The notes beneath the pieces were generated by a model. The model worked only from the letters and a program-made list of their open reading frames with translations. It made no database searches and was not told the DNA's origin. Both the position numbers and the translations under genes were made by a program. A stretch of 64,000 nt of DNA from Candidatus Woesearchaeota archaeon (GTDB lineage: Archaea > Nanobdellota > Nanobdellia > SCGC-AAA011-G17 > UBA489). Position 1 is the first letter of the stretch; every line of letters starts with the position of its first letter. This document shows, in pieces, positions 1 to 64,000 of this stretch. Location: the NCBI GenBank assembly GCA_964366415.1, contig CAYITG010000001.1, positions 515,203-579,202 of the forward strand. The letters are read 5' to 3'.

Positions 1-1335
1 CATGACTTCATCTTTCTTGAGTTTCATGTCTGGCAATACTTTTCTCAACACATTCATGGCAGCTTCTTTTGCTAATGCTTCTAAGTCTGCACCTACAAAC
101 CCATGCGTTATTTCGGCAAGATGTTCTAGATTAACATCTTTTGTCAAGGGCATGTTTCTTGTATGGATCTTTAAAATTTTCAATCGACCTGCCTTGTTCG
201 GAACACCAATGGAAATTTCACGATCAAAACGACCAGGTCTTCGTAATGCTGGATCTAATGAATTTGGTCTGTTGGTTGCTCCAATGACAATCACTTTACC
301 GCGCGATTTCAACCCATCCATGACCGTTAACATTTGAGACACCATTCTTCGTTCTACTTCTCCATAGGTTTCTTCTCTCTTGGGAGCGATGGCATCAATT
401 TCATCAATGAAAATAATGGATGGCGCGTTCTTTTCTGCATCTTCGAATAAGTCTCGAATGCGTTTTTCTGTTTCACCATAGAACTTTGATGTGAGTTCTG
501 GACCGTTGACTAAAAAGAAATTTGCATCTGATTCATTCGCAACTGCTTTCGCTAACAATGTTTTACCGCAGCCTGGAGGGCCATACAACAATACTCCTTT
601 GGGCGGTTCCACGCCTAAACGTTCGAAGATTTCTGGATTCTTTAAGGGCAGTTCTACCATTTCACGAATCTTTGTCATTTCTTCATCTAAACCGCCAATG
701 TCTTCATACGTGACTTCGGGAATTTTTTCGTCTTTAATTTCCACAGCTTTGCTGGAAATACTTAATTCTGTATTTTCTGTGATGATTAAGGTGGATCCTT
801 TAGGATTTGTATCAGCTACGATGAATTTCAAACTTCCAAAACCAAAGTTTCCCATGAAATCTTCCATCATGTCAAAACTGAAAATGTCTTCAAACGGAGA
901 ACCTGCTAACGTGCGTTTACGTCTTCGTGTGCCACCTAACGAAAGAATATCTCCTTTGACTACTGCTCGGCCAAGCAATCCTTGTTTGAAAATGGCTGGG
1001 TTCGCTTGAATCATGACGCCTTGCTGTGCAGGCGCAATAGTAATTGATTTTGCTTCATGCACTTCTGCTTTCTTGACTTTGATGTTTTCTCCAATACCTG
1101 TTTTTGCATTTCTACGAATAATTCCATCCATACGAATAATCGCTTGACCAATATCTGAAGGATAGGCGCGATCGACAATACCGACGGTTTTTCTTCCGCC
1201 TTCTATTTCAATAATATCACCTGGTTTGACCTCTATCTGACGCATTGTTTGACTATCAATTCTGACGATGCCTTTGTATGCCTCTTCCTGCAAGGCTTCT
1301 TGTACTTTGAGAACAACTGGTTTTGTGTCTTTCAT
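1..1335 (-). CDS. cdc48: CDC48/VCP-like AAA+ ATPase, N-terminal double-psi barrel plus first AAA domain; partial, 3' end lies beyond window start
   Basis: Minus-strand translation gives [18 protein letters not shown]..., then Walker [21 protein letters not shown] and ...[14 protein letters not shown]...[27 protein letters not shown] lies 9 nt upstream of the ATG at 1335. The plus-strand ORFs 2..337 and 491..1009 are its antisense shadows. Confidence 0.8.
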
Positions 1336-1363
1336 TGCTGCTTACTCCTTCGCTGCTTTCCTT

Positions 1364-1729
1364 TTATAAAAGCCTTTTCATCCTCTTGCTGAAAAAAATG
1401 CTTAATTTATCTGGCTCTTCCAAGGCCATGCGGATCATATGATCCATTTGCTCCATCTCTTTTCTCATCTCTTCTTCAAATTCTATAATTTCTCTTGGGA
1501 TCGAGACCGTATAGGAATTTCCCACCAGCCTTAACTTGACTTGAAATTGCTTGTTATGGAGTTGCTTGAAATTTTCAAAGTCTTGTCTGTCTAAGGGATG
1601 CTCCCACGCCTTATGACACGATGGGCACTCGGCTGATCTGAAGGGAAATCCTTCTCGGTCTGTTGTTTTCTTGATTGTTTCCGTATGACATGTGTCACAC
1701 ATGATCGTTGTATCGAATATATCAGCCAT
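1364..1729 (-). CDS. small Zn-ribbon protein with AbrB/SpoVT-like swapped-hairpin domain
   Basis: Internal start MADIF... at 1729. Motifs: CDTCHTE...CPSCHK, then VKLRLVGNSYTVSIPREI (AbrB-like). The longer ORF to 1825 is probably a 5' over-extension. Confidence 0.45.
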   Translation of the reverse strand: MADIFDTTIMCDTCHTETIKKTTDREGFPFRSAECPSCHKAWEHPLDRQDFENFKQLHNKQFQVKLRLVGNSYTVSIPREIIEFEEEMRKEMEQMDHMIRMALEEPDKLSIFFSKRMKRLL

Positions 1730-1919
1730 TGTGTATACTCTTTCGTATACATATCTTGTATATAAATGTTTCTGGAGAGGGGGCTTTGCACAAAAAGGAG
1801 ATATTTTTACGGTTTTTTGAGGCATACCCTTATAAAGAGATAGTTTCTTATAATTTTAAACAAAGACGTTTATTTGAATTCGTCTGTGAATATATAAACA
1901 AACAATATGGAGAAATAAA

Positions 1920-2117
1920 ATGGCATTTGGTCAGAGACGAGGCGGCGGAGGTTTCGGTGGAAACAGAGACTTCGGTGGACCTCGCGAGATGCATAAGGCA
2001 ACCTGTTCCGACTGTGGACAAGAATGTGAAGTTCCTTTTAAGCCCAGCAATGACGCTCAAGGAAATGCACGTCCTGTGTACTGTAAGAACTGTTATCCTA
2101 AACACAAGAAGTTCTAA
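1920..2117 (+). CDS. Gly-rich small zinc-ribbon protein (CxxC...CxxC)
   Basis: MAFGQRRGGGGFGGNRDFGG...CSDCGQEC...YCKNCYPKHKKF. Strong SD (GGAG) 7 nt upstream. A T-rich tract follows the stop. Confidence 0.5.
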   Translation: MAFGQRRGGGGFGGNRDFGGPREMHKATCSDCGQECEVPFKPSNDAQGNARPVYCKNCYPKHKKF

Positions 2118-2163
2118 TTCTTAAACTTCGCAATTTTACTTTTTCTAACTTTTTTTTCTTTTT

Positions 2164-2493
2164 TTATGCAAAGAGATAGTTGGAATCATCTAACGCTTCA
2201 TCAATTTCTAGGCGTAACATGAAATACTTAAGACGATTATCCCCATTGAGCCATCCTGGGAAGAATGAGGGTGGGCAGTAATGATCTTCGTAGTCTTTTC
2301 GTAAAATGCTATAAAGCCGATCTGCATCCCTCTCTATCGGAGACATGTGCTGGCCTTCTTGTAAAATTTTGATATGCCTGCGTACATGAGATCCGATATG
2401 CTTATCAAATTCACTATTGTACCATCTATTGATTGTGTTACACTCTATTTCGTGAAGTATTGCTTCAATTCTTCTTATCGTTCTTCCTAGCAT
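2164..2493 (-). CDS. hypothetical protein
   Basis: 109-aa ORF with no recognisable motif; coding-like codon usage. Confidence 0.35.
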   Translation of the reverse strand: MLGRTIRRIEAILHEIECNTINRWYNSEFDKHIGSHVRRHIKILQEGQHMSPIERDADRLYSILRKDYEDHYCPPSFFPGWLNGDNRLKYFMLRLEIDEALDDSNYLFA

Positions 2494-2552
2494 ATCATAC
2501 TTTTATTTTATTAACCTTTAATAAAGATTAAGTAAAGCATATAAGGAAATTT

Positions 2553-3176
2553 ATGTTGAGCATTATTATGGGCCTTTCTTCTTTTCTTGGTGAGTTGCAG
2601 AAAGAAATGATGATTCTTTATGGGAAAGGTGGAAGTGGGAAAACAACCTTAGCCTTGCAATTAGCCTTAACTCTGGCGCGAGAAAAGAAAAAAACGCTCT
2701 TTCTCGATACTGAGGGAGGATTTCACCTTGAACGCTTTCAACAGATGGCTGGGGATGAGTGGGAAACCTTACTTGATATGATTGTTGTTGTGAAAGCGCA
2801 CAGCTTTCTTGAACAGTATGAACGCATCAATAGCATGGTTGCCCTTGCGCCGAAGATGGGGTTGGTTGTTGTTGATACGTTAGGACATTGGTATCGCCAA
2901 GAACTGAAGAAAGATGCAACATCTGCGAATAATTTGATGGATCGACAATTACATTTTTTATTTGAAATTTCCAAAAAAACTCCCGTGTTATTGAATAATC
3001 AAGTGTATGAAGACATCACTAAAAATAAAGTTGCAAGCGTTGGCGGGAATATGGTATTAAAATGGTGTCAAAAGATCATTGAACTTCAGAAAGATCCACG
3101 CATGATGGTTATGCATAAACCTGAAGAAAAAAAACAATCATTCGACATTGTTCATGATGGAATTATTTTTTCTTAA
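2553..3176 (+). CDS. radB: RadB/KaiC-like RecA-superfamily ATPase
   Basis: Walker A ILYGKGGSGKTTLALQLA; ~207 aa, typical of archaeal RadB. Confidence 0.7.
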   Translation: MLSIIMGLSSFLGELQKEMMILYGKGGSGKTTLALQLALTLAREKKKTLFLDTEGGFHLERFQQMAGDEWETLLDMIVVVKAHSFLEQYERINSMVALAPKMGLVVVDTLGHWYRQELKKDATSANNLMDRQLHFLFEISKKTPVLLNNQVYEDITKNKVASVGGNMVLKWCQKIIELQKDPRMMVMHKPEEKKQSFDIVHDGIIFS

Positions 3177-3232
3177 CTATGATTATGAAGATAAACGCAA
3201 TATTTATAACTCTTTCACAATAACTAGCCTTT

Positions 3233-3529
3233 ATGACAGATACACCTTCAGGATTAGATCATGTTGTTGCCATTGTGCAACGTTCTGAGTTAGATGAAGT
3301 CGTACGTGTACGAGCTGTTCAGGCTCTGCGCAGCCATGCTGAAGAATTGGATAATCTTTTTACCGGGCTTCATTTTAAAGCACCAACCGCACTTCCTGAA
3401 TTTGCAGAAGAATTTGCACGTTACAGTCTAAGTGTCATGCAACCAGTTTTATTAGAATATAAAATTCCCATACCTACTGGTCGAAAAGTTTACTCCAGCA
3501 TTTATGAATCAATTTGTGGCAAAAATTAA
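3233..3529 (+). CDS. hypothetical protein
   Basis: 98-aa ORF, slightly higher GC than neighbours; overlaps the convergent topA stop by 4 nt. Confidence 0.3.
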   Translation: MTDTPSGLDHVVAIVQRSELDEVVRVRAVQALRSHAEELDNLFTGLHFKAPTALPEFAEEFARYSLSVMQPVLLEYKIPIPTGRKVYSSIYESICGKN

Positions 3530-5628
3530 GTTTCTTTTTCAGCCTTAGCTGCTTGTTTTTGCTTTTCTTCTTGTTTCTTCAACCATTCTTCTTTTAATGG
3601 ACAGATTTTGTTAATACAAAAATTCCAAGGGCGCTTTCCTGCACGAATGACTAAGACGATAGGATGTTTGCATGCTTCGCATGTTTTATCTGTTGTCTTG
3701 ATTAAGCCATTGCTTGGAAGACTATAGAGATTTGTGCATTTCGGATAGGCGGAACAGCCAACGAAGTATGATTTGAACTTACGTGCTCGACGAATCATTA
3801 ATGTTCCTTCTTTGCATTTTGGACATGGTCCAACCGTATTAGCAACTCTGTTTGTTTCGCGCGTTGCCTCTAATAATCCTTCTCCAACTTTCTTTTCATG
3901 CACTCTAAAGCGCTCAAGAATTTTCTTTAACTCATCTTTTGCTTCCGATAATATCTCTGTTTCATTTTTTTTATGTTCTCGAATCTGTTCCATTTCTTCT
4001 TCGAAATGACGTGTTAATTGCTCATCAATGATTTCAGGGCAGTATTTCTTTAATGTTGTAATAGTTGCTATTCCTAATTGCGTTGCTTCTATGGATTTTT
4101 CTGCAATATAATTGCGTTGATATAAAGTATCGATAATAGAAGCACGTGTCGCTTTTGTTCCTAATTCTAATGTTTCCAATTGCTTGATTAATGATGCTTC
4201 TGTGTATCTTTTAGGTGGTTGTGTTTCTTTTTCAAGGGACTCTGTTTTGGGAGTCTTTAGTTGTTGTTTTTCTTTGAGACGAGGAATTTCTTCGTCTTTG
4301 AATCCAGCGTAATTGCCGTAGAACGTATGCCAGCCTGGAACTGTGGTGATGGTTCCTTTTGCAATGAAGATTTCATTGTTGACATCTATTTCTGCAGATA
4401 TGGTTTTTCTTTTTGCTGGAGGAGCGAATGTTGCCAAGAATCTTCGCACAATAAGATCATAGAGTTTCAATGCTTTGTCTTTTAATGTTTTAATTTCGCC
4501 TGTGGGATAAATTGCCGGATGAGCAGGATCAGTTTTCTTTCCTTCATTTGGAACAGGATTGCCTTTCAGAAGTTCATGCGCTAAAGAAGAATATTCCACT
4601 TGCTTTGCTAATTGTTCGATGATTTTTTTATACTTAATAGAAGGAGGAAGTTTTTGAGATGAGGTACGTGGATAGGAAATAAATCCTGCCGTGTACAATT
4701 CTTGTGCAATCGATAGGGTATCTTTTGGTGAAATGCCGAAACAGCGATAGGATTCTGTTTGCAACGTTGTTAAATCAAAAGGTGTTGGGGGAGCTTGCGT
4801 GAATTCTGTTTCTTTGATTTTTGACACGATGGCCGGTTTGCCTTTCGTTTTCTTGAGGATCTCATCCACTCTTTTCTTATCAAAGATCTTATCTTCCTTA
4901 TGGTATGCAGTTGTTTCTTTTGTTTTTAATTCTATTTCCCAGAAAGGCTCTGGTTTGAATGCTTTGATTTCTTCTTCGCGATCAACCACTATTTTTAATG
5001 CAGGACCTTGTACACGACCAGCAGACATGACTTTAAAGGAACCTGCCGCTTTGATCGAGAGTGTTAATGCTCTGCTCATTGAGATGCCCCAAAAATAATC
5101 CATGAAATGACGTGTTTCTCCTGCTTTGATGTTTTCAAAATCCAAGTGAGGAGTAGCATTCTCATAGCTTTCTATGAGTTCGTCTTTTGTTAATGTGGAG
5201 AATTTCATGCGCTTGGCATCTTTTTGTTTTGCAATGAAACGGATGCAGTTAAATCCAATAACGGACCCTTCATCATCATAATCGCATGCAACAACGAAAG
5301 AATCTGCTTCTTTAGATATTTTTTTGAGAGCATCAAGGTATTTCTTTGAGAATTCAGATGCTTTCCTTACACTGTGCGCTTCGCGCCATTCGACATCAAA
5401 CACGGGATAATTCCAACCGTTTTTTTCTTTTTCAGCCAAAGTGAAGAGATGACCAACAGCACATCCGACCAAAATTTTCTTTCCTTTATGCTCTAATTCA
5501 TAGTAAGGAATTTTGTTGACATTCAATCTCTTTGCCTTTTTATCAGCGAGAGCTTCTGCTATTTTTTCTGCTGCGTTAGGCTTTTCTGCAATGATCAATT
5601 CATACTTCTCTTTGGCCATAGTTTTCAA
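3526..5628 (-). CDS. topA: DNA topoisomerase IA (Toprim plus C-terminal Zn ribbons)
   Basis: N-terminal Toprim LIIAEKPNAAEKIA...; central topo IA core; C-terminal CPKCKEGTLMIR...GCSAYPKC zinc ribbons. Confidence 0.85.
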   Translation of the reverse strand: MKTMAKEKYELIIAEKPNAAEKIAEALADKKAKRLNVNKIPYYELEHKGKKILVGCAVGHLFTLAEKEKNGWNYPVFDVEWREAHSVRKASEFSKKYLDALKKISKEADSFVVACDYDDEGSVIGFNCIRFIAKQKDAKRMKFSTLTKDELIESYENATPHLDFENIKAGETRHFMDYFWGISMSRALTLSIKAAGSFKVMSAGRVQGPALKIVVDREEEIKAFKPEPFWEIELKTKETTAYHKEDKIFDKKRVDEILKKTKGKPAIVSKIKETEFTQAPPTPFDLTTLQTESYRCFGISPKDTLSIAQELYTAGFISYPRTSSQKLPPSIKYKKIIEQLAKQVEYSSLAHELLKGNPVPNEGKKTDPAHPAIYPTGEIKTLKDKALKLYDLIVRRFLATFAPPAKRKTISAEIDVNNEIFIAKGTITTVPGWHTFYGNYAGFKDEEIPRLKEKQQLKTPKTESLEKETQPPKRYTEASLIKQLETLELGTKATRASIIDTLYQRNYIAEKSIEATQLGIATITTLKKYCPEIIDEQLTRHFEEEMEQIREHKKNETEILSEAKDELKKILERFRVHEKKVGEGLLEATRETNRVANTVGPCPKCKEGTLMIRRARKFKSYFVGCSAYPKCTNLYSLPSNGLIKTTDKTCEACKHPIVLVIRAGKRPWNFCINKICPLKEEWLKKQEEKQKQAAKAEKET

Positions 5629-5699
5629 TCTCTATTTCATAACATATAAAAGTCTTTTGGATCAGATATCTTTAAGAATTTACCAGTATTTTCTTTTTT

Positions 5700-6392
5700 A
5701 TGGATTTGAAAGGAAAAATCGTTGTGATCACTGGAGCAAGCAGAGGTATTGGAAAAGCTTTAGCTCAGAGATTTGCACGTGAAGGATCTAACCTTGTGCT
5801 TTGTGCTCGAACGAAAAATCATTTGGAACAAACAAAAAAAGAATGTGAGAAGTATAATGTAAGATGTATTCCCGTTGTTGCTGATGTTATTAAGAAAGAA
5901 GATGTGAAAAAAGTGGTACAAACCGCACTAAAAACATTTGGAAAGATCGATCTTTTAATAAATAATGCTGGATTTGCAGTTTACAAACCACTCATTGAAA
6001 CTAGCGAAGAAGAACTTGACAAAACGTTGGATGTTAATGTAAGAGGACCGTTTCTTTTTAGCAAAGAAGTTCTTCCTATCATGGAAAAACAGAAAGAGGG
6101 TGTTATTATAACTGTAAGCTCCAGTTCTGGAAAAAGAGGTATGGAAGGATTAACAGTCTATTGCGCTTCCAAGTTTGCAGTTGAAGGGTTTACTCAAAGT
6201 CTTGCTCAAGAAGTGCATTATGCAAAAGTTTGTACTGTCTGTCCTGGGCCTGTGAATACTCCGATGTATAGAGACAACTCTCCTGGGGAAGATTATAGCA
6301 AGATTGACCAACCAGAAGATATTGCAGAACGTGTGATGAAGATTATTCAAAAAGGCATTGAGAACGGCGCTTCGTATAATGTGTGGAGTTAG
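5700..6392 (+). CDS. short-chain dehydrogenase/reductase (SDR) family oxidoreductase
   Basis: VVITGASRGIGKALA Rossmann motif; YxxxK-like active site (YCASK). Confidence 0.8.
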   Translation: MDLKGKIVVITGASRGIGKALAQRFAREGSNLVLCARTKNHLEQTKKECEKYNVRCIPVVADVIKKEDVKKVVQTALKTFGKIDLLINNAGFAVYKPLIETSEEELDKTLDVNVRGPFLFSKEVLPIMEKQKEGVIITVSSSSGKRGMEGLTVYCASKFAVEGFTQSLAQEVHYAKVCTVCPGPVNTPMYRDNSPGEDYSKIDQPEDIAERVMKIIQKGIENGASYNVWS

Positions 6393-6997
6393 ATTTCAAT
6401 AATTTTTCCTTTCTTTCCTACATTTAACACGCGTGTCTTCCCAATTTTTTCTTCTATGCCCTCGGCTTCATGTACGTGACCACAAATCAAGATATCTGGC
6501 TGGAATTCTTTGATTGCCCTTGTTAGCCCTTTGCTTCCCTTCACAAAGTGAGAAAATTTTTCCATCATCGAGTCTGCAGGATGAATGTGCGTCACCATAA
6601 TTTTCTTTGGTGCATCTTTTATTCTTTCAAATCCTTTCTTTAATGTTTCAAAGAGCTCATCATCTGTCAATTGCGTTAATCCAACATCAGCTCCACCGCA
6701 TCCAAAGATGCCCACGTCCTTGTACCTGACTGCGTAGCCATGAAGATTGGTGATATTATACATTTCAGCCAAGAAATCTGTTGTAGCAATCGTTTCGTGA
6801 TTACCTGGCACCATAAAAACACGTTTCTTTTTTTCTACAAAGGGGCCTATGATTCCTTGAATTCGATCTTCTTCAACAATATCTCCATTCAAAATAACTA
6901 AGGAAACATTTTCTTTGTCTGCTTGTTCTGCTAATTTCTTTGCAAGAGAAGTATCACTATGGAAATCACCAGCTGCAAGAATCTTGAGTTTTGACAT
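6389..6997 (-). CDS. calcineurin-like metallophosphoesterase
   Basis: GDFHSD...GNHE...GHVHE motifs. Confidence 0.75.
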   Translation of the reverse strand: MSKLKILAAGDFHSDTSLAKKLAEQADKENVSLVILNGDIVEEDRIQGIIGPFVEKKKRVFMVPGNHETIATTDFLAEMYNITNLHGYAVRYKDVGIFGCGGADVGLTQLTDDELFETLKKGFERIKDAPKKIMVTHIHPADSMMEKFSHFVKGSKGLTRAIKEFQPDILICGHVHEAEGIEEKIGKTRVLNVGKKGKIIEI

Positions 6998-7020
6998 TTT
7001 AAGAGATAAAGATCTTATGA

Positions 7021-7572
7021 TTATAAGGCTTTCTCAGGCATGCTCAATGAAGCAATCAAAGCGCATACTGAAGAAATAAACATGATTGTTAATAATGTAT
7101 GAAATCCAAAATATTTTACAACTAATCCGCCGCTAATACTTGCTGCGGCTGTGACGATGTACCACATTGCTTCCCACTCACTCCATACTGATACTCTTTT
7201 TCCTTTTTCCATTTTCTTAGAATACAATGCGCTAAGTGCTGGAGATCGCACAGCAATGCTGATTCCTAAGAGTGCTTGGACAATAAAGAGATGATATACA
7301 TTTGTGACAAAGATATATCCTAAAAATCCAAGCGCTGAGAAAAAATATCCTAGGATAATTAGTTTCTTCAGATGTTTTTGATGATCTTCCCACCGGCCTA
7401 GAATAAAAACTAAAATTCCTGTTGCCATCATGAATGCTGCTGTTGACCCTGTTGTTACTAAAATTCCTCCGCCCACTTCCTCAACATAGATTGCATAGAT
7501 AGGAGACAGCATACCAAATGCCAAAATAATAAATGCTTGAGAAATGAGAATGAATCTTTGAATACTATTCAT
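7021..7572 (-). CDS. membrane protein, MFS-like half-transporter
   Basis: ~6 predicted TM helices; MFS-like loop motifs. Confidence 0.45.
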   Translation of the reverse strand: MNSIQRFILISQAFIILAFGMLSPIYAIYVEEVGGGILVTTGSTAAFMMATGILVFILGRWEDHQKHLKKLIILGYFFSALGFLGYIFVTNVYHLFIVQALLGISIAVRSPALSALYSKKMEKGKRVSVWSEWEAMWYIVTAAASISGGLVVKYFGFHTLLTIMFISSVCALIASLSMPEKAL

Positions 7573-8864
7573 TTTTTACTTTTTGTTCCTTTTTCACGTT
7601 TGGCTTCGATCATCTTGAATCCTGTATACTTATGTAATACTGTTGGAATTTTTATGGAACCGTCTTTTTGTTGGAAATTTTCGATAATGGCTACAAGAAT
7701 CCTTGGTGTTGCTACAGCTGTTGAATTTAACATATGAACAAATCCACGTTCTTCGCCTTTTTGATAGCGAATATTTAATTTTCTTGCTTGATAGTCCAAA
7801 CAATTCGAACATGAGCCCATTTCTCTATATGCCTTTTGCGCAGGCATCCATGCTTCGATGTCATACTTCTTTGCTGCAGTATCATTGAGCTCTCCCGAAG
7901 CAATGTTGACAATTCTATATGGAATCTCAAGACCATCTATAATCTCTTCTGTATTCTTGATCAGCTCTTCATGAATCTTCCAGGAATCTTTAGGATGGCA
8001 GATGACAAATTGCTCTACTTTTCTAAATTCATGAACACGGAAGATTCCTTTCATATCTTTGCCATGCGCGCCAGCTTCACGTCTGAAACATTCTGAGAAG
8101 GCTACATATTTCATGGGCAATGCTTCCAATGTTTCATCTGAATGCAATGCTGCTACTGCATGTTCTGCTGTTGCAATCAGAAAAAGATTTTCTTTTTGAT
8201 CATGATACAATGTTTCTTCAAAATCTTGTAATTCTGCTGCGCCTTCAATGGCTTCTTTTTTTAATAAGTCCGGCGTTCTTAGAAAGGTATATCCTTTCTT
8301 TCTCAAGTGATCAATCGCATATTTGATGACTGCGAGTTCTAATTCTGCAAGTTCATTCTTCAAGTAATAGAATCTTGCCCCAGAAACTTTAGCTGCTCGT
8401 TCAAGATCTACCAGATCTAATTTTGTTATAATATCAACGTGTGATTTTACTTCAAATGAGGACTTTGCAATTGTTCCTTGTTTTTTTATTATTTTATTAA
8501 AGGATTCGTCTTTTCCTACTGGCACGGATGCATCTAAGATATTAGGTATTTTACGGAGTTTTTCATCCATACCCTTTTCCAAAAGGGTTGTTTCCTGCTC
8601 TTTTTTTGCTATCTTTTCAGGAATGGCCTTTACCTCATTGAGTACTTTAGAAGCATCTTTTTTTTCTTTTTTTAACTTATTAATCTGCTCAGAAAGAGTA
8701 TTGCGCGAATGACGTAAGTTATCAATTTCCAGCTTTATTTTTTTCCATTCTTGATACTCTTCAAGGAGCTCATCAACCATCCAAATACGATCAGACTTGA
8801 AACGCTTCTTCAAATCTTCTTTTACAATGTCGGGATGTGCAGTCACAAATTTGATATCGAGCAT
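7569..8864 (-). CDS. serS: seryl-tRNA synthetase
   Basis: MLDIKFVTAHPDIVKEDLKKR... N-terminal coiled coil; class II core (FRREAGAHGKD...). Confidence 0.9.
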   Translation of the reverse strand: MLDIKFVTAHPDIVKEDLKKRFKSDRIWMVDELLEEYQEWKKIKLEIDNLRHSRNTLSEQINKLKKEKKDASKVLNEVKAIPEKIAKKEQETTLLEKGMDEKLRKIPNILDASVPVGKDESFNKIIKKQGTIAKSSFEVKSHVDIITKLDLVDLERAAKVSGARFYYLKNELAELELAVIKYAIDHLRKKGYTFLRTPDLLKKEAIEGAAELQDFEETLYHDQKENLFLIATAEHAVAALHSDETLEALPMKYVAFSECFRREAGAHGKDMKGIFRVHEFRKVEQFVICHPKDSWKIHEELIKNTEEIIDGLEIPYRIVNIASGELNDTAAKKYDIEAWMPAQKAYREMGSCSNCLDYQARKLNIRYQKGEERGFVHMLNSTAVATPRILVAIIENFQQKDGSIKIPTVLHKYTGFKMIEAKREKGTKSKK

Positions 8865-9035
8865 ATGTCTTATGTTGATAGAGTTTATTTAAAGGTTTTG
8901 TGTGTGCAAAATGTTTGAGCAAAAGTGAGGAACTATGCGGCAAATGCTCATATATTGTGCAATATATATGTAGTAAGGCAAAGGTTTAAATATAAGTTAC
9001 CAGTTACACACTGCTATGCAAACGGGGGGAACCGA

Positions 9036-9311
9036 ATGAAGAAAAAAGAGAAAGAAATTTTCGAAGTTTTCTTTCGTAAAAAACCTGCGATGATGCTTGT
9101 TGCATTGCGTAATGGTAATAAAAATCGATATGGTAGCGTTCTTGCCAAAGAAGTTGATTGCACCTATTCTCATGCTGTGAAGATCTTACAGGAAATGCAA
9201 AGCGCCAATCTTGTTGATTTTGAAAAGAGCGGTCGCATCAAGACTGTTAAGCTTACCGAGAACGGACACCGTATTGCAGAACATATTGAAAAGATAAGAG
9301 ACTTATTATAG
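9036..9311 (+). CDS. winged-helix transcriptional regulator
   Basis: Internal start MKKKEKE at 9036 preceded by GGGGGGA. wHTH-like SVLAKEVDCTYSHAVKILQEMQSANLVDFEKSGR. Confidence 0.5.
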   Translation: MKKKEKEIFEVFFRKKPAMMLVALRNGNKNRYGSVLAKEVDCTYSHAVKILQEMQSANLVDFEKSGRIKTVKLTENGHRIAEHIEKIRDLL

Positions 9312-9313
9312 TT

Positions 9314-9619
9314 ATGACCTGGTATAATCCTCGTACGTGGTTTGGTCCTTCAGCAGAAGAACTTTCTCCTATTACTCTTTATTGCGCTAATCCTCAATGT
9401 GAAAACCCGGTTATTCATGATTCACGAATAGCCTATAGTGAAGAAGAACGAGAGATTTATCATCCTGGCGAGTGTCAGCTTTATGCCCTTGCACATAAAT
9501 GTTGGCAAGCCCCAAGCATCATGATGGGAAATTTTGAGATGATTGATAGAAATAAGGCCTTGCGTTTGGCTCATCGTGGCCAAATAAAAACAACGCAAGG
9601 ATTAGAAGCAAAATTATAA
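9314..9619 (+). CDS. Cys-rich hypothetical protein
   Basis: Tightly coupled to the upstream wHTH gene (stop 9311, start 9314); CANPQCEN...C...C. Confidence 0.4.
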   Translation: MTWYNPRTWFGPSAEELSPITLYCANPQCENPVIHDSRIAYSEEEREIYHPGECQLYALAHKCWQAPSIMMGNFEMIDRNKALRLAHRGQIKTTQGLEAKL

Positions 9620-9662
9620 GAGTATCCAAACTTATTTAAAATCATCTTCTCTGCCATTCTCT

Positions 9663-11435
9663 ATGGTGTCTTTTGGTTTTGGGAATATTGTTGGCTTGCT
9701 TGGATTATTGAGCCTTATCCCATTAATTCTTCTGTATTTGATTCGGCCCAAGGCTAAAGAAATTGATGTTCCTTCTTTGATGTTCTTTCAGAAAGACTTG
9801 AAGAGAAAACAAGAACGTGCGTTCTTTCAACGCTTACGCAAAGATTGGCTCTTTCTTTTACAATTATTGGGATTACTTGCCTTAAGTTTATTTTTTGCAC
9901 AACCTTACCTTGTCCTTGATAAAGGAATATCCTTAGATGAATCTGTTATCGTTTTAGATGCAAGTGCAAGCACTGGTGTTGGCAATGTGTTTGAACGCGT
10001 GATTGATGAAGCGCGCAGTGTTGTTGGTAAGAAGAATACTCTTATCATGGTTGGAGCAGCACCTTATGTTGCTCTTCAGAATACAGACAAGAAAACCACA
10101 CTTAATTTCTTCGATGATTTAGAAGTTGGAGCTGTTGCTTCATCCTTAGGACAGGCATTAACTTTAGCAGGCCAATATGCTGTAGGAGCGCAGCCAGAAA
10201 TCTTTGTCATTAGTGACTTCATGGATACCGGAACTATTTCTTTTGACAGCGCGCGGGAAATATTAATCAGCCGCGGTGTTAGAGTGCATCTTCTTGATGT
10301 AGGAGAAGAAAAAACTTATAGTAATATAGGAATTATTCAAGTAAAACCACGTGCAGATATCAGTGAGATGGTCGTCAAGAACTTTCAAACTGCTCCACAA
10401 CAAATTACTGTAGATGTTAATGGGCAAATAAAAAATCTTAATCTAGAAGGATTAGGCACTCAAATTATTTCTTTTGCAAGCAAGCCAGGATTACATACTG
10501 TAAAACTTAATGTGAATGATGATCTTGCCCTTGATAATATTGCATACGTCAGCATTCCTTCTTCGAAAAAAGTACGCGTGTTACTTTTATCAGATAATCC
10601 TTCACGTTATTTGAAAGCGGCATTGACATCAACCAGCGATATTGAACTTGATATAACGGCATCATTGCCATCAGAACGATACGATGTTTATATTTTACAA
10701 GGACTAGAAACGTTAAGTCAACCTGAAGTCCAAGCTTTGGAACAGCGTGCGCGTGAAGGCGCTAGCGTTGTCATTTATGCTCAGCAAGATATGCAATCTT
10801 TAAATTATGGGAATCTTTTGCCTGTTAATTTAGGAGAAAAGATAGGTTATGCACAGATTGAAGAGGTACAAGCGAATAAGTTTACACAGGGTGTGGAATT
10901 TGGAGGGGTGCAGCAACATTTTGTCACACGCAATGAACAAGGCATTACGTTGTTACGCGGATTAAATTCTTCGTTGTTAACACTTTATACTCTTGATGAA
11001 GGGAAGGTTGTGTATTATGGCATCATGGAAAGCGCAAGTGATTTTGCCTTGAATCCAGGATATCCTATCTTTTGGGTGAATTTTGTTCGTTATTTAGGAA
11101 ATGCGCGCACGATTACTGATGTGAACAGGCAAGGCGGAAGCTTGTTAACATATCCTGAAAAAGTTACGATTACTACTCCTTCACAGTCTGTGTATACAAA
11201 CATGCTGTATCTGCATGAACCTGGAGTGTATACAATTGGAGAAGATCAGATTGTTGTCAATCTTGCTTCTGAGAAAGAATCACAATTACTCTCTGCTACT
11301 GCGGCAGAACGAGAGCAGCGTATTGCTCAACAGCCTGAAGGCATACGACAACATCTTGGAACATTTTTGTTATGGGCTGCCATTGCCTTGGTCTTTTTGG
11401 AATTGTTGTTAACGAAAGGAAGAGGTGAACTATAA
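9663..11435 (+). CDS. BatA-like membrane protein (N-terminal double-TM domain plus vWA-like domain)
   Basis: N-terminal two TM helices with PSLMFF motif; VIVLDASASTG (vWA-like); C-terminal TM. Confidence 0.6.
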   Translation: MVSFGFGNIVGLLGLLSLIPLILLYLIRPKAKEIDVPSLMFFQKDLKRKQERAFFQRLRKDWLFLLQLLGLLALSLFFAQPYLVLDKGISLDESVIVLDASASTGVGNVFERVIDEARSVVGKKNTLIMVGAAPYVALQNTDKKTTLNFFDDLEVGAVASSLGQALTLAGQYAVGAQPEIFVISDFMDTGTISFDSAREILISRGVRVHLLDVGEEKTYSNIGIIQVKPRADISEMVVKNFQTAPQQITVDVNGQIKNLNLEGLGTQIISFASKPGLHTVKLNVNDDLALDNIAYVSIPSSKKVRVLLLSDNPSRYLKAALTSTSDIELDITASLPSERYDVYILQGLETLSQPEVQALEQRAREGASVVIYAQQDMQSLNYGNLLPVNLGEKIGYAQIEEVQANKFTQGVEFGGVQQHFVTRNEQGITLLRGLNSSLLTLYTLDEGKVVYYGIMESASDFALNPGYPIFWVNFVRYLGNARTITDVNRQGGSLLTYPEKVTITTPSQSVYTNMLYLHEPGVYTIGEDQIVVNLASEKESQLLSATAAEREQRIAQQPEGIRQHLGTFLLWAAIALVFLELLLTKGRGEL

Positions 11436-13786
11436 TGTTGACGTGGCTGAGCGCCTATGTAGAACGACCTGAAGTGCTTCTGATCGTTATTCCTCTTCTT
11501 GTCCTCTCTTTGATTATTATTACCAAGGACTTTGGGAAAAGAGACCGTGAAACGTACCAACAACGTAGAAGAATGAAGATCTTTTTGTTCATTACGCGGG
11601 GCTTGATTTTTGCCTTGTTGATTATTGCATTGGCATCGCCGTATACCTTTTATCAGAAGTTTATGAAAGGCGAACCGGCAGTTGTCTTCTTGGTTGATAA
11701 TTCTAGTTCGTATAGCATTTTTGAGAAAGGAAGAGGACAATATATCTATGATGCATTGAAACAACATGTTGATATTGAATTGCGTGAGTTTGGAGATATG
11801 CAAAAAACTGCTTTGGGAGATGAATTACAGAATTCATTGCGAAAAGGGAAGAGCGTTCTTGTGTTAAGTGATGGTCAAGTAACGCATGGGGTGAGCTTAG
11901 GTGATGTTGCCCTTCAGGCAAAAGAATTGAATACCACTATCAATGTGATTAAAACTCAACAAGTAAGAGAAGATTACGTCGTATTTATTGATGGGCCTTC
12001 AAAGATTAGCAGTGGGGTTGAAACTGAATTCACCATTCATGTTGATGGAAATCCTTTCAAAGAACACGTTGTGAGCATTACTATTGATGGCCAGGAAAAA
12101 TTTGAGAAACGACTTGAGGAAGAAGTCAGTTTTACCAAAAAATTTGATGATGGTTATCATACTATTGAAGCTGAATTAATAGAAAGCGATATGTTTGATC
12201 AGAATGATAAATACTACAAAAGCATTAAAGTTATTGATGAACCTGTCGTTGCTTTTATGACTTTAGAACCAAGTCCGTTAACTGCACTTTTTCGAGGAGT
12301 ATACAAAACCAGAGAGATGAGTGTTCTCGATTCTTTACAAGAGGATTATGCTGTTATCTTAAATGATATTCCTTTTGATGTTGTTCAAAGCGATGTAGAT
12401 ACTTTAAAACAATTTGTTAGCGATGGGAATGGCCTTGTTGTCTTTGGTGGACTCAACTCTTTTGAGCGTGGCAGTTATCAAGAAACTCCCTTAGAAGATA
12501 TTTTACCTGTTGTTATTGCCAGTGCCGGTAAACAAGCAGGCGGATCAAGCGTGATTATGCTTGTAGATATTTCACAAAGTTTTGAAAATGATATTGGCAT
12601 CTCAAAGGCTTTAGCAGTCAGTATTTTAGGGGGGATGAGACCTGAAGATCATGTTGGAGTTATTGCATTCGATACCGCGGCCTATGTTGTTTCAGATTTA
12701 GAACCACTATTCAAAAAAGATCTTGGTATTTTAAATGATAAGATTGCATCATTAACGCCAGCAATTGCAGGACAAACATTAGCGACTGGAGGCATCACAG
12801 AAGCTTTAGATTTGTTGCGCAAAGGGCCTGGAGGAAAGAATATTATTTTTATTTCTGATGGTCAGATTCAAAAACGTGATGAATTCTTATCTGCTGCACA
12901 GTACGCTGGAAGTCAAGGTGTTACAATTTACACTATTGGCGTTGGCGAAGAAACAAATGAGAATAATATGAAACAAGTAGCGGAGATGACTGGCGGCCAG
13001 TACTTTCCTGTAACACAAAGGAATAAACTTAAAATTTTATTTGGTGCAGGACAAGATGAACAACAAACAGAGGGGTATGGCGTTATCCTTAGAGATCGAC
13101 AACATTTCATAACGAAAGACCTTACTATAGACGCAAGCGTCCATGGTTTTAATGAAGGTGTTCCTAAAGCTAGCGCACAATTATTAGCAATCACTCATCA
13201 AGGAGATCCGTTAATGGTCGCATGGAGATATGGTTTAGGAAGAGTTGTTACTATTTTAACAGATGACGGCACAGTTTTTGCTCCAAGTCTTTTAGAGAAA
13301 CGAAATTCAAAACTTCTTCTACGTGCTTTGAGTTGGGCTGTTGGTGATCCAGAACGCAAGAGCAATACCTTCATCACTATTCCTGACGGGCGTGTTGGAG
13401 AAAAAATTGAAGTTACTTACAAAGGAGATCAACCTCCCCAAGGAACCATCTCTTTTACAAAGGCAGAAGACGGAGCCTATCATGGATATTTAGATGCAAA
13501 GACTTCTGGATTTCATCAATTCTGGCAAGCAACCTATGCTGTCAATGAACCTTTAGAGTACGAACATATCGGATTTAACCCAGGATTAGAACAACTTTCA
13601 CAACAAACAGGCGGAAAAGTTTTTGATGGGCAGAATATTCAAGATATGATTACGACTTTGCAATCTCAATCCAAAGAAGTCATTTTAGAGAAATGGCAGT
13701 ATCAGCAACCTTTTGTTCTTCTTGCCTTGCTCATTTTCTTATTAGAAATCTGTGTGCGAAGAATGCTCTATTTTAAAGGAAAATAA
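11435..13786 (+). CDS. vWA-domain membrane protein (BatA/BatB-like, two vWA-like segments)
   Basis: VVFLVDNSSSYS and VIMLVDISQSF...GGITEALDLL motifs; N- and C-terminal TM helices. Confidence 0.6.
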   Translation: MLTWLSAYVERPEVLLIVIPLLVLSLIIITKDFGKRDRETYQQRRRMKIFLFITRGLIFALLIIALASPYTFYQKFMKGEPAVVFLVDNSSSYSIFEKGRGQYIYDALKQHVDIELREFGDMQKTALGDELQNSLRKGKSVLVLSDGQVTHGVSLGDVALQAKELNTTINVIKTQQVREDYVVFIDGPSKISSGVETEFTIHVDGNPFKEHVVSITIDGQEKFEKRLEEEVSFTKKFDDGYHTIEAELIESDMFDQNDKYYKSIKVIDEPVVAFMTLEPSPLTALFRGVYKTREMSVLDSLQEDYAVILNDIPFDVVQSDVDTLKQFVSDGNGLVVFGGLNSFERGSYQETPLEDILPVVIASAGKQAGGSSVIMLVDISQSFENDIGISKALAVSILGGMRPEDHVGVIAFDTAAYVVSDLEPLFKKDLGILNDKIASLTPAIAGQTLATGGITEALDLLRKGPGGKNIIFISDGQIQKRDEFLSAAQYAGSQGVTIYTIGVGEETNENNMKQVAEMTGGQYFPVTQRNKLKILFGAGQDEQQTEGYGVILRDRQHFITKDLTIDASVHGFNEGVPKASAQLLAITHQGDPLMVAWRYGLGRVVTILTDDGTVFAPSLLEKRNSKLLLRALSWAVGDPERKSNTFITIPDGRVGEKIEVTYKGDQPPQGTISFTKAEDGAYHGYLDAKTSGFHQFWQATYAVNEPLEYEHIGFNPGLEQLSQQTGGKVFDGQNIQDMITTLQSQSKEVILEKWQYQQPFVLLALLIFLLEICVRRMLYFKGK

Positions 13787-13861
13787 TACGCACGATTATG
13801 AGTTTATACGGCAAAAGCCCCTAACCAAAGATATTTAAATCTCCCCTGCTAGTGACGGTTC

Positions 13862-14434
13862 ATGGGTTTTATTCAAAATTGGATCGACAGGAAAAGACGC
13901 AGAGAATTAGAACAGATCAACCGGGAGATTGAAGAATTAAAGCGGAAAGGGCCTGATTTTAGCCACCATACACAAGAACGCATTAAACAATCACCAACAA
14001 AGATGGTTACTTCATCAGGAACTGATAGCTCAAAGGGGCCTTGGATTATCGGATGTATAATTATCTTACTAGGTCTTGTTCTTTATGGATGGATTACTAT
14101 TACTAGCTTGCAAAGTGAACTTGATAACCAAGAAGAAGAGACATTACAGCTACGTGATGAGCTTGATCTTGCACTGCTTCATTTGAATACTACGGCAAAA
14201 GAATTAGACATTAAAGAAAGTGTTAAAGCGAATTTGAGCGGACAGTATAAAGATTTGCAAGACCAGTTCAGAGTTTTAGAACAATCGATGCGTGCATTAA
14301 ATAAATCATTTATTGATATGGGCGATGAACTTAACGACACTCAACAAGAACTGCTAGAAAAAGAAGGGTATATTGATGATCTTGTTGATTGCATTGACAA
14401 TAATAGTATCACTGACAAGGAAGATTGTATCTAA
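13862..14434 (+). CDS. coiled-coil membrane protein
   Basis: One TM helix flanked by coiled-coil heptads. Confidence 0.4.
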   Translation: MGFIQNWIDRKRRRELEQINREIEELKRKGPDFSHHTQERIKQSPTKMVTSSGTDSSKGPWIIGCIIILLGLVLYGWITITSLQSELDNQEEETLQLRDELDLALLHLNTTAKELDIKESVKANLSGQYKDLQDQFRVLEQSMRALNKSFIDMGDELNDTQQELLEKEGYIDDLVDCIDNNSITDKEDCI

Positions 14435-15222
14435 CTATGAGTTCCGTTCGCTCTGCACTTCGTCAAGTTAAACGGCAATTACTTTTGAATAGAATTTTCA
14501 ATGTATTTTTAAACGCAGCTCTTCTTTCTACTATTTGTGCAGTTATCTTAGCATTTGTGAAAGTTTCTTGGTATTTTGCTCTTATTCCAGGGATATTGTA
14601 CTTCATCCCTGCAACTATAAAGAATGTCAAACAAATAAAATTACGCGAAGCAGAGGAAAAGATCCCAGAATTGCAATGGCAATTGAGAACAACAGAAGAT
14701 ACCCTTGGAAAAGAAAATGAAGTGATTGAAAGCTTGCATTATCGCGTTATGCAAATATTGACGCGGCTAAAAACATCTTATCTTGTTGATGGAAAAATAT
14801 TAGGATATAAAGCCGGCGCTGTTGTGGCATTGCTTGGTCTTTTCCTTCTTTTTTCTACTCAAAGCTTTTTGACTGATATGATCAGCCCGAATGGTTTAAC
14901 AGGCTTATTTGCAAAGGATCCTGGAGACCTCGCATTCAATGATGTGAATGGCTCTTCTTTGAAAAGCAAATATGGTGATCGAGACATCTATGGAGAGAAA
15001 GATCTTGCAGAATTAGGCAATGAGGCCTTGGATTTAGAATTGAAGAGACAAAATAATGATTTAAATTATGATGATGTTAACGATCCACAGAATAGACAGT
15101 TCACTTCCAAAGGAAGCCTTGGCGATATTGGTGCAAGCGCTGATGCATCGTACGAAGAAGAGATTGATGAAGAACATCAACAGCTTGTAAAGAATTATTT
15201 TGAAAAGTTAGCAGAGGATTAA
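14425..15222 (+). CDS. membrane protein with acidic C-terminus
   Basis: Three TM helices; within the Bat/MoxR cluster. Confidence 0.4.
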   Translation: MYLTMSSVRSALRQVKRQLLLNRIFNVFLNAALLSTICAVILAFVKVSWYFALIPGILYFIPATIKNVKQIKLREAEEKIPELQWQLRTTEDTLGKENEVIESLHYRVMQILTRLKTSYLVDGKILGYKAGAVVALLGLFLLFSTQSFLTDMISPNGLTGLFAKDPGDLAFNDVNGSSLKSKYGDRDIYGEKDLAELGNEALDLELKRQNNDLNYDDVNDPQNRQFTSKGSLGDIGASADASYEEEIDEEHQQLVKNYFEKLAED

Positions 15223-15224
15223 AG

Positions 15225-16160
15225 ATGATTCGTTTGAATGAGATCAAAAAACAATTTGATGATATTTTCACACACGCTGGAGAAGTTGTTATTGGACAGG
15301 ATGAAGTGCTCAAACAAGTCGTCATTGCTTTGTTATGCGATGCGAATGTGTTGTTAGAAGGTTATCCTGGATTGGCTAAAACTCTTAGCGTACGAACACT
15401 TTCACAGCTCATGGATTTGAAATTTTCTCGTATTCAGGGAACACCTGACCTTATGCCCTCTGATATTACTGGAACTTATATCATTGAAGAGAGCGCTGGA
15501 AAAAAGATCTTCAAGTTCCAAGAAGGGCCTATTTTTGCCAATATGGTGTTAATGGATGAAATTAACAGAGCCACACCTAAAACACAATCTGCTTTATTAG
15601 AAGCCATGCAAGAAAAACAAGTCACTGTTGGCAATAAAACTTTCAAATTAGAACGACCATTTTTCGTGTTGGCTACTCAAAATCCTATTGAACAGACAGG
15701 AACGTTTAATTTGCCTGAAGCACAAAGCGATCGTTTCTTGCTGAAGGTTAAGGTGGATTATCCTTCACCTCAAGAAGAGCTGGAGATTGTCAACCGATAT
15801 ACAGAAATGATGAATGATATTTCCTTGAAACCTCTTGTCAGCAAAGATGCCTTATTACAGTTACAGGGATTAGTACGAAAAGTTCCTGTTGCAAATGACA
15901 TTAAATCTTATATTATTGACTTGATTACAAAAACACGACAGCGCAAGGAACTTATTGAGTATGGCGCTAGTCCTCGTGCCAGCATTGGATTGACATTAGC
16001 TGCCAAAGCACGTGCTTTACTTGAGGGGCGTGATTATGTTAACAAGGAAGATGTGAGAACAATGGCATATCCTGTCTTGCGACATCGTATTATTATTAAC
16101 TTTGAAGCTGAGAGAAATAATTTCAGTGAGGATGATGTCATCAAATATCTCTTGAAGTAA
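15225..16160 (+). CDS. moxR: MoxR-family AAA+ ATPase
   Basis: VIGQDEVLKQVVIALLCDANVLLEGYPGLAKT...; Walker B VLMDEINRA. Confidence 0.85.
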   Translation: MIRLNEIKKQFDDIFTHAGEVVIGQDEVLKQVVIALLCDANVLLEGYPGLAKTLSVRTLSQLMDLKFSRIQGTPDLMPSDITGTYIIEESAGKKIFKFQEGPIFANMVLMDEINRATPKTQSALLEAMQEKQVTVGNKTFKLERPFFVLATQNPIEQTGTFNLPEAQSDRFLLKVKVDYPSPQEELEIVNRYTEMMNDISLKPLVSKDALLQLQGLVRKVPVANDIKSYIIDLITKTRQRKELIEYGASPRASIGLTLAAKARALLEGRDYVNKEDVRTMAYPVLRHRIIINFEAERNNFSEDDVIKYLLK

Positions 16161-16161
16161 C

Positions 16162-17013
16162 ATGCTTGAACCTGACTTTCTCAAACACCTGAACAGATTA
16201 CATTTAATCATCCAAAAGAAGATTGCTTCTAATTATGGCGGAGAGCGACAAAGTCCTTTTGTTGGCAAAGGCAGCATGTTTCGTGACCATAGAATCTATT
16301 CTCCCGGAGATGATATTCGTTCCATTGACTGGAGAGTATATGCCCGCACAGATAAATTACATGTGAAACAATATGAGGAAGATAGAAGTTTAACCGTCCA
16401 CGTTATTTTAGATTACTCTGCAAGTATGAACTTTGGTGAACAGATCAAGAAGTATGAATATGCATCTATGCTCGGGATTGGGTTTGCTTATATTGCTTGG
16501 AGGAATAATGAACGTTTTGAGTTAAGCACTTTTTCTGACACTTTACACTTCTTTAAATCACATCAAGGAAGAAAACAAATGGTTCAGATCTTAGATTATT
16601 TGCGTGATAAAAAACCAGAAGGTAAAAGCAAATTCAAAGAATCTTTGTTTAACTATGCAAAAAGCATTGGTTCTCGCAGCTTGATTGTCGTCATCAGTGA
16701 TTTTTTGTATGACATTGATGAAATTAAGGAAGTTCTTTACAGATTCAAAGATGCCGAGATTATCTTAGTTCAAGTTCTTGATGAAATGGAAACTGAATTA
16801 AAATTGAAGGGAGAATTTGAATTGAAAGATGTTGAAACTGAAGGCGTGATGAAGACTTTCATTAGTGATAAAATCAGAAAAAAATACCTGGAAGACTTGG
16901 AAGAACATAAACGAAAGATCAAATGGCTAGCTGACAGCGTCGGAGCAAAGTTCTACAGCTTTAACACAGGCGCCCCTATTTTTGATTCTATGTATGAAGT
17001 CTTACGCAAGTAG
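16162..17013 (+). CDS. DUF58 protein (vWA-like partner of MoxR)
   Basis: DIRSIDWRVYARTDKLHVKQYEEDRSLTVHVILDYSASMNFG. Confidence 0.8.
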   Translation: MLEPDFLKHLNRLHLIIQKKIASNYGGERQSPFVGKGSMFRDHRIYSPGDDIRSIDWRVYARTDKLHVKQYEEDRSLTVHVILDYSASMNFGEQIKKYEYASMLGIGFAYIAWRNNERFELSTFSDTLHFFKSHQGRKQMVQILDYLRDKKPEGKSKFKESLFNYAKSIGSRSLIVVISDFLYDIDEIKEVLYRFKDAEIILVQVLDEMETELKLKGEFELKDVETEGVMKTFISDKIRKKYLEDLEEHKRKIKWLADSVGAKFYSFNTGAPIFDSMYEVLRK

Positions 17014-17333
17014 TGTAATAATCCTTCAATATGTGTTAATGTTGTATGTTTGAATAAGAATTCGCGAAATACCTTATCAATTTTAATTCCTTTCCTTTGA
17101 AGATGATGACGGAGTGTCGCATACACCTTTTTTCCTTCAGGATCTAAGTCTGTGAGGATAATGACCTCCTTTTCATTAATTTTCTCAAGAATTTTATATG
17201 TAGGCATCTTTGATACCATGAGAATATTTTTCATTCCTAGCTCTTCCAATGCTGCTTTGTCTTTTTGGCCTTCTACAAGAATGCATTTATCAGACTGTTG
17301 AAGTTTGGAAATCCATTCCTCGAGAGTGCGCAT
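16953..17333 (-). CDS. small Toprim-domain protein
   Basis: ILVEGQKDKAALEELG...ILTDLDPEGKK Toprim acidic motifs; overlaps the convergent DUF58 3' end by 61 nt. Confidence 0.5.
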   Translation of the reverse strand: MRTLEEWISKLQQSDKCILVEGQKDKAALEELGMKNILMVSKMPTYKILEKINEKEVIILTDLDPEGKKVYATLRHHLQRKGIKIDKVFREFLFKHTTLTHIEGLLHYLRKTSYIESKIGAPVLKL

Positions 17334-17334
17334 G

Positions 17335-18945
17335 TTATAATTGTTTAGCGAGAGCTTTTACTTTAGCAACGCCAATATTTTTGATCAGATTAAATAATCT
17401 TGGTCCAAGCTCTTTGTTCAATAAGAGAAGGTATGAAGATTTGAATAATTCAGATCTTGGAATGTTTCTTTTTTCTGATACCTGTTTGAATGTCTTTTCA
17501 AGCATCTCTTCTTCCATACTTTCTGTGATAAGATCTACAAATTCCTTGAGTGCTGCTTTATGTTCTTTAGACATTTTTTTGGCAGATTCCTGTACACTCT
17601 CTTGCACCTTAAAGAGGAACTGTTCTGGTGCATAATTCATAAGCCAATTCTTTGCACATGATATACGAGTACGCAGTCTTTGCTCATCAAATTTTGTTTT
17701 TACATCTGCTTTAAAGAAATCATATGTTTTTAATTCATCCATTACATTGAGCTGAAGAACTGTTGTGATATGCCTAAAACCTGGTTGGAAAGGTAATTTT
17801 TTAGGAATTTCCACAGCACTATACTCATAGATTGATTTTTGCTGCTCTAAGATATTTTCTTGAGCAGGAGCCTCAGCTTCGAAGTATACACGTTCGAGAC
17901 GGTCGAAAGCATCATACAATGTAATCACGTCGCCATCAAAAGAAATCTCAAATGCTTTTGAAGGAATGGTGCGCACAAAGAGATATTTAATCACGCAGGG
18001 CTCATATATAGATTTCATTTCTTTCAGATCTATTGTATTTCCTTTCGAACTCGACATTTTGCCGCCTGTGCCTTTGATGGAAATGAATTCATACATAATA
18101 TGATAAGGTGGCTCGAAGTCATAGAATTTGACGATCTCATTCGCAGTCGTGTTACTTCCGCCGTGCGAAGAATGTTCTTTGCCTGAAGGCTCGAAACGCA
18201 CTTTCTCAAAAGCCCAACGCATGGGCCAATCGACACGCCATTGAAGTTTTGCGTTACCTTTCTTACGCATATCAAATGAGTTCTTGAATCCACAATTACA
18301 CGTGTATGAAAGCGTGTAACTTTTATCGTACCCTATAATTTTTGTATCATCAGTGTTGCATTTCTCACAGAATATGCGCACTGGACTCCATTCCCCTTCA
18401 AGATCTTCTGCTCGCCATTCATCCAATACTTCTTTTATTTTATCTTGTTTCAAAAGAGCAGTTTTCATACCGTCGGCATATTCACATGCACGATATTTCT
18501 TTGATTGATATAAAAATGTTGGAAAAACACCCATTGAAGAAAGTTCTTTCTCAAGCACCTTCTCATTATGCTCAGCATAATTCTTATGGCAATCAAAAGG
18601 ATCTGGAACATCAACTATAGGTTGACGTAAATATTTTTTAAGCTCTTCTTGTTTTGGAAAATTTGCAGGGATCTTTCGAAAGACATCATAATCATCCCAA
18701 GAATAAATAAACCGCACCTTTTTGCCTAACTTTTCTAATGCTTTTCCAACAAGATGGACCGTCATAATCTCGCGGAAATTACCCATGTGAACAACGCCGC
18801 TAGGTGTGATGCCTGCAGCAACAGTATATTCTGGAAGATTGCCTCGCGTTTCAATAACTTTCTTTGCAACATGATCTGGCCAGTGTTCTTTCTCAGCGTT
18901 TGCCTGTTCTATTTTCTTTGTTTTCTTCTCTTGTTTTTTTACCAT
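17335..18945 (-). CDS. lysK: lysyl-tRNA synthetase, class I
   Basis: ITPSGVVHMGNFREIMT (HIGH-like motif) and KMSSSKGN (KMSKS). The true start MVKKQEKK is at 18945; the ORF-track extension to 19008 reads through the tRNA gene. Confidence 0.85.
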   Translation of the reverse strand: MVKKQEKKTKKIEQANAEKEHWPDHVAKKVIETRGNLPEYTVAAGITPSGVVHMGNFREIMTVHLVGKALEKLGKKVRFIYSWDDYDVFRKIPANFPKQEELKKYLRQPIVDVPDPFDCHKNYAEHNEKVLEKELSSMGVFPTFLYQSKKYRACEYADGMKTALLKQDKIKEVLDEWRAEDLEGEWSPVRIFCEKCNTDDTKIIGYDKSYTLSYTCNCGFKNSFDMRKKGNAKLQWRVDWPMRWAFEKVRFEPSGKEHSSHGGSNTTANEIVKFYDFEPPYHIMYEFISIKGTGGKMSSSKGNTIDLKEMKSIYEPCVIKYLFVRTIPSKAFEISFDGDVITLYDAFDRLERVYFEAEAPAQENILEQQKSIYEYSAVEIPKKLPFQPGFRHITTVLQLNVMDELKTYDFFKADVKTKFDEQRLRTRISCAKNWLMNYAPEQFLFKVQESVQESAKKMSKEHKAALKEFVDLITESMEEEMLEKTFKQVSEKRNIPRSELFKSSYLLLLNKELGPRLFNLIKNIGVAKVKALAKQL

Positions 18946-18962
18946 TTTTGATGAGAAAAATG

Positions 18963-19037
18963 CGAGCCCGAAGGGATTTGAACCCTCGACCCCTTGGTTA
19001 AGAGCCAAGTGCTCTAGCCAGACTGAGCTACGGGCCC
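18963..19037 (-). tRNA. tRNA-Lys (anticodon CUU)
   Basis: Minus-strand sequence GGGCCCGTAGCTCAGTCTGGCTAGAGCACTTGGCTCTTAACCAAGGGGTCGAGGGTTCAAATCCCTTCGGGCTCG. Cloverleaf with 7-bp acceptor stem, D-arm, anticodon loop CUCUUAA, T-arm GGTTCAAAT. CCA is not encoded. Confidence 0.85.
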
Positions 19038-19063
19038 ATTAAAGATGGTGTAAAGAACGAGGT

Positions 19064-19071
19064 TTAAAAAC
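19064..19071 (-). promoter_or_regulatory. archaeal TATA box (TTTTTAAA) ~26 nt upstream of the tRNA-Lys 5' end
   Basis: Minus strand reads ...gacacgTTTTTAAAcctcgttctttacaccatctttaat followed by GGGCCC (tRNA +1). Confidence 0.4.
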
Positions 19072-19104
19072 GTGTCGCTATGACTTGAACAGAAGCCTTT
19101 TAAG

Positions 19105-20010
19105 TTGTTACCAAATCTTCATGTTATGAATATACGTAAAGGAATTCTTTTTGTTCTTATCTCTACTTTAATGTTTGGAAGTTATGGCGTTTGGTCGAAA
19201 CTTATTGGAGATTCTTTTGGTATATTTTATCAAAGTTGGAGTAGAGCATTAATCATTGCTTTGCTTTTATTTCCTTTTCTTCTTTGGAAAAAACTTATAG
19301 TGCCTATTTCTAAAAAAGATCTTACATGGTTCATTGTTTTTTTATTTTTTACATCACTTACACAAGCCCCTATTTTTTATGCATTTAATCATATGGACAT
19401 TGGGTCGGCAACATTACTTTTCTTTGTCAGCATGTTGTTGACGATGTATATCGTAGGCATACTCTTTTTAGAAGAAAAACTCACAAAGATCAAAATTCTT
19501 TGTTTTGTACTTGCCGGGATAGGATTATATATTATCTTCTCTTTTTCATTAGTATTATTTTCTCTTTTAGCTGCAGGTTTAGCAATAATTAATGGAGTTG
19601 CAAGTGGAGGAGAAGTTTCTTCATCTAAAAGATTATCTCGACATTATTCTACACTTTACCTTAGCTGGTGGAGCTGGGTTATTATCATTTTAACTAATGC
19701 CCCTCTATCTTTTTTCTTAGGAGAAGTCCAACATCTTCCTTCTTTTGATATAGTGTGGCTGTATCAATGGGGATATGTTTTTGTTAGTATTTTTGGATTC
19801 TGGCTTATCCTTGAGGGAGTAAAATATCTTGAGGCGAGCATTGCTGGATTGCTTGGACTTCTTGAAGTCGTGTTTAGCATCACACTTGGAATACTCCTTT
19901 TTAATGAAGAATTAACGGTTAAGATCATCATCGGTGCTTCTTTTATTATTTGCGCGGCCGCATTGCCCCATATTATTGATCTTTGGTCAACATACAAACA
20001 TTCCTCATAG
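19105..20010 (+). CDS. EamA/DMT-family transporter
   Basis: 10 TM helices; duplicated EamA-like halves. Confidence 0.6.
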   Translation: MLPNLHVMNIRKGILFVLISTLMFGSYGVWSKLIGDSFGIFYQSWSRALIIALLLFPFLLWKKLIVPISKKDLTWFIVFLFFTSLTQAPIFYAFNHMDIGSATLLFFVSMLLTMYIVGILFLEEKLTKIKILCFVLAGIGLYIIFSFSLVLFSLLAAGLAIINGVASGGEVSSSKRLSRHYSTLYLSWWSWVIIILTNAPLSFFLGEVQHLPSFDIVWLYQWGYVFVSIFGFWLILEGVKYLEASIAGLLGLLEVVFSITLGILLFNEELTVKIIIGASFIICAAALPHIIDLWSTYKHSS

Positions 20011-20045
20011 TAAATTATATAAAGGATGCTCTGTCTTCTTCTTTT

Positions 20046-20744
20046 ATGCAATTACGTGTGCAAAAGAAGCCTAAGAATCCTATCATCATCGAGGGATTTC
20101 CCGGTTTTGGATTGGTAGGAACTATTGCTACAGAATTCTTGATCAAACATCTTGACGCTGAACCGATTGGACTTATTCGCCTTGATGAAGTTCCTCCCGT
20201 GATCGCTGTACATAAAGGAGAACCTGTTGAACCTTTGGGAATTTTCTATGCAAAGAAACAAAACATCGTTATCTTGCATGCATTAAGCAGTGTTCAAGGA
20301 TATGAATGGGGACTTTCAGAATTATTAGGAAAACTTGCAAAAGATTTGAATGCGAAAGAGGTTATCAGTCTTGAGGGTGTAGGAAGTGAAGTTACCTCTT
20401 CTCAACCACGCGCATTTTTTATGGGAAAGAAGGAAAAACAATTAAAAATGACTGGAGCATCGGCTTTACAAGAAGGCATTATTATGGGAGTCACGGGAGC
20501 CTTGCTCTTACGAAAAGATCTTCCCCTTACCTGTTTCTTTGCCGAAACACATTCTGCTTTACCTGATTCTCGCGCAGCAGCGAAGCTTATCGAAATTCTT
20601 GACAAGTATTTAGGATTAAAAGTCGATTACAAACCTTTACTTGAAAAAGCAGAGAAATTTGAAGCAAAAATAAAAGGCTTATTACAGAAGGCGCAAGGTG
20701 CTACACAAATGGCTGAACAGAAAAAGCAAACCTATATCGGCTGA
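20046..20744 (+). CDS. PAC2-family (proteasome assembly chaperone-like) protein
   Basis: IIIEGFPGFGLVGTIATEFLIKHL... matches the archaeal PAC2 N-terminal signature. Start taken at MQLRV (20046). Confidence 0.5.
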   Translation: MQLRVQKKPKNPIIIEGFPGFGLVGTIATEFLIKHLDAEPIGLIRLDEVPPVIAVHKGEPVEPLGIFYAKKQNIVILHALSSVQGYEWGLSELLGKLAKDLNAKEVISLEGVGSEVTSSQPRAFFMGKKEKQLKMTGASALQEGIIMGVTGALLLRKDLPLTCFFAETHSALPDSRAAAKLIEILDKYLGLKVDYKPLLEKAEKFEAKIKGLLQKAQGATQMAEQKKQTYIG

Positions 20745-21222
20745 GATTATCTTTTTATCTTTATTATTGATTATGTTAGCTGGTTGTAGTAGTTCTGGAT
20801 CTATTAATGACGTTGCAGAGCCGGTTGTTCGCAATGAAGAACTGAGTGCACCTTTGGGTGCTGCTACCGTTATCATTCATGATAAAACCATCGCTGTTGA
20901 ACTTGCAGATACTCCGGAAGAACGGATTCAAGGATTAATGAATCGCGAGTCTTTATGCGCATCTTGCGGTATGTTATTTGTTTTTCAACAAGAAGGAACA
21001 CATGGTTTTTGGATGAAGAATACCTCTATTCCTTTGGATCTTATTTTCATTAACAAAGAAGGCGTTATTGTTGATATTCTTGCAGCAGAACCTTGCAAAG
21101 AAATGAGTTGTCCTACTTATTCTTCTCAAAAACGAGCATTGTATGTTTTAGAAGTGAATAAAGGAATGAGCACACAACATGCATTTGCTGTTGGGCAGAA
21201 AGTAGCTCTTAATCTGAACTAA
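20698..21222 (+). CDS. DUF192-domain lipoprotein
   Basis: Signal peptide with lipobox LLIMLAGC; DUF192-like IAVELADTPEERIQGLM...MLFVF...FWMKNTSIPLDLIFI. Confidence 0.6.
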   Translation: MLHKWLNRKSKPISAEIIFLSLLLIMLAGCSSSGSINDVAEPVVRNEELSAPLGAATVIIHDKTIAVELADTPEERIQGLMNRESLCASCGMLFVFQQEGTHGFWMKNTSIPLDLIFINKEGVIVDILAAEPCKEMSCPTYSSQKRALYVLEVNKGMSTQHAFAVGQKVALNLN

Positions 21223-21227
21223 TGTTC

Positions 21228-22049
21228 CTACAAATTATCTAAAGGGCTTTTTATTTTCTTTAATTGCTCTGTCGACACTTTAGTGTAACGTTGAGTCGTG
21301 CTCAAATCAGCATGTCCAAGCAATTCTTGAATATACCTAATATCTGTTCCTGCTTCCAACAGATGGGTAGCAAAGCTACTGCGCATAGCATGGGCAAAAA
21401 CTCTTTTCCTGATGCCTGCTTTCTTGGCAGTATTGGTGACGATACGCTGCGCCATTCGCACGGAAAGATGATTTTTATGGCCTGGAAACACATAAGGCGA
21501 TTCTTGTTTTCTTTTATCCAGATACTCCTGCAGATTTTTGATTAATGTTTCTGAGAGAATGATGTGGCGGTCTTTTCTTCCCTTCCCAGCAATCACACGC
21601 CCCATTTTTTCCTTAAGATCAAGATCATCAATTTTTATTCTTACGCATTCTGAAACACGCATCCCTGACGCATAAAGAAATTCCAATAACAGACGATGTT
21701 TCTTATTCTTGGCTGCTCCAAGCAATAGTTTCATTTCTTCTTTTGTCAACACTGTTGGCAATTTTTTTTCTATCTTAGGGGGCGTGATATCATCAAAGAT
21801 CTTCTTCTTGAGCACATCTTCATAGAAAAAACGTAATGCAGAGATCGTAAGATTGACTGAAGTGGCCTTACTTTGCTTTTCAGCCATTAAGTATGCAAGA
21901 TATGTTTTTACATCAAGCCCAGTTATAATCTCCGGTTCTTTTTTAATGAATAGTAAAAAATTTTTATTGTGAATGAGATATGCACTCAGTGTTGCTGATG
22001 TGTATCCTCTTATTTTTAATTCTGTTTCAAGAATTTTCAGATCAGTCAT
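21228..22049 (-). CDS. xerA: tyrosine recombinase XerA/XerC-like
   Basis: C-terminal catalytic R..HxxR..Y: HAMRSSFATHLLEAGTDIRYIQELLGHADLSTTQRYTKV. Confidence 0.8.
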   Translation of the reverse strand: MTDLKILETELKIRGYTSATLSAYLIHNKNFLLFIKKEPEIITGLDVKTYLAYLMAEKQSKATSVNLTISALRFFYEDVLKKKIFDDITPPKIEKKLPTVLTKEEMKLLLGAAKNKKHRLLLEFLYASGMRVSECVRIKIDDLDLKEKMGRVIAGKGRKDRHIILSETLIKNLQEYLDKRKQESPYVFPGHKNHLSVRMAQRIVTNTAKKAGIRKRVFAHAMRSSFATHLLEAGTDIRYIQELLGHADLSTTQRYTKVSTEQLKKIKSPLDNL

Positions 22050-22085
22050 TCTTTATTGCAGTAACAACATTCTTTATAAACTCTG

Positions 22086-23876
22086 TTGTCCTTTTGTCTT
22101 TTCATGATAGAGGTGAAGAAACAGCAACTTCAATTTTTGAATATTTTGCGTCTTATTGTCAAAAGTCTTTTTTCGCAGTATAAATGGCGATTTATTGGTG
22201 TTCTTTTTGTTGCTGCATTGGCAGGAGGATTACAAACATTAACGCCTAAGATTCTTCAGCAGATTATCGATTTACTTCTGGCTGGAACAAAGACTTTATC
22301 GGAGTTCTGGTGGTTATTGCCCATCTATCTCTTTGTATATCTTGGAGCGGCGTATTTTGATTTCATATCGGGAAGGATTGTGTATTACCTAGCAATGAAA
22401 ATTGAAGATTATTGGAGATTTCGAGCGTTGCACCACTACTTCCAATTGCCGTTATCCTGGCATGATCAGCATGAATCTGGAGAGATCGGATCTCGTATCG
22501 ACAGGGCCGGATCAGCGATATTTTCTATTATTGCAGAACTCTTTGGCCACAACATTATTGTTTCTTTATTTACTCTTTTATTCATTCTCATTTTCACGTT
22601 TACGCAAGCGCCTCTTGTTGGTTTGATCTTTTTACTACCCTTGCCCTTGTATGGGCTTGTGACTTATGTTTTATCCATGAGAATTGCCAAAGGACAAGTA
22701 AAACTAAACAAATTAGCAGATCGTGCACAACGCACACTTTTTGATGCTACTGGAAATATACGCACAGTCAAATCTTTTGGAAAAGAACAGGAAGAAGTTG
22801 CCCTTTATGCAAGGCGATGGACTTCATATCATGACTCTGATTACGAAGTTGAACGCTTATGGTTGCGACAGTCTATTTTCCAAACGACCATTGAAGCGAT
22901 TTCGCGTGTCTTGCTTCTCGCCTATTGTGTGTATTCTTTTGTTAAGGGAACATTGAGTGTGGGACAGATTGTGATGTTCTTAAGTTATCAACAGTTGTCT
23001 TTCTCACCTTTAGCCTTGCTTACATATATCTTCACACGCGTACGACGTTTGGTGAAACGAGCAAGTCAACTCTTCAAGATTGCAGCTGAACCGGATCCTA
23101 TGGCGGATATTGAAGATGCAGTTACACTGCCTGTTCTGCGCGAGGGCATTACCTTTAATCATGTAACGTTCAGGTATCATGGAAAAGTGCACGCACTGAA
23201 AGATCTTACCTTCTCTCTGAACAAGGGAAAAACTGTTGCTCTTGTAGGGCGCAGTGGAGCTGGGAAGAGTACGATTGCAGTTTTAGCGCTGCGTTTCTAT
23301 GATCCTGATGAAGGTGCTATTTTATGGGACGGTATTGACATTAAGAAAGCCACACGAAAGTCATTACGTGAAAGAATTTCTTATATCCCTCAAGATTCTG
23401 TCCTCTTTAACCGCAGTATTTATGACAATATTGCCTATGGCACGAAACATGCAACAAAGGAGAAGGTGATACGAGCTGCGAAGATGGCACATGCTCACGA
23501 TTTTATTTTGAAAACACCCCAAGGATATGCGTCCGTTGTTGGAGAACGCGGCGTTAAATTGTCTGGAGGACAACGACAACGTATTGCCATTGCGCGGGCT
23601 TTACTTGCACAACCTAGTCTCCTTATCATGGATGAATCTACCAGTCATTTAGACAGTGAAACTGAAAGCGCGATCCAAGATTCTATTCGTTATCTTCATG
23701 GAAAAACTACGCAGCTTATTATTGCGCATCGATTATCAACGATCTTACATGCAGACCTAATTCTTGTTGTAGACCAAGGAAAGATTGTGGCTGCTGGAAC
23801 ACACCAACAACTGTTAAGGAACCCTATTTATAAGAAATTATACAATCTTCAGTTCAAGCGAGAGAAACCCTTATAA
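22086..23876 (+). CDS. ABC exporter, fused TMD-NBD (MsbA-like)
   Basis: 6 TM; Walker A GRSGAGKST; signature LSGGQRQRIAIARA; Walker B LLIMDE. Confidence 0.8.
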   Translation: MSFCLFMIEVKKQQLQFLNILRLIVKSLFSQYKWRFIGVLFVAALAGGLQTLTPKILQQIIDLLLAGTKTLSEFWWLLPIYLFVYLGAAYFDFISGRIVYYLAMKIEDYWRFRALHHYFQLPLSWHDQHESGEIGSRIDRAGSAIFSIIAELFGHNIIVSLFTLLFILIFTFTQAPLVGLIFLLPLPLYGLVTYVLSMRIAKGQVKLNKLADRAQRTLFDATGNIRTVKSFGKEQEEVALYARRWTSYHDSDYEVERLWLRQSIFQTTIEAISRVLLLAYCVYSFVKGTLSVGQIVMFLSYQQLSFSPLALLTYIFTRVRRLVKRASQLFKIAAEPDPMADIEDAVTLPVLREGITFNHVTFRYHGKVHALKDLTFSLNKGKTVALVGRSGAGKSTIAVLALRFYDPDEGAILWDGIDIKKATRKSLRERISYIPQDSVLFNRSIYDNIAYGTKHATKEKVIRAAKMAHAHDFILKTPQGYASVVGERGVKLSGGQRQRIAIARALLAQPSLLIMDESTSHLDSETESAIQDSIRYLHGKTTQLIIAHRLSTILHADLILVVDQGKIVAAGTHQQLLRNPIYKKLYNLQFKREKPL

Positions 23877-23900
23877 AGATTATAGTCCTTTTCTTCTTTT

Positions 23901-24482
23901 ATGATATCAAAACAACAGACTGTTCAGCTGATTACGAAAGACATGACTATTGGAAATGTCTTTGAACAGTATCCTCAGAAAGCTGCGCAACTTGCAGAGG
24001 TCATGACTGCACATGGCTTGCATTGTGTTGGATGTCATGTCAATGTGTTTGAGACGATTGAACAAGGCATTTTAGGGCATGATATGGATACAAAACAATT
24101 AGATTCTTTATTGAAAGGCATGAATGAGGTATTAATGAGAAAAGAAGAACCCATTACTGGAGGCATACGATTAACTCCTGCTGCCGTTGAGAAGGTAAAG
24201 GAACTGCAAAAGAAAGAAAAGAAACACGATATGGGATTGCGTGTTGCTGTAGAAGCAGGCGGATGCGCAGGGTTTAGCTATGCTTTGTATTTTGATAAAG
24301 CCATGAAAGGCGATACTGTTATCAAACAAGCGGGAATCCAGGTTTATATTCAACCAGACGCAGCTCAGAAATTACAAGGAAGTGAAATTGATTACGTTGA
24401 TGGATTACAAGGCGCTGGCTTTAAATTCAATAACCCTAATGCGAAGAAAGCATGCGGATGCGGACATTCTGCTGGATTTTAA
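23901..24482 (+). CDS. DUF1858 domain fused to IscA/HesB-type Fe-S cluster carrier
   Basis: N-terminal TIGNVFEQYPQ...GLHCVGCHV (DUF1858-like); C-terminal LRVAVEAGGCAGFSY...CGCGHSAGF (IscA/ErpA signature). Confidence 0.7.
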   Translation: MISKQQTVQLITKDMTIGNVFEQYPQKAAQLAEVMTAHGLHCVGCHVNVFETIEQGILGHDMDTKQLDSLLKGMNEVLMRKEEPITGGIRLTPAAVEKVKELQKKEKKHDMGLRVAVEAGGCAGFSYALYFDKAMKGDTVIKQAGIQVYIQPDAAQKLQGSEIDYVDGLQGAGFKFNNPNAKKACGCGHSAGF

Positions 24483-25623
24483 AGAGAATATTGCAATAAG
24501 AGGTGTTGCCTTTTCATACTTTTAATATATGAATTGACTTCTGCTGTTGATATCTCCTCTGGAAATTTTGTTTTTAACATTTTAAGTATTTTAACTCTTA
24601 GTCTATACGTATTTGCATGCTTCATATGCGCACATGTTCCTTGCATACTCTCATACACTTGGTCGTATGTTAGATCTTTATCTGCATATTTCTGATAAAG
24701 TTTGTGTACTCTCCTTTGCACATTTCTTCTGTTAAATCTCTTTAGTAATTTATAATGATAAAATATTTTTATGCCTAGAAATGCTATAGGTTTTCCTAGG
24801 GATATGATTTTAGATTTTCCAGCGTGCAATTCTATCTTTAGTCTTTCTTTCAGGAAAATATTAATCCTTTCTTTCCATTCTTGCAATTGACTTCTTGAAG
24901 AATGAAGAACAGTGAAATCATCAACGTATCGTATGTAATATTTTGCTCTTAGTTCATGCTTGATGAATTGGTCCAATTCATTTAAGTAGATATTCGCAAA
25001 AAATTGAGAGGTAAGATTTCCCAAAGGCATACCTGTCTTGACATTGCCCCCCCCCCTTCGTAATTCGAAAGAATTTTTCTTACAAGCCAAATTGTTTTAT
25101 AGCATCGTATTTTCTTTTTTAGGATTTCAAGAAGGATGTGGTGATTGACTGTTTCGAAATAGTGCCTGATATCGGCCTTTAGACAATAACCTTTCACTTG
25201 ATTGTTGGTAAACCAACCATTTATTTTACCATTTCTTGAGATTTTTCTTTTGAATTGGTCATATCGTTTGAGTGCTGCCAGTGTTCCCTTTCCTTTTCTG
25301 TTTGCATAAGAATCATAGATGAATGATTTTTCGTAGATTGGTTCTAGGACTTGACAGAGGGCATGATGGACAACCCTATCCCGAAAGTCTGATTTGCTGA
25401 TTTTTCTTGTCTTTGGATCTCTGATAACGAATGTCTTGAGGGGTTTTGGTCGGTATGCGTGAAACAAGAGTTCCGTTCTTAGAGAAGAAATGTTTTCTTC
25501 AAGGTTTTGTTCAAATTCTTTTACATACTCTTTTTTTGTTTTTCCTTTTCTAGCATTTCTATATGCTCTGTATAAATTTTCTTCTGAAATTATTTCTTGG
25601 TAAAGATTTTTGTATGTTTTCAT
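24479..25623 (-). CDS. DGR reverse transcriptase, frame broken at a G10 homopolymer (fragments 24982..25623 and 24479..25090)
   Basis: RT motifs LYRAYRNARKGK (domain 0), VIRDPKTRKISKSDFRDRVVHHAL, DIRHYFETVNHHIL, GMPLGNLTSQFFANIYLNELD (DGR-type I/LGxxxSQ motif 4), YIRYVDDFTV (motif 5). The frame shifts at C10 on plus (25047..25056). The ORF-track N-terminal extension to 25701 is a translation of the TR. Confidence 0.75.
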
Positions 25624-25651
25624 ATGGTCTGTCTTAGTTTCTAGGGCTATT

Positions 25652-25738
25652 CCAAAAGCATAACCGTTGTTGTTGCCATGGTTGTTACCATTGACATTCA
25701 ACCTGTGATCGTCATTCCAATTGGAATTAAGAGCCGAG
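25652..25738 (-). repeat. DGR template repeat (TR)
   Basis: ~87 nt that match the target 3' end (25964..26056) except at coding-strand adenines; lies 29 nt upstream of the RT start. Confidence 0.8.
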
Positions 25739-25933
25739 GGCAGTTATGTAGCTCGTTCATTATATGTAAACCACCACCATTTCATTGTTCAGAACATGCT
25801 TACTAAATGTTATGGTTGTATTATATGGCATTGCTGCACTATGAACGAACATGTAGCCCTAGCAGAGCTAGCAGATTACTAACCCCTCTAAGACAGTATA
25901 AAGAAAAAAAAGAATTGCTTAAAAATTTTGCGA

Positions 25934-25946
25934 CTGGCTATGCCAG
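25934..25946 (-). other. hairpin (CTGGC-tat-GCCAG) just 3' of the VR and target stop
   Basis: Perfect 5-bp stem with 3-nt loop, 5 nt after the stop codon and 18 nt after the end of VR homology. Confidence 0.4.
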
Positions 25947-25950
25947 TTGT

Positions 25951-26631
25951 TTACGGACGTACCCCAAAAGCACAACCGCCGTCGTCGCTGCTGCCATGGA
26001 CGTAACCACTGACACTCAACCTGCGACCGTCACTCCAATAGGAATAAAGAGCCGAGACTCTCGTGGTTGGTTCATCAGTTGATCTGAGACTCCACAGATA
26101 AGGTTTCTTTCCATGTTTATCGGCTATTTCTGCTAACTGTTCTGCACCTTCTTGTCCGACAAGCGCTTGAACATACACATTCTTTGCTAATTCTAAAGAC
26201 GACATAGATTCTGTTTTGAAGCCGAAGGGAACAAAACGAACTGTAGGATCATTGGATTCTAGCTTTTTGACAAGATCTGATTGTTCCATGAAAGGCATGC
26301 CATTTCTGATGGCAGGATGATCTTGAATATAGGCTCCTTTGTTGGGAACATATAATGTTCCTGTAAAGCCCCATAACCAGTTGCTTTTCATGAATTTCTG
26401 TATTTCTGTGCTGTATTTGTCATCGGAATAGAAAGCAGCATGGACTAAAGAAACTGTTTGTGCTAAAGTGGGAGTTGTTAATCCTGCTTGTTCGATGGAT
26501 GATTTAACATTGACATATGTATTGGGACCATACTGGGGATGGATGAAGGTTAATTCTTTACCTTGATGAGGAACTGTAAGCTCTGTACGTCCTTCTTTGA
26601 CTTGTAATCCTTTATTTTGTATTGTGTTCAT
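25951..26631 (-). CDS. DGR target (variable) protein; C-terminal VR region likely CLec-like ligand-binding fold
   Basis: C-terminus ...SALYSYWSDGRRLSVSGYVHGSSDDGGCAFGVRP is encoded by the VR. The TR encodes the Asn-rich NSNWNDDHRLNVNGNNHGNNNGYAFG. SD GGAG 8 nt upstream of the ATG. Confidence 0.7.
   Translation of the reverse strand: MNTIQNKGLQVKEGRTELTVPHQGKELTFIHPQYGPNTYVNVKSSIEQAGLTTPTLAQTVSLVHAAFYSDDKYSTEIQKFMKSNWLWGFTGTLYVPNKGAYIQDHPAIRNGMPFMEQSDLVKKLESNDPTVRFVPFGFKTESMSSLELAKNVYVQALVGQEGAEQLAEIADKHGKKPYLWSLRSTDEPTTRVSALYSYWSDGRRLSVSGYVHGSSDDGGCAFGVRP
25964..26056 (-). repeat. DGR variable repeat (VR) at the 3' end of the target gene
   Basis: Aligns to the TR with ~15 substitutions, all at TR A positions (plus-strand T>C or T>A), plus a 6-nt indel in the (CAA)n / CAGCAGCGACGACGGCGG tract. 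Confidence 0.8.
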
Positions 26632-26775
26632 TGTTGATCTCCTTTTGATATTATGATTATGATGTTGTTATTAAGATTAAACTCCTATTTAAATCTTTCT
26701 ATTTGTAACCATTTAATAGTAGTTATAACTTCTTAAGCTAAATGTTTATAAACTTAACCATAGTTAAGGTTTTCT

Positions 26776-27186
26776 ATGTCCCACCGGTTATTGCTACACC
26801 CACAGGAAATTGAAGTCTTTTACATACTTCCTGCTTTGCGAAGGCAGCTAGTTATATTCATGAAAGAACGTGGTTTGAAACAAAGAGATATTGCCCGATT
26901 ACTTGAGATTAATGAAGCTGCTATTAGTCAGTATCTTAGCGGCAAGCGAGGGCATCAGATTGATTTTGGAGGGAAGATTCTTGACGAGATTCAACACTCT
27001 GCGCAGCGCATTACTAACCAAGGAACATTCTTGATGGAAATGCAACGCTTGTTGAAAGTTATTCGCGAATCAAAAGTGCTTTGCCAGATTCACCGTCAAT
27101 TTTCGACTGTCCCTAGTGAATGTGATCCATTTGCAACAGGATGCATTGAGAAGGAGGATTTAGTACATGTCACCGCAAAAAACTGA
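26776..27186 (+). CDS. XRE-family HTH regulator with C-terminal Cys-containing domain (putative suf regulator)
   Basis: HTH LKQRDIARLLEINEAAISQYLSGKRG; TATA TTTATAAA ~25 nt upstream of the ATG; overlaps the sufB start. Confidence 0.55.
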   Translation: MSHRLLLHPQEIEVFYILPALRRQLVIFMKERGLKQRDIARLLEINEAAISQYLSGKRGHQIDFGGKILDEIQHSAQRITNQGTFLMEMQRLLKVIRESKVLCQIHRQFSTVPSECDPFATGCIEKEDLVHVTAKN

Positions 27187-28573
27187 TTTTGTCATGGATC
27201 GATCGAAGTATGATGAGGCAAATCCTGATAGATCGGTCTATGTTGCAAAGCCTGGATTGACACGAGAGCTCGTTATTGAAATTTCAAAACTAAAGAATGA
27301 ACCTGATTGGATGCTGCAAAAAAGGTTACAGGCGTTTGCATACTTTGAGAAGACATCATTGCCAACATGGGGGCCAGACTTAGGAAAACTGGATTTAGAC
27401 TCCATTACATACTTTGTAAAGCCTAACGCAAAGGAATCGACATCATGGGATGATGTGCCGGAGGAAATCAGGAGAACTGCTGAGAGAATTGGTATCCCTG
27501 AAGCCGAAAGAAATTCTTTAGGCGGAGCTGGTTATCAATATGATTCTAGTGTTGTTTATCACAACATCAAAAAAGATCTTGAAGAGAAAGGAGTGATCTT
27601 TGAAAATATGGATGTTGCTGTGCAGAAATATCCTGAGATGGTAAAAAAATATTTTATGACAAAATGCATTCCTATCAATGATCATAAGTTTATCATGTTA
27701 CATGGAGCAGTATGGAGTGGTGGAACGTTTATTTACATTCCTCCTGGCGTTAAAGTTGATTTGCCGTTACAAGCTTATTTCAGAATGAATGCGCAAAGTG
27801 GCGGGCAATTTGAACATACATTGATTATTGCAGACAAGGGGAGCGAAGTGAATTACATTGAAGGATGCTCAGCACCACGGTTTGAGAGAAGTGCTTTGCA
27901 TGCCGGATGTGTAGAATTGTTTGTACTTGAAGGAGCAAAGATTCGTTACATGAGCATTGAAAATTGGAGCAAGAACACTTATAATTTAAATACAAAAAGG
28001 GCGATTGTTGAAAAGAACGGACGTGTTGAATGGTTAAATGGCAATATGGGATCAGGCACAACGATGCTCTATCCGTGCAGCGTTCTTGTTGGTGAAGGAG
28101 CAAGTTCTGATAGTTTAGGTATTGCCTTTGCGGGCGCAGGACAGAACCAAGACACAGGATCAAAAGTCATTCATGCCGCGCCTTATACAAGTTCTGTTAT
28201 TCGCGCCAAGAGTATTAGCAAAAGCGGAGGCGTGTCAACCTATCGCGGACTTGTTAAGGTTATTAAAAAAGCAAAACATACCAAAAGCAGCATTACTTGT
28301 GATGCGTTGCTTATTGATGCACAATCACTTTCTAATACCTATCCTTTTATGAAAATTGATACCAATAAAGTGGATATTGCGCATGAAGCCACTGTTGGAA
28401 AGATTGGAGAAGAAGAGATTTATTATCTCATGTCGAGAGGATTAACAAAAGAACAAGCAACACAGATGGTTGTGAATGGATTTATTGCACCTGTCATCAA
28501 AGGGTTGCCTTTAGAGTATGCAGTTGAGCTCAATAAACTTATTGAGTTAGAAATGGAAGGAAGTGTAGGATAG
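27167..28573 (+). CDS. sufB: Fe-S cluster assembly protein SufB
   Basis: 468-aa SufB/SufD-fold beta-helix with conserved C-terminal region. Confidence 0.9.
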   Translation: MSPQKTDFVMDRSKYDEANPDRSVYVAKPGLTRELVIEISKLKNEPDWMLQKRLQAFAYFEKTSLPTWGPDLGKLDLDSITYFVKPNAKESTSWDDVPEEIRRTAERIGIPEAERNSLGGAGYQYDSSVVYHNIKKDLEEKGVIFENMDVAVQKYPEMVKKYFMTKCIPINDHKFIMLHGAVWSGGTFIYIPPGVKVDLPLQAYFRMNAQSGGQFEHTLIIADKGSEVNYIEGCSAPRFERSALHAGCVELFVLEGAKIRYMSIENWSKNTYNLNTKRAIVEKNGRVEWLNGNMGSGTTMLYPCSVLVGEGASSDSLGIAFAGAGQNQDTGSKVIHAAPYTSSVIRAKSISKSGGVSTYRGLVKVIKKAKHTKSSITCDALLIDAQSLSNTYPFMKIDTNKVDIAHEATVGKIGEEEIYYLMSRGLTKEQATQMVVNGFIAPVIKGLPLEYAVELNKLIELEMEGSVG

Positions 28574-28586
28574 GTGACATATTTGT

Positions 28587-29555
28587 ATGCTACCGAAAAA
28601 TTTCGTTATGGACATTGAACATAAAGATATTGAAGCTATGCCTCTTTCTACAGCCTTTGTAACTTACAGAAAGGAATTAGAAAAGATGTTAGGAGATAAA
28701 GCAATAGATGTCAAGCATGGAATGTTCATGAGAATTCCTGCAGGAAAACATATTCTTGTTCCTTTACATGTGAATGTTCATCTCAGCACATCTGAAAGTG
28801 ATATCTTAGTTATTATTGCAGAACCAGAGAGCAATATTACTCTTATTGATGCTGTTACAAGTGATTCTTTTACAGGAACACATTCAAAGGGAATATATCT
28901 CTTAGCACAAGAAAAGGCATTTGTTCATTACATTTCTGTACAGTGTGTTTCAGATACTATTGTTCATACAACGAATCGAAAAGCAACTGTTGAAAAAGAT
29001 GCATGTGTGCAATGGACAGAGTGCCAGCTTGGAGGAAGTTCAGTTACTTCACATACTGTAACGTCATTGAGGGGCGAAGGAGCATCATTATTTCATCGCA
29101 CGCTCTTCTTGGGAGAACACCAACGGAAACTTACTTTTAATACGCAAGCATTGCATGAGGCATCACATACGACAAGCAGATTGTTTATGAATGGTGCATT
29201 AGCTGATCGCGCCGATGCTACAGCACATGGATTAATTAAAATTAATAAAGACTGTGCTCATTGTGATGGATATCAAAAACAACATACCCTTTTACTCAGC
29301 GAAGAAGCAAAAATGGATCCTGTGCCTATGTTGGAAATTCACAATGATGATGTCAAATGCAGTCATGCAACAGCTATCACTGATGTTGATGAAGAACAGT
29401 TACACTATATGATGTCCCGAGGACTTGATCAACAGCAAGCGCGCAAACTTATTGTTGAAGGATTCTTCGAACCTATCTTACGAGAGATTAAAGACACCTC
29501 TGCAGAGAATATTCGAGAATATCTTGCTAAAAAGGTTGAGGAGATTGTATGTTAA
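28587..29555 (+). CDS. sufD: Fe-S cluster assembly protein SufD
   Basis: SufBD-family paralog downstream of sufB. Confidence 0.75.
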   Translation: MLPKNFVMDIEHKDIEAMPLSTAFVTYRKELEKMLGDKAIDVKHGMFMRIPAGKHILVPLHVNVHLSTSESDILVIIAEPESNITLIDAVTSDSFTGTHSKGIYLLAQEKAFVHYISVQCVSDTIVHTTNRKATVEKDACVQWTECQLGGSSVTSHTVTSLRGEGASLFHRTLFLGEHQRKLTFNTQALHEASHTTSRLFMNGALADRADATAHGLIKINKDCAHCDGYQKQHTLLLSEEAKMDPVPMLEIHNDDVKCSHATAITDVDEEQLHYMMSRGLDQQQARKLIVEGFFEPILREIKDTSAENIREYLAKKVEEIVC

Positions 29556-30784
29556 AGACGAACATGTTGGATGCAGAACAGCTTCGAAAAGATTTTCCTC
29601 TCTTGCAAAGAGAAATTCATGGCAAATCTTTAGTGTATTTAGACAATGCTTCAACAACACAAAAACCTGTAGAAGTCCTTGAAAGCATGGAAAGGTACTA
29701 TTCCTGGTATAATGCTAATATTCATCGTGGAGTGTATGTTCTGAGCGAGGAAGCCACTCTTGCTTACGAACAAGCTAGACAGAAAGTTGCTGATTTTATT
29801 CATGCTGATTATCATGAAATTATTTTTACCAAAGGAACAACAGAGTCTTTGAATTTACTAGCATATTCTTTAGGAAAGACGTTATGCGAAGGAGATGAGA
29901 TTGTTTTAACTGAAATGGAACATCACAGCAATTTAGTTCCTTGGCAACAGATTGCATTAGAAAAGAAATGTATCTTGAAGTTTATTCCTGTCAATGCAGA
30001 AGGACGTGTCGATCTTAACGTTGCACGAAATATGATTACCAAGAAGACAAAGATTGTGAGCGTCACTCATGTCTCAAATGTTATGGGGACGATTGCTCCT
30101 TTGAAAGAATTAGAAGTATTGACGCATAAAAAAAATGCTTTATTCATTGTCGATGGCGCACAAGCTGTTGCTCATCTTTCTGTAGATGTTCGGGAGTTGA
30201 ATTGTGATTTTTATGCTTTCTCTGGACACAAGATGTTTGGACCAACCGGTGTTGGAGTTTTGTATGGAAAAAAAGAACATTTAGAACACATGTCTCCTTT
30301 CTTGTATGGCGGGGATATGATTCGAGAAGTTCGTTATGAAACTTCAACATGGAACGATGTTCCTTGGAAATTTGAAGCTGGCACGCCAAATATTGCGGGC
30401 GTTATTGGATTAGGGATGGCTATTGACTATCTGATTATGATAGGAATTGATACTATTCGCCATCATGAAGAGATGTTAACAACTTATGCCTTAGAGCAGT
30501 TACAGAAAGTACGCAATATTACTCTTTATGGCCCTAAAAATACAACGATGCGGAGTGGAGTCATTTCCTTTACTCTTGAAGGCATTCATTCTCATGATAT
30601 TGCAACTCTCCTTGATAGAGAAGGCATTTGTGTGCGAGGAGGACATCATTGTGCCATGCCTTTAATGAAGAAATTGGGCATTACAGGAAGCACCCGCGTG
30701 AGTTTTTCTATCTACAACACAAAAGATGATGTCGATAGATTAGTACAGGCGCTTGGACAAGCTCAGAAGGTGTTTCGCGTATGA
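29549..30784 (+). CDS. sufS: cysteine desulfurase SufS (class V aminotransferase)
   Basis: PLP-lysine motif SGHKMFGPTGVGVLYGK; catalytic-Cys region RGGHHCAMP. Confidence 0.9.
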   Translation: MLKTNMLDAEQLRKDFPLLQREIHGKSLVYLDNASTTQKPVEVLESMERYYSWYNANIHRGVYVLSEEATLAYEQARQKVADFIHADYHEIIFTKGTTESLNLLAYSLGKTLCEGDEIVLTEMEHHSNLVPWQQIALEKKCILKFIPVNAEGRVDLNVARNMITKKTKIVSVTHVSNVMGTIAPLKELEVLTHKKNALFIVDGAQAVAHLSVDVRELNCDFYAFSGHKMFGPTGVGVLYGKKEHLEHMSPFLYGGDMIREVRYETSTWNDVPWKFEAGTPNIAGVIGLGMAIDYLIMIGIDTIRHHEEMLTTYALEQLQKVRNITLYGPKNTTMRSGVISFTLEGIHSHDIATLLDREGICVRGGHHCAMPLMKKLGITGSTRVSFSIYNTKDDVDRLVQALGQAQKVFRV

Positions 30785-31197
30785 TTAACAGGCTACAGGT
30801 TGGCGAAGGGATCCTGACAGAAGAACAGGAGATTTATCGAGAGAATATTCTTGATCATTATAAACGCCCGCATAATACAGGAAAGTTACAACATTATACT
30901 TGCAGCAATCGCGAACTAAACCCTTTGTGCGGAGATGAACTTGAGATTTTTTTACATATTGATAACGGCCGAGTGAAAGAGATTACCTTTATCGGAAAGG
31001 GATGTGCTATTAGCCAGGCATCGATGTCTATGTTAACAGATGTTATTAAGGGAAAACTAGTACGAGAAATATTAACTATGACCAAAGACGATATTGTAAA
31101 TATGCTTGGCATTCCTATTGGTGCTGTGCGTATGAAATGCGCTATGTTGAGTTTACAGACTGTTCATAAAAGCTTGAAGGGAGTCTCCCATGAGTAA
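30781..31197 (+). CDS. sufU: SufU/IscU-family Fe-S scaffold / sulfur acceptor
   Basis: NPLCGDELEIF...GKGCAISQAS...MKCAM motifs. Confidence 0.8.
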   Translation: MINRLQVGEGILTEEQEIYRENILDHYKRPHNTGKLQHYTCSNRELNPLCGDELEIFLHIDNGRVKEITFIGKGCAISQASMSMLTDVIKGKLVREILTMTKDDIVNMLGIPIGAVRMKCAMLSLQTVHKSLKGVSHE

Positions 31198-31936
31198 ATT
31201 AGAATTGCAAAATATTCATGTCAGTGTTGACGGAAAAGAAATTGTCAAGGGAATTTCTCTTACGTTAGACACTGGAAAAGTGTATGCGTTGATGGGACCT
31301 AATGGATCTGGCAAAAGCAGTCTAGCACATGCGCTCATGGGCCATCCTCAGTATGTCATCACCCAAGGAAAGATTTTGTTAGATGGCGAAGATATTACTC
31401 ATCTTCCTACAGACAAAAAAGCAAAGAAAGGGTTGTTTTTGTCTTTTCAATATCCTGCAGAGATTAGCGGCGTTGCACTCTCTAACTTTTTGCGTGCGGC
31501 TTTGAATGCTGTGAGTGATAGGACATGGTCTGTCGTAGAATTTCATACTTTATTAAAAGAGAAAATGAAAGAGCTTGGCATGGACAGTGCATTCAGCAGA
31601 CGAGCAGTGAATGAAGGATTTTCTGGAGGAGAAAAGAAGAAAACAGAAATCCTACAGATGAGTGTTTTACAACCAAGGTTCGCCATCCTCGACGAAACAG
31701 ACTCCGGATTAGATGCTGATGCTTTGAGAATCGTTGCTGAAGGTATAAAAAAAATGAGAAACGTATCTCGTAGCATGTTGATCATTACACATTATTATCG
31801 CATGTTAGATTACATTACTCCCGATCATGTCTTTATTATGCATGAAGGAAAGATTGTTAAAGAAGGAGGAAAAGAGTTAGCATTACATATTGAAGAAAAA
31901 GGATATGATTTCCTTCCGAAGAAGGTGATGGCATGA
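31190..31936 (+). CDS. sufC: Fe-S cluster assembly ATPase SufC
   Basis: Walker A GPNGSGKSSL; signature FSGGEKKK; Walker B ILDETDSGLD. Confidence 0.9.
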   Translation: MSKLELQNIHVSVDGKEIVKGISLTLDTGKVYALMGPNGSGKSSLAHALMGHPQYVITQGKILLDGEDITHLPTDKKAKKGLFLSFQYPAEISGVALSNFLRAALNAVSDRTWSVVEFHTLLKEKMKELGMDSAFSRRAVNEGFSGGEKKKTEILQMSVLQPRFAILDETDSGLDADALRIVAEGIKKMRNVSRSMLIITHYYRMLDYITPDHVFIMHEGKIVKEGGKELALHIEEKGYDFLPKKVMA

Positions 31937-32223
31937 TTACGCGAGAGAAAGCTATTGAAGCATTGAAAACGTGCAAAGACCCTGAGCTTGATGTCGATGT
32001 TTGGACGTTAGGTCTTATTTATACTATTAAACTTGATAAAAATATTGTTAACATTACGATGACATTTACTTCGCCCATGTGCCCTTATGGGCCTTTATTG
32101 GTTGAACAGATAAAAGGAGCTGTGAAACGTGCAGGTGCAGTTGAAGTGAAGATTCAGATTACCTTTGATCCGATGTGGAAACCAAGTGAAGAAGTTAAAG
32201 AATTGTTAGGAATGAGCGAATAA
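31933..32223 (+). CDS. sufT: DUF59 (SufT/MIP18-like) Fe-S assembly protein
   Basis: DPELDVDVWTLGLIY...TSPMCPYGP motif. Confidence 0.7.
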   Translation: MITREKAIEALKTCKDPELDVDVWTLGLIYTIKLDKNIVNITMTFTSPMCPYGPLLVEQIKGAVKRAGAVEVKIQITFDPMWKPSEEVKELLGMSE

Positions 32224-32224
32224 T

Positions 32225-32356
32225 ATGGGAGACGTCTTAGACACTTGTCCTGAGTGTGGAACAAAATTACATCAAGGAGAACATCAGTTTAAAGATGGAA
32301 AATATGTAGTGAAATATTGTAAACGATGTGGGTTTCGACGTGAGAAACCGCTGTGA
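32225..32356 (+). CDS. small Zn-ribbon protein (43 aa), not in ORF track
   Basis: MGDVLDTCPECGTKLHQGEHQFKDGKYVVKYCKRCGFRREKPL. ATG is 1 nt after the sufT stop. Confidence 0.4.
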   Translation: MGDVLDTCPECGTKLHQGEHQFKDGKYVVKYCKRCGFRREKPL

Positions 32357-32363
32357 GATTTAT

Positions 32364-33500
32364 TTACTCTCTTGGGCGTTTCATTCGCCATTCTTCGCCT
32401 AAAATGCTTCGAACTGTTGTTTGAGTTAGATCCATATTTGCTTGCTCTTGTTCATTTTCCGCAAGCTTTGCCTCGAGTTTTCTTCGTTCTTCTTCTCGAA
32501 GAGGAGTTTGACTAGAGAATATAACTGGCGTTGTTGTTGTTCCTTTTATTTTTATTTGGTAAGGATCTTCAGTTGCTCCTTCCCGTATAGGGTCTGAAAT
32601 GTTAATATAATCAATAGAAAGTCTTTCTCCTGGAGTCGGTTTCCATGAGCCTAAAGATATACTTGTTAATCTTGCCATTGCTTCCACTTCGCGTTTGGCA
32701 CTCAGATAATATGCTCTGTTGAACAAAGAGGGATTGTTTAGAATAACTTCAGATAAAAGACAAAGGTCATAGAGATCTTTGTTCAGTTTATATTTTGTTT
32801 TTTTAGTTACTGAACCATTCACTTCTTTTTGGAGATCTGCTTGCATAAGTGTTAAATTTTCACACCATTGTGGCAGATTAATTCCTATTAGACTTTCCCA
32901 TTCAGCATTATCTGCAGATTGCAACAGCGCCTGATGGAGAGGTTCTTCTGCTTCGCCAGATTTCGTGAGCGCCTCTAATGACCTTCTCACACGCCTAATT
33001 TTATAAGGAATCATGTCTTCAATAAGCTTGACTTTTACTGTTTTTGATGAATTATATGGCAAAGACATCTCGCGTGCATTTTTAGCTTCGCGTATAGAGA
33101 CATGACCTGTCAATTCAAGCATTTCCGGCGTGTATCGTGTAAAATGTGCGAAAAAAAGTTCTTCGGCATGCGCGTTTTGTCCCTTCATAATTTTTAATTC
33201 ATTTTCATCTCGAGCTCGTTTTGGTTGTACTTGATATCCTGATTTCTTGAAATAACGAGCAGCTTCTACCCCTATCCCTTGTGAGAATATTTCATAGGCT
33301 CTATTTTTGACGTCTAAGATGTCTACGTCTGAAGTGGGCCTTAACAAAGGACGTTGATTAAATGCATAAAGCTGAATGGCCATTCCACCTACAACTACTG
33401 GGCGCTCTTCTGCTACAGGTGCTGACGCACTTAATTCAGCAACATACTCTAAGGTCTTTTGCACAATAGGCTCATAAGCATCGAAGTATACTTTTACCAT
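32364..33500 (-). CDS. nucleotidyltransferase-fold (Pol-beta-like) protein with large C-terminal helical domain
   Basis: Start MVKVYF at 33500. Motif VVVGGMAIQLY...RPTSDVDI matches G[GS]x(9-13)DxD. Confidence 0.45.
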   Translation of the reverse strand: MVKVYFDAYEPIVQKTLEYVAELSASAPVAEERPVVVGGMAIQLYAFNQRPLLRPTSDVDILDVKNRAYEIFSQGIGVEAARYFKKSGYQVQPKRARDENELKIMKGQNAHAEELFFAHFTRYTPEMLELTGHVSIREAKNAREMSLPYNSSKTVKVKLIEDMIPYKIRRVRRSLEALTKSGEAEEPLHQALLQSADNAEWESLIGINLPQWCENLTLMQADLQKEVNGSVTKKTKYKLNKDLYDLCLLSEVILNNPSLFNRAYYLSAKREVEAMARLTSISLGSWKPTPGERLSIDYINISDPIREGATEDPYQIKIKGTTTTPVIFSSQTPLREEERRKLEAKLAENEQEQANMDLTQTTVRSILGEEWRMKRPRE

Positions 33501-33675
33501 GCTACTATTTGGATATTTTAACCATATATAAACCTTTCTTCTTATACGCACTTTAAAGTAGTAACAATAATGGCATGGATTACTAGTTTTAACCTTTGAT
33601 TATTGCTTAAAAGATTTAGACCCTATTTTACCCCCTATAATAAGGAAAGATTTAAAATTAAAATGGAAACAAAAA

Positions 33676-34179
33676 ATGTTTATGACACACACAACTATTG
33701 CGTATATTGAACCTGATCATTCACATCGCAGTTTTTATAGAGATGTTTTAAGACGAGAGGGTTTTTGTGTCGATAGCTTTGAGCATGCTGATCCAGCCTT
33801 AGAAGCACTTGTTCAAAAAGAGTATGATTTGGTCTTATTAGAAATTAAAGTTGCCCCAGGTTTAGATATGAAAGACAATGGTCTTAAGCAGGAATGGGAG
33901 CTTATTTCCAGAGATGCCAAAAGGATGGGAAACGAAAGCCATCCCGATTATTGGCGCGTTGGGCATTATATCATTCAACGAGTTAAATCTGAGCAGTGTA
34001 TAAATAACAAAAAACCAGTAGTCGTTTTAAGTATTTATGATTCTAAATATGATGGTTTATTTCTTGATGCTGCCTCTCGGACACTAACAATCGGGGCAGA
34101 TAAATATATAGCAAAAAAAGATGTAAATTACGTTCCTGTTGTACAAGAGATTAAGTTTAGATTATCAAAAAAGCGGTGA
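33676..34179 (+). CDS. CheY-like receiver-domain protein (possibly degenerate)
   Basis: IAYIEPDHSHRSFYRDVLRREGFCVD...YDLVLLEIKV: receiver-like with E at the usual phospho-Asp position. Confidence 0.4.
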   Translation: MFMTHTTIAYIEPDHSHRSFYRDVLRREGFCVDSFEHADPALEALVQKEYDLVLLEIKVAPGLDMKDNGLKQEWELISRDAKRMGNESHPDYWRVGHYIIQRVKSEQCINNKKPVVVLSIYDSKYDGLFLDAASRTLTIGADKYIAKKDVNYVPVVQEIKFRLSKKR

Positions 34180-34226
34180 AATGCCTTCTAAAAAGAGACA
34201 TATAATGTGTATTATATGAACTTTTA

Positions 34227-34853
34227 ATGAATTATACTACGTATTGTAATTATTGCTTAAAACTTTTATTCTTCTTTTATACGACACTTTTATATGTTGG
34301 TTGGACGTTTTTTTCTTCTATGCGTAAAGCAAAACTCGTTCGCTATGGCATCATAGGGTTGATTGTGGGTGGGTTGGGAGTTCTTTATTCCGATCATCTT
34401 CGCGACTTGAAAGAGAGAGTCTACCAACGGACTGCAACGTTCTTTGTACCCCTTCCCGAGGAGATCCGACGAAAACGACACATGGATCATTATCATCGCT
34501 TCGGATCTGAAGTCAATATTCCTCCCTTCAAAACTTTGAATATGCAAACTAACCATCTTTTCAACCTCCATTCTATGGACAATATTTTACCTGTCCTCAA
34601 GAAAAAAGAGTGTACTCTCGAGGGATATTTTCAAGCTTTGGAGGAGACTACCTCATTGGATTTTCGTCTTGATTCTCGTTTGTGCGAGCGTTCTTGTGAT
34701 TACTTTAATGGATGGTGGAAGGCCCCTGCAAATGCCAAGGTCACTGTGAGGGAGACTATTGATACTCTTTTTTCCTTTTATGATTTACATACTGATCCGG
34801 TCGGATATGGAAATGACCGATGGATTGATGTTTGGAGCACTCAAAACTTGTAA
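34227..34853 (+). CDS. hypothetical membrane-anchored protein
   Basis: One TM (IIGLIVGGLGVLY). The real start is possibly MRKAK at 34320. Confidence 0.4.
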   Translation: MNYTTYCNYCLKLLFFFYTTLLYVGWTFFSSMRKAKLVRYGIIGLIVGGLGVLYSDHLRDLKERVYQRTATFFVPLPEEIRRKRHMDHYHRFGSEVNIPPFKTLNMQTNHLFNLHSMDNILPVLKKKECTLEGYFQALEETTSLDFRLDSRLCERSCDYFNGWWKAPANAKVTVRETIDTLFSFYDLHTDPVGYGNDRWIDVWSTQNL

Positions 34854-34890
34854 TTGTTGCTTATAAGTTCTGGTGCTTAAATCTTTTGCT

Positions 34891-35136
34891 TTATTCTAAA
34901 ATCTTTTTGTTTATTGATCTTAATAAATTTTTGAGATGTTGTTCTGGAATTGCTTGTTCAACAGCATGTTGCTCTATTGTATTGCTATAATCAATACCAT
35001 ACCCTATTGTATGCAACCCATATACTTCCATTTGTTTAATGATGCGCTTTGTTTCTTTGGTGTTTCTTTCGAAGATGTCGCCTAGTTTTGTTTTATGTGT
35101 TATGATGAGACTTCCTATTCTTTTGGGTCTTTTCAT
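34891..35136 (-). CDS. hypothetical small protein
   Basis: 81-aa ORF overlapping the downstream start by 4 nt. Confidence 0.3.
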   Translation of the reverse strand: MKRPKRIGSLIITHKTKLGDIFERNTKETKRIIKQMEVYGLHTIGYGIDYSNTIEQHAVEQAIPEQHLKNLLRSINKKILE

Positions 35137-35537
35137 GTTTTTGATATTCTTGTTGGAATTATCTGACCAAGATTGTTTGTCTTGTAGACTACGAGAACTT
35201 CTTGGCCAACATTAAAAAATTGTGTTGTAGATATAAAAGCAATTTTTCTATTTTCAAGTTTTACAAAGTATCCATTTGTTGTTTTTTGCATAATTGTTCC
35301 TATGCTCTGATAAGTTGCCGGAGAAGAAGCCTGTGTAGAAGAAAACCTGTTACTTGCACTAACCCAGGCGCGATTATGTTCTGGAGTAAAACCGCGTACT
35401 GATGTTGCTTGTAATGATGCATATCCTGTTGATGTTTCAATACTCGTGGCTTGGCCAATCCATGAAAAAATAACTGCTGATAAAACGAGAAGTACTAAAG
35501 AGAAAATATGCTCTTTTGACATTACCCTCTTTTGCAT
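35133..35537 (-). CDS. secreted/membrane-anchored hypothetical protein
   Basis: N-terminal signal/TM HIFSLVLLVLSAVIFSWIGQA; S/T-rich. Confidence 0.45.
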   Translation of the reverse strand: MQKRVMSKEHIFSLVLLVLSAVIFSWIGQATSIETSTGYASLQATSVRGFTPEHNRAWVSASNRFSSTQASSPATYQSIGTIMQKTTNGYFVKLENRKIAFISTTQFFNVGQEVLVVYKTNNLGQIIPTRISKT

Positions 35538-35604
35538 ATTGGCTTTAAGGCTTTCTTATATATAAAGATTTTCTTTAAAATGTTGTAATTATTGCTTAAA
35601 TGTT

Positions 35605-36231
35605 TTAGTCTCTTTTAGAGCCTTGAGAAAGAATCTTCTTTAATTTAGTTTTCTTTGTTTTTTCGAAGAGTTGTAACCCTTTTTCTGTTATAGACATGTA
35701 TGTTAATTTTCCTCTTCTTCTTTTTTTGACTAACCCAGATTCTATGAGAATGCTCGTATATTCTGATAATGTGGAACGCACTTTATCATACTGTTTATCT
35801 GGATAAATCTCTTGAGCTAATGCTTTGGCGGTAATCCACTCTTGAGAGGATTCATAGAGCAAGGTTCCTAATCTCAAAAAAATCGCTTTTTGTGTATCTG
35901 TTAAATCATTTAATATCCTAGTAGGTTCGCTATCTTCTTCTGTTTCCCTTTCTTCGCGTTGTGTATCTACAATAATTACTTCTTGTTTTTTAGGGATTTC
36001 TTCTTGTGCTTCTTGCATGTAATTAAGAATCGAATCTAGTTCCTCTAATCTTGATTCGATGTTTTGTAATCGTTTTTCATGATCTTGTTCACGATCTTTA
36101 AAAAAAGTAAGCCAGTCTCGTGTTGCTTGAATGTCTTTTTTTATTCTTGTAAAAGATTCTTTGAGATTTGAATTGATTTGTTGGAAAAGCTCAGAATTAT
36201 CTTGATTCTTCCTCTTTTTAAATAACCACAT
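35605..36231 (-). CDS. coiled-coil protein with C-terminal winged-helix DNA-binding domain
   Basis: wHTH LTDTQKAIFLRLGTLLYESSQEWITAKALAQEIY...; leaderless-type TATA ~25 nt upstream. Confidence 0.5.
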   Translation of the reverse strand: MWLFKKRKNQDNSELFQQINSNLKESFTRIKKDIQATRDWLTFFKDREQDHEKRLQNIESRLEELDSILNYMQEAQEEIPKKQEVIIVDTQREERETEEDSEPTRILNDLTDTQKAIFLRLGTLLYESSQEWITAKALAQEIYPDKQYDKVRSTLSEYTSILIESGLVKKRRRGKLTYMSITEKGLQLFEKTKKTKLKKILSQGSKRD

Positions 36232-36265
36232 AACGAATAGTTATTTGACTTTTTATATAAATGTT

Positions 36266-36316
36266 TCGTAGACCCGTCGTAGACGTATATAGACTGTTCG
36301 TCGACATTTCGTAGAC
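36266..36316 (-). promoter_or_regulatory. three direct GTCTACGA repeats immediately upstream of the TATA box of gene 35605..36231
   Basis: Plus-strand tcgtagac at 36266, 36277 and 36309, with a GTCGAC palindrome at 36299; a variant (tcgtagat) lies at 36660. Confidence 0.4.
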
Positions 36317-36752
36317 GTCTGTAAATGACAATCGACGGGTTAAAATAGATGTTTTTGGATAAAATAAATGAAAGAATAAAAGAGAAAGTAATTGCTTGAG
36401 TAGCTTTAGATTCAAAAAAAAGAACGCTTACTCACTCTTTTAAAGGGTTTCAAAGAGAGAATAACTAAAGAGGGTTTAAGAGATAAAAAGAAAAAAGTGA
36501 GATAAATTCTTATTTTAAAAAAAGAGAATTAACCCATACTTAGCTAAAGAGGAGACCAGATTTATAGGCAAAAGTGAGAGGTTTGCGTAAGCAGGCCAAA
36601 TGAAGGTGATTAATGATTGTTTTTAATAAAAGTGTGAATTAGGATTATATACTAGACTGTCGTAGATCTAAAAAAGGAAGCATCAAATGAAGAAAAGGCT
36701 AAAATAAGCTCCTTTTGATAAAAGTGAGGGTTGATATCAAAAAGATTTTAGA

Positions 36753-37370
36753 TCATACATCTAAAAGAGTTTTTTGGCTGTGAGGATTTTGACGAATTTT
36801 AATTAGTTTTGTGAGCATATTTGCGTCATGGAAGTCCTTAGACACTGAAAGTGAGACTTTCTTGTTAAAAAAGCGTATTTTTTGTAAAGGGACTTTTTTT
36901 GATATAAGGCGATTCACGGTGTTTCTAATAGTTGGTTCAGAAATGGCCAATTTATTAGCTAGATCTGTATATGTGACCTCGGGAAGTTGTTTTTCTAACT
37001 CAAATATTGCCACAAAAACAGAAAATTCACGATCAGTAAGACTTTGAAAGGCGAAAGTGAGACTTCTAGAAAGCTCTTTTAGGCTTAAATTTTCATCATT
37101 GATTGTTGTTGATTGTTGTGCATTGTTGTTTGTTGTTGATGATTGTTGATGATTGTTGATTACCCCATCATTTCCAATGGAACTTTTTTTAAAGAAGGAT
37201 AAATTGTCTTTTATTTCTCCTATAAAAGCATATATTTCGTCTATTTTCTTTTTTATTTCTTTTAATTCTTCTTTTTCTTCTTTTAAACTATCTTTAAGGA
37301 CTGTTATGTCTTCTTTAACACGCTGAAAAGAAATACGTATTCTCTCGTCTTTTTCACTATCTTCAGTCAT
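36753..37370 (-). CDS. coiled-coil protein with Q/N-rich linker and C-terminal HTH (paralog of 35605..36231)
   Basis: HTH LTDREFSVFVAIFELEKQLPEVTYTDLANKLAISEPTIRNTV; tandem GATTGTTGA-type repeats at ~37090..37160. Confidence 0.5.
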   Translation of the reverse strand: MTEDSEKDERIRISFQRVKEDITVLKDSLKEEKEELKEIKKKIDEIYAFIGEIKDNLSFFKKSSIGNDGVINNHQQSSTTNNNAQQSTTINDENLSLKELSRSLTFAFQSLTDREFSVFVAIFELEKQLPEVTYTDLANKLAISEPTIRNTVNRLISKKVPLQKIRFFNKKVSLSVSKDFHDANMLTKLIKIRQNPHSQKTLLDV

Positions 37371-37392
37371 ATCGCTGTTTAATGGGCTTTCT

Positions 37393-37947
37393 TTATATCT
37401 TTTCTGGTCTGTTTGCCATTGTTTGGTGTTGTTTGGTGTTGATCATTGTTTGGATTTTTTGAAAGATTTGGATTAAAACAGCTTCCGGGGCGTTTATGCC
37501 TCCTTCTATGACACATTTGGCAAAATATTTACTAATCTCTTTCATTGTTTGTTTTGGAGGATCAAAATTTATTAGACGTTTTAATGTTTCTTCACATAAA
37601 ACTCCTTCATTAAGCTTAAGGCAGGCTTTTTTGTTTGTTTTACTATTGATGATCGTTGCTTGTTTTATATCTACTTCGATATATTCTTTGTTTAATTTTC
37701 CTTTTACTTCTTTAAAATCGTGATTTATGAGCTCTGTTTTAATTAAAGAATAAAAAATTTCTTTTAAATCATTATTGTTGTTTAAAATTACCTCATTATT
37801 CTCTTTTTTAGGGAATATGTACACTCTCCCAAGGTACTTTATGATTTTTTGTTTGGGTTTACCTCTTTTGCGCCTAATTTCGGCGAGATATGCATAAGTG
37901 TATGATCTCTTAGATTTATTTGTTCTTACTTTCGTGCGAATATACAT
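37393..37947 (-). CDS. hypothetical basic protein
   Basis: 184-aa ORF with K/R-rich N-terminus. Confidence 0.35.
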   Translation of the reverse strand: MYIRTKVRTNKSKRSYTYAYLAEIRRKRGKPKQKIIKYLGRVYIFPKKENNEVILNNNNDLKEIFYSLIKTELINHDFKEVKGKLNKEYIEVDIKQATIINSKTNKKACLKLNEGVLCEETLKRLINFDPPKQTMKEISKYFAKCVIEGGINAPEAVLIQIFQKIQTMINTKQHQTMANRPEKI

Positions 37948-38015
37948 TTTCTGATGGGCACTCTCTTAAGATATAAATCTTTCTTTGTTTTTTCGTTGTT
38001 TATGCCTAAAAGAGC

Positions 38016-38447
38016 CTAAGAAGCAGATGTTGCATTGGTTATTTCTTTTTTTGTTTTAATGCGTGGGATAGGGACATGAAATGGCAGTTCTAAGTCTTCT
38101 TCCAACCTTAATGCCTTAATATTGCACTTAGAGAGAATAAAGTTAAATATTGGGGCTGCAATTTCGGGTTTAATCTTCTTATTTTTAGTCCAATTTTCTA
38201 AAATTTCTTTGATTGTTTTACTATCATTCATATAGGTAACATTGCCTTCAATTTCTAAAGAAGCAATATTTGGCTGATAGACTACTGAAAAAACAAATTT
38301 CATATTAAGAGCTTTCTCTTTTGTTAAAGAAGATAATGCTTCTTCAGAGATATGTGTTACTTGAAGATTGTTTTTTGCTTCAATTGTTCCTTTAGCCTGT
38401 TCTTTCTTTTGAATAGCAATTTTATCCAAACGATAATTAATAATCAT
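38016..38447 (-). CDS. hypothetical protein
   Basis: 143-aa ORF. Confidence 0.35.
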   Translation of the reverse strand: MIINYRLDKIAIQKKEQAKGTIEAKNNLQVTHISEEALSSLTKEKALNMKFVFSVVYQPNIASLEIEGNVTYMNDSKTIKEILENWTKNKKIKPEIAAPIFNFILSKCNIKALRLEEDLELPFHVPIPRIKTKKEITNATSAS

Positions 38448-38480
38448 CGATTTCTTTACCTAAAAAGGGATATATAAATG

Positions 38481-40349
38481 TTATTCTTTTGTTATGCTTC
38501 TAAGAATTGTTTCCTTGCCTTTCCATACTAAGGCTTGTTTTAGAACTTCTCGTATATTTTCAACCGGGATTATGTTAATTTTTTTCTTATTTTCATCTGA
38601 AAGTAGAATATCTTTCTCATTAGCTTTAGGAACAATAACATTTTTAATGCCGGCGTGAATGGCCGCTTCTACTTTTTGTGTGACTCCTCCAACAGCGAGA
38701 ACTTCTCCCCGAACAGATAGCGAACCAGTCATAGCTGTGTCCTGGCGCACAGGGATATTTTTTAATGCGGAGATAATCGCTGTTGCAACGGCAATAGATG
38801 CTGAGTCACCATCCACCCCTCCTTGTTCTGATGCTGTTTGCAAGAATTGAACGAATATATCATATTTTTCTTTGATATCTTCCCCAAAATATTTTAAAAT
38901 GATGGCTGAAACATTCTTGACTGCTTCTTGAGCAATTTGCCCTAGTTTTCCTGTAGCAACAAATTCTGCTTTTTTCCCTCCAGGCGTTACTTCAGACTCG
39001 ATAGGCAGAACCAAACCAGAGAAGTATGAATCTGATCCTAAGACCGCAAGCCCATTTACTCTTCCTACTCTTTCTCCTTGCGTGAGAATGACTTCATATT
39101 TTTTCTTATTTTCTATATATTTGTCCACCATTTGCTGTTCTAATGTTCTGGCAAACGTTTTTGCTTTTTTCACGTGATCTGCAAGCACATAAGGGGCCTT
39201 TTCTTCTAGTGCAACATCTCCTGCTGCACGGACTAAACCCCCAAGTTCACGTAAGCGTAATGTTAATTTTTCAGAAATACCTGCTCGAACTCTTGCTTCT
39301 TGAATAATGACTTCAACTGCTTCTTTTGTAAAATGAGAAATTTTTTTATCCTTCGTCACTTCTTGAGCAATAAATGTAGCAATTTTCATTCTATTTTCTG
39401 GCGTGTCGTCCATCATACTATTCATATGCACTTCATATCCATATCCTCTGATTCTAGAACGCAACGCAGGATGCATTTTTTGCATTGTTTCGTTTGTTCC
39501 TGCGGCTACGAGAATAAAATCTGTTGGAACTGGATCGGAACGCACCATAGCACCAGAAGAACGCTCAGATTGGCCTGTGATAGGATATTTCTTTTCTTGC
39601 ATGGCCGTTAATAATTCTTGTTGTGAATGGCGTTGTAAATTCCCTATTTCATCAATAAATAATACTCCTTTGTTGGCTTTGTGTATCATTCCCGGAACAA
39701 GGCGTTCATATGCTGGTGTTCCTAACCCCCCAGATTGTAAAGGGTCGTGCAACACGTCCCCTAGAAGAGCGCCGGCATGGGCTCCTGTTGCATCTAAAAA
39801 AGGGATTTTTTTATTACCTGCATTGTCAATTACTAATTTAGGAACTTTTAGTGCATTCTTCATTTTGCGGTTTATATTCATGAATAATACCATAGAGGCT
39901 AGAAAGATCATCGATCCTATTAATGAGGCTGCAGCCATAATATCCCCATATTCTCTCCTTACCCACCAAGGGGTTATGATTGCTATGGCAATAAGGAAAA
40001 AAAAGAGAAGATTTTGGTTTTTGAATGAAGCTGTCGCTTGGATTTTTGCTTTATTCACCATTTCCATACCTTGACCACGAGGCATTGTTTTGATCATAGG
40101 TGCATTTTCATCTATAGGGTTGGGAAAAGATAGTATATCGACTAAGTTTTCTTTAGGAAGAAGTTCTGCAAGGGCCTGACCCGTTAATGACTTTCCTGTT
40201 CCAGGTTCCCCTATCAATAAGACATTTCTGTGTTGTTTTGCAGCTTTTTTGACAATATTTATGGCTTCATCTTGTCCAATAATTTGATCTATTAATCTCT
40301 TAGAAATTGAAATTTCAGCAGTTGTTTTATAAGTTGGGAGAGGACTCAT
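38481..40349 (-). CDS. lonB: archaeal membrane-bound Lon protease (LonB)
   Basis: Walker A GEPGTGKS; TM helices inserted in the AAA+ domain; C-terminal S16 protease domain. Confidence 0.9.
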
Positions 40350-40399
40350 GGGATTTTATCTCTTCTCATTCATTAAGAATAATCCTTTATAAGATTTGT

Positions 40400-40663
40400 T
40401 TATAATATATCTTCTTCTGCAACAACAACAAAGTCGCCTACCGCTATTACGGCAGAAAAAGGAATCATTAGGTCGCCGTTATGATCTTTTTCTAAATCAA
40501 GCCCTTCCGTATATGAGGTAGGATTACGTAAGACTATATGAATTAATTCACCTGTTCTTGTTTCAAAGGAAATGTTGCCTACTTCACCAAATCTTTTACC
40601 AGATTTTGTCACTACTGTTTTTCCAAGAAGCTGTTTAGAATATTTTTTGTCATCCTCTGGCAT
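40400..40663 (-). CDS. PRC-barrel domain protein
   Basis: LLGKTVVTKSGKRFGEVGNISFE... PRC-barrel signature. Confidence 0.6.
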   Translation of the reverse strand: MPEDDKKYSKQLLGKTVVTKSGKRFGEVGNISFETRTGELIHIVLRNPTSYTEGLDLEKDHNGDLMIPFSAVIAVGDFVVVAEEDIL

Positions 40664-40739
40664 AGTGCGTGTGATAGACTGATTCTTTATAAACTTTTGG
40701 ATTGGTGAGTAGTGAAAGTTTTTAGAATATTTTTACTTT

Positions 40740-41060
40740 TTAAAATGAAACCCTCACACCTTCATTTCTCTTGGAAATCTTTATTTTTATTCAATATTCT
40801 TCTATTTTCTCTTCTTTTTTTATAATATTATATGAACTTTTTATATTAAAATAAAAAGAAAAAGATAAAGAAGATCGTTTTATTATCTTATTATTATATA
40901 TTTATTTTTTTATTTTTAAATTTTTCTATTATCTTATATATATTTTCAAAAACTTCTAAAAAATTTTCATTTTTTTATGAAACTTATCTAAATTTTTTAT
41001 TTTCTTTTTTTCCACTTGCAAACAAGGGGTGGGGTGTAGCGTTTCGAGTACAGATAATCT
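40740..41060. other. predicted replication origin (oriC): AT-rich unwinding region flanked by inverted ORB-like elements
   Basis: ORB-like tTCCACTTGCAAACAAGGGGTGGGGTG at 41010..41037 and an inverted degenerate copy at 40746..40777; ~230 nt of very AT-rich DNA between them; directly upstream of orc1/cdc6. Confidence 0.5.
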
Positions 41061-41075
41061 TAAATAGTTTATATG
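41059..41075 (+). promoter_or_regulatory. TATA-like element for a leaderless orc1/cdc6 transcript
   Basis: cttaaatagtttatatg centred ~26 nt upstream of the ATG at 41090. Confidence 0.35.
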
Positions 41076-41089
41076 GACTTTTTCTCACA

Positions 41090-42304
41090 ATGGGTCAAAA
41101 ACTTACGGAGTTTTTAGAAGGATATATTAAAAAGAGATCACTTTTCAAAAATAAAAGAGCATTACAAGCAAATTATACACCTACTACAGTTCCTTATCGT
41201 ACAGATCAAATTAATCAGATCGCAAGTATTCTCGCACCAAGTCTTCGTTTAGATAAACCGAGTAATATTTTTGTTTATGGGAAAACTGGAACAGGTAAAA
41301 CCTTAGTTGCACAACATATTGCTGAAAATCTTCGTAAAATAGCAGAAGAAAACAATATTTCTTTAGGGGTCTTTTATCTTAATTGTAAGCTAAAACGCAT
41401 TGCTGACACAGAATATCGCATGATTGCGCAATTATGTAGGGAGTTTGGAGAAGAAGTTCCTGCAACTGGTTTACCTACTGATGAAATATATAAAATCTTT
41501 GTTAAAGCTTTAGAAAAGAAAAAAATGATTCTTATCCTTGTTCTAGATGAAATTGACCAACTTGTTAAAAAAATAGGAGATGAAATCTTATATAATCTAA
41601 CACGACTTAATTCAGAACTTAAAGAATCTCAACTTTCTTTCATAGGGATTAGTAATGATCTTATGTTTATTGATAATGTGGATCCTCGTGTAAAAAGTAG
41701 TTTAAGTGAGGAAGAAATCGTCTTTCCACCTTATAATGCCATACAATTACAAAAAATTTTACAACAACGTTCAAAAGTCGCTTTTTTTGATAATATTGTT
41801 CATGATGGTGTTGTCGAAAAGTGCGCAGCTTATGCTGCGAGAGAACATGGTGATGCACGACGAGCTTTAGAACTTTTACGCGTTGCTGGAGAACTTGCAG
41901 AACGTAAAGGATCTGAGCATGTTGCAGAAGAAGATATTGATATTGCCGAAGAGAAAATAGAGCGTGATAGAGTTCTTGATATTATCTCTACCCAACCTAA
42001 ACAGTTTAAACTTACCTTGCATAGCATTGTAACCCTTTGTAATGCCAATAACAGTAACTCATCAAAAATATTTACCGGCGATATTTATAATATCTACCAA
42101 GAAGTTTGTTTGAAGTGTCACCTTAAACCTCTTACTCAACGGCGCGTAAGCGATATTATTGCAGAACTTGACATGCTCGGCATTATCAACGCAAAAGTCA
42201 TTAGCAAGGGAAGATATGGAAGAACCAAAGAGATTTCATTAGCAATCCCTAATGAACTTTCTCTTAAAATTCACTCTTTACTTAAGGAATCTTTGGATTT
42301 ATAA
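41090..42304 (+). CDS. orc1: Orc1/Cdc6 replication initiator
   Basis: Walker A YGKTGTGKT; Walker B LVLDEIDQL; C-terminal winged helix. Confidence 0.9.
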   Translation: MGQKLTEFLEGYIKKRSLFKNKRALQANYTPTTVPYRTDQINQIASILAPSLRLDKPSNIFVYGKTGTGKTLVAQHIAENLRKIAEENNISLGVFYLNCKLKRIADTEYRMIAQLCREFGEEVPATGLPTDEIYKIFVKALEKKKMILILVLDEIDQLVKKIGDEILYNLTRLNSELKESQLSFIGISNDLMFIDNVDPRVKSSLSEEEIVFPPYNAIQLQKILQQRSKVAFFDNIVHDGVVEKCAAYAAREHGDARRALELLRVAGELAERKGSEHVAEEDIDIAEEKIERDRVLDIISTQPKQFKLTLHSIVTLCNANNSNSSKIFTGDIYNIYQEVCLKCHLKPLTQRRVSDIIAELDMLGIINAKVISKGRYGRTKEISLAIPNELSLKIHSLLKESLDL

Positions 42305-42305
42305 C

Positions 42306-43967
42306 ATGGATCATGACACTCAGCGAAACATTGTTCAAACTCTTTTACAAGAGGGATTTCTTGTTAGCCCAGACCTTTTTCATGTTGATGATCTCACTTC
42401 AGAACGAGTCACAAAAATACTTCGTGATTCTCATTTATCTGATCAGCCTTTTGTTGTTTTAACAAAAGATGTTTATTATGCTTTTAGTCGCTCTCCTTTA
42501 AATCATCATTCTCAAGATATTGATTGGCTTGAATTTGATGGTAGTAGGGTTCTCTATGAGAAAAAAAAGAATACTAAACCTTACCGCGCTTTTTTAGAAA
42601 CTTTTTTACCTCTAACATCTGTTCAAACTTCTCCTTCTCTTGCTTTACAAGGGTCTATGCCTTTACAACGTGTAGAACCGTCTCTTCCTGCTTTACCCTC
42701 TCTTGTTCAGGTTATCAAAAGTTATGATGAACCTAGCAAGAAAAGAGGAATAAAAGATTTTGTGAGTCACTATAAACATCGTTATACTTTTATCAGTAAT
42801 CTTTTACGCCATCGCACTGAATTACAAAATGTTCTTTCCATACATCGCGTTAAAGGCAAACAACCCCAAGATCCGGTTGCTATTATCGGAATTGTTTATG
42901 ACAAACAAATCACAAAAAATGGTAATGTTATTTTAACTTTAGAAGATCCTACCGGACAATACAAAGTTTTTCTTAATAAAGATGGGCCTGCAAAGGACAT
43001 GATCCCCTATGTCACCTTCGATGAAGTTATTGGTGTTACAGGGACTATCAAGAATGATCTTCTTTTTGCACAAGGGGTTTTTTTCCCAGACGTTCCTTTT
43101 GATCATAAGGGAAAAACAACTCCTGATGATGTGTGCGCTGTTTTTATTTCAGATGTTCATATTGGAAGCAAACTCTTCTTGGAAAAAGAATTTTTGCGCT
43201 TTGTCGATTGGCTTAATGGAAAAGTTGGAAACGAAATACAAAAGGCCTTAGCAAAAAAAGTGCAATACCTTTTTATTGTTGGAGATGTTATTGATGGGGT
43301 CGGAGTTTATCCTGGCCAGGAAACTGAGCTTTCTATTAAGGATGTTTATGAACAATATAAACACACAAAGAAGCTCCTTGCCCTTATTCGTGATGATATT
43401 CAGATTATTATGTGCCCTGGCAATCACGACTCTGTTCGTATTGCTGAGCCTCAACCTCGCATGAATGAATTCAGTCAGGCTCTTCTTGAATTGAAAAACC
43501 TCACTCTCGTTAGCAATCCTTCTTTCGTCACTATTCATAAAAATAACACTTTTGAAGGTGTTGATGTTCTTTTGTATCATGGTTTTAGTTATGATTTTTA
43601 TGCTGCTTCTATTGAACCTATTCGCACGGGTGGCGCATATGATCGTGTTGATTTGATTATGAAATATCTTCTACAGAAACGCCATTTAGCCCCTTCCCAT
43701 ACTTCTACCCAATTTGTTCCCAGCATGGTAGAAGATCCTCTACTTATTGAAAAAGTTCCAGATATTTTTGTTTCTGGTCATATTCATAAAAGTTATGTAA
43801 GCAGTTATAATGGCGTTATGCTTGTAGGATGCAGTTGTTGGCAATCTAAAACAGGATTCCAAGAAAAAATGGGCCATAACCCTGACCCCGGTCGTGTTCC
43901 TGTTATGAACCTTAAAACTCGAGATGTTACCATCATGAACTTTTGTGAGGAAATGGAGGCTTCTTGA
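42306..43967 (+). CDS. polB: DNA polymerase II (PolD) small subunit DP1
   Basis: OB-fold plus calcineurin-like PDE domain VFISDVHIGS...LFIVGDVIDG...CPGNHD...SGHIH; ATG 2 nt after the orc1 stop. Confidence 0.85.
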   Translation: MDHDTQRNIVQTLLQEGFLVSPDLFHVDDLTSERVTKILRDSHLSDQPFVVLTKDVYYAFSRSPLNHHSQDIDWLEFDGSRVLYEKKKNTKPYRAFLETFLPLTSVQTSPSLALQGSMPLQRVEPSLPALPSLVQVIKSYDEPSKKRGIKDFVSHYKHRYTFISNLLRHRTELQNVLSIHRVKGKQPQDPVAIIGIVYDKQITKNGNVILTLEDPTGQYKVFLNKDGPAKDMIPYVTFDEVIGVTGTIKNDLLFAQGVFFPDVPFDHKGKTTPDDVCAVFISDVHIGSKLFLEKEFLRFVDWLNGKVGNEIQKALAKKVQYLFIVGDVIDGVGVYPGQETELSIKDVYEQYKHTKKLLALIRDDIQIIMCPGNHDSVRIAEPQPRMNEFSQALLELKNLTLVSNPSFVTIHKNNTFEGVDVLLYHGFSYDFYAASIEPIRTGGAYDRVDLIMKYLLQKRHLAPSHTSTQFVPSMVEDPLLIEKVPDIFVSGHIHKSYVSSYNGVMLVGCSCWQSKTGFQEKMGHNPDPGRVPVMNLKTRDVTIMNFCEEMEAS

Positions 43968-46900
43968 TGGAGCAGTACTTTGCCAAAATTGAACGTGACG
44001 TGAAGGACGCTTATGCGTTATGTCAGAAGGCACGTGCAAAAGGAAAAGATCCTGCTCGAGAAGTTGAAGTTCTTTTGGCTAAAAATATGGCTGAGCGTGT
44101 CGTTGGTCTTATTTCTATTGTTTCTGATAAGATTAAAGATAGTGGCGTTGTTGAACGCATTGCTGAACTTGAAAAAATTTATGGAGCACAAGATTGGAGG
44201 GTTGCTTTGACTATTGCCTTTGAGGTTGCTCAACAAAAATTTTGCGCCTTTAAAGACCAGCGTGAGGCTATGGAAGTTGGCATTCGCGTCGGTATTGCTT
44301 ATATTACTAATGGGGTTGTCAGCAGCCCTTTAGAAGGATTTACTCGCTTAGAAATTAAAAAACGTAAGGATGGTAAAGAATATTTTGCCCTTTACTTTTC
44401 TGGGCCTATTCGCAGCGCTGGAGGAACTGGTGCTAGTGTTTCTGTTCTTATTGGGGACTATGTACGCATTATGTGCGGGTATGCTCCTTATGATCCCACA
44501 CCACAAGAAATTAAACGCGCCGTTACTGAATTATACGATTATCATGAACGTGTCACTAATCTTCAATATTTACCTAGTGAAGAAGAAATTGAGTTTATGG
44601 TGGAGCACTTACCTGTTCAAATTGATGGTGAACCTAGCGAAAAAATGGAAGTAAGTAATCATAAACGACTTGAACGTATTGCTACTGACCGCATCCGTGG
44701 AGGCGTTTGTCTTGTTGTTGGGGAAGGCATCTGTCAAAAAGCTCAGAAAGTGAACAAACAACTTTCTAAGTGGGGAAAAGATTTTGGATTAACTGCTTGG
44801 GCCTTTTTAGATGATTTTCTTAAGTTACAATCTAAGATGAAGGCAAAAATTACTGTTAACGATCAGATGAAGATTAAACCGGATTTTACTTTTATCAAAG
44901 ACCTTGTTGCTGGAAGACCTGTTTTTACACATCCTCTTCGTAATGGTGGTTTTCGTTTGCGCTATGGGAGAACACGCAGTTCTGGTTTATCTGCGCAGGC
45001 CGTACATCCAGCTACTATGGTTGTTTTGCATAACTTTGTTGCCATTGGGACTCAATTTAAAGTTGAACGTCCTGGAAAAAGTAGTGTTGTTGCCAGTTGT
45101 TCCTCTCTGGAAGGGCCTCTTGTAAAATTGCAAGATGGAAGTGTTGTTGCCTTACGCACTGTTGACCAAGCTAAGAAAGTTTTACCTCAGATGTTGGAGG
45201 TTCTTTACTTAGGTGACTTGCTTATTAGCTATGGAGACTTTTTTAATCGAGGGCATCCTCTCGTTCCTGTTGGATATTGTGAAGAGTGGTGGGTTTTAGA
45301 ACTACAAAAAGCAGTCCAAGGCAGAGATCTTGGAGATGATCGTGCGCTTGTGGAAACTATTACGCAGAATCCTTTTGCTTCAATTTCTTTTTCTGATGCC
45401 TTGCGTTTTACAGAACTTTATAATATTCCTCTTCATCCACGATATACTCTCTATTGGACTTCTTTAGAACGTACAGATATTCCTCTTCTTTTAGATTGGT
45501 TACAGAAGGGAAACTGCACCGATGAAAAAATTGTTTTACCTTATCGCGAGGGACGAGAGAAGAGGGCTTTAGAATTACTAGGTGTTGAACATGCCGTTGT
45601 AGGAACAGAATATGTTGTCATTAAAGGCAGTTCTGCTGCTTCACTTCTGGCAAGCATACGTAACATAGATGTTCATAAAGAGAATATTTTAGACATGCTT
45701 AATCCTGTCCTGCATATGCGTGATAAGAATGGCACATACGTTGGCGCACGCATGGGGCGTCCAGAAAAAGCAAAGATGCGCAAACTTACTGGAAGTCCCC
45801 AGGCACTTTTTCCTGTTGGAGAAGAAGGTGGAAGAATGCGTTGTTTCCAAGAAGCTTTGAAGAAAGGGTATGTTGAAGCGCAATTTCCCTTGTTTTATTG
45901 TGAACCTTGCAAGCTTACTACCTTGTATTTATGCTGTGAACAATGTGGAGGAAATACTCAACCCCATTATTATTGTTTTCAATGTAAAAAAGAAAATTCT
46001 ATGAAGTGCCACGAAGTTGCTGTTCCTTATTCGCAACGAAGAATTGATATTAAACATTTTTTTGACTCTGCTCTTTCTTTCCTAGGAACAAAACAATATC
46101 CTGAGCTCATTAAAGGTGTGCGGGGAACAAGTAATAGAGAGCACATTCCTGAGCACCTCACTAAAGGTATTTTACGGGCCATTCACAATTTGTATATCAA
46201 TAAAGATGGCACTATTCGCTATGATATGACTGAGATGCCTTTAACCCACTTTACTCCGCGAGAGATTGGAACGCCCGTCCAGAAATTACGTGTTTTAGGA
46301 TATGACAAAGACATTCATGGACAACCCTTAACGCATGACGATCAAATCCTTGAACTGCGTATTCAAGATATTATTTTGCCTGCCGCCTCTGAAAGTTTAG
46401 ATGAACCTTCAGATCATGTTTTCTTTCGTGTTGCGCAGTTCATTGATGACCTCTTGGAAAAACTTTATGGATTGCCTCCTTATTACAAACTAAAGCAAGC
46501 ATCTGATCTTGTAGGACATTATGTTATTGGATTAGCACCACACATTAGTGCGGGCGTTGTTGGAAGGATTATTGGATTTAGTAAAACTCAAGTCATTCTT
46601 GCACATCCTTACTTTCACAGCATTGTTAGGAGGGATTGTGATGGTGATGAAATGGCTGTTATGCTCCTTGTTGATACTTTATTGAATTTTTCTCGCAAAT
46701 ATTTACCAAATCATCGTGGGGCTACACAAGATACTCCTTTAGTGTTAAGCAGTCGCATCATTCCTAAAGAAGTTGATGATATGGTATATGATATGGATGT
46801 TGGTTGGAAATATCCTTTAGAACTTTATGAAGGAGCACTCCAATACAAGAAGATCACTGAGGTACAAATCCAACAATTGAAACCACGCATCGGAACAGAT

Positions 46901-47383
46901 TTGCAATTTACTGATTTTGGATATACACACCCTGTTGAAGATGTTAACTTTGGCGTTCGTTGCAGCGCGTATAAAAGTATTCCTACGATGGAAGATAAAG
47001 TAAAGGGACAACTTGAGATTGCAGAGCAATTGAGAGCTGTTGACCAAGATGATGTTGCACGTTTGGTTATTGATAGGCATTTTATCCGCGATATTAAAGG
47101 AAATCTTAGAAAATTTAGCACACAACAATTTCGCTGTGTGAAGTGCAATGAGAAGTATCGAAGACCTCCCTTGTATGGCTCTTGCTTGAAATGTGACGGG
47201 AATATTGTTTTTACTGTTGCTGAAGGCAGCATCATTAAATATTTGGAACCAAGCATGAGCTTGATTGGGAAGTACAACTTACCACCATACCTCATACAAA
47301 GCTTACAAATAACTAAAGAAAGAATTGAAAGCATTTTTGGAAAAGATAAAGACAAACAAGAAGGATTAGGTAAGTGGTTTTAA
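43964..47383 (+). CDS. polC: DNA polymerase II (PolD) large subunit DP2
   Basis: 1139 aa; conserved DP2 regions and C-terminal Zn fingers (CVKCNEKYRRPPLYGSCLKC); ATGA overlap with DP1. Confidence 0.9.
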   Translation: MMEQYFAKIERDVKDAYALCQKARAKGKDPAREVEVLLAKNMAERVVGLISIVSDKIKDSGVVERIAELEKIYGAQDWRVALTIAFEVAQQKFCAFKDQREAMEVGIRVGIAYITNGVVSSPLEGFTRLEIKKRKDGKEYFALYFSGPIRSAGGTGASVSVLIGDYVRIMCGYAPYDPTPQEIKRAVTELYDYHERVTNLQYLPSEEEIEFMVEHLPVQIDGEPSEKMEVSNHKRLERIATDRIRGGVCLVVGEGICQKAQKVNKQLSKWGKDFGLTAWAFLDDFLKLQSKMKAKITVNDQMKIKPDFTFIKDLVAGRPVFTHPLRNGGFRLRYGRTRSSGLSAQAVHPATMVVLHNFVAIGTQFKVERPGKSSVVASCSSLEGPLVKLQDGSVVALRTVDQAKKVLPQMLEVLYLGDLLISYGDFFNRGHPLVPVGYCEEWWVLELQKAVQGRDLGDDRALVETITQNPFASISFSDALRFTELYNIPLHPRYTLYWTSLERTDIPLLLDWLQKGNCTDEKIVLPYREGREKRALELLGVEHAVVGTEYVVIKGSSAASLLASIRNIDVHKENILDMLNPVLHMRDKNGTYVGARMGRPEKAKMRKLTGSPQALFPVGEEGGRMRCFQEALKKGYVEAQFPLFYCEPCKLTTLYLCCEQCGGNTQPHYYCFQCKKENSMKCHEVAVPYSQRRIDIKHFFDSALSFLGTKQYPELIKGVRGTSNREHIPEHLTKGILRAIHNLYINKDGTIRYDMTEMPLTHFTPREIGTPVQKLRVLGYDKDIHGQPLTHDDQILELRIQDIILPAASESLDEPSDHVFFRVAQFIDDLLEKLYGLPPYYKLKQASDLVGHYVIGLAPHISAGVVGRIIGFSKTQVILAHPYFHSIVRRDCDGDEMAVMLLVDTLLNFSRKYLPNHRGATQDTPLVLSSRIIPKEVDDMVYDMDVGWKYPLELYEGALQYKKITEVQIQQLKPRIGTDLQFTDFGYTHPVEDVNFGVRCSAYKSIPTMEDKVKGQLEIAEQLRAVDQDDVARLVIDRHFIRDIKGNLRKFSTQQFRCVKCNEKYRRPPLYGSCLKCDGNIVFTVAEGSIIKYLEPSMSLIGKYNLPPYLIQSLQITKERIESIFGKDKDKQEGLGKWF

Positions 47384-47427
47384 ATTCGTTATCTTTTTAA
47401 ATTCATTTTCGGTTACAACTTTTTCTC

Positions 47428-47550
47428 ATGAAAATTGAGCACTATAAAAAATGTCCTAAATGTGGGTGTGTATCTTATGGCATTACTCGTTATGGCAGTC
47501 AGGAATGGCTTTTTTGTGGAGCTTGCAAGATTGTTTATGATTCTTTATAA
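47428..47550 (+). CDS. small Zn-ribbon protein (40 aa), not in ORF track
   Basis: MKIEHYKKCPKCGCVSYGITRYGSQEWLFCGACKIVYDSL. Confidence 0.3.
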   Translation: MKIEHYKKCPKCGCVSYGITRYGSQEWLFCGACKIVYDSL

Positions 47551-48741
47551 CACATACCATAGAATTGTTGAGAGCATCAAACACCCCATTAAATGATTTC
47601 TGCTAATGTTTTTGAAGACTGGAATAAATCCAATTGATGTTGCTGTGATAAGGACGAGGAGACTCCAGGGTCCTGAAAGGACTATCGATATCACTACAAT
47701 GATAACCATAATGATTATAGATATAAGTTGATAATTAACTTTTGATATAAGCAAGGAAAATTTCTTGGATATATAGATCATTGTTATTGTGATAGGAAAG
47801 CACAGTACTAGCGTTATTGCGATAAACATGAGCATTGCTGGCATATCTATCTCTTTGAGAATATTTACCATTGCTACGACTGCCCCATTTCTTGCTTTGT
47901 TTATTGCATAGAATGTCGCAACACTAATTATCATACTTACTGTATTTAATGCTCCGATAATCATCAGATATGTTTCGCGTGAATTATCTTTTGTGATTAA
48001 TGATGAGAACACTGCTGCTTGTGATGGCCCTAAGGAAGGCAGAAATGAGAAAAATGATCCTGTAATTACTGCATTGAGTGTTGTTTTTGAACACGTCTTT
48101 GTATTTAAGGGAGGAAAAGAAATTTTTTGTTGCTGAGGACGTTCTTTTGTCATCATTGAGCTTATTAAGGAAGGCATTCCAAATAGACCTGTCAGCAAGG
48201 GAAGCAATGGTTCTTTGATGATTTGAAGATTTAATGTTGTTATTCCAAGAATTCCGGCTGCAATGAAGGTGTACAAGGCAAAAAATTTGTTCTTTTCTTT
48301 GATCATCAATGTTACTGCAATGAGAATTAGTATTATTGGAATATGCACTTTTATGAAACTGTATGTTGCTTTCATTACTATAAAAAATAAAGGAAGCGCT
48401 ATTATCGTTACTATCAATGACGCTAAAGCACCGATGAGCGTGATGATGACTGCTTCATGGCCCTTTCCTTCCATTAAATATTGATGAGCAGGAAGCAGAG
48501 ATAATGCTGTACCTGAATCTGGCACACCTAGATATGTTGATGGGATAAAAGAGACGAATGTGTTTGTCAAAGCAATTACGTAGATCAATACTGCAACACT
48601 TAATGCACTTAATCCAAATGTTGTATGCGCATATATTGTTACAACTGCCGTTGCGAGCAAATTAGAGTGGATGCCTGGAACGAGTCCAGCAATAATTCCC
48701 AATATGAAACCCAATGTAGCCCCTATAAGAATATCTATCAT
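47545..48741 (-). CDS. TctA-family (DUF112) membrane transporter
   Basis: N-terminal GLVPGIHSNLLA motif; ~10 TM. Confidence 0.65.
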   Translation of the reverse strand: MIDILIGATLGFILGIIAGLVPGIHSNLLATAVVTIYAHTTFGLSALSVAVLIYVIALTNTFVSFIPSTYLGVPDSGTALSLLPAHQYLMEGKGHEAVIITLIGALASLIVTIIALPLFFIVMKATYSFIKVHIPIILILIAVTLMIKEKNKFFALYTFIAAGILGITTLNLQIIKEPLLPLLTGLFGMPSLISSMMTKERPQQQKISFPPLNTKTCSKTTLNAVITGSFFSFLPSLGPSQAAVFSSLITKDNSRETYLMIIGALNTVSMIISVATFYAINKARNGAVVAMVNILKEIDMPAMLMFIAITLVLCFPITITMIYISKKFSLLISKVNYQLISIIIMVIIVVISIVLSGPWSLLVLITATSIGFIPVFKNISRNHLMGCLMLSTILWYVL

Positions 48742-48743
48742 TT

Positions 48744-49124
48744 TTATCTTCCATTTTTTTCTAAAATTCGTATTTTTGCTGCTTCTATTTCCATTTCGTC
48801 TTTGTACATTTTTATTGTTCCTTGCACCTCTACTTTCATTTTTTTCTTTAACTTTAGTTCCATTCCTTTTTTATCTGTGATGACTTTCATTGTGTCTGAA
48901 CTATCTTTTATTTCTAGAATCATAATTGTTGGCGTATCAACTATAGAGGTTATTGTTCCAACAATTTTCACTTGTGCATTTTCGGGCATTTCTTCGAGAG
49001 AACTCATTAATATGGCGTCTTCTGCTTGTCTTGGTAGTTTTGCCGATAACAAAAACAAAAGAGACATTCCTATCAGAGAAACGATTAGCACTATCTTTAG
49101 CAATACTGTTTCTTCTTTTAACAT
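48744..49124 (-). CDS. membrane-anchored OB-fold protein
   Basis: N-terminal TM, then VKIVGTITSIVD...MILEIKD (OB-fold/BOF-like). Confidence 0.4.
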   Translation of the reverse strand: MLKEETVLLKIVLIVSLIGMSLLFLLSAKLPRQAEDAILMSSLEEMPENAQVKIVGTITSIVDTPTIMILEIKDSSDTMKVITDKKGMELKLKKKMKVEVQGTIKMYKDEMEIEAAKIRILEKNGR

Positions 49125-49255
49125 TACAAGAATTGAATTATTTGTTTTTAAATGCGTTTAGATCTTTTAACCGCAACTATATCGCTTTTTTCGTATTTTT
49201 TTCTTTTTATCACAGAAGATTTTTTATACCTCTATTTCTTTACGTATTTTATCCC

Positions 49256-49774
49256 ATGAGACTCTTCATTGCCTTTCGCGTACCTGCAGACACTTTGTTA
49301 CCTTTGCAAGAAAAGATTACTGCTGAAGGCGTTAAACTTGCTCATGAATTTCACTGTACTTTGAAGTTTTTAAGCGAAGTTGCTGAAGAACACATTCCTA
49401 GAATTATTGGACGTCTCAAAACTATTTCCTTTCATCCTTTTTCTCTTCATTTTTCAGAGATTGGAGCTTTTCCAGCTTTGCAGAACATTCGTGTTCTATG
49501 GACTGGATTACAACCAGAGAAACCTATTATTGCCTTGCAGCAACAGATTGAAGATGTTTTGGAAACATTTTTCCCCAAAAATGAACATTTTACTACTCAT
49601 GTTACCTTAGCCCGCCTTACGCATATGGAAGATGAACATTCTTTTAAAACAATAGTTCATCAATTAAAGATTGAGCCTGAAGAATTTGTTGTTTCCGAAT
49701 TTATCCTCTTTAAGAGTGAATTGCAAGGAGATAAACATATTTACTCTGTTGTTGAACGTTTTTCATCTTCTTGA
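49256..49774 (+). CDS. thpR: RNA 2',3'-cyclic phosphodiesterase (ThpR/LigT, 2H family)
   Basis: Two H-x-T-x motifs (HCTLKFL, HVTLARL); start MRLFIAF at 49256. Confidence 0.7.
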   Translation: MRLFIAFRVPADTLLPLQEKITAEGVKLAHEFHCTLKFLSEVAEEHIPRIIGRLKTISFHPFSLHFSEIGAFPALQNIRVLWTGLQPEKPIIALQQQIEDVLETFFPKNEHFTTHVTLARLTHMEDEHSFKTIVHQLKIEPEEFVVSEFILFKSELQGDKHIYSVVERFSSS

Positions 49775-50427
49775 TATTCTTTTTCGATTACTGACTTCAT
49801 TCCTTCAATTTTCTTTTTACCCATTTTTTCCATTTTTAATAATTCATCTTCTGATGCATTGAAGATGTTTTTTACTGACTTGAAATTCTTGAGCAATGCC
49901 TTTGCCATTTGCGGACCGATGAGGGGGAGTGATTCTACGATATACTCTTGTTGTTCTTTCAATGATGCTGGCTTTCTTTTCTTGAGGAGAGATAATTGCG
50001 AACGTGGCTTTTCTAAGCGGCGTGCAATGACTTCTAATAATGCTGCAGTATCGCGCATATTTTTTGTATGAATAATGGGAATTTGGAAGTCTATTGCAAT
50101 AGCAGCCATCATACCGCGAACAGCATTTGGATGAAAGTTGCGCAACGTGTAAATATTTTCAGATCCTTCTATAATTAACAATGGCGCAGAAAAATTTTCT
50201 TTCAAGTATATAAGCTGTTGAATAATGCGTTTATCTATGATTGAATTGAGGAAATCAGATTGCACTTTGCGTTCAATACCAATTGTGAGCCTATTACCGT
50301 TCCTATCTTGACCTTCGATAATGTAATCTGCAGTAATCAACTGCCGCACTTCTACATCAAAACCATTTTTCGCCAGTTCTTTTATAATTCCGGATGCTCT
50401 TTCTCGATGATCAACAATGATCTTCAT
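49741..50427 (-). CDS. XPF/ERCC4-type nuclease with HhH2 (Hef nuclease module)
   Basis: ERCC4 motif VDHRERASGI...GIERK; C-terminal HhH. Confidence 0.7.
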   Translation of the reverse strand: MKIIVDHRERASGIIKELAKNGFDVEVRQLITADYIIEGQDRNGNRLTIGIERKVQSDFLNSIIDKRIIQQLIYLKENFSAPLLIIEGSENIYTLRNFHPNAVRGMMAAIAIDFQIPIIHTKNMRDTAALLEVIARRLEKPRSQLSLLKKRKPASLKEQQEYIVESLPLIGPQMAKALLKNFKSVKNIFNASEDELLKMEKMGKKKIEGMKSVIEKEYQEDEKRSTTE

Positions 50428-51932
50428 TTTTTTACCGGGAGCGTTTGTTGCTTTTCAATCTTTTGCTTCATTCCCCGTAAAATGTTATGCATTTTCTGTT
50501 CTTTCCTTACTGATGACCATAATAATCCCTCATCACGTGTACCTTTAGCAACAATATAGATTACCTTTCCAGGTTTTATTCGACCTACTCGACCAGAACG
50601 TTGGATCTTTCTAATCTCTGAACCAGTATGATCATAGAAGATTGCACAATCTAAAGACCCGATTGACAACCCTTCTTCCGTAATTGATGTTCCGATCAGG
50701 ATATTAAAAACATCCTTGTTGAACTTTTCTATGATGCTTAATTGTTCTTTTTGCGTGAAACCAAGTTTTTGGCCCACTAAGATGGTTGGCTTGGCTAGAG
50801 GTATTTGGCTTATCAATTCTTTAAGTTCGTCGACGGTTGATCGATAATTTGCAAAGATGATTATTTTTGCGTTAGCATCTTTTTCTAGCGTCTGTTGAAC
50901 AATTTCTTTTGTTTTGAGCAGCTTTGGATGCGTGATTGCCTTCAGCTCATTCATTTTTATCTTAAATGCTTGTATTTTGCTATTGTTGAGTATTGTTTTT
51001 GCTGCCTTGGATGTTTCTTGTGCAAGCTTTTCAAGATACTTCTCTGCCGCATGCGTCGATTGTGTCTCCCAGAGCTCGATAAGATATCCTAATTTTATTG
51101 CTTGGGCAATCAACGAAAGTGCAGCAAAGGAACGTTTGTTCCCTCTTCTTAATTCTCCTTGGAAATGTATCTGCATGAGCAGTATATCTCGTTTGTTAAT
51201 TAGTGATTGCGGCTTTGTCATTCCGAAACTTCTTAGCATGCCTACCTTTTCTCGATACACTTCTTCAATAATCTTTGATGCTTTCGCCATCTCCGGAGGA
51301 AGATCTACTTTTACGTGCTCAATATCTTTCTTTTGAATATAGGGTGCAACATCTTCATCTTGTTCGGTCCGTACTTCGACGTCTTCGACATATAGATTCT
51401 TACAAATTTCTTGGATTTTCTCCTTTGTTGATCCTGGAGAAGCAGTTAGTGCCAGAATTCTGGGGTATTCTGCTTGTTCCATGTACTGGGAAGCTACGAT
51501 TGTGTTTGCATAATGCTCTTTTGAACGATGGCATTCATCAATAACGAGGAGAGAAACATCTTTGAGATTGATTACTTTATTTTTAACATCATTTGCTATT
51601 GTTTGAGGTGTTGCAACAATGATGTAAGATGCTTCAAAATACTTTTTTCTTTCTTCTGGCTTTAACATTCCTGTCAGTAGATTGATATGTGCGGGAGCGA
51701 TTGTTGTTGATGTTTTATATTCTTCACAAATTTGATTTGAAAGCGGTTTTGTTGGCGAAAGAACGAGCGTTTTTGTATGTGGGCATGTATTCAAGCGATG
51801 AACTGCCAGCAATATTGCACTCTTTGTTTTTCCTGTTCCTGTTGGGAGACAGACTAATGTATTTTTTTCTTTTGTTGTTTTCAGAATATTCTCTTGATAT
51901 TCTCTTGGTGTGAAATCTTTGATCGCGAACAT
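50424..51932 (-). CDS. hef: Hef-like SF2 helicase
   Basis: Helicase motifs CLPTGTGKT, DECH box (VIDECHRS), motif VI; 4-nt overlap with the downstream nuclease gene. Confidence 0.8.
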   Translation of the reverse strand: MFAIKDFTPREYQENILKTTKEKNTLVCLPTGTGKTKSAILLAVHRLNTCPHTKTLVLSPTKPLSNQICEEYKTSTTIAPAHINLLTGMLKPEERKKYFEASYIIVATPQTIANDVKNKVINLKDVSLLVIDECHRSKEHYANTIVASQYMEQAEYPRILALTASPGSTKEKIQEICKNLYVEDVEVRTEQDEDVAPYIQKKDIEHVKVDLPPEMAKASKIIEEVYREKVGMLRSFGMTKPQSLINKRDILLMQIHFQGELRRGNKRSFAALSLIAQAIKLGYLIELWETQSTHAAEKYLEKLAQETSKAAKTILNNSKIQAFKIKMNELKAITHPKLLKTKEIVQQTLEKDANAKIIIFANYRSTVDELKELISQIPLAKPTILVGQKLGFTQKEQLSIIEKFNKDVFNILIGTSITEEGLSIGSLDCAIFYDHTGSEIRKIQRSGRVGRIKPGKVIYIVAKGTRDEGLLWSSVRKEQKMHNILRGMKQKIEKQQTLPVKK

Positions 51933-51983
51933 TCTTCTTCTTTAAGAAGGAACCTTTAAATACATTCGTGTGGAGAACTGCGT

Positions 51984-52250
51984 ATGATTATTCGTCTCCT
52001 AGGTTTTATGGATCTTTTCGCAGGCATTACCCTTTTTCTTATGAAATTTCAGATTGTTGAATCTTTAGGACTTATCCTCGGGCTTTTTATTCTTGCCAAA
52101 GCTCTTGTTTTTATTTCTGATGTTGTCAGCGTGATGGATCTTCTTGCTGCTTTTGCTCTCATCCTTGCAAGCCAAGGGCATTATTACTTTCTTACGTGGA
52201 TTTTTGTTCTTTGGCTCATGCAGAAAGGATTTTTTAGCTTTTTTTCTTAA
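51984..52250 (+). CDS. small membrane protein
   Basis: Three predicted TM helices. Confidence 0.4.
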   Translation: MIIRLLGFMDLFAGITLFLMKFQIVESLGLILGLFILAKALVFISDVVSVMDLLAAFALILASQGHYYFLTWIFVLWLMQKGFFSFFS

Positions 52251-53003
52251 TTACTTGTTGAAATATTTGTATTTGTAATGAAGAAGAACTACGGCGCAAG
52301 CAATGATCAGACCTATGAAAAATGTTGTACCTACAGCTACTACTCTTAGAAAGAAAAATGAAACAATAATTAACGCCAAAAAGAATGAAAACAGAAATGG
52401 AGAACCAAAGTATACTCTTAATCCATCTACCTTTGGAAGAGGGATCATATTGAACAATGCAATGTACAAGTTCATCATCATCAAATGTTCCATGCCTGGA
52501 ATTAACGGAGTTAATGCTTTTGCTATGAATGCAACTATTAATGCCATCAATGGACCTGCGAGAGCTATTTGTGCTTCTTCAAATTCTGTTGTGTAACGAA
52601 ATTCTTTTCCTATTCTTTTTGACGATATTGTTTTTGTTTGTGTTGATGTAATCGCTGCAAATTTTAAAGCTCCTTTTGTTAGTATCATTAGTATGAAAGG
52701 AATGATAATTCCTACTGGAATTTTTTTTATTGGGCCTTTCAGAACTCCTTCAGGTTTGAATGAAAATCTTGATAACGACCAAATCTCCATTGTCGCTTCA
52801 GATCCACTTCTCTTTGCACGCATTTTATGACTTACAGCATATACGATGAATGAGAAAAATGCGAAGAAAGTCATTAATACTAAATTTGTCAACCAATAAC
52901 TCATTTGGAATATTTCTTGTCCGTCATCGTATCCGAATACCACTCCAAGAACTACAGATGCAATTATTATTACTTGGATTTCTGATGATGAAAACTTAAC
53001 CAT
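52251..53003 (-). CDS. M50/S2P-like polytopic membrane protein (HExxH apparently degenerate)
   Basis: C-terminal NLYIALFNMIPLPKVDG (S2P LDG-type motif). The canonical HExxH is not seen (VSHKMRAK). Start taken at MVKFSS. Confidence 0.35.
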   Translation of the reverse strand: MVKFSSSEIQVIIIASVVLGVVFGYDDGQEIFQMSYWLTNLVLMTFFAFFSFIVYAVSHKMRAKRSGSEATMEIWSLSRFSFKPEGVLKGPIKKIPVGIIIPFILMILTKGALKFAAITSTQTKTISSKRIGKEFRYTTEFEEAQIALAGPLMALIVAFIAKALTPLIPGMEHLMMMNLYIALFNMIPLPKVDGLRVYFGSPFLFSFFLALIIVSFFFLRVVAVGTTFFIGLIIACAVVLLHYKYKYFNK

Positions 53004-53673
53004 CGTTCCTCTTTTTGAGAAGTTTGACAATGTCTTCCTCGTGCCCAGCACCGACGATCGCCACTATCTTTTCTTCAGGATAGAGATTCATTATTTTATA
53101 TAAACCTTTTGCCATATATTCATTCCTTTCTTGAACCAGCACCTTGTACAATGAAGGATATTCTTTCCTTATCCTTTGCGTTAACTTTTTGATCAATTTT
53201 TCACTCGGCACTTTTCGTAAATCTATTTTTATCTTTTGGCGGGAAAAAAGCGCGCCTATGATCATTTCTTTTGCGAAATGAACTTTTTCAGCAATAGTCA
53301 ACTCTTTTGATAATCTCTTTAATGTTATGTGGACGTCCTGGTCTATTAAGGCAATTATAGCATTGGTTTCTTTGGCTCGTTCTATTGCAGTCTTCATTTC
53401 AGACCCCGGAGCTAAGCCGACCATCTTGCCTAATTTCTTTTGCAACCAGGCACCCAGTATATTGAATAGAAAACCCTTCAGCCCTATCTTTCTTATGTCT
53501 GTTATCCTTATGACGTGCTTCTCTGGATGCAGAAGGGCATGCATTCGTTTTTGATCCAATTCGATAGCAATAATTTTTGGTTTATATTCTTGTATCGCAT
53601 TCTTGACATCATCTACGCTTTGCTGGGCAATATGCGATGTTCCTATCAGAATAAGGTTTTTGACGCGTTGCAT
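52996..53673 (-). CDS. TraB/PrgY/GumN-family protein
   Basis: LIGTSHIAQQS...AIELD...GSEM...VAIVGAGH. Confidence 0.65.
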   Translation of the reverse strand: MQRVKNLILIGTSHIAQQSVDDVKNAIQEYKPKIIAIELDQKRMHALLHPEKHVIRITDIRKIGLKGFLFNILGAWLQKKLGKMVGLAPGSEMKTAIERAKETNAIIALIDQDVHITLKRLSKELTIAEKVHFAKEMIIGALFSRQKIKIDLRKVPSEKLIKKLTQRIRKEYPSLYKVLVQERNEYMAKGLYKIMNLYPEEKIVAIVGAGHEEDIVKLLKKRNDG

Positions 53674-53740
53674 GGCAGGGAAATCTTTAAATAGTTTAAA
53701 ATACTTCCGTTCCTCAATTCCTTTGAAGGGAGGCTGTCTT

Positions 53741-54031
53741 ATGTTGAAAGTTAAAAGGATGACTCATGTGTATGACATGAAAGTTTTTACTGATAGTGGT
53801 GAATATTTTGGAGATATTGAAGAATCTATTCTTGCAGCTAATAAAGTCTTTGGATGGAAAGTTCGTGCAACAAAAAATTCCTCATTACACAAAATTCTTG
53901 GCGGCGCTAAAGGCGTTATCGTTCCCCATAAACTCGTCAAAGCTGTGGGTGATATTATGATCATCAGCAAGAGTGCTGTTCCTAATTACCAAGAGGAAGC
54001 GGAAGAGGGAGCAGTCGTCGAGACTCAGTGA
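53741..54031 (+). CDS. PRC-barrel domain protein
   Basis: Start MLKVKRM preceded by GAAGGGAGG; PRC-barrel like gene 40400..40663. Confidence 0.55.
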   Translation: MLKVKRMTHVYDMKVFTDSGEYFGDIEESILAANKVFGWKVRATKNSSLHKILGGAKGVIVPHKLVKAVGDIMIISKSAVPNYQEEAEEGAVVETQ

Positions 54032-54055
54032 TTTTCGTACTAAAAGAGGTGGAAT

Positions 54056-54754
54056 GTGGGTACCAATGACACTCGTCTTTTTACTGCAGTATTTCTTCTT
54101 ATCTTAATGGGAATTATTGGCAGCATGTCTGATGGATCCTTCACTGGCATGCAGACTTATGATACGCCCGCAAATATTGCTGCCGTGCCTGGAACAGGAC
54201 CACAGTTGACAACTCTTGAAAATGCTGTCCAATTTTTGCGCGCCTTTGGATTCTTTAGCGTTATTTTGCCTTTTTTGCTTATTTTTGCTATCGTTTTTGG
54301 TATCTTAGAAAAAACTAAGATTTTTGGAACAGAAAAATACAAGGGAGAAGAAGTTCCTCGACGCAATCTCAATAGCATTGTTGCTTTCTGCATTGCTTTC
54401 TTCGTTGTTGCTGCGACCAATGTCGTCAATGTTTTACAGGCTAGCTTACCGATGGTTGCTTTAGTCCTCGTTGTCCTCATTGTCTTCTTATTGTTATTTG
54501 GATCTTTAATGAATTCAGAAGATCTTAAAGGAGGCATTACTTTATGGAAAGGAAAGTTCAAACCAACATTTGTTACCATTATTACTATTGCTCTTCTTGT
54601 TATTCTCCTTGCCAGTTTCGGCATTCTTGATGATATTTTTGCTTATGTTGGCATCAATGTTACAGGAACCTTTATAACTTCACTCCTTCTCTTGATTATT
54701 GTTGTGGCAGCAGTTTGGTTTGTCACAGGCAGAAAAGAAGAGGAAAAGAAATGA
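54056..54754 (+). CDS. polytopic membrane protein, paralog family 1 of 3 (ILPFLL...KxKIFG motif)
   Basis: Shares the FFSVILPFLLIFAIVFGILEKTKIFG motif with the two following genes. Confidence 0.5.
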   Translation: MGTNDTRLFTAVFLLILMGIIGSMSDGSFTGMQTYDTPANIAAVPGTGPQLTTLENAVQFLRAFGFFSVILPFLLIFAIVFGILEKTKIFGTEKYKGEEVPRRNLNSIVAFCIAFFVVAATNVVNVLQASLPMVALVLVVLIVFLLLFGSLMNSEDLKGGITLWKGKFKPTFVTIITIALLVILLASFGILDDIFAYVGINVTGTFITSLLLLIIVVAAVWFVTGRKEEEKK

Positions 54755-54766
54755 GGACACCCATTC

Positions 54767-55360
54767 ATGGCATATGAATACGGTTCTAGCGGTGGCGCCT
54801 TGTACACTATGATTGCCAATTGGCAACAGTTAGGATTGTACGATATTATTTTGCCTTTCCTTCTTGTCTTTACTATTTCCTTTGCAGTATTACAAAAAGT
54901 TAAAATCTTTGGACAGGATTCTAAAAAAATAAACGTTGTTGTTGCCCTTGTTATTGGATTGTTATTTTTGCAGAATAGTTATCTCATCTTTATCTTGCAA
55001 CGTTTCTTGCCTAATATGTCTATTATCATGATTGCTGTCTTAATGTTTCTTTTACTTGTCGGCATTGTTGGTGGAAAAGAAGGTTTTCAAGGATTCTCTG
55101 GCAAGATGTTAACTACTGCGTTTTTCTTAGCAATCATTGTTACTCTTGTTGCTTTGACAACTGACTTTTACCCTGGAGCGAGCGGTTATGGAATCTTGGG
55201 GTGGTTCTATGGTTTAGTTCCCGACCCCGGGACACAAAGTGCTATTATCTTGGTCATCATGATTATTGTTATTGTTGCTTTTGTGACAGGCGGAGGAAGT
55301 GGAGGACAGACCCTTAAAGAATATGGCGATGATATCAAAGGCGCTTTTGGGAGAAAATAA
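54767..55360 (+). CDS. polytopic membrane protein, paralog 2 of 3
   Basis: LYDIILPFLLVFTISFAVLQKVKIFG. Confidence 0.5.
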   Translation: MAYEYGSSGGALYTMIANWQQLGLYDIILPFLLVFTISFAVLQKVKIFGQDSKKINVVVALVIGLLFLQNSYLIFILQRFLPNMSIIMIAVLMFLLLVGIVGGKEGFQGFSGKMLTTAFFLAIIVTLVALTTDFYPGASGYGILGWFYGLVPDPGTQSAIILVIMIIVIVAFVTGGGSGGQTLKEYGDDIKGAFGRK

Positions 55361-55363
55361 TTT

Positions 55364-55876
55364 ATGGCAACACTCTTCAGCCAAGAATTCGTAACCTTAC
55401 TTACCCCTATTTTTATTTTCATCTTTGTTTTTGTTGGAATTTATGCTCTTTTAACCAAAGTTAAATGGTTTGGTGATAAATCTACTTTCAATTTAATTAT
55501 TGCTTTTGCCACTGCTATGCTTATTTTCTTTGTGCCTGAAACGCACGTTGTTATTGCTTCCTTTACGCCTTGGGTTGGGTTGTTGTCTATGCTCTTAGTT
55601 TTCATCTTTGTTTTTTTATTATTCTTAGGAATAAAAGAAAAAACCTTACAAGAAGCTGTGGGTGGTGGCACCTTTGCTTTTTGGATGATTTTGATTATTG
55701 TTATTTTATTTTTAGTTGCCTTAACTAAAGCTTATGGACCATTCTTGATGGTTAATGGCAATCCTGGCTTTTGGAATTCTGTCAAGAGAGTTGTCTTTCA
55801 TCCGAAAACATTAGGAGCATTGTTCATGCTTACTATTGCTGCGTATACTGTTAGATATATCGGCAGTCATGAATAA
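55364..55876 (+). CDS. polytopic membrane protein, paralog 3 of 3
   Basis: LLTPIFIFIFVFVGIYALLTKVKWFG. Confidence 0.5.
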   Translation: MATLFSQEFVTLLTPIFIFIFVFVGIYALLTKVKWFGDKSTFNLIIAFATAMLIFFVPETHVVIASFTPWVGLLSMLLVFIFVFLLFLGIKEKTLQEAVGGGTFAFWMILIIVILFLVALTKAYGPFLMVNGNPGFWNSVKRVVFHPKTLGALFMLTIAAYTVRYIGSHE

Positions 55877-55906
55877 GCTTAAATATTTGTTTGACTTTTC
55901 CGCCTG

Positions 55907-56287
55907 ATGGTTACTTTATCTCAACCACTTTTAGATTCTCAAGGAACAACTCTAACATCTGGCTTAGTTACATCTCGTCTCAACTTGGCTCAATTATGCT
56001 TTGATTCTCAAAAATATGAGGGGTGCATCGAGCACTCAAATGAAGCTAAGAGTTTTCTGTTTGAAGCATCTGCTTATTCTCATCATCCGACATATCAACG
56101 CGAGTTTGCGCAGTGTGTACACCTTTATAATTCTAGAATGGCATTTTATTTATCTCGAGGTATATCTGTGCAATCTCTTGATCCTGTTGAGGTTGGATTT
56201 AGTAAAAGACAATATGAAGCTCTTCTACAGTCGTCTAAACCTCTCACAGATCAAATCAAAGAACTCTTAGCGCTACTTGTTCGTTAG
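55907..56287 (+). CDS. hypothetical protein
   Basis: 126-aa ORF. Confidence 0.3.
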   Translation: MVTLSQPLLDSQGTTLTSGLVTSRLNLAQLCFDSQKYEGCIEHSNEAKSFLFEASAYSHHPTYQREFAQCVHLYNSRMAFYLSRGISVQSLDPVEVGFSKRQYEALLQSSKPLTDQIKELLALLVR

Positions 56288-56289
56288 GA

Positions 56290-56931
56290 CTATTTTTGTA
56301 ATTTTTCTGTTACACGTTTTAACTCTTTTACATTATCACTTAATGGTTTGAGAATACTCTGTAACAATTTTTCAAGGGCTTTGACATCTGTTCCTACGTC
56401 TTCTACTTGTTTGTCATATTCCTTCACTCTTCCAAGAATTGCCTGTTGCATGCCATCAAATCTGTTTTCAAGACGTAATACTTCTTGTTTTATCGATATG
56501 ATCTCTGTTTTGACCTTTTCTTTCCAATTTGAAAGATCACCCATATCTTCCATTACTCGACGCCATTTTTCTTCAATAATTGCTTCTGCAACTTCTTCTA
56601 TTTTTTCTTCTACATTACGCGTTGCCATTTCGAACTGTTGGGGCGACTGTATTTCTTGGCGTGAGGGAGTGAAATCAATAGGGCGCTGCGCTTCGCGGTT
56701 CAATAATGAAGGTTGCATTTGTGGCATTGGTGGAGGAGGAGGAATCATTGTTTCGTTTGATTCTACGCTTGCTTTTGTTTGGGCTTGAGACAATGCATCT
56801 TGCACTTCTGCACTTGAAAATCCTTGTTCTTGTAATTTTGAAAGGATGTCGTTGCCTTGGTATCCTTGTTCCATGAGCTGCATCACTTGCTCAATCAATG
56901 GTTCAGTTAACTGCGGCATGTTCCTTCCCAT
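56290..56931 (-). CDS. coiled-coil protein with Pro/Gln-rich linker
   Basis: Heptad-rich C-terminal half; upstream of the pilus ATPase. Confidence 0.4.
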   Translation of the reverse strand: MGRNMPQLTEPLIEQVMQLMEQGYQGNDILSKLQEQGFSSAEVQDALSQAQTKASVESNETMIPPPPPMPQMQPSLLNREAQRPIDFTPSRQEIQSPQQFEMATRNVEEKIEEVAEAIIEEKWRRVMEDMGDLSNWKEKVKTEIISIKQEVLRLENRFDGMQQAILGRVKEYDKQVEDVGTDVKALEKLLQSILKPLSDNVKELKRVTEKLQK

Positions 56932-57289
56932 TTTTCATTTTTTGTTCGATGGCTTGATTTAGTTGTTCTTCTGTCACAAAATGGAGTGGAGACCACAAAT
57001 CAAGATATTTTTCAAGAACTTTTACTTGATCTTTCTTTGCGAACAAGTCCATTTCAACAACTATACTTTTTACTGTGCTCTTTACTTCCATCATGTCTAC
57101 TTTCATCTTTTGCATCTCTGCATCAATAGTTTTCATTTCTTTTAGAATTTTTTTATACTCTTCAATCATGTTCTGATTAATTACAAGAAGATGTTCACCA
57201 AAGAGATTATACTTGCCTTCCAGCGTTCTGACTCGATTGTTTATATCTGCGAGAACATATGTCATATCTTGCGTTGTTTGAACAACCAT
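56903..57289 (-). CDS. coiled-coil protein
   Basis: 128-aa coiled-coil; 29-nt overlap with the downstream coiled-coil gene. Confidence 0.4.
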   Translation of the reverse strand: MVVQTTQDMTYVLADINNRVRTLEGKYNLFGEHLLVINQNMIEEYKKILKEMKTIDAEMQKMKVDMMEVKSTVKSIVVEMDLFAKKDQVKVLEKYLDLWSPLHFVTEEQLNQAIEQKMKNGKEHAAVN

Positions 57290-57393
57290 TTTTCCCTCTT
57301 TTTAACTTTATGAGGAAAAGGACCGAGTCTATTTAAAACTATCGGGATTTTCTCAAAGCAAAGTATATAAAGAATTTTTCATATGGAATTCCT

Positions 57394-59676
57394 ATGGCTC
57401 AGGGGAAAACGAGGGGATATACCTTAGTCCAAGAAGGACAAGAAGATGTTTTGAAGATAGATGCTTCCTCTTGGAGCAAGACTCCTAGCATTGAAGATGA
57501 TGGACTTGTCCTTGGGTTTGTTGTGGATGCGCTTATTGAGAACCCTACTGTTAAACGAATTACTTTCGATCAGCGCAAACATTTTTCGTATGATTACGAC
57601 CAAGTTCAACTTCTTGCAGAAGTAGCACGTCTTTATGCTTATGTTGCGCGCCAACAAAAAATTCTCAGTCTTGAGGGATTGGGATATGGAGATGTCGGTG
57701 CAGGGGCTACTGCTTTTTTGGCTAATAAACGAGGACAATTACAAAATATTTTGACTTCTTTGCGATCAGATCCTATTGGGTGTTATGTTGAGCTTAAACG
57801 CTTGATTCGTGAGGAGCATATTCTCTTAGATAAAGAAAGCAATCTTGATTTAATCACTGTTCGTGAACGTTTCTTAGGAATTTTACAGCATGTCTTTTCT
57901 TTGTTGGACAAAACTTCCTTGATCTCTTTTGTTAAAGATCGCTTAGAAGGCCATACTGTTGGTGATCGTGATGTCTATAAAAATATTTTCCATGCGACGA
58001 TTACACCTGATTTTATGTATACGCGATTGATGACTTCATTGCCTCTTGATGGAGAACAGATTGATATGTATCCTGTTCCCGATGCAACTATCAATGTCAT
58101 GCGAACACCTTCCGATATTAAATTACTTTATCATGTTATTCCTATTGAATTTTCTTTAACGGAAGATGAATACTTGCTGGTTGATATGGCTCGTGATGTC
58201 ATGAGAGAACATAAACCACGCGAAGAAGAATTTTTAGAGCCTGCTCGTTTACGCAAGACTTTCTTTCACATTGGCAAAGATTTGTTGCAGGAATTAGCAG
58301 ACCATAAAGGCATTGCTTTAGATTATGCACGTGTTGAATTGCTCGCTCGTATTTTGGTGAGATATACTGTTGGCTTTGGTTTGTTGGAAGTTCTTATGCA
58401 AGATCAGAAAGTACAAGATATCGTTATTAATAGCCCGGCTGGCGCAAGCCCTTTGTTTATTGTTCATCAAGATTTTGGAGAGTGCACGACGAATATTGTT
58501 CCTACAAAAGATGATACTGAAGGATGGGCTACTAAATTTCGTTTGCTTAGTGGAAGACCCCTGGATGAAGCTAATCCCGTGTTAGACACAGAATTACTCG
58601 TTCCCGGAGCTCGTGGAAGAGTTGCTGTGATGACCAGCCCTTTAAGCCCGAGCGGATTGGCTTACGCTATTCGACGACACCGCGACAAACCTTGGACGTT
58701 GCCACTTTTCATTGAGAATAAAATGATCACTCCTTTAGGGGCTGGATTGTTAAGCTTTCTTATCGATGGCGCACGCACCTTGCTTGTTGCCGGAACTCGA
58801 AGCAGCGGAAAAACAAGCCTGTTGAGCAGCCTTATGGTTGAGATTATGCGTAAATATCGCATCATCACTGTTGAAGATACGCTTGAAATGCCTGTTGATT
58901 ATTTGAGAGGATTGGGATATAATATTCAAAGTATGAAAGTACGAAGTGCATTGACAACTGGTGGTGTTGAAGTCAGTGCCGATGAAGGCATTCGCACGAG
59001 TTTACGTTTAGGAGATAGTAGTTTAATTATTGGAGAAGTTCGCTCTCAAGAAGCGAAGGCATTGTATGAAGCCATGCGTGTTGGTGCATTAGCCAATGTT
59101 GTTGCTGGAACCATTCATGGTGCAAGTCCTTATGGCGTTTTTGATCGCGTTGTGAATGATCTTGGTGTTCCACGCACCAGTTTCAAAGCAACAGATATTA
59201 TTATAGTTGCTAATCCTATTAAAAGCCCGGATGGATTAAAAAGCACTAAAAGAGTATTACAAATTACTGAAGTCAGAAAACACTGGGAAGATGATCCTCA
59301 ACGTGAAGGAGGATTTGTTGATTTAATGACATATGATAGCAAGAAAGATTTGCTTGTTCCTAGCCAGGATTTATTACATGGAGAAAGCGAGGTTTTGAAG
59401 GCTATTGCTGGCCAAGTCAAAGAATGGGCAGGTGATTGGGATTCTTTATGGCAGAACATTCAATTACGCGCTGACATGAAGGCTCGTTTATTAGATGTTG
59501 CGCATCAGACTGGCAGAAGAGATCTTTTAGAATCTGAATTTGTTGTGCGCAGCAATGATGCTTTCCATCTTCTTAGCGACCAGATTAATCAAGAAGTAGG
59601 AAGCCTTGATTCGAAGAGGATTTATTCCTTGTGGGATTTATGGCTACAACGCGAGCTTACGAAGAGGAGAGTTTGA
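57394..59676 (+). CDS. FlaI/GspE/VirB11-family secretion ATPase with long N-terminal extension
   Basis: Walker A LVAGTRSSGKTS; Walker B/Asp box IITVEDTLEM; His box GTIHGAS; ~380-aa N-terminal extension. Confidence 0.8.
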   Translation: MAQGKTRGYTLVQEGQEDVLKIDASSWSKTPSIEDDGLVLGFVVDALIENPTVKRITFDQRKHFSYDYDQVQLLAEVARLYAYVARQQKILSLEGLGYGDVGAGATAFLANKRGQLQNILTSLRSDPIGCYVELKRLIREEHILLDKESNLDLITVRERFLGILQHVFSLLDKTSLISFVKDRLEGHTVGDRDVYKNIFHATITPDFMYTRLMTSLPLDGEQIDMYPVPDATINVMRTPSDIKLLYHVIPIEFSLTEDEYLLVDMARDVMREHKPREEEFLEPARLRKTFFHIGKDLLQELADHKGIALDYARVELLARILVRYTVGFGLLEVLMQDQKVQDIVINSPAGASPLFIVHQDFGECTTNIVPTKDDTEGWATKFRLLSGRPLDEANPVLDTELLVPGARGRVAVMTSPLSPSGLAYAIRRHRDKPWTLPLFIENKMITPLGAGLLSFLIDGARTLLVAGTRSSGKTSLLSSLMVEIMRKYRIITVEDTLEMPVDYLRGLGYNIQSMKVRSALTTGGVEVSADEGIRTSLRLGDSSLIIGEVRSQEAKALYEAMRVGALANVVAGTIHGASPYGVFDRVVNDLGVPRTSFKATDIIIVANPIKSPDGLKSTKRVLQITEVRKHWEDDPQREGGFVDLMTYDSKKDLLVPSQDLLHGESEVLKAIAGQVKEWAGDWDSLWQNIQLRADMKARLLDVAHQTGRRDLLESEFVVRSNDAFHLLSDQINQEVGSLDSKRIYSLWDLWLQRELTKRRV

Positions 59677-59719
59677 ATACTTATATTGTAAGTATTTTAC
59701 TTATTAATGGGGAGACACC

Positions 59720-61858
59720 ATGGGTGCTGAAAGCGCAGACGTTCGCGACGTTCTTGAAAAGTACAAACATCTTTTAGAAGAAGGCAAAGTTACCCAAGAA
59801 GATTTCTCTTATCCTTTGATGAGCACAGAATATGAAACCTTTCGCGAGGAAGCGCTTGATCAGCGTGTTACGTTGTATGAACAACTCTGCGCCAGTTTTG
59901 GCAATTTGTTTCACGTCACGGCAAAACCTGTAGAGATGCAAAAACTTCAAGATAGCATTACAGCATCACACCTTTTTATTACACCTCAACAAGCCATGGG
60001 TTTTGGAACTTTCTTTGCATTATCTCTTATTTTTATTGGCGTTCTCATAGGAAGCATCAGCTTTGTTTTTGATGTCTTTGGGGATTATGTCTTTTTGATG
60101 TTGTTGTTTGTCGTTGGTGGGGCATTACTTTTGAAACCGATGACACAATTGCCTCACTACTTTGCTCAGCGATGGAGATTAGCAGCAAGCAACCAGATGG
60201 TCATGTCTATTTTGTATATGGTCATTTACATGCGACACACTAGCAATCTTGAACACGCTATCAAATTTGCAGGCGAACACGTTGGCATGCCCTTGAGTTT
60301 GGATTTCAAAAAAATCCTTTGGGATGTTGAGACTGGTAGATATGTTACCATACAAGATTCTTTAGAGTCTTATCTCCGTCAATGGAAAGATTACAATCTT
60401 GAATTTGTCGAATCAATACATCTCATTCAAGGCAGTTTATATGAAGCACAAGAAGCAAAAAGACTTGACATGCTTGAAAAATCGCTTCAGGTTATTCTTG
60501 ATGGAACATATGACCGCATGCTGCATTATGCTCACACCTTGAAAAGTCCCTTAACTATTCTTCATATGCTTGGCGTTATCTTGCCTATTTTAGGTTTGGT
60601 AATTTTTCCTCTCTTAGGAAGTTTCTTAGGAGGGCTCATTCGATGGTACCACCTTGCTTTTTTGTACAACCTTGTTTTGCCTCTTCTTGTTTTTTTCTTA
60701 GGCTATCGTTTATTGAGCCAGAGACCTACTGGCTATGGAAAAGGAGAACTTCTGAAACAGTATACTCTTCTTCAAGAACGTCAGAATGCTTTAGGAAACA
60801 ACTCAATCGTTAATCCTTTGTTTATTGGAGGCATGATTACCACTGTTTTTCTTTTACTAGCGTTTCTTCCTTTTTTTGTTCATTGGATTTATCCAACATA
60901 TGACTTTGAATTGATGGGCTGGAAATTTTTAGATTACAAAGGAGACTATGGTCCTTATGGATTTTGGTCTTTGCTTATCAGCCTTTTATTGCCTGTTGGA
61001 TTTGGATTAGGCATTGGAATGTACTACTGGTTGAAAACACGCAACCTTATTGAGATCACTCGAAAAACAGATCTTCTTGAAAAAGAATTTAGCGGTGGAC
61101 TCTTTCAGTTAGGAAGTCGCATCGGCAGTGGCATTCCTGTCGAAGCTGCTTTTGGGAGTGTTGCAGAAAATATGAAAGGAACGCCCACTGGTGATTTCTT
61201 TGCCCGCGTTAATAATAACATTCGCAATGCAGGCGTTGGCTTGAAACAAGCTTTGTTTGATACTCAGATTGGCGCTGTGTTTGTGTATCCCAGTAACTTT
61301 ATTGAGAGCAGCATGAAAGTTCTTGTTGAGAGCGCAAAAAAAGGTCCTACTGTTGTGAGCCGGAGTTTAGTTACCATCAGCCAATACATGGAGCGCATTG
61401 GACAAGTTAACGAACGCTTGAAAGACCTTATGGCCGATGTGTTGAGCAGCATGACCAGTCAAATTACTTTCCTGACTCCTATTATTGCTGGCATTGTTGT
61501 TGGCGTCGGGAGCATGGTCGTTACTATCATTAATCTTCTTGGCGAACAATTTCAAAATGCAGGACTGGAAGAAGGAGGATTCACTGGGGGAATTAGCGCT
61601 ATTGCCAGCGTGTTGAATATTCAAGATGTGATTCCTGGCTATCAGTTCCAAGCCGTTGTTGGTCTTTATGTTGTTGAACTTACTATTTTACTTACTATTC
61701 TTAGTACTGCTATTGAACGCGGCGTTGATGATACAACAACACGCTATCGCATTGCACAGAATTTATTTCGCGGTGTTAGCTTTTATGTTGTCATCGCACT
61801 CATTGGTATTATTGTCTTTAACTTGTTGGCAAGTGCTGTTGGTACGGTTGGAGTGTAA
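59720..61858 (+). CDS. FlaJ/TadC-like polytopic membrane protein (type II/IV secretion platform)
   Basis: 712 aa; two T2SS-F-like cytoplasmic domains separated by TM bundles. Confidence 0.7.
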   Translation: MGAESADVRDVLEKYKHLLEEGKVTQEDFSYPLMSTEYETFREEALDQRVTLYEQLCASFGNLFHVTAKPVEMQKLQDSITASHLFITPQQAMGFGTFFALSLIFIGVLIGSISFVFDVFGDYVFLMLLFVVGGALLLKPMTQLPHYFAQRWRLAASNQMVMSILYMVIYMRHTSNLEHAIKFAGEHVGMPLSLDFKKILWDVETGRYVTIQDSLESYLRQWKDYNLEFVESIHLIQGSLYEAQEAKRLDMLEKSLQVILDGTYDRMLHYAHTLKSPLTILHMLGVILPILGLVIFPLLGSFLGGLIRWYHLAFLYNLVLPLLVFFLGYRLLSQRPTGYGKGELLKQYTLLQERQNALGNNSIVNPLFIGGMITTVFLLLAFLPFFVHWIYPTYDFELMGWKFLDYKGDYGPYGFWSLLISLLLPVGFGLGIGMYYWLKTRNLIEITRKTDLLEKEFSGGLFQLGSRIGSGIPVEAAFGSVAENMKGTPTGDFFARVNNNIRNAGVGLKQALFDTQIGAVFVYPSNFIESSMKVLVESAKKGPTVVSRSLVTISQYMERIGQVNERLKDLMADVLSSMTSQITFLTPIIAGIVVGVGSMVVTIINLLGEQFQNAGLEEGGFTGGISAIASVLNIQDVIPGYQFQAVVGLYVVELTILLTILSTAIERGVDDTTTRYRIAQNLFRGVSFYVVIALIGIIVFNLLASAVGTVGV

Positions 61859-62162
61859 TATCAACAAGATTTTTTGCTGTTAATTCTGTTTGCAACTTCC
61901 TTTCTAACTCTGCCATGCCAATCCCACCATTCAATGATGTGCAGATTATTGTCTTTTCTATACCTTCTCTACCTTTTGTTTGTCTCTCTATGTACTCCAC
62001 TGAAGCTGGAGGTTCTGCATATATACCTACTATCCGTTGAAACATACCATATCCTGTATCCAAACAAATTGTGGCACCAAGAACCTGCATTATTTCTCTT
62101 ACTTTTTCATAGTCTTCTTTTCCTTCTTCGCCTTGAACAGAAAATTCCCTTAACCTCATCAT
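61818..62162 (-). CDS. hypothetical protein (doubtful)
   Basis: ORF overlapping the convergent 3' end of the FlaJ-like gene. Confidence 0.2.
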   Translation of the reverse strand: MMRLREFSVQGEEGKEDYEKVREIMQVLGATICLDTGYGMFQRIVGIYAEPPASVEYIERQTKGREGIEKTIICTSLNGGIGMAELERKLQTELTAKNLVDITLQPYQQHLPTS

Positions 62163-62243
62163 CTTTTTTTGTGATCCTCTTTGTTTTAATATCTTTCTTT
62201 TCCCTTAGAAATGTTTATATACAATTCTTGACCTTGCCTTCCT

Positions 62244-62972
62244 ATGAAAAAGAGGAATGTTCGTCTTTCAGAACCACCAACGCCTTCTTCTCGCATTACT
62301 GATACTCAGGGCATTTTGGTTGTGGTTCTTCTTCTTTTGATTATTGCTTTCTTTGGAAGTTTACAATACGAACAACTTACAGGAAAACTTGTTTATCGTG
62401 ATAGTTGGTATGGTGGATATAGCGGAACTGGAGGATGGTTTGGGTTTAGCTTTTCTGATATTTATGCACAACATGGATACATTATTGATGCTGCATTGTT
62501 TTTATTGATCTTCTTGGGTGTTGGGAAGGGGTTATTTACGAAACATTTTGCTGAAGGTGGAACTGCGGTTTATGTTGGCATCGGCATCTTTTTAGCATTT
62601 GCTTTACTCTTATGGGAAGAACGCAGTGGCATTTATTTGCTTGAATCTTTTGGACCTTTGGTTGTTGTGTTATTTGTTCTTGTGTTATTGGCTTGGGCAT
62701 TTCGCTGGATGAAACAGGCAGGCATGAATGCTATTCCCCTCATTTGCATTGGATATCTAGTCTTTTATTGGGGAATTTATGGTGGAATAGACACTATGTA
62801 TGGGCAGAAAGTTGCTGATTTTTTAGCTAACTTTTCTCTTTCGGAAGATTTGATTAGTTTTCTCGCTGCAGCTGCTCTTATGGCACTCATCATCTACATT
62901 ATTTGGTGGCTTTTCAAAGGACGCCATCACACTTCCCATACCCCTTCTGGAACTTCGCATCATCATCCTTAA
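62244..62972 (+). CDS. membrane protein with His-rich C-terminus
   Basis: 6 TM; C-terminal GRHHTSHTPSGTSHHHP. Confidence 0.45.
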   Translation: MKKRNVRLSEPPTPSSRITDTQGILVVVLLLLIIAFFGSLQYEQLTGKLVYRDSWYGGYSGTGGWFGFSFSDIYAQHGYIIDAALFLLIFLGVGKGLFTKHFAEGGTAVYVGIGIFLAFALLLWEERSGIYLLESFGPLVVVLFVLVLLAWAFRWMKQAGMNAIPLICIGYLVFYWGIYGGIDTMYGQKVADFLANFSLSEDLISFLAAAALMALIIYIIWWLFKGRHHTSHTPSGTSHHHP

Positions 62973-63125
62973 AGTTCCTGACTTATCTTCTGTTTTCTTG
63001 TTTTTAGCTTTCGTTTCCCTCTCTCCTAAATGTAGTAACTACTCTTGAGTCAGAACAAATAGAAAGATTTATAAATAAGCTTTTCTTTCTTTTCTTAACA
63101 CATTTTATATCTGGAGGAATACAAT

Positions 63126-63665
63126 ATGCCAATTTTACCAAAATCTGCAAACGTTAAAACATTCTTTGCTAATCGTGCACAGCCTTTGTATGATGCTGCT
63201 GCTTTTGTTGTAGGATATGCCCTTAGTGGTGTATCTCGATCATTACTTGAAGGCGCTATTCACAAGACTGGTGAGGTTGGCGAAGTTAGTGAGACTATAG
63301 AAACTGTCACTACTTTTAATCCCAATTTTAACTATGAAGGAGATTTGGGTGGAAAACTTTCTGCCATAACCGGTCATGACCCTCTCTTAGGAGTTGGCAT
63401 GGGTTTGGCTGCTATTGCTGGTGGACGTGATAAATCTTGGCCTTATGCCTTGGTTGGCTTAGGTGTTACTCACCTTGATAACCTTGCAAATCTTGTTCGA
63501 GAACCATCTTACGCTGTTGCTGATTATGGAGTAGAAACTCTTACCGAAGCAGCTTTGGTTGGTGGAGCTTACTTTTTAGGTTATGGCATTCATAAGCTTA
63601 AACAAAAAGTAATGCCTGCTAAAACAAAAGGTCGACCTACACCATCATCTGGTTCAACACCTTAG
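63126..63665 (+). CDS. hypothetical Gly/Ala-rich protein
   Basis: 179-aa ORF with GGAGG SD upstream. Confidence 0.4.
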   Translation: MPILPKSANVKTFFANRAQPLYDAAAFVVGYALSGVSRSLLEGAIHKTGEVGEVSETIETVTTFNPNFNYEGDLGGKLSAITGHDPLLGVGMGLAAIAGGRDKSWPYALVGLGVTHLDNLANLVREPSYAVADYGVETLTEAALVGGAYFLGYGIHKLKQKVMPAKTKGRPTPSSGSTP

Positions 63666-63685
63666 TTTGACGTTTGAGGAACTTT

Positions 63686-64000
63686 ATGCTCGAAGAGTAT
63701 GTCCATCATTATTTGGAAGAAGGTTCTCGTAGTCTAACACATTTGCCTACATATCTTCAGTGGTGGACAAATCCTTATCATGCTTTAGGAATACTCGGTG
63801 GAATGTATTTTGCATCACGCAAAGATCTCACAAAGAAAGCAACTATGGGCATTGCTGCTTCTGCTTTTAGTGTTATTTGGCCTGAACTTAGTGACATTCT
63901 TGAAAATGCCAGTAAAAGCCCTGATTATACTCCTCTCTTTGCCTCTTTTATGACTTCTTTTGTTGCCACATCTCCATTTCTTGCTTATAACTTGGCGAGA
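63686..64000 (+). CDS. hypothetical membrane protein (partial, continues past window end)
   Basis: ORF from the ATG at 63686 remains open at 64000. Confidence 0.35.
   Translation, partial: MLEEYVHHYLEEGSRSLTHLPTYLQWWTNPYHALGILGGMYFASRKDLTKKATMGIAASAFSVIWPELSDILENASKSPDYTPLFASFMTSFVATSPFLAYNLAR

Follow-up and report, generated by a model that had tools for sequence, protein, structure and literature searches.

A diversity-generating retroelement of the nanoarchaeal type with an RT-16 RNA and a G-run in its reverse transcriptase gene

The minus strand of the 64 kb window (the whole stretch of DNA that was analysed) carries what is, with a probability of about 0.9, a chromosomal diversity-generating retroelement (DGR) of the nanoarchaeal/DPANN type. 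The anatomy of the element, the adenine-only pattern of differences between its repeats, the kinship of its reverse transcriptase (RT) and the fold of its target protein are all those of a DGR. The preliminary description of this DNA had proposed the same interpretation, which is upheld by the mismatch, RT-profile and target-fold checks. This kind of DGR is not new and belongs to the nanoarchaeal/DPANN type described before; neither its scaffold RNA, which is conserved, nor the unstable run of G in its RT gene had been linked to DGRs before.

The order on the minus strand is a target gene with a C-terminal variable repeat (VR), an IMH and a hairpin, a putative promoter, an RT-16 RNA, a template repeat (TR), a 24 nt spacer, and the RT gene. 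The features are as follows:

25951..26631, minus strand: target gene, 226 aa, an AvpA-like variable protein of C-type-lectin fold, with the VR at its 3' end
25960..26056, minus strand: VR, 97 nt, coding for the final 32 residues ahead of the ...RP* of the target gene
25961..25966, minus strand: IMH core TGGGGT at the 3' end of the VR, with GGGG fixed in 8 of 8 loci compared
25933..25947, minus strand: hairpin ACTGGC-ATA-GCCAGT, beginning 4 nt past the target stop codon, with T-runs next
25918..25925, minus strand: TATA-like box TTTTTAAG, read from the sequence, centred about 27 nt upstream of GUCUUAG
25743..25893, minus strand: structured non-coding RNA RT-16 (Rfam RF03019), scoring 100.1 bits where the gathering score is 50, over the complete model (1-158 of 158)
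25743..25896, minus strand: RT-16 plus the 3 upstream nt that complete helix A, ending 4 nt before the TR
25888..25896, minus strand: 5' strand of helix A, CUGUCUUAG, at the putative 5' end of the transcript or close to it, paired with 25629..25637 (MFE)
25854..25862, minus strand: upstream strand of helix B, CUAGGGCUA, paired with 25641..25649 (MFE)
25648..25738, minus strand: TR, 91 nt, with 29 adenines and 10 AAY (Asn) codons, reading SALNSNWNDDHRLNVNGNNHGNNNGYAFGI
25649..25654, minus strand: IMH* core TGGAAT at the 3' end of the TR, with GGAA where the VR has GGGG
25629..25649, minus strand: post-TR spacer UAGCCCUAG-AAA-CUAAGACAG, the strand that runs unbroken through helices B and A, ending 5 nt before the RT start codon
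24479..25623, minus strand: DGR-type RT gene, 381-382 aa if the frame is repaired, assembled as two overlapping ORFs
25047..25056, minus strand: G10 homopolymer (C10 on the plus strand) in the RT gene, between RT motifs 3 and 4

Repeats and target protein

[quoted passage not shown] The peptides that had been quoted for the TR and the VR are both exact. All 17 of the mismatches between the repeats (earlier counted as about 15) are at adenines of the TR, as 13 A>G and 4 A>T substitutions, a confinement with a hypergeometric P of 4.5e-11 given 29 adenines in 91 TR bases. Two of the 17, both A>G (GGAA in the TR, GGGG in the VR), are fixed in 8 of 8 related loci and are the distinction between IMH* and IMH and not products of mutagenesis. 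The VR is also 6 nt (two codons) longer than the TR, through an in-frame insertion inside the (AAC)n tract that can be placed as GACGAC or equivalently; this insertion is absent from the preliminary description. An indel at an AAC run is a known minority pattern in DGRs (PMC5758913).

When all of the TR adenines are masked, the resulting pattern is found in the 64 kb only at the TR and VR sites, with 0 expected, and this search therefore found no second VR in the window. Seven related loci have the same layout, with mismatches mostly at adenines.

It had been suggested that the C-terminus of the target might have a C-type lectin or FGE-like fold, and fold comparison identifies it as the C-type-lectin fold of the AvpA type. 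Fold comparison alone identified the protein, as it has no match in Pfam or NCBIfam and its HMM profile has none in the PDB, and identity to AvpA is 13%. The VR is at the 3' end of the target ORF, and the fold is among those, C-type lectin or Ig, that tolerate variation. Reading of the sequence by eye found no hydrophobic N-terminal segment in the target.

The same TGGGGT/TGGAAT pair of motifs has been reported for the DUSEL4 Nanoarchaeota DGRs (PMC4372165). The relatives have an equivalent hairpin 3' of the IMH, with a stem of 5-7 bp and a 3 nt loop that is mostly GAA, and the loop of nanoarchaeal DGR hairpins has been given as GRA (PMC4372165). The loop here is ATA, not GRA, which was counted against the DGR explanation. 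Between the hairpin and RT-16, the TATA-like box may be the archaeal promoter of the DGR RNA, and the relatives carry TTTATTAAT at an equal distance upstream of GUCUUAG. A scan for sigma-70 promoters gave nothing useful, that model being irrelevant to an archaeon.

Reverse transcriptase

The RT gene does start at the ATG at 25621..25623 and stop at 24479..24481, as had been described, although the 1145 nt between are a split reading frame and not a single one. The Pfam family RVT_1 matches both halves. The motif-4 variant LGNLTSQ, which had been taken as specific to DGRs, is present ([LIV]GxxxSQ, not QGxxSP), and the RT is most similar to a DGR RT, in line with the proposal: with the frame repaired, its best match in the PDB is the RT of the Bordetella phage (bRT, 8ub7_A) at 144 bits (E 8e-41), with group-II-like and retron-type RTs at 76-89 bits. 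In the alignment with bRT, R74, Q187 and the catalytic aspartates are identical residues, and I181 is a Leu. Identity to the RTs of related DPANN loci is 58-65%.

Were this not a DGR, the RT would be of the group II intron, retron or defence type, and the repeat would come from a partial gene duplication. Generic RT models do match this protein, including group_II_RT_mat (TIGR04416) at 152 bits and the PADLOC UG/DRT models. However, the RT falls below every cut-off of the NCBIfam group II, retron and Drt3a models (152 against 300 for TIGR04416, 57 against 235 for retron_St85_RT), and bRT is clearly its best solved relative. There is no group II intron or retron RNA family in the 64 kb window among Rfam matches, and where a retron would have its msr/msd RNA, the RNA adjoining the RT is RT-16, followed by a TR that resembles protein-coding sequence. 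With divergence at adenines only (P about 5e-11) and the AvpA fold of the target also against it, this explanation is very improbable.

The RT-16 RNA and its long-range helices

Between the VR and the TR is the RT-16 RNA, overlooked in the preliminary description. It is upstream of the RT in all of the genome loci that possess an RT. The sequence HMM finds it in 35 of 76 metagenome and genome RT loci, and the Rfam covariance model matches 15 of 20 loci that the HMM does not; 14 of these matches lie upstream of the RT and on its own strand, and one is on the opposite strand. As a MAFFT alignment of RT-16 misaligned stem P1, the loci were searched with the sequence HMM and the Rfam model.

Helices A and B covary, and are two long-range helices formed with the 3' spacer. 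For helix A, a free duplex search, with an identical search across loci as the control, gave a duplex energy of -12.8 kcal/mol for strands of the same locus and -8.0 kcal/mol for strands of different loci, and 0 of 10000 permutations reach the observed value. The upstream strand of helix B is the 3' base of RT-16 stem P1 together with the three nucleotides that open the conserved CUACAYG box. In position-anchored columns from 34 loci, 82.6% of cells pair, compared to 65.2% when shuffled (0/500); 10 of 12 pairs have changes on both sides, and controls in which the strand is slid pair at 19-45%. G-U pairs are frequent in the columns of helix B, which indicates that the pairing is at the RNA level on the minus strand. 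Both helices are present in the MFE fold of the 278 nt RNA (-80.2 kcal/mol, z = -3.6). The RT-16 stem P1 as drawn by Rfam competes with helices A and B, and the long-range form may therefore be only one of two states of the RNA.

The G-run and variation within the population

The DGR had been described as complete, which the sequence as assembled does not show, since a frameshift in the G10 run splits the RT into the ORFs 24982..25701 and 24479..25090. Lengths that would be in frame at this site are G8 and G11. The sister contigs have G12 (L121 and the left part of L001), or end inside the run (L002). Runs are found at the same RT site in the relatives L004, L066, L091, L095, L096, and L112; those with shorter runs (G6-G9) have the RT in frame. 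No assembly of the population has the RT in frame, a point that was counted against the DGR explanation.

Over 20.6 kb, the sister contig L001, from the same well and another filter fraction, departs from the window only in the VR and the G-run. The two VR sequences differ by 12 substitutions and a 6 nt indel, all at sites of TR adenines. Variation within one population is thus confined to the VR, together with the length of the G-run. This is indirect evidence that mutagenic retrohoming may be ongoing; differences in the VR between contigs prove variation, not its timing.

Most likely, the G-run makes production of the RT depend on a change in tract length or on slippage, the lengths being those seen in assemblies alone. 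A G-tract of at least 8 in a coding region is a classic device of phase variation, as in the homopolymer contingency loci of bacteria. It is possible, at somewhat under even odds, that the run is a contingency switch, so that RT comes only from cells with G8 or G11 or from mRNAs corrected by slippage, either transcriptional or ribosomal, and that the DGR is rare in its action, stochastic, and phase variable. Indeed, the G10 is the sole G/C run longer than 6 in the 64 kb, GGG is the rarest Gly codon (13%), and G/C runs of at least 7 are enriched in the RT genes of the clade (14 in 88 kb, compared to 20 in 567 kb; P 6e-5). Seven loci have a run at the same RT position, and four of the five with at least G9 are out of frame, by +1 or -1. 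The tract is 10 in one contig and 12 in another of one population, yet the VR has varied, and a frameshifted but active DGR RT is known in Quimbyvirus (PMC8008677). A limited literature search found no description of a phase-variable DGR RT. Against a switch, Illumina assemblies miscount long G-runs, an in-frame allele was not seen among the contigs of the population, and poly-G/C artefacts occur in the Hainich assemblies, with a C51 at the scaffold join in L001 and a C50 at the start of L058.

The other reading, again at somewhat under even odds, is that the frameshift is purely an error of sequencing or assembly at a long homopolymer, and that the genome has an in-frame tract and an intact RT. 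The length is not consistent across three assemblies, one contig ends at the run, and the L001 scaffold is joined there with N10 and the artefactual C51; the relatives with G6-G9 are in frame, and the VR is demonstrably variable. However, neither of the observed lengths, 10 in the window and 12 in L121 and L001, is in frame, a run at this site puts the RT out of frame in four independent loci, which come from different samples, and a run of such length would be unstable in vivo anyway. Decay of the DGR is improbable; on this reading the G-run would have turned the RT into a pseudogene, and the VR differences would be left over from past activity. The RT is off frame in all of the assemblies and there are cassettes without RT among the relatives (such as L031), but the RT halves here are free of stops outside the G-run, are 58-65% identical to the RTs of relatives, and keep all of the catalytic motifs. 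The TR, RT-16, helices A and B, the IMH, and the hairpin are likewise intact, and two VR alleles on backgrounds that are identical over 20.6 kb would mean that the change is very recent. A fixed programmed ribosomal frameshift was also considered and judged unlikely, since the relatives need shifts in opposite directions.

Proposed mechanism

A dedicated transcript would start near 25896 and extend through RT-16, the TR and the spacer into the RT message. The spacer would pair with the two upstream segments in helices A and B, closing the RT-16 core and the TR into a loop, a fold in which the TR would end, on its 3' side, exactly at an RNA duplex. The RT would then copy the TR into cDNA, misincorporating opposite adenines and occasionally slipping in the AAC run, and the cDNA would replace the VR, guided by the IMH (TGGGGT) and the downstream hairpin. 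About 16 codons would be recoded, on the ligand-binding face of the AvpA-like lectin-fold protein; by arithmetic from the TR codons, about 10^15 proteins are possible. Helix B could serve as the duplex of template and primer, corresponding in permuted form to the TR:Sp duplex of phage BPP-1 but with a primer strand of upstream origin. The basis of this priming role is geometry and analogy. The element may also have no need of an Avd protein.

A wider proposal for this large clade of DPANN DGRs, which we consider doubtful as a whole, is that RT-16 is the missing accessory factor, a permuted upstream equivalent of the BPP-1 spacer that clamps the TR by two covarying long-range helices and supplies a cis-primer from the CUACAYG box, with Avd possibly dispensable, while a G-run that is hypermutable and keeps one fixed place in the RT gene gates the system and makes hypermutation phase variable. 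In itself this element is one more well-resolved DGR in a class known to be abundant in DPANN archaea, with unusually clean evidence of activity within a population. The RNA results would assign a function to RT-16, so far an orphan motif in Rfam, along with a structural model that can be tested, and with these a handle on RT priming in DGRs that have no visible Avd. The G-run results suggest a mutator enzyme under an unstable on/off switch, which, if true, bears on how cells limit the cost of hypermutation.

Comparison with known systems

The DGRs of the subterranean DUSEL4 Nanoarchaeota and of groundwater DPANN archaea (Paul et al. 2015, PMC4372165) share with this element the archaeal host, the order of target-VR, TR, and RT, the TR rich in Asn (AAY) codons, the IMH TGGGGT and IMH* TGGAAT, and a hairpin with a 3 nt loop after the VR, the loop being ATA here and GRA there. 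The single-cell genome AAA011-D5 (L031) of this group has a homologue of the target and a match to RT-16. AvpA, of which the structure is available (Handa et al. 2016, PMC5006420), is 13% identical to the target, which is undetectable by sequence against the PDB; AvpA has 46 residues after its VR, whereas the VR here is at the extreme C-terminus, and its hairpin is inside the gene, not past the stop codon. Neither the RT-16 RNA nor the G-run of the RT is described in PMC4372165 or PMC5006420.

In the DGR of Bordetella phage BPP-1, bRT-Avd with the DGR RNA has been solved by cryo-EM (8ub7, bioRxiv 10.1101/2023.10.23.563531). This is the closest solved relative of the RT, with adenine mutagenesis, pairing between the RNA segments on either side of the TR, a duplex next to the point where the copied stretch of the TR ends on its 3' side, and two adjacent duplexes on one continuous strand, all as here. 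Its structured Sp RNA, however, is 140 nt, is downstream of the TR, and supplies the primer; the spacer here is 24 nt and the structured RNA (about 150 nt) is upstream of the TR. There is also no Avd gene here, the target fold is of the AvpA type and not the Mtd/FGE type, and the host is a cell and not a phage.

RT-16 was defined as a motif by its nearness to RT genes, with no function assigned, and the one motif of that study connected with a DGR was RT-10 (Weinberg et al. 2017, PMC5737381). The match to RF03019 here is full length and at twice the gathering score. It differs from RT-16 as presented by Rfam in lying between the VR and the TR, adjoining the TR, and in being part of a larger fold with the post-TR spacer, which is outside the Rfam model.

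The Quimbyvirus DGR (Benler et al. 2021, PMC8008677) has its RT in overlapping frames, and in both elements an RT that is not a single ORF is nonetheless linked to adenine-specific variation of the VR. The shift here differs in being in a homopolymer of varying assembled length and in either direction among the relatives, which fits slippage better than a fixed programmed frameshift.

Genomic setting

An accessory protein (Avd or HRDC) is common in DGRs, though not universal, and Avd is needed in the one DGR that has been studied biochemically. The coding strand has no ORF between the target, the TR, and the RT, and none of the genes within 10 kb of the cassette has a recorded match to an Avd family of Pfam; the lack of an Avd-like gene in the cassette was counted against the DGR explanation.

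Pfam matches and the gene table agree that the cassette is flanked by IscA-like and suf genes, as had been noted. That it was inserted there is plausible, and no stronger than that, since the IscA and suf neighbours are absent from every related DGR locus in a comparison of their contexts. A nearby tyrosine recombinase was considered as the integrase of a mobile element and rejected, being the chromosomal XerA (NCBIfam). The attribution of the genome to an archaeon holds, with the NCBIfam models for archaeal topA, class I lysS, LonB, the PolD large subunit, and XerA all exceeding their curated cut-offs. The relatives of the element are those of DPANN archaea, the named target homologues coming from Woese-, Pace-, and Nanoarchaeota. 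The host is itself a tiny groundwater DPANN archaeon, in which the element rewrites the tip of one lectin-like protein.

Structure of the cassette

The element lies on the minus strand and has the following order.

25951..26631, minus strand: target ORF, first in minus-strand order
25960..26056, minus strand: variable repeat (VR), 97 nt, from alignment
25743..25893, minus strand: RT-16 RNA (Rfam RF03019), matched over its full length with 100 bits (gathering score 50)
25648..25738, minus strand: template repeat (TR), 91 nt, from alignment, a copy of the 3' end of the target ORF
24479, minus strand: end of the reverse transcriptase (RT) gene, last in minus-strand order

On this strand 212 nt separate the target ORF from the repeat of its 3' end and 24 nt separate the TR from the RT gene. 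Every one of the 17 substitutions between the aligned repeats (13 A>G, 4 A>T) is at an adenine of the TR (29 A in 91 bases, hypergeometric P 4.5e-11), which bears out the adenine-only divergence claimed in the preliminary description, where the TR and VR peptides were also quoted exactly. The changed adenines are at codon positions 1 or 2 in 16 of 17 cases, and the VR is longer than the TR by two codons, within the (AAC)n tract. The TR pattern with all adenines masked matches only the TR and VR sites in the 64-kb window, with 0 matches expected.

Variation within the population

The same target gene, with a different VR, encodes the homologue P0001 on a sister contig (L001) from the Hainich aquifer, well H52, 0.1-µm fraction. 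The two contigs are identical over 20.6 kb except in the VR and in a G-run within the RT gene, with no differences flanking the VR, over 10,575 nt in one direction and over 903 nt in the other, as far as the G-run. Their VR alleles differ at 12 positions and by a 6-nt indel, every site being a TR adenine. Judged from these assembled sequences, such VR-confined, TR-adenine variation between contigs is the signature that mutagenic retrohoming leaves in a population. A further sister contig, L121, assembled separately from the 0.2-µm fraction, carries the VR allele of the window. In the RT coding region the window and L121, whose VR alleles are identical, show a single G/A difference, at 25355.

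Relationship to known DGRs

Eight related loci were compared, and in each of them the repeat ends in TTYGGAAT in the TR (IMH*) and in TTYGGGGT in the VR (IMH); two of the 17 TR/VR differences are therefore this fixed IMH*/IMH distinction. The DUSEL4 Nanoarchaeota DGRs have exactly the same motif pair, with tri-nucleotide-loop hairpins (PMC4372165); the hairpin in the window, ACTGGC-ATA-GCCAGT, begins 4 nt past the stop codon, the loop in its relatives being mostly GAA. In-frame VR/TR indels at AAC repeats are found in three of the eight loci (the window, +6; L013, -3; L003, -3), a documented minority behaviour that has been put down to RT slippage (PMC5758913). The element belongs to the already known nanoarchaeal/DPANN DGR type, and passages in papers citing Paul et al. 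2017 describe such DGRs as abundant in those lineages. The DGR as such is ordinary for DPANN archaea; what is worth pursuing is its link to RT-16, together with the clamp formed by covarying helices and the G-run that recurs in the RT gene.

Some related loci are differently arranged. Two IMH-plus-hairpin copies, as tandem targets, are upstream of a single RT-16/TR/RT unit at L008 (6649 and 7353), L041 (1227 and 1958), and L097 (1399 and 2147). Many of the target-only loci (L006, L010, L018, and others) keep the TTYGGGGT IMH and a hairpin with a GAA loop but lack an RT within 6 kb. In the target homologue P0009, the C-terminus passes via a TR-like Asn-rich repeat straight into the RT start (…NVNGNNHGNNRNGCAFGIALATKITHMKTYTNLYQQ), either through a deletion by VR-TR recombination or through assembly collapse of the repeat. 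Target homologues 30–34% identical are on contigs binned as Bacteroidales or Bacteroidetes (L028–L030, L032–L034, L036–L040), which could reflect mis-binning, transfer, or a wider family.

Association with the RT-16 RNA

RT-16, which the preliminary description does not mention, sits between the VR and the TR, ending 4 nt from the TR. It is one of 19 orphan motifs reported near RT genes, among which RT-10 alone was tied to a DGR (PMC5737381), and a literature text search turned up no study of its function. Among the genome loci, RT-16 is present in every one that bears an RT; it is also present in L003, where the contig stops before the RT, and the sequence HMM adds L031, a locus with a TR but no RT. 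The other target-only loci have no RT-16 by Rfam (L005–L029) or by sequence HMM (all loci). By sequence HMM it is upstream of 35 of the 76 RT loci with enough flank, and 34 of the positives belong to the set of 58 loci with an RT identity of 48% or more. Of 20 HMM-negative loci, 15 match the Rfam covariance model; in 14 the match is upstream of the RT and shares its strand, and in one it is on the opposite strand. Its 3' end adjoins the TR in all cases examined.

An RT-16 match at L079:1332..1500, opposite in strand to the RT of that locus, suggests a second, divergently oriented cassette. At L031:6001..7140 (Nanoarchaeota archaeon SCGC AAA011-D5), a target homologue occurs with an RT-16 core match and with a TR-like segment plus matching spacer, and there is no RT downstream; this is an RT-less cassette, presumably served in trans or decayed.

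Long-range pairing with the post-TR spacer

The spacer after the TR is complementary to two upstream segments, forming helices A and B, which lie outside the Rfam RT-16 model.

25896..25888, minus strand: helix A upstream strand CUGUCUUAG, at the 5' end
25862..25854, minus strand: helix B upstream strand CUAGGGCUA, the 3' base of stem P1 and the three leading bases of the conserved box CUACAYG (box 1)
25649..25629, minus strand: post-TR spacer UAGCCCUAG-AAA-CUAAGACAG

The minimum free energy fold of the 278-nt RNA (-80.2 kcal/mol, z = -3.6) contains both helices, which enclose the apical part of P1 and so make a three-way junction. Helix B was tested in 34 non-identical loci anchored by position alone, on box 1 and GAAU. 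The paired share of cells is 82.6% in these loci and 65.2% in shuffles (0/500), with changes on both sides in 10 of 12 pairs; at one pair, 20 loci have UA and the other 14 have CG, without exception. When the register is slid, 19–45% of cells pair. Helix B strands from the same locus pair at 9.9 of 12 positions against 7.7 for strands from different loci (0/5000 permutations reach the observed value), and the duplex energy of helix A is -12.8 kcal/mol within loci against -8.0 across them (0/10000). G-U pairs are frequent, which indicates that the constraint acts on this RNA strand. The position of a TATA-like box, approximately 27 nt upstream of GUCUUAG in the window and its relatives, suggests that the DGR transcript may begin at helix A.

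In the DGR of Bordetella phage BPP-1, cDNA is cis-primed from a duplex of the TR 3' end with the downstream spacer, and this duplex stacks on a second that joins sequences up- and downstream of the TR (bioRxiv 10.1101/2023.10.23.563531). Here, too, the TR has two adjacent duplexes at its flanks, and the end of helix B coincides exactly with the GGAA/U boundary of the TR. Unlike BPP-1, the strand pairing with the TR flank derives from upstream, and the spacer is too short for an RNA like Sp, the BPP-1 spacer RNA. The analogy leads to the hypothesis that RT-16 would be functionally analogous, in a permuted arrangement, to Sp together with the avd segment; box 1 would be the candidate priming site.

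The reverse transcriptase and its G-run

The RT had been placed at 24479..25623; this span of 1145 nt is not one ORF but holds two, split at a run of ten G.

24982..25701, minus strand: first RT ORF
25047..25056, minus strand: G10 run, separating the two
24479..25090, minus strand: second RT ORF

Both halves match Pfam RVT_1. The frame-repaired protein is closest to bRT, the RT of the Bordetella phage DGR (8ub7, E 8e-41, 144 bits), against 76–89 bits for group-II-like and retron-type RTs, and scores below the curated cut-offs of the group II, retron, and Drt3a models. In the 8ub7 alignment the residues at bRT R74, Q187, and the catalytic aspartates are identical, with Leu opposite I181. No intron RNA was found in the window, and no Avd-like ORF in the cassette. 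The DGR reading is supported, neither mismatches outside TR adenines nor a group II or retron affinity of the RT, named beforehand as counting against it, having been found.

Only G8 or G11 would join the ORFs in frame. Apart from the G10 run, no G/C homopolymer in the window exceeds 6, and among the glycine codons GGG is the least used (13%). The run is G12 in L121 and G12-CA in L001, where it is followed by N10 and an artefactual C51 scaffold join, and the end of a third sister contig, L002, falls inside it. In 89 RT loci of the clade, the RT gene is enriched in G/C runs of at least 7, at 14 in 88 kb versus 20 in 567 kb (P 6e-5). Seven loci have a run at the same site, in a Gly-rich loop preceding RT motif 4.

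In frame: L004 (G7) 5216; L091 (G8) 884; L066 (G9) 972
Out of frame: L096 (G9) 1025; L095 (G10) 3076; L112 (G10) 943; the window (G10)

Of the five same-site loci whose run is at least G9, four are out of frame, the shift of +1 or -1 going either way. This pattern fits homopolymer instability, whether biological or technical, and shifts of both signs fit that better than a fixed programmed frameshift, which is disfavoured. Quimbyvirus offers a precedent for a DGR RT that is active in spite of a frameshift (PMC8008677). Runs at other RT sites are present in L019 (G9), L103 (G11), and L050 (G8).

Hainich assemblies have long poly-C at contig ends and scaffold joins, such as the C51 after N10 in L001:11570..11644 and the C50 starting L058:1..50. 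These are probably poly-G artefacts of two-colour chemistry, and because of such artefacts contigs break at the real G-run of the RT.

Host and neighbourhood

The window is archaeal, with archaeal topoisomerase I, class I LysRS, LonB, the PolD large subunit, and XerA all above curated cut-offs. The IscA/suf context was found at no other DGR locus among the relatives compared. On the plus strand, a gene for a small HTH protein, 26776..27186, overlaps sufB where that gene starts and is probably a suf operon regulator, outside the DGR. Within 17335..19037, a tRNA-Lys(CTT), 18962..19037, is directly upstream of the class I lysyl-tRNA synthetase gene on the same strand; the listed TTG-start ORF of the synthetase overlaps this tRNA, so that its true start must be further downstream.

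Follow-up and report, generated by a model that had tools for sequence, protein, structure and literature searches.

A homopolymeric G tract in the reverse transcriptase gene of an archaeal diversity-generating retroelement as a candidate contingency switch

To our knowledge, diversity-generating retroelements (DGRs) are the only natural system of targeted protein hypermutation in prokaryotes. They are very numerous in organisms of the DPANN and CPR groups. Poly-G phase variation, on the other side, is classical in bacteria. For Campylobacter jejuni, poly-G tracts range from G8 to G13, and the tract lengths described below lie in the same range. In Salmonella, short tandem repeats in mutL constitute a repeat-controlled mutator switch.

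For archaea, phase variation was still listed as a subject to be explored in a review from 2025 (PMC11868660). Isolated cases of frameshifted DGR reverse transcriptases (RTs) were reported by Schillinger et al. 2012 (PMC3521204), where they were read as recent death of the element or as sequencing error. Control of the RT by frameshifting or by a repeat is mentioned neither in the DGR surveys of Wu 2018 and Roux 2021 nor in that of Paul and Yao 2022. The initial annotation of the locus presented here held that poly-G phase variation of an RT is not a described mechanism of DGR control. This paper will focus on a DGR identified in a woesearchaeal contig, within an analysed stretch of 64 kb (referred to as the window), in which the RT gene is interrupted by a run of ten G.

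The DGR cassette and its interrupted reverse transcriptase

The DGR cassette in the window is complete, with the order target, template repeat (TR) and RT, all on the minus strand. The target gene (25951..26631) codes for a protein of 226 aa with a C-terminal variable repeat (VR) ending in ...CAFGVRP. The VR (25964..26056, 93 nt) is located at the 3' end of the gene, which stops 13 nt past it, and the TR (25652..25738) has a length of 87 nt, 26 of them adenines. Other assemblies contain a second VR haplotype (P0126, 224 aa), and only two haplotypes were seen in total. In both of them, substitutions relative to the TR are found at TR adenines only, and the two haplotypes differ from each other solely at TR adenines. 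The VR of the window has a 6-nt insertion in addition. By inspection of the open reading frames, an Avd-like accessory ORF was not visible between or beside target, TR and RT; an Avd or HRDC accessory protein is not universal among DGRs. No second RT or DGR that would be able to act in trans was identified within the 64-kb window. The genes in the neighbourhood include SUF genes for Fe-S clusters and a gene for a PAC2-family proteasome-chaperone protein; like the homologues of the RT, they indicate an archaeon of the DPANN group. VR indels adjoining AAC repeats were reported by Wu et al. 2018, and the 6-nt VR insertion of the window matches these.

The RT gene is distributed over two overlapping reading frames, 24982..25701 (with the ATG at 25623) and 24479..25090, both on the minus strand. 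The N-terminal frame (24982..25623) contains motifs 1 to 3, ends at a stop 22 codons beyond the tract and is identical to a public protein fragment (P0121). The C-terminal part (24479..25046) lies in the other frame, contains GMPLGNLTSQ (motif 4), YVDD and the thumb up to the stop, and has been annotated publicly as 'RNA-directed DNA polymerase' (P0124). By tblastn on the window, residues 1-193 of the RT are found in frame -2 and residues 191-381 in frame -1. On the coding strand the sequence at the junction is TCG AAT TAC GAA GGGGGGGGGG CAATGTCAAGACAGGTATGCC, with exactly ten G at 25056..25047, corresponding to C10 at 25047..25056 on the plus strand. The tract sets the reading frame of the RT. 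It is hosted by a variable-length surface loop, SNYEGGG(G)NVKTG (25031..25068, minus strand), between motifs 3 and 4 and directly before GMPLGNLTSQ. Replacement of G10 by G8 or G11 in silico gave one continuous protein of 380 or 381 aa, while translation of variants with G9, G10 and G12 gave truncated products of 213-215 aa. The initial annotation had already placed the split of a DGR RT into two frames at a G10 tract between motifs 3 and 4, and had stated that 8 or 11 G would restore a continuous RT; all of this was confirmed.

The repaired RT matches Pfam RVT_1 with an E-value of 8e-24 over the length of the protein and belongs to the DGR clade by this domain and by its motif 4, GMPLGNLTSQ, which is of the ...[LI]GN[LY]TSQ type. 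Its AlphaFold model is confident (mean pLDDT of 85.9), with the residues encoded by the tract forming a coil of lower confidence between a helix and motif 4. The best fold match in the PDB is the Bordetella DGR RT (bRT, 8ub7; E 3e-22).

As a sequence feature, G10 is a perfect and long repeat in a coding region, as is characteristic for simple-sequence contingency loci. It is the sole run of G or C longer than six within the 64-kb window, none of 100 dinucleotide-preserving shuffles of the window contained any G10, and GGG is the rarest Gly codon in the long ORFs of the window (13%).

Tract lengths in assemblies of the same organism

Via the contigs of N-terminal RT fragments, the same organism was located in further assemblies, which stem from Hainich groundwater (well H52) and from two additional sequencing runs. 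The tract is G10 in the window and G12 in an 813,862-bp contig (L001), in a 2.8-kb contig from another filter fraction (L002) and in a Logan assembly (L003). A Logan assembly of an SRR run (L007) contains G9. In one scaffold (L004), G12 is followed by CA, N10 and an artefactual C51, with the scaffold gap beside the tract, and the end of an 85.8-kb contig (L005) falls inside the tract. Tract lengths of 9, 10 and 12 are present despite flanks that are 100% identical, and none of these assemblies has an in-frame length; G10 would require a shift of +1 nt, and G9 and G12 a shift of -1 nt. The in-frame RT products (G8, G11, G14) were also absent from a collection of 15 billion proteins. There, exact look-ups of the products of G7, G8, G9, G11, G13 and G14, with two alternative starts for some of them, gave no match, and a search with the full-length RT returned no in-frame version of the window RT.

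These assemblies bear on the first explanation considered initially, a sequencing or assembly error, by which the true tract would be G11 and in frame, with its length misreported in the consensus. The Hainich libraries were sequenced on a NextSeq 500 (PMC8672522), an instrument with two-colour chemistry, and this, together with the C51 artefact, indicates that the tract is hard to sequence in the Hainich data. A scaffold gap is also located at the site, and contigs break at the tract, as 10 of the at least 120 contigs of related loci found in the scan described below end within 8 nt of it, and the lengths of 9, 10 and 12 bracket 11. However, four assemblies contain G12, with separate filter samples as the source of two of these, whereas G11 was never recovered. 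The out-of-frame lengths of relatives are reproduced in independent assemblies, and a repeat which is not a homopolymer, (GA)14, is identically out of frame in two assemblies. To account for the relatives as well, a consensus-level error rate of about 75% would be needed across many projects. A simple error is therefore very unlikely, and judged from the assemblies available, the assembled tract lengths do not appear to be noise.

When the window was aligned to L001 over 20.6 kb, 20 differing positions were identified, 18 in the VR (including the 6-nt indel) and 2 in the tract, with zero differences elsewhere. This suggests that the DGR rewrote its target, and that the tract changed its length, before any ordinary substitution occurred in 20 kb. 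Two VR haplotypes without other substitutions over this distance are the trace expected of mutagenic retrohoming, here seen at the level of assemblies. At this level, the DGR appears to have been active recently, on the same timescale as the change in tract length.

Repeats in related archaeal reverse transcriptases

The relatives of the window RT carry the public names Nanoarchaeota and Woesearchaeota. Among homologues of about 65% identity, the loop before GMPLGNLTSQ is variable in length and in sequence; it encodes GGG or GGGG in about 13% of the intact relatives and ERERER in others. Metagenome contigs were scanned for runs of at least nine G with the back-translated GMPLGNLTSQ motif no more than 33 nt downstream. 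This identified at least 120 related archaeal RT loci, with G9-12 in the corresponding loop and a modal length of 10. For the same tract, zero matches were obtained in viral contigs (IMG/VR). The genomes carrying tract-bearing RTs have a G+C content of 23-46%, and no other run of eight or more G or C is present in 654 kb flanking these loci. Over the C-terminal 150 residues, the identity among tract-bearing RTs is only about 60% (minimum 41%), and they occur interspersed among RTs free of a tract, so that perfect homopolymers must either have been retained across a deep divergence or have arisen anew in its course. A conserved Gly run in orthologues, as had been proposed for comparison, was not identified: it is the nucleotide homopolymer that is conserved, in a minority of relatives. 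A Gly-run motif on the amino acid level was rejected, since the same G(n)CGAA is read in two phases, as GGGRT or as GGGGER. The CGAA located 3' of the tract is conserved.

Among the matches listed, 86 loci have at least 100 open codons on both sides of the tract; 20 of these are in frame, while a shift of -1 nt would be required in 41 and one of +1 nt in 25. After dereplication, again among the matches listed, 19 loci are in frame, 38 have one base too many and 22 have one too few. About 75% of the tract-bearing loci among these matches are out of frame, in both directions, a proportion that is not unbiased because the scan demanded G9 or more and the tblastn and protein rankings favour the integrity or length of the ORF.

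The out-of-frame genes give no impression of decay. Among the matches listed, 63 dereplicated genes are complete and 47 of these are out of frame; in 45 of the 47, the tract is the only lesion, and a single G more or less restores an ORF of at least 330 codons, a length equal to that of the in-frame genes. Among the matches listed, a TR/VR pair was identified for 54 loci, with 516 mismatches at adenine sites and 56 at other sites in out-of-frame loci, compared to 155 and 13 in in-frame loci. The rate of non-A mismatches is similar in both groups (1.7% and 1.2%, respectively) and hence not raised in the out-of-frame loci. For the C-terminal halves of out-of-frame genes, located downstream of the break, a median dN/dS of 0.17 was obtained from 130 random pairs. 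A comparison of the window RT to that of locus L129 gave a dN of 0.10 and 0.25 for the two halves, with dS saturated. L129, which is about 79% identical to the window RT in the N-terminal half, also contains G10 and is out of frame. Single-lesion ORFs, clean TR/VR pairs and low dN/dS values together indicate that the out-of-frame genes are not decaying pseudogenes.

The same data contradict a recent and irreversible inactivation, the second explanation proposed initially, in which the RT gene would have become a pseudogene only lately, with the DGR being dead. It is true that the frame is broken in all assemblies of the window organism, and an earlier study interpreted isolated cases of a frameshifted DGR RT beside a clean TR/VR pair in this way (Schillinger et al. 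2012, PMC3521204). However, in addition to the intact genes under purifying selection, perfect tracts persist across the diverged RTs of this family, and the VR has diverged between out-of-frame genomes that are otherwise undifferentiated over 20.6 kb. Inactivation is thus considered highly improbable.

Near-identical groups of loci (flanks at least 97% identical) permit the stability of the tract to be judged. Seven of ten such groups have the same length in independent assemblies, out-of-frame lengths included, and three of ten differ in tract length. Besides the window organism, two of these groups, both among relatives, are polymorphic in tract length. One pair of near-identical loci consists of an in-frame and an out-of-frame member (L198 with G9 and L095 with G10). 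With respect to reversibility of a switch, no ON allele was found in the window organism, while the relatives contain both this pair and the 20 in-frame loci of 86 among the matches listed.

Poly-G in the main loop is not the only repeat found in these genes. In two independent assemblies (L208 and L209), an identical (GA)14 occupies the main loop and the halves of the RT do not share a frame, and in one locus (L210) a second loop contains G11, again with loss of the frame. In a set of GTDB representative RT loci, ranked by tblastn score and by this biased to intact ORFs, 14 of 80 loci have runs of seven or more G or C in or at the edge of the RT gene, while our own estimate for a chance occurrence in 82 kb is below one. 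These runs are located at five or more positions (about aa -3, 138, 185-193, 240-250, 266 and 355). In this sample, one locus is frameshifted at G10 in the second loop (L080), and another one, which belongs to the closest relatives in the GTDB sample (63-74% identical), at a run of A8 (L076). The flanks TTC-G(n)-CGA are common to tracts at different sites of the RT.

A protein search with the N-terminal half identified 119 truncated RT proteins, which together with P0112 and P0121 gave 121 for classification; this set is a catalogue and not an unbiased sample, since higher-scoring full-length relatives (up to 317 bits) are missing from it. About 110 of the 121 proteins are terminated at a repeat: 55 stop just past the poly-G stretch of the main loop, 11 after GG, 31 after ERERER or SLSL encoded by (GA)n, and 12-13 after the poly-G of the second loop (...LLSWGGGD...). 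The out-of-frame translation of GMPLGNLTSQFF is present in more than 50 of the truncated RT proteins. On the basis of these sequences, the common denominator appears to be a perfect simple-sequence repeat with a unit length that is not a multiple of three, located in one of several tolerant loops.

It was also considered whether the RT is a split enzyme. In this case, translation of the second half would start independently at the conserved Met of GMPLGN, and the two polypeptides would combine to give an active RT. An ATG (M199, conserved to at least 90%) is located just past the loop, and gene callers annotate a product of 183 aa that starts at M199. However, this Met is equally conserved in relatives that are free of a repeat, no ribosome-binding motif with a usable spacing was seen by eye, and in-frame alleles are present in relatives. 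Such a split enzyme is scarcely credible, above all because the tracts near aa 138, 250 and 270 and at the 5' end have no such restart codon.

The main rival to a switch on the DNA level is slippage on the RNA level, because the out-of-frame lengths stay the same from sample to sample and an ON allele was not identified for the window organism. According to this explanation, the gene would be out of frame in the DNA constitutively, and full-length RT would be made by slippage of the RNA polymerase or by ribosomal frameshifting on the repeat. The (GA)n repeats, which behave alike in the same loop, speak against it, since (GA)n are poor slippage sites for the polymerase or the ribosome. Out-of-frame lengths are reproducible across independent samples, and the loci out of frame, about 75% among the matches listed, are nevertheless intact and under purifying selection, both of which would be expected from recoding. 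Runs of nine or more are known to cause efficient transcriptional slippage, which can be stimulated by a 5'-adjoining hairpin (Atkins et al. 2016, PMC5009743), and one subclade contains a hairpin abutting the tract. However, the slippage cases cited in PMC5009743 concern runs of A or T.

A programmed slippage or frameshift would further be expected to have one defined shift, whereas close relatives include loci shifted in either direction as well as in-frame ones, so that no fixed programmed shift can be assigned. A bias in the direction of the shift (38/22/19) was set aside as evidence for programmed frameshifting, as it is mild (p ~0.02 by an estimated chi-square test), and the threshold of nine G in the scan acts as a confounder. 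A conserved stimulatory RNA structure was not detected, since the minimum free energy of the 26 nt upstream of the tract is no lower than in control windows. Strong hairpins are present in only about 8% of the loci, without an overall enrichment, and the candidate for a general slippage-stimulating hairpin, AATTTGCC-nnnn-GGCAAATT abutting the tract, was rejected on this ground. A stem enclosing the tract is weakly enriched. Taken together, RNA-level recoding is regarded as rather unlikely. A more far-reaching version is doubtful to a greater degree: here, the RT would be made only by RNA-level slippage over G(n) or (GA)n, as an obligate archaeal recoding with out-of-frame as the default, and the TTC-G(n)-CGA module would derive from an active, possibly RT-mediated insertion and not from independent point mutation.

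A contingency-switch model and its comparison to known systems

We consider it probable, with moderate confidence, that G10 is a real and evolutionarily maintained simple-sequence contingency tract, by which the RT is phase-variable and off by default. The slipped-strand switch was the third explanation offered by the initial annotation, which singled it out as notable. It has been strengthened by the tract lengths of 9, 10 and 12, by the activity of the DGR, by the family-wide occurrence of the tract and by the intact genes under purifying selection; an in-frame allele was never seen in the window organism.

In the proposed model, the tract is placed in a length-tolerant surface loop of the DGR RT, and slipped-strand mispairing in replication would change its length. 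Mispairing of this kind is expected on G10-12 whether it is used or not. Each change in length would bring the C-terminal catalytic half (motifs 4-7) into or out of frame with the N-terminal half. ON lengths in the window organism would be G11 or G8, with the assembled consensuses G9, G10 and G12 all OFF. Since every assembled consensus is OFF, synthesis of the RT would be confined to the minority of cells in which slippage has produced an ON length. The changes in length presumably arise in the DNA within the population. Cells in the ON state probably exist as well; they have to be postulated because the collection of 15 billion proteins contains no in-frame version of the window RT. Slippage of the RNA polymerase or the ribosome on the same tract may add a leaky expression of the RT. 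Adenine-directed retrohoming of the target gene would then take place in rare bursts and not continuously, and in this way switching would be predicted to throttle mutagenesis.

In favour of the contingency locus, DNA slippage is the one process which acts on all G(n) and (GA)n repeats. The stability of out-of-frame lengths (seven of ten groups) fits a recoding of a fixed gene as well as a switch that is mostly OFF. Repeats have been recruited again and again, both halves are under purifying selection, and TR/VR pairs are as clean in OFF loci as in ON loci; these three points argue that switching may be reversible and maintained by selection.

If this model is true, the repeat-gated RT would represent a device for evolvability with two tiers, in which a stochastic switch picks the hypermutating cells and limits the cost of constant adenine mutagenesis, and it would be a clear archaeal case of simple-sequence phase variation. 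Annotation pipelines call tract-split RTs as two genes, and surveys that demand an intact RT ORF would miss or misclassify DGRs of this type. We rate the finding as a combination of known kinds, namely a contingency repeat that would gate a diversity-generating retroelement, in archaea.

Among the known systems, the poly-G/C contingency loci of C. jejuni, Neisseria and Haemophilus resemble this locus in having a perfect G run within a coding region of an AT-rich genome, in a length that differs between near-identical genomes and toggles the frame, in the presence of both ON and OFF states among relatives, and in a location of the tract where 3 nt more or less are tolerated. In contrast to these loci, the gene that would be switched here codes for the RT of a targeted hypermutation system and not for a surface or restriction-modification protein, the hosts belong to DPANN, and the OFF state dominates, with about 75% of the loci among the matches listed.

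The similarity to known DGRs, with Brt, TR and VR of the Bordetella phage BPP-1 as the example, includes the GNLTSQ motif, the match to the bRT fold (8ub7), TR/VR differences at adenines only and the C-terminal position of the VR. Unlike in BPP-1 and in the DGRs of DPANN and CPR organisms (Wu et al. 2018, Roux et al. 2021), the RT ORF is interrupted by a repeat tract, and an Avd-like ORF is not visible. The broken RT next to a clean, adenine-only VR/TR pair is shared with the frameshifted DGR RTs of Schillinger et al. 2012 (PMC3521204). However, the break described here is always located at a conserved repeat, in well over 100 lineages, and the genes stay under purifying selection.

Transcriptional slippage and homopolymer rescue, as in Thermus dnaX (T9) and at poly(A) runs of endosymbionts, likewise involve functional genes whose frame is broken at a homopolymer on the DNA level, and the subclade with a hairpin directly 5' of the run is similar to the Roseiflexus IS630 case (PMC5009743). 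Different from programmed slippage, the direction and size of the shift are not fixed here, there are in-frame alleles, G(n) can be replaced by (GA)n, and the hairpin is not general. The repeats in mutL have in common with the tract described here that a hypermutable repeat toggles, or in the present case would toggle, a function that generates mutations. While this function is genome-wide mismatch repair in the case of mutL, it would be a site-directed diversifier in the DGR.

Genomic setting and repeats of the DGR cassette

The DGR cassette lies inside an Fe-S cluster (SUF) neighbourhood (19983..30784), with an IscA/HesB-DUF1858 gene on one side and, on the other, an HTH regulator located upstream of sufB and sufD. 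A gene for a XerC/D-type integrase is present at 21228..22049, about 2.4 kb from the cassette.

In the window, the frame of the reverse transcriptase (RT) contains no stop upstream of the gene, across the template repeat (TR), at 25624..25701. Because this frame is open through the TR, many annotated RTs, among them the homologous proteins P0008, P0012, P0018 and P0020, begin with the TR-encoded sequence ...NVNGNNHGNNNGYAFGIAL..., and such N-termini may be only a gene-calling artefact.

Comparison with L001, an 813,862-bp contig of the same organism, revealed a 6-nt excess at 25989..25994 in the variable repeat (VR) of the window over both the TR and the other VR haplotype. Here, the VR contains two additional AAC-derived codons, reading GGC AGC AGC GAC GAC GGC compared to GGC AAC AAC AAC in the TR. 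The excess is compatible with RT slippage on AAC repeats, a process pointed out by Wu et al. 2018.

Assembly faults and further variation in the RT gene

In the ERZ1292617 scaffold of the same organism (L004:4570-4644), the sequence at the tract reads G12-CA-N10-C51-AATGTC. The C51 run is non-biological; it has the appearance of a poly-G read artefact of two-colour Illumina sequencing which was joined in by the scaffolder. From this scaffold, the gene caller then predicted a 402-aa RT that is spuriously 'intact' and contains an insert of poly-Pro. At the locus L047 (1203-1330), the G9 tract of the main loop, which precedes motif 4, is followed by scaffold N, and a TAA is present ten codons upstream of GMPLGNLTSQ in the frame bearing this motif. 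As in the other assembly, the sequence beside the tract looks unreliable or broken.

Across the 2.8-kb Hainich contig L002, the sole substitution relative to the window is a Cys-to-Tyr exchange in the RT (HHALCQ to HHALYQ; L002:1130-1777, window ~25340). In L076, among the closest relatives in the GTDB representative genomes (63-74% identical), the RT is frameshifted in the region encoding FKKKVS (3375-3402), where the run concerned is A8 and not poly-G.

Sequences flanking the poly-G tracts

Among the matches listed for the metagenome loci L088-L207, C-G-A-A at positions +1 to +4 after the tract is conserved to 93%, 88%, 84% and 69%, and the C at +5 more weakly (56%). Since the codon phase of these bases differs among loci (GGG-CGA-ACx or GGC-GAA-CGx), it is the nucleotide sequence that is conserved. 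By eye and uncounted, a T4-6 run often occurs 7-10 nt further 3'.

The TTC/ATT-G(n)-CGA(A/T) flanks of the main-loop tract also recur around poly-G tracts elsewhere in the RT gene (L046:3411, L080:3719, L210 at gene nt 797, L065:3704 and L014:3746). Such common flanks suggest that the tracts have a common origin or are under the same constraint, and did not simply arise by random growth of homopolymers.

In one subclade (L093, L104, L130, L153 and L192), a strong hairpin of 8-9 bp, AATTTGCC-loop-GGCAAATT (-7 to -10 kcal/mol), was identified in the 26 nt upstream of the tract, with its 3' end directly abutting the G run. This architecture is reminiscent of that of Roseiflexus IS630, in which transcriptional slippage is stimulated by a hairpin.
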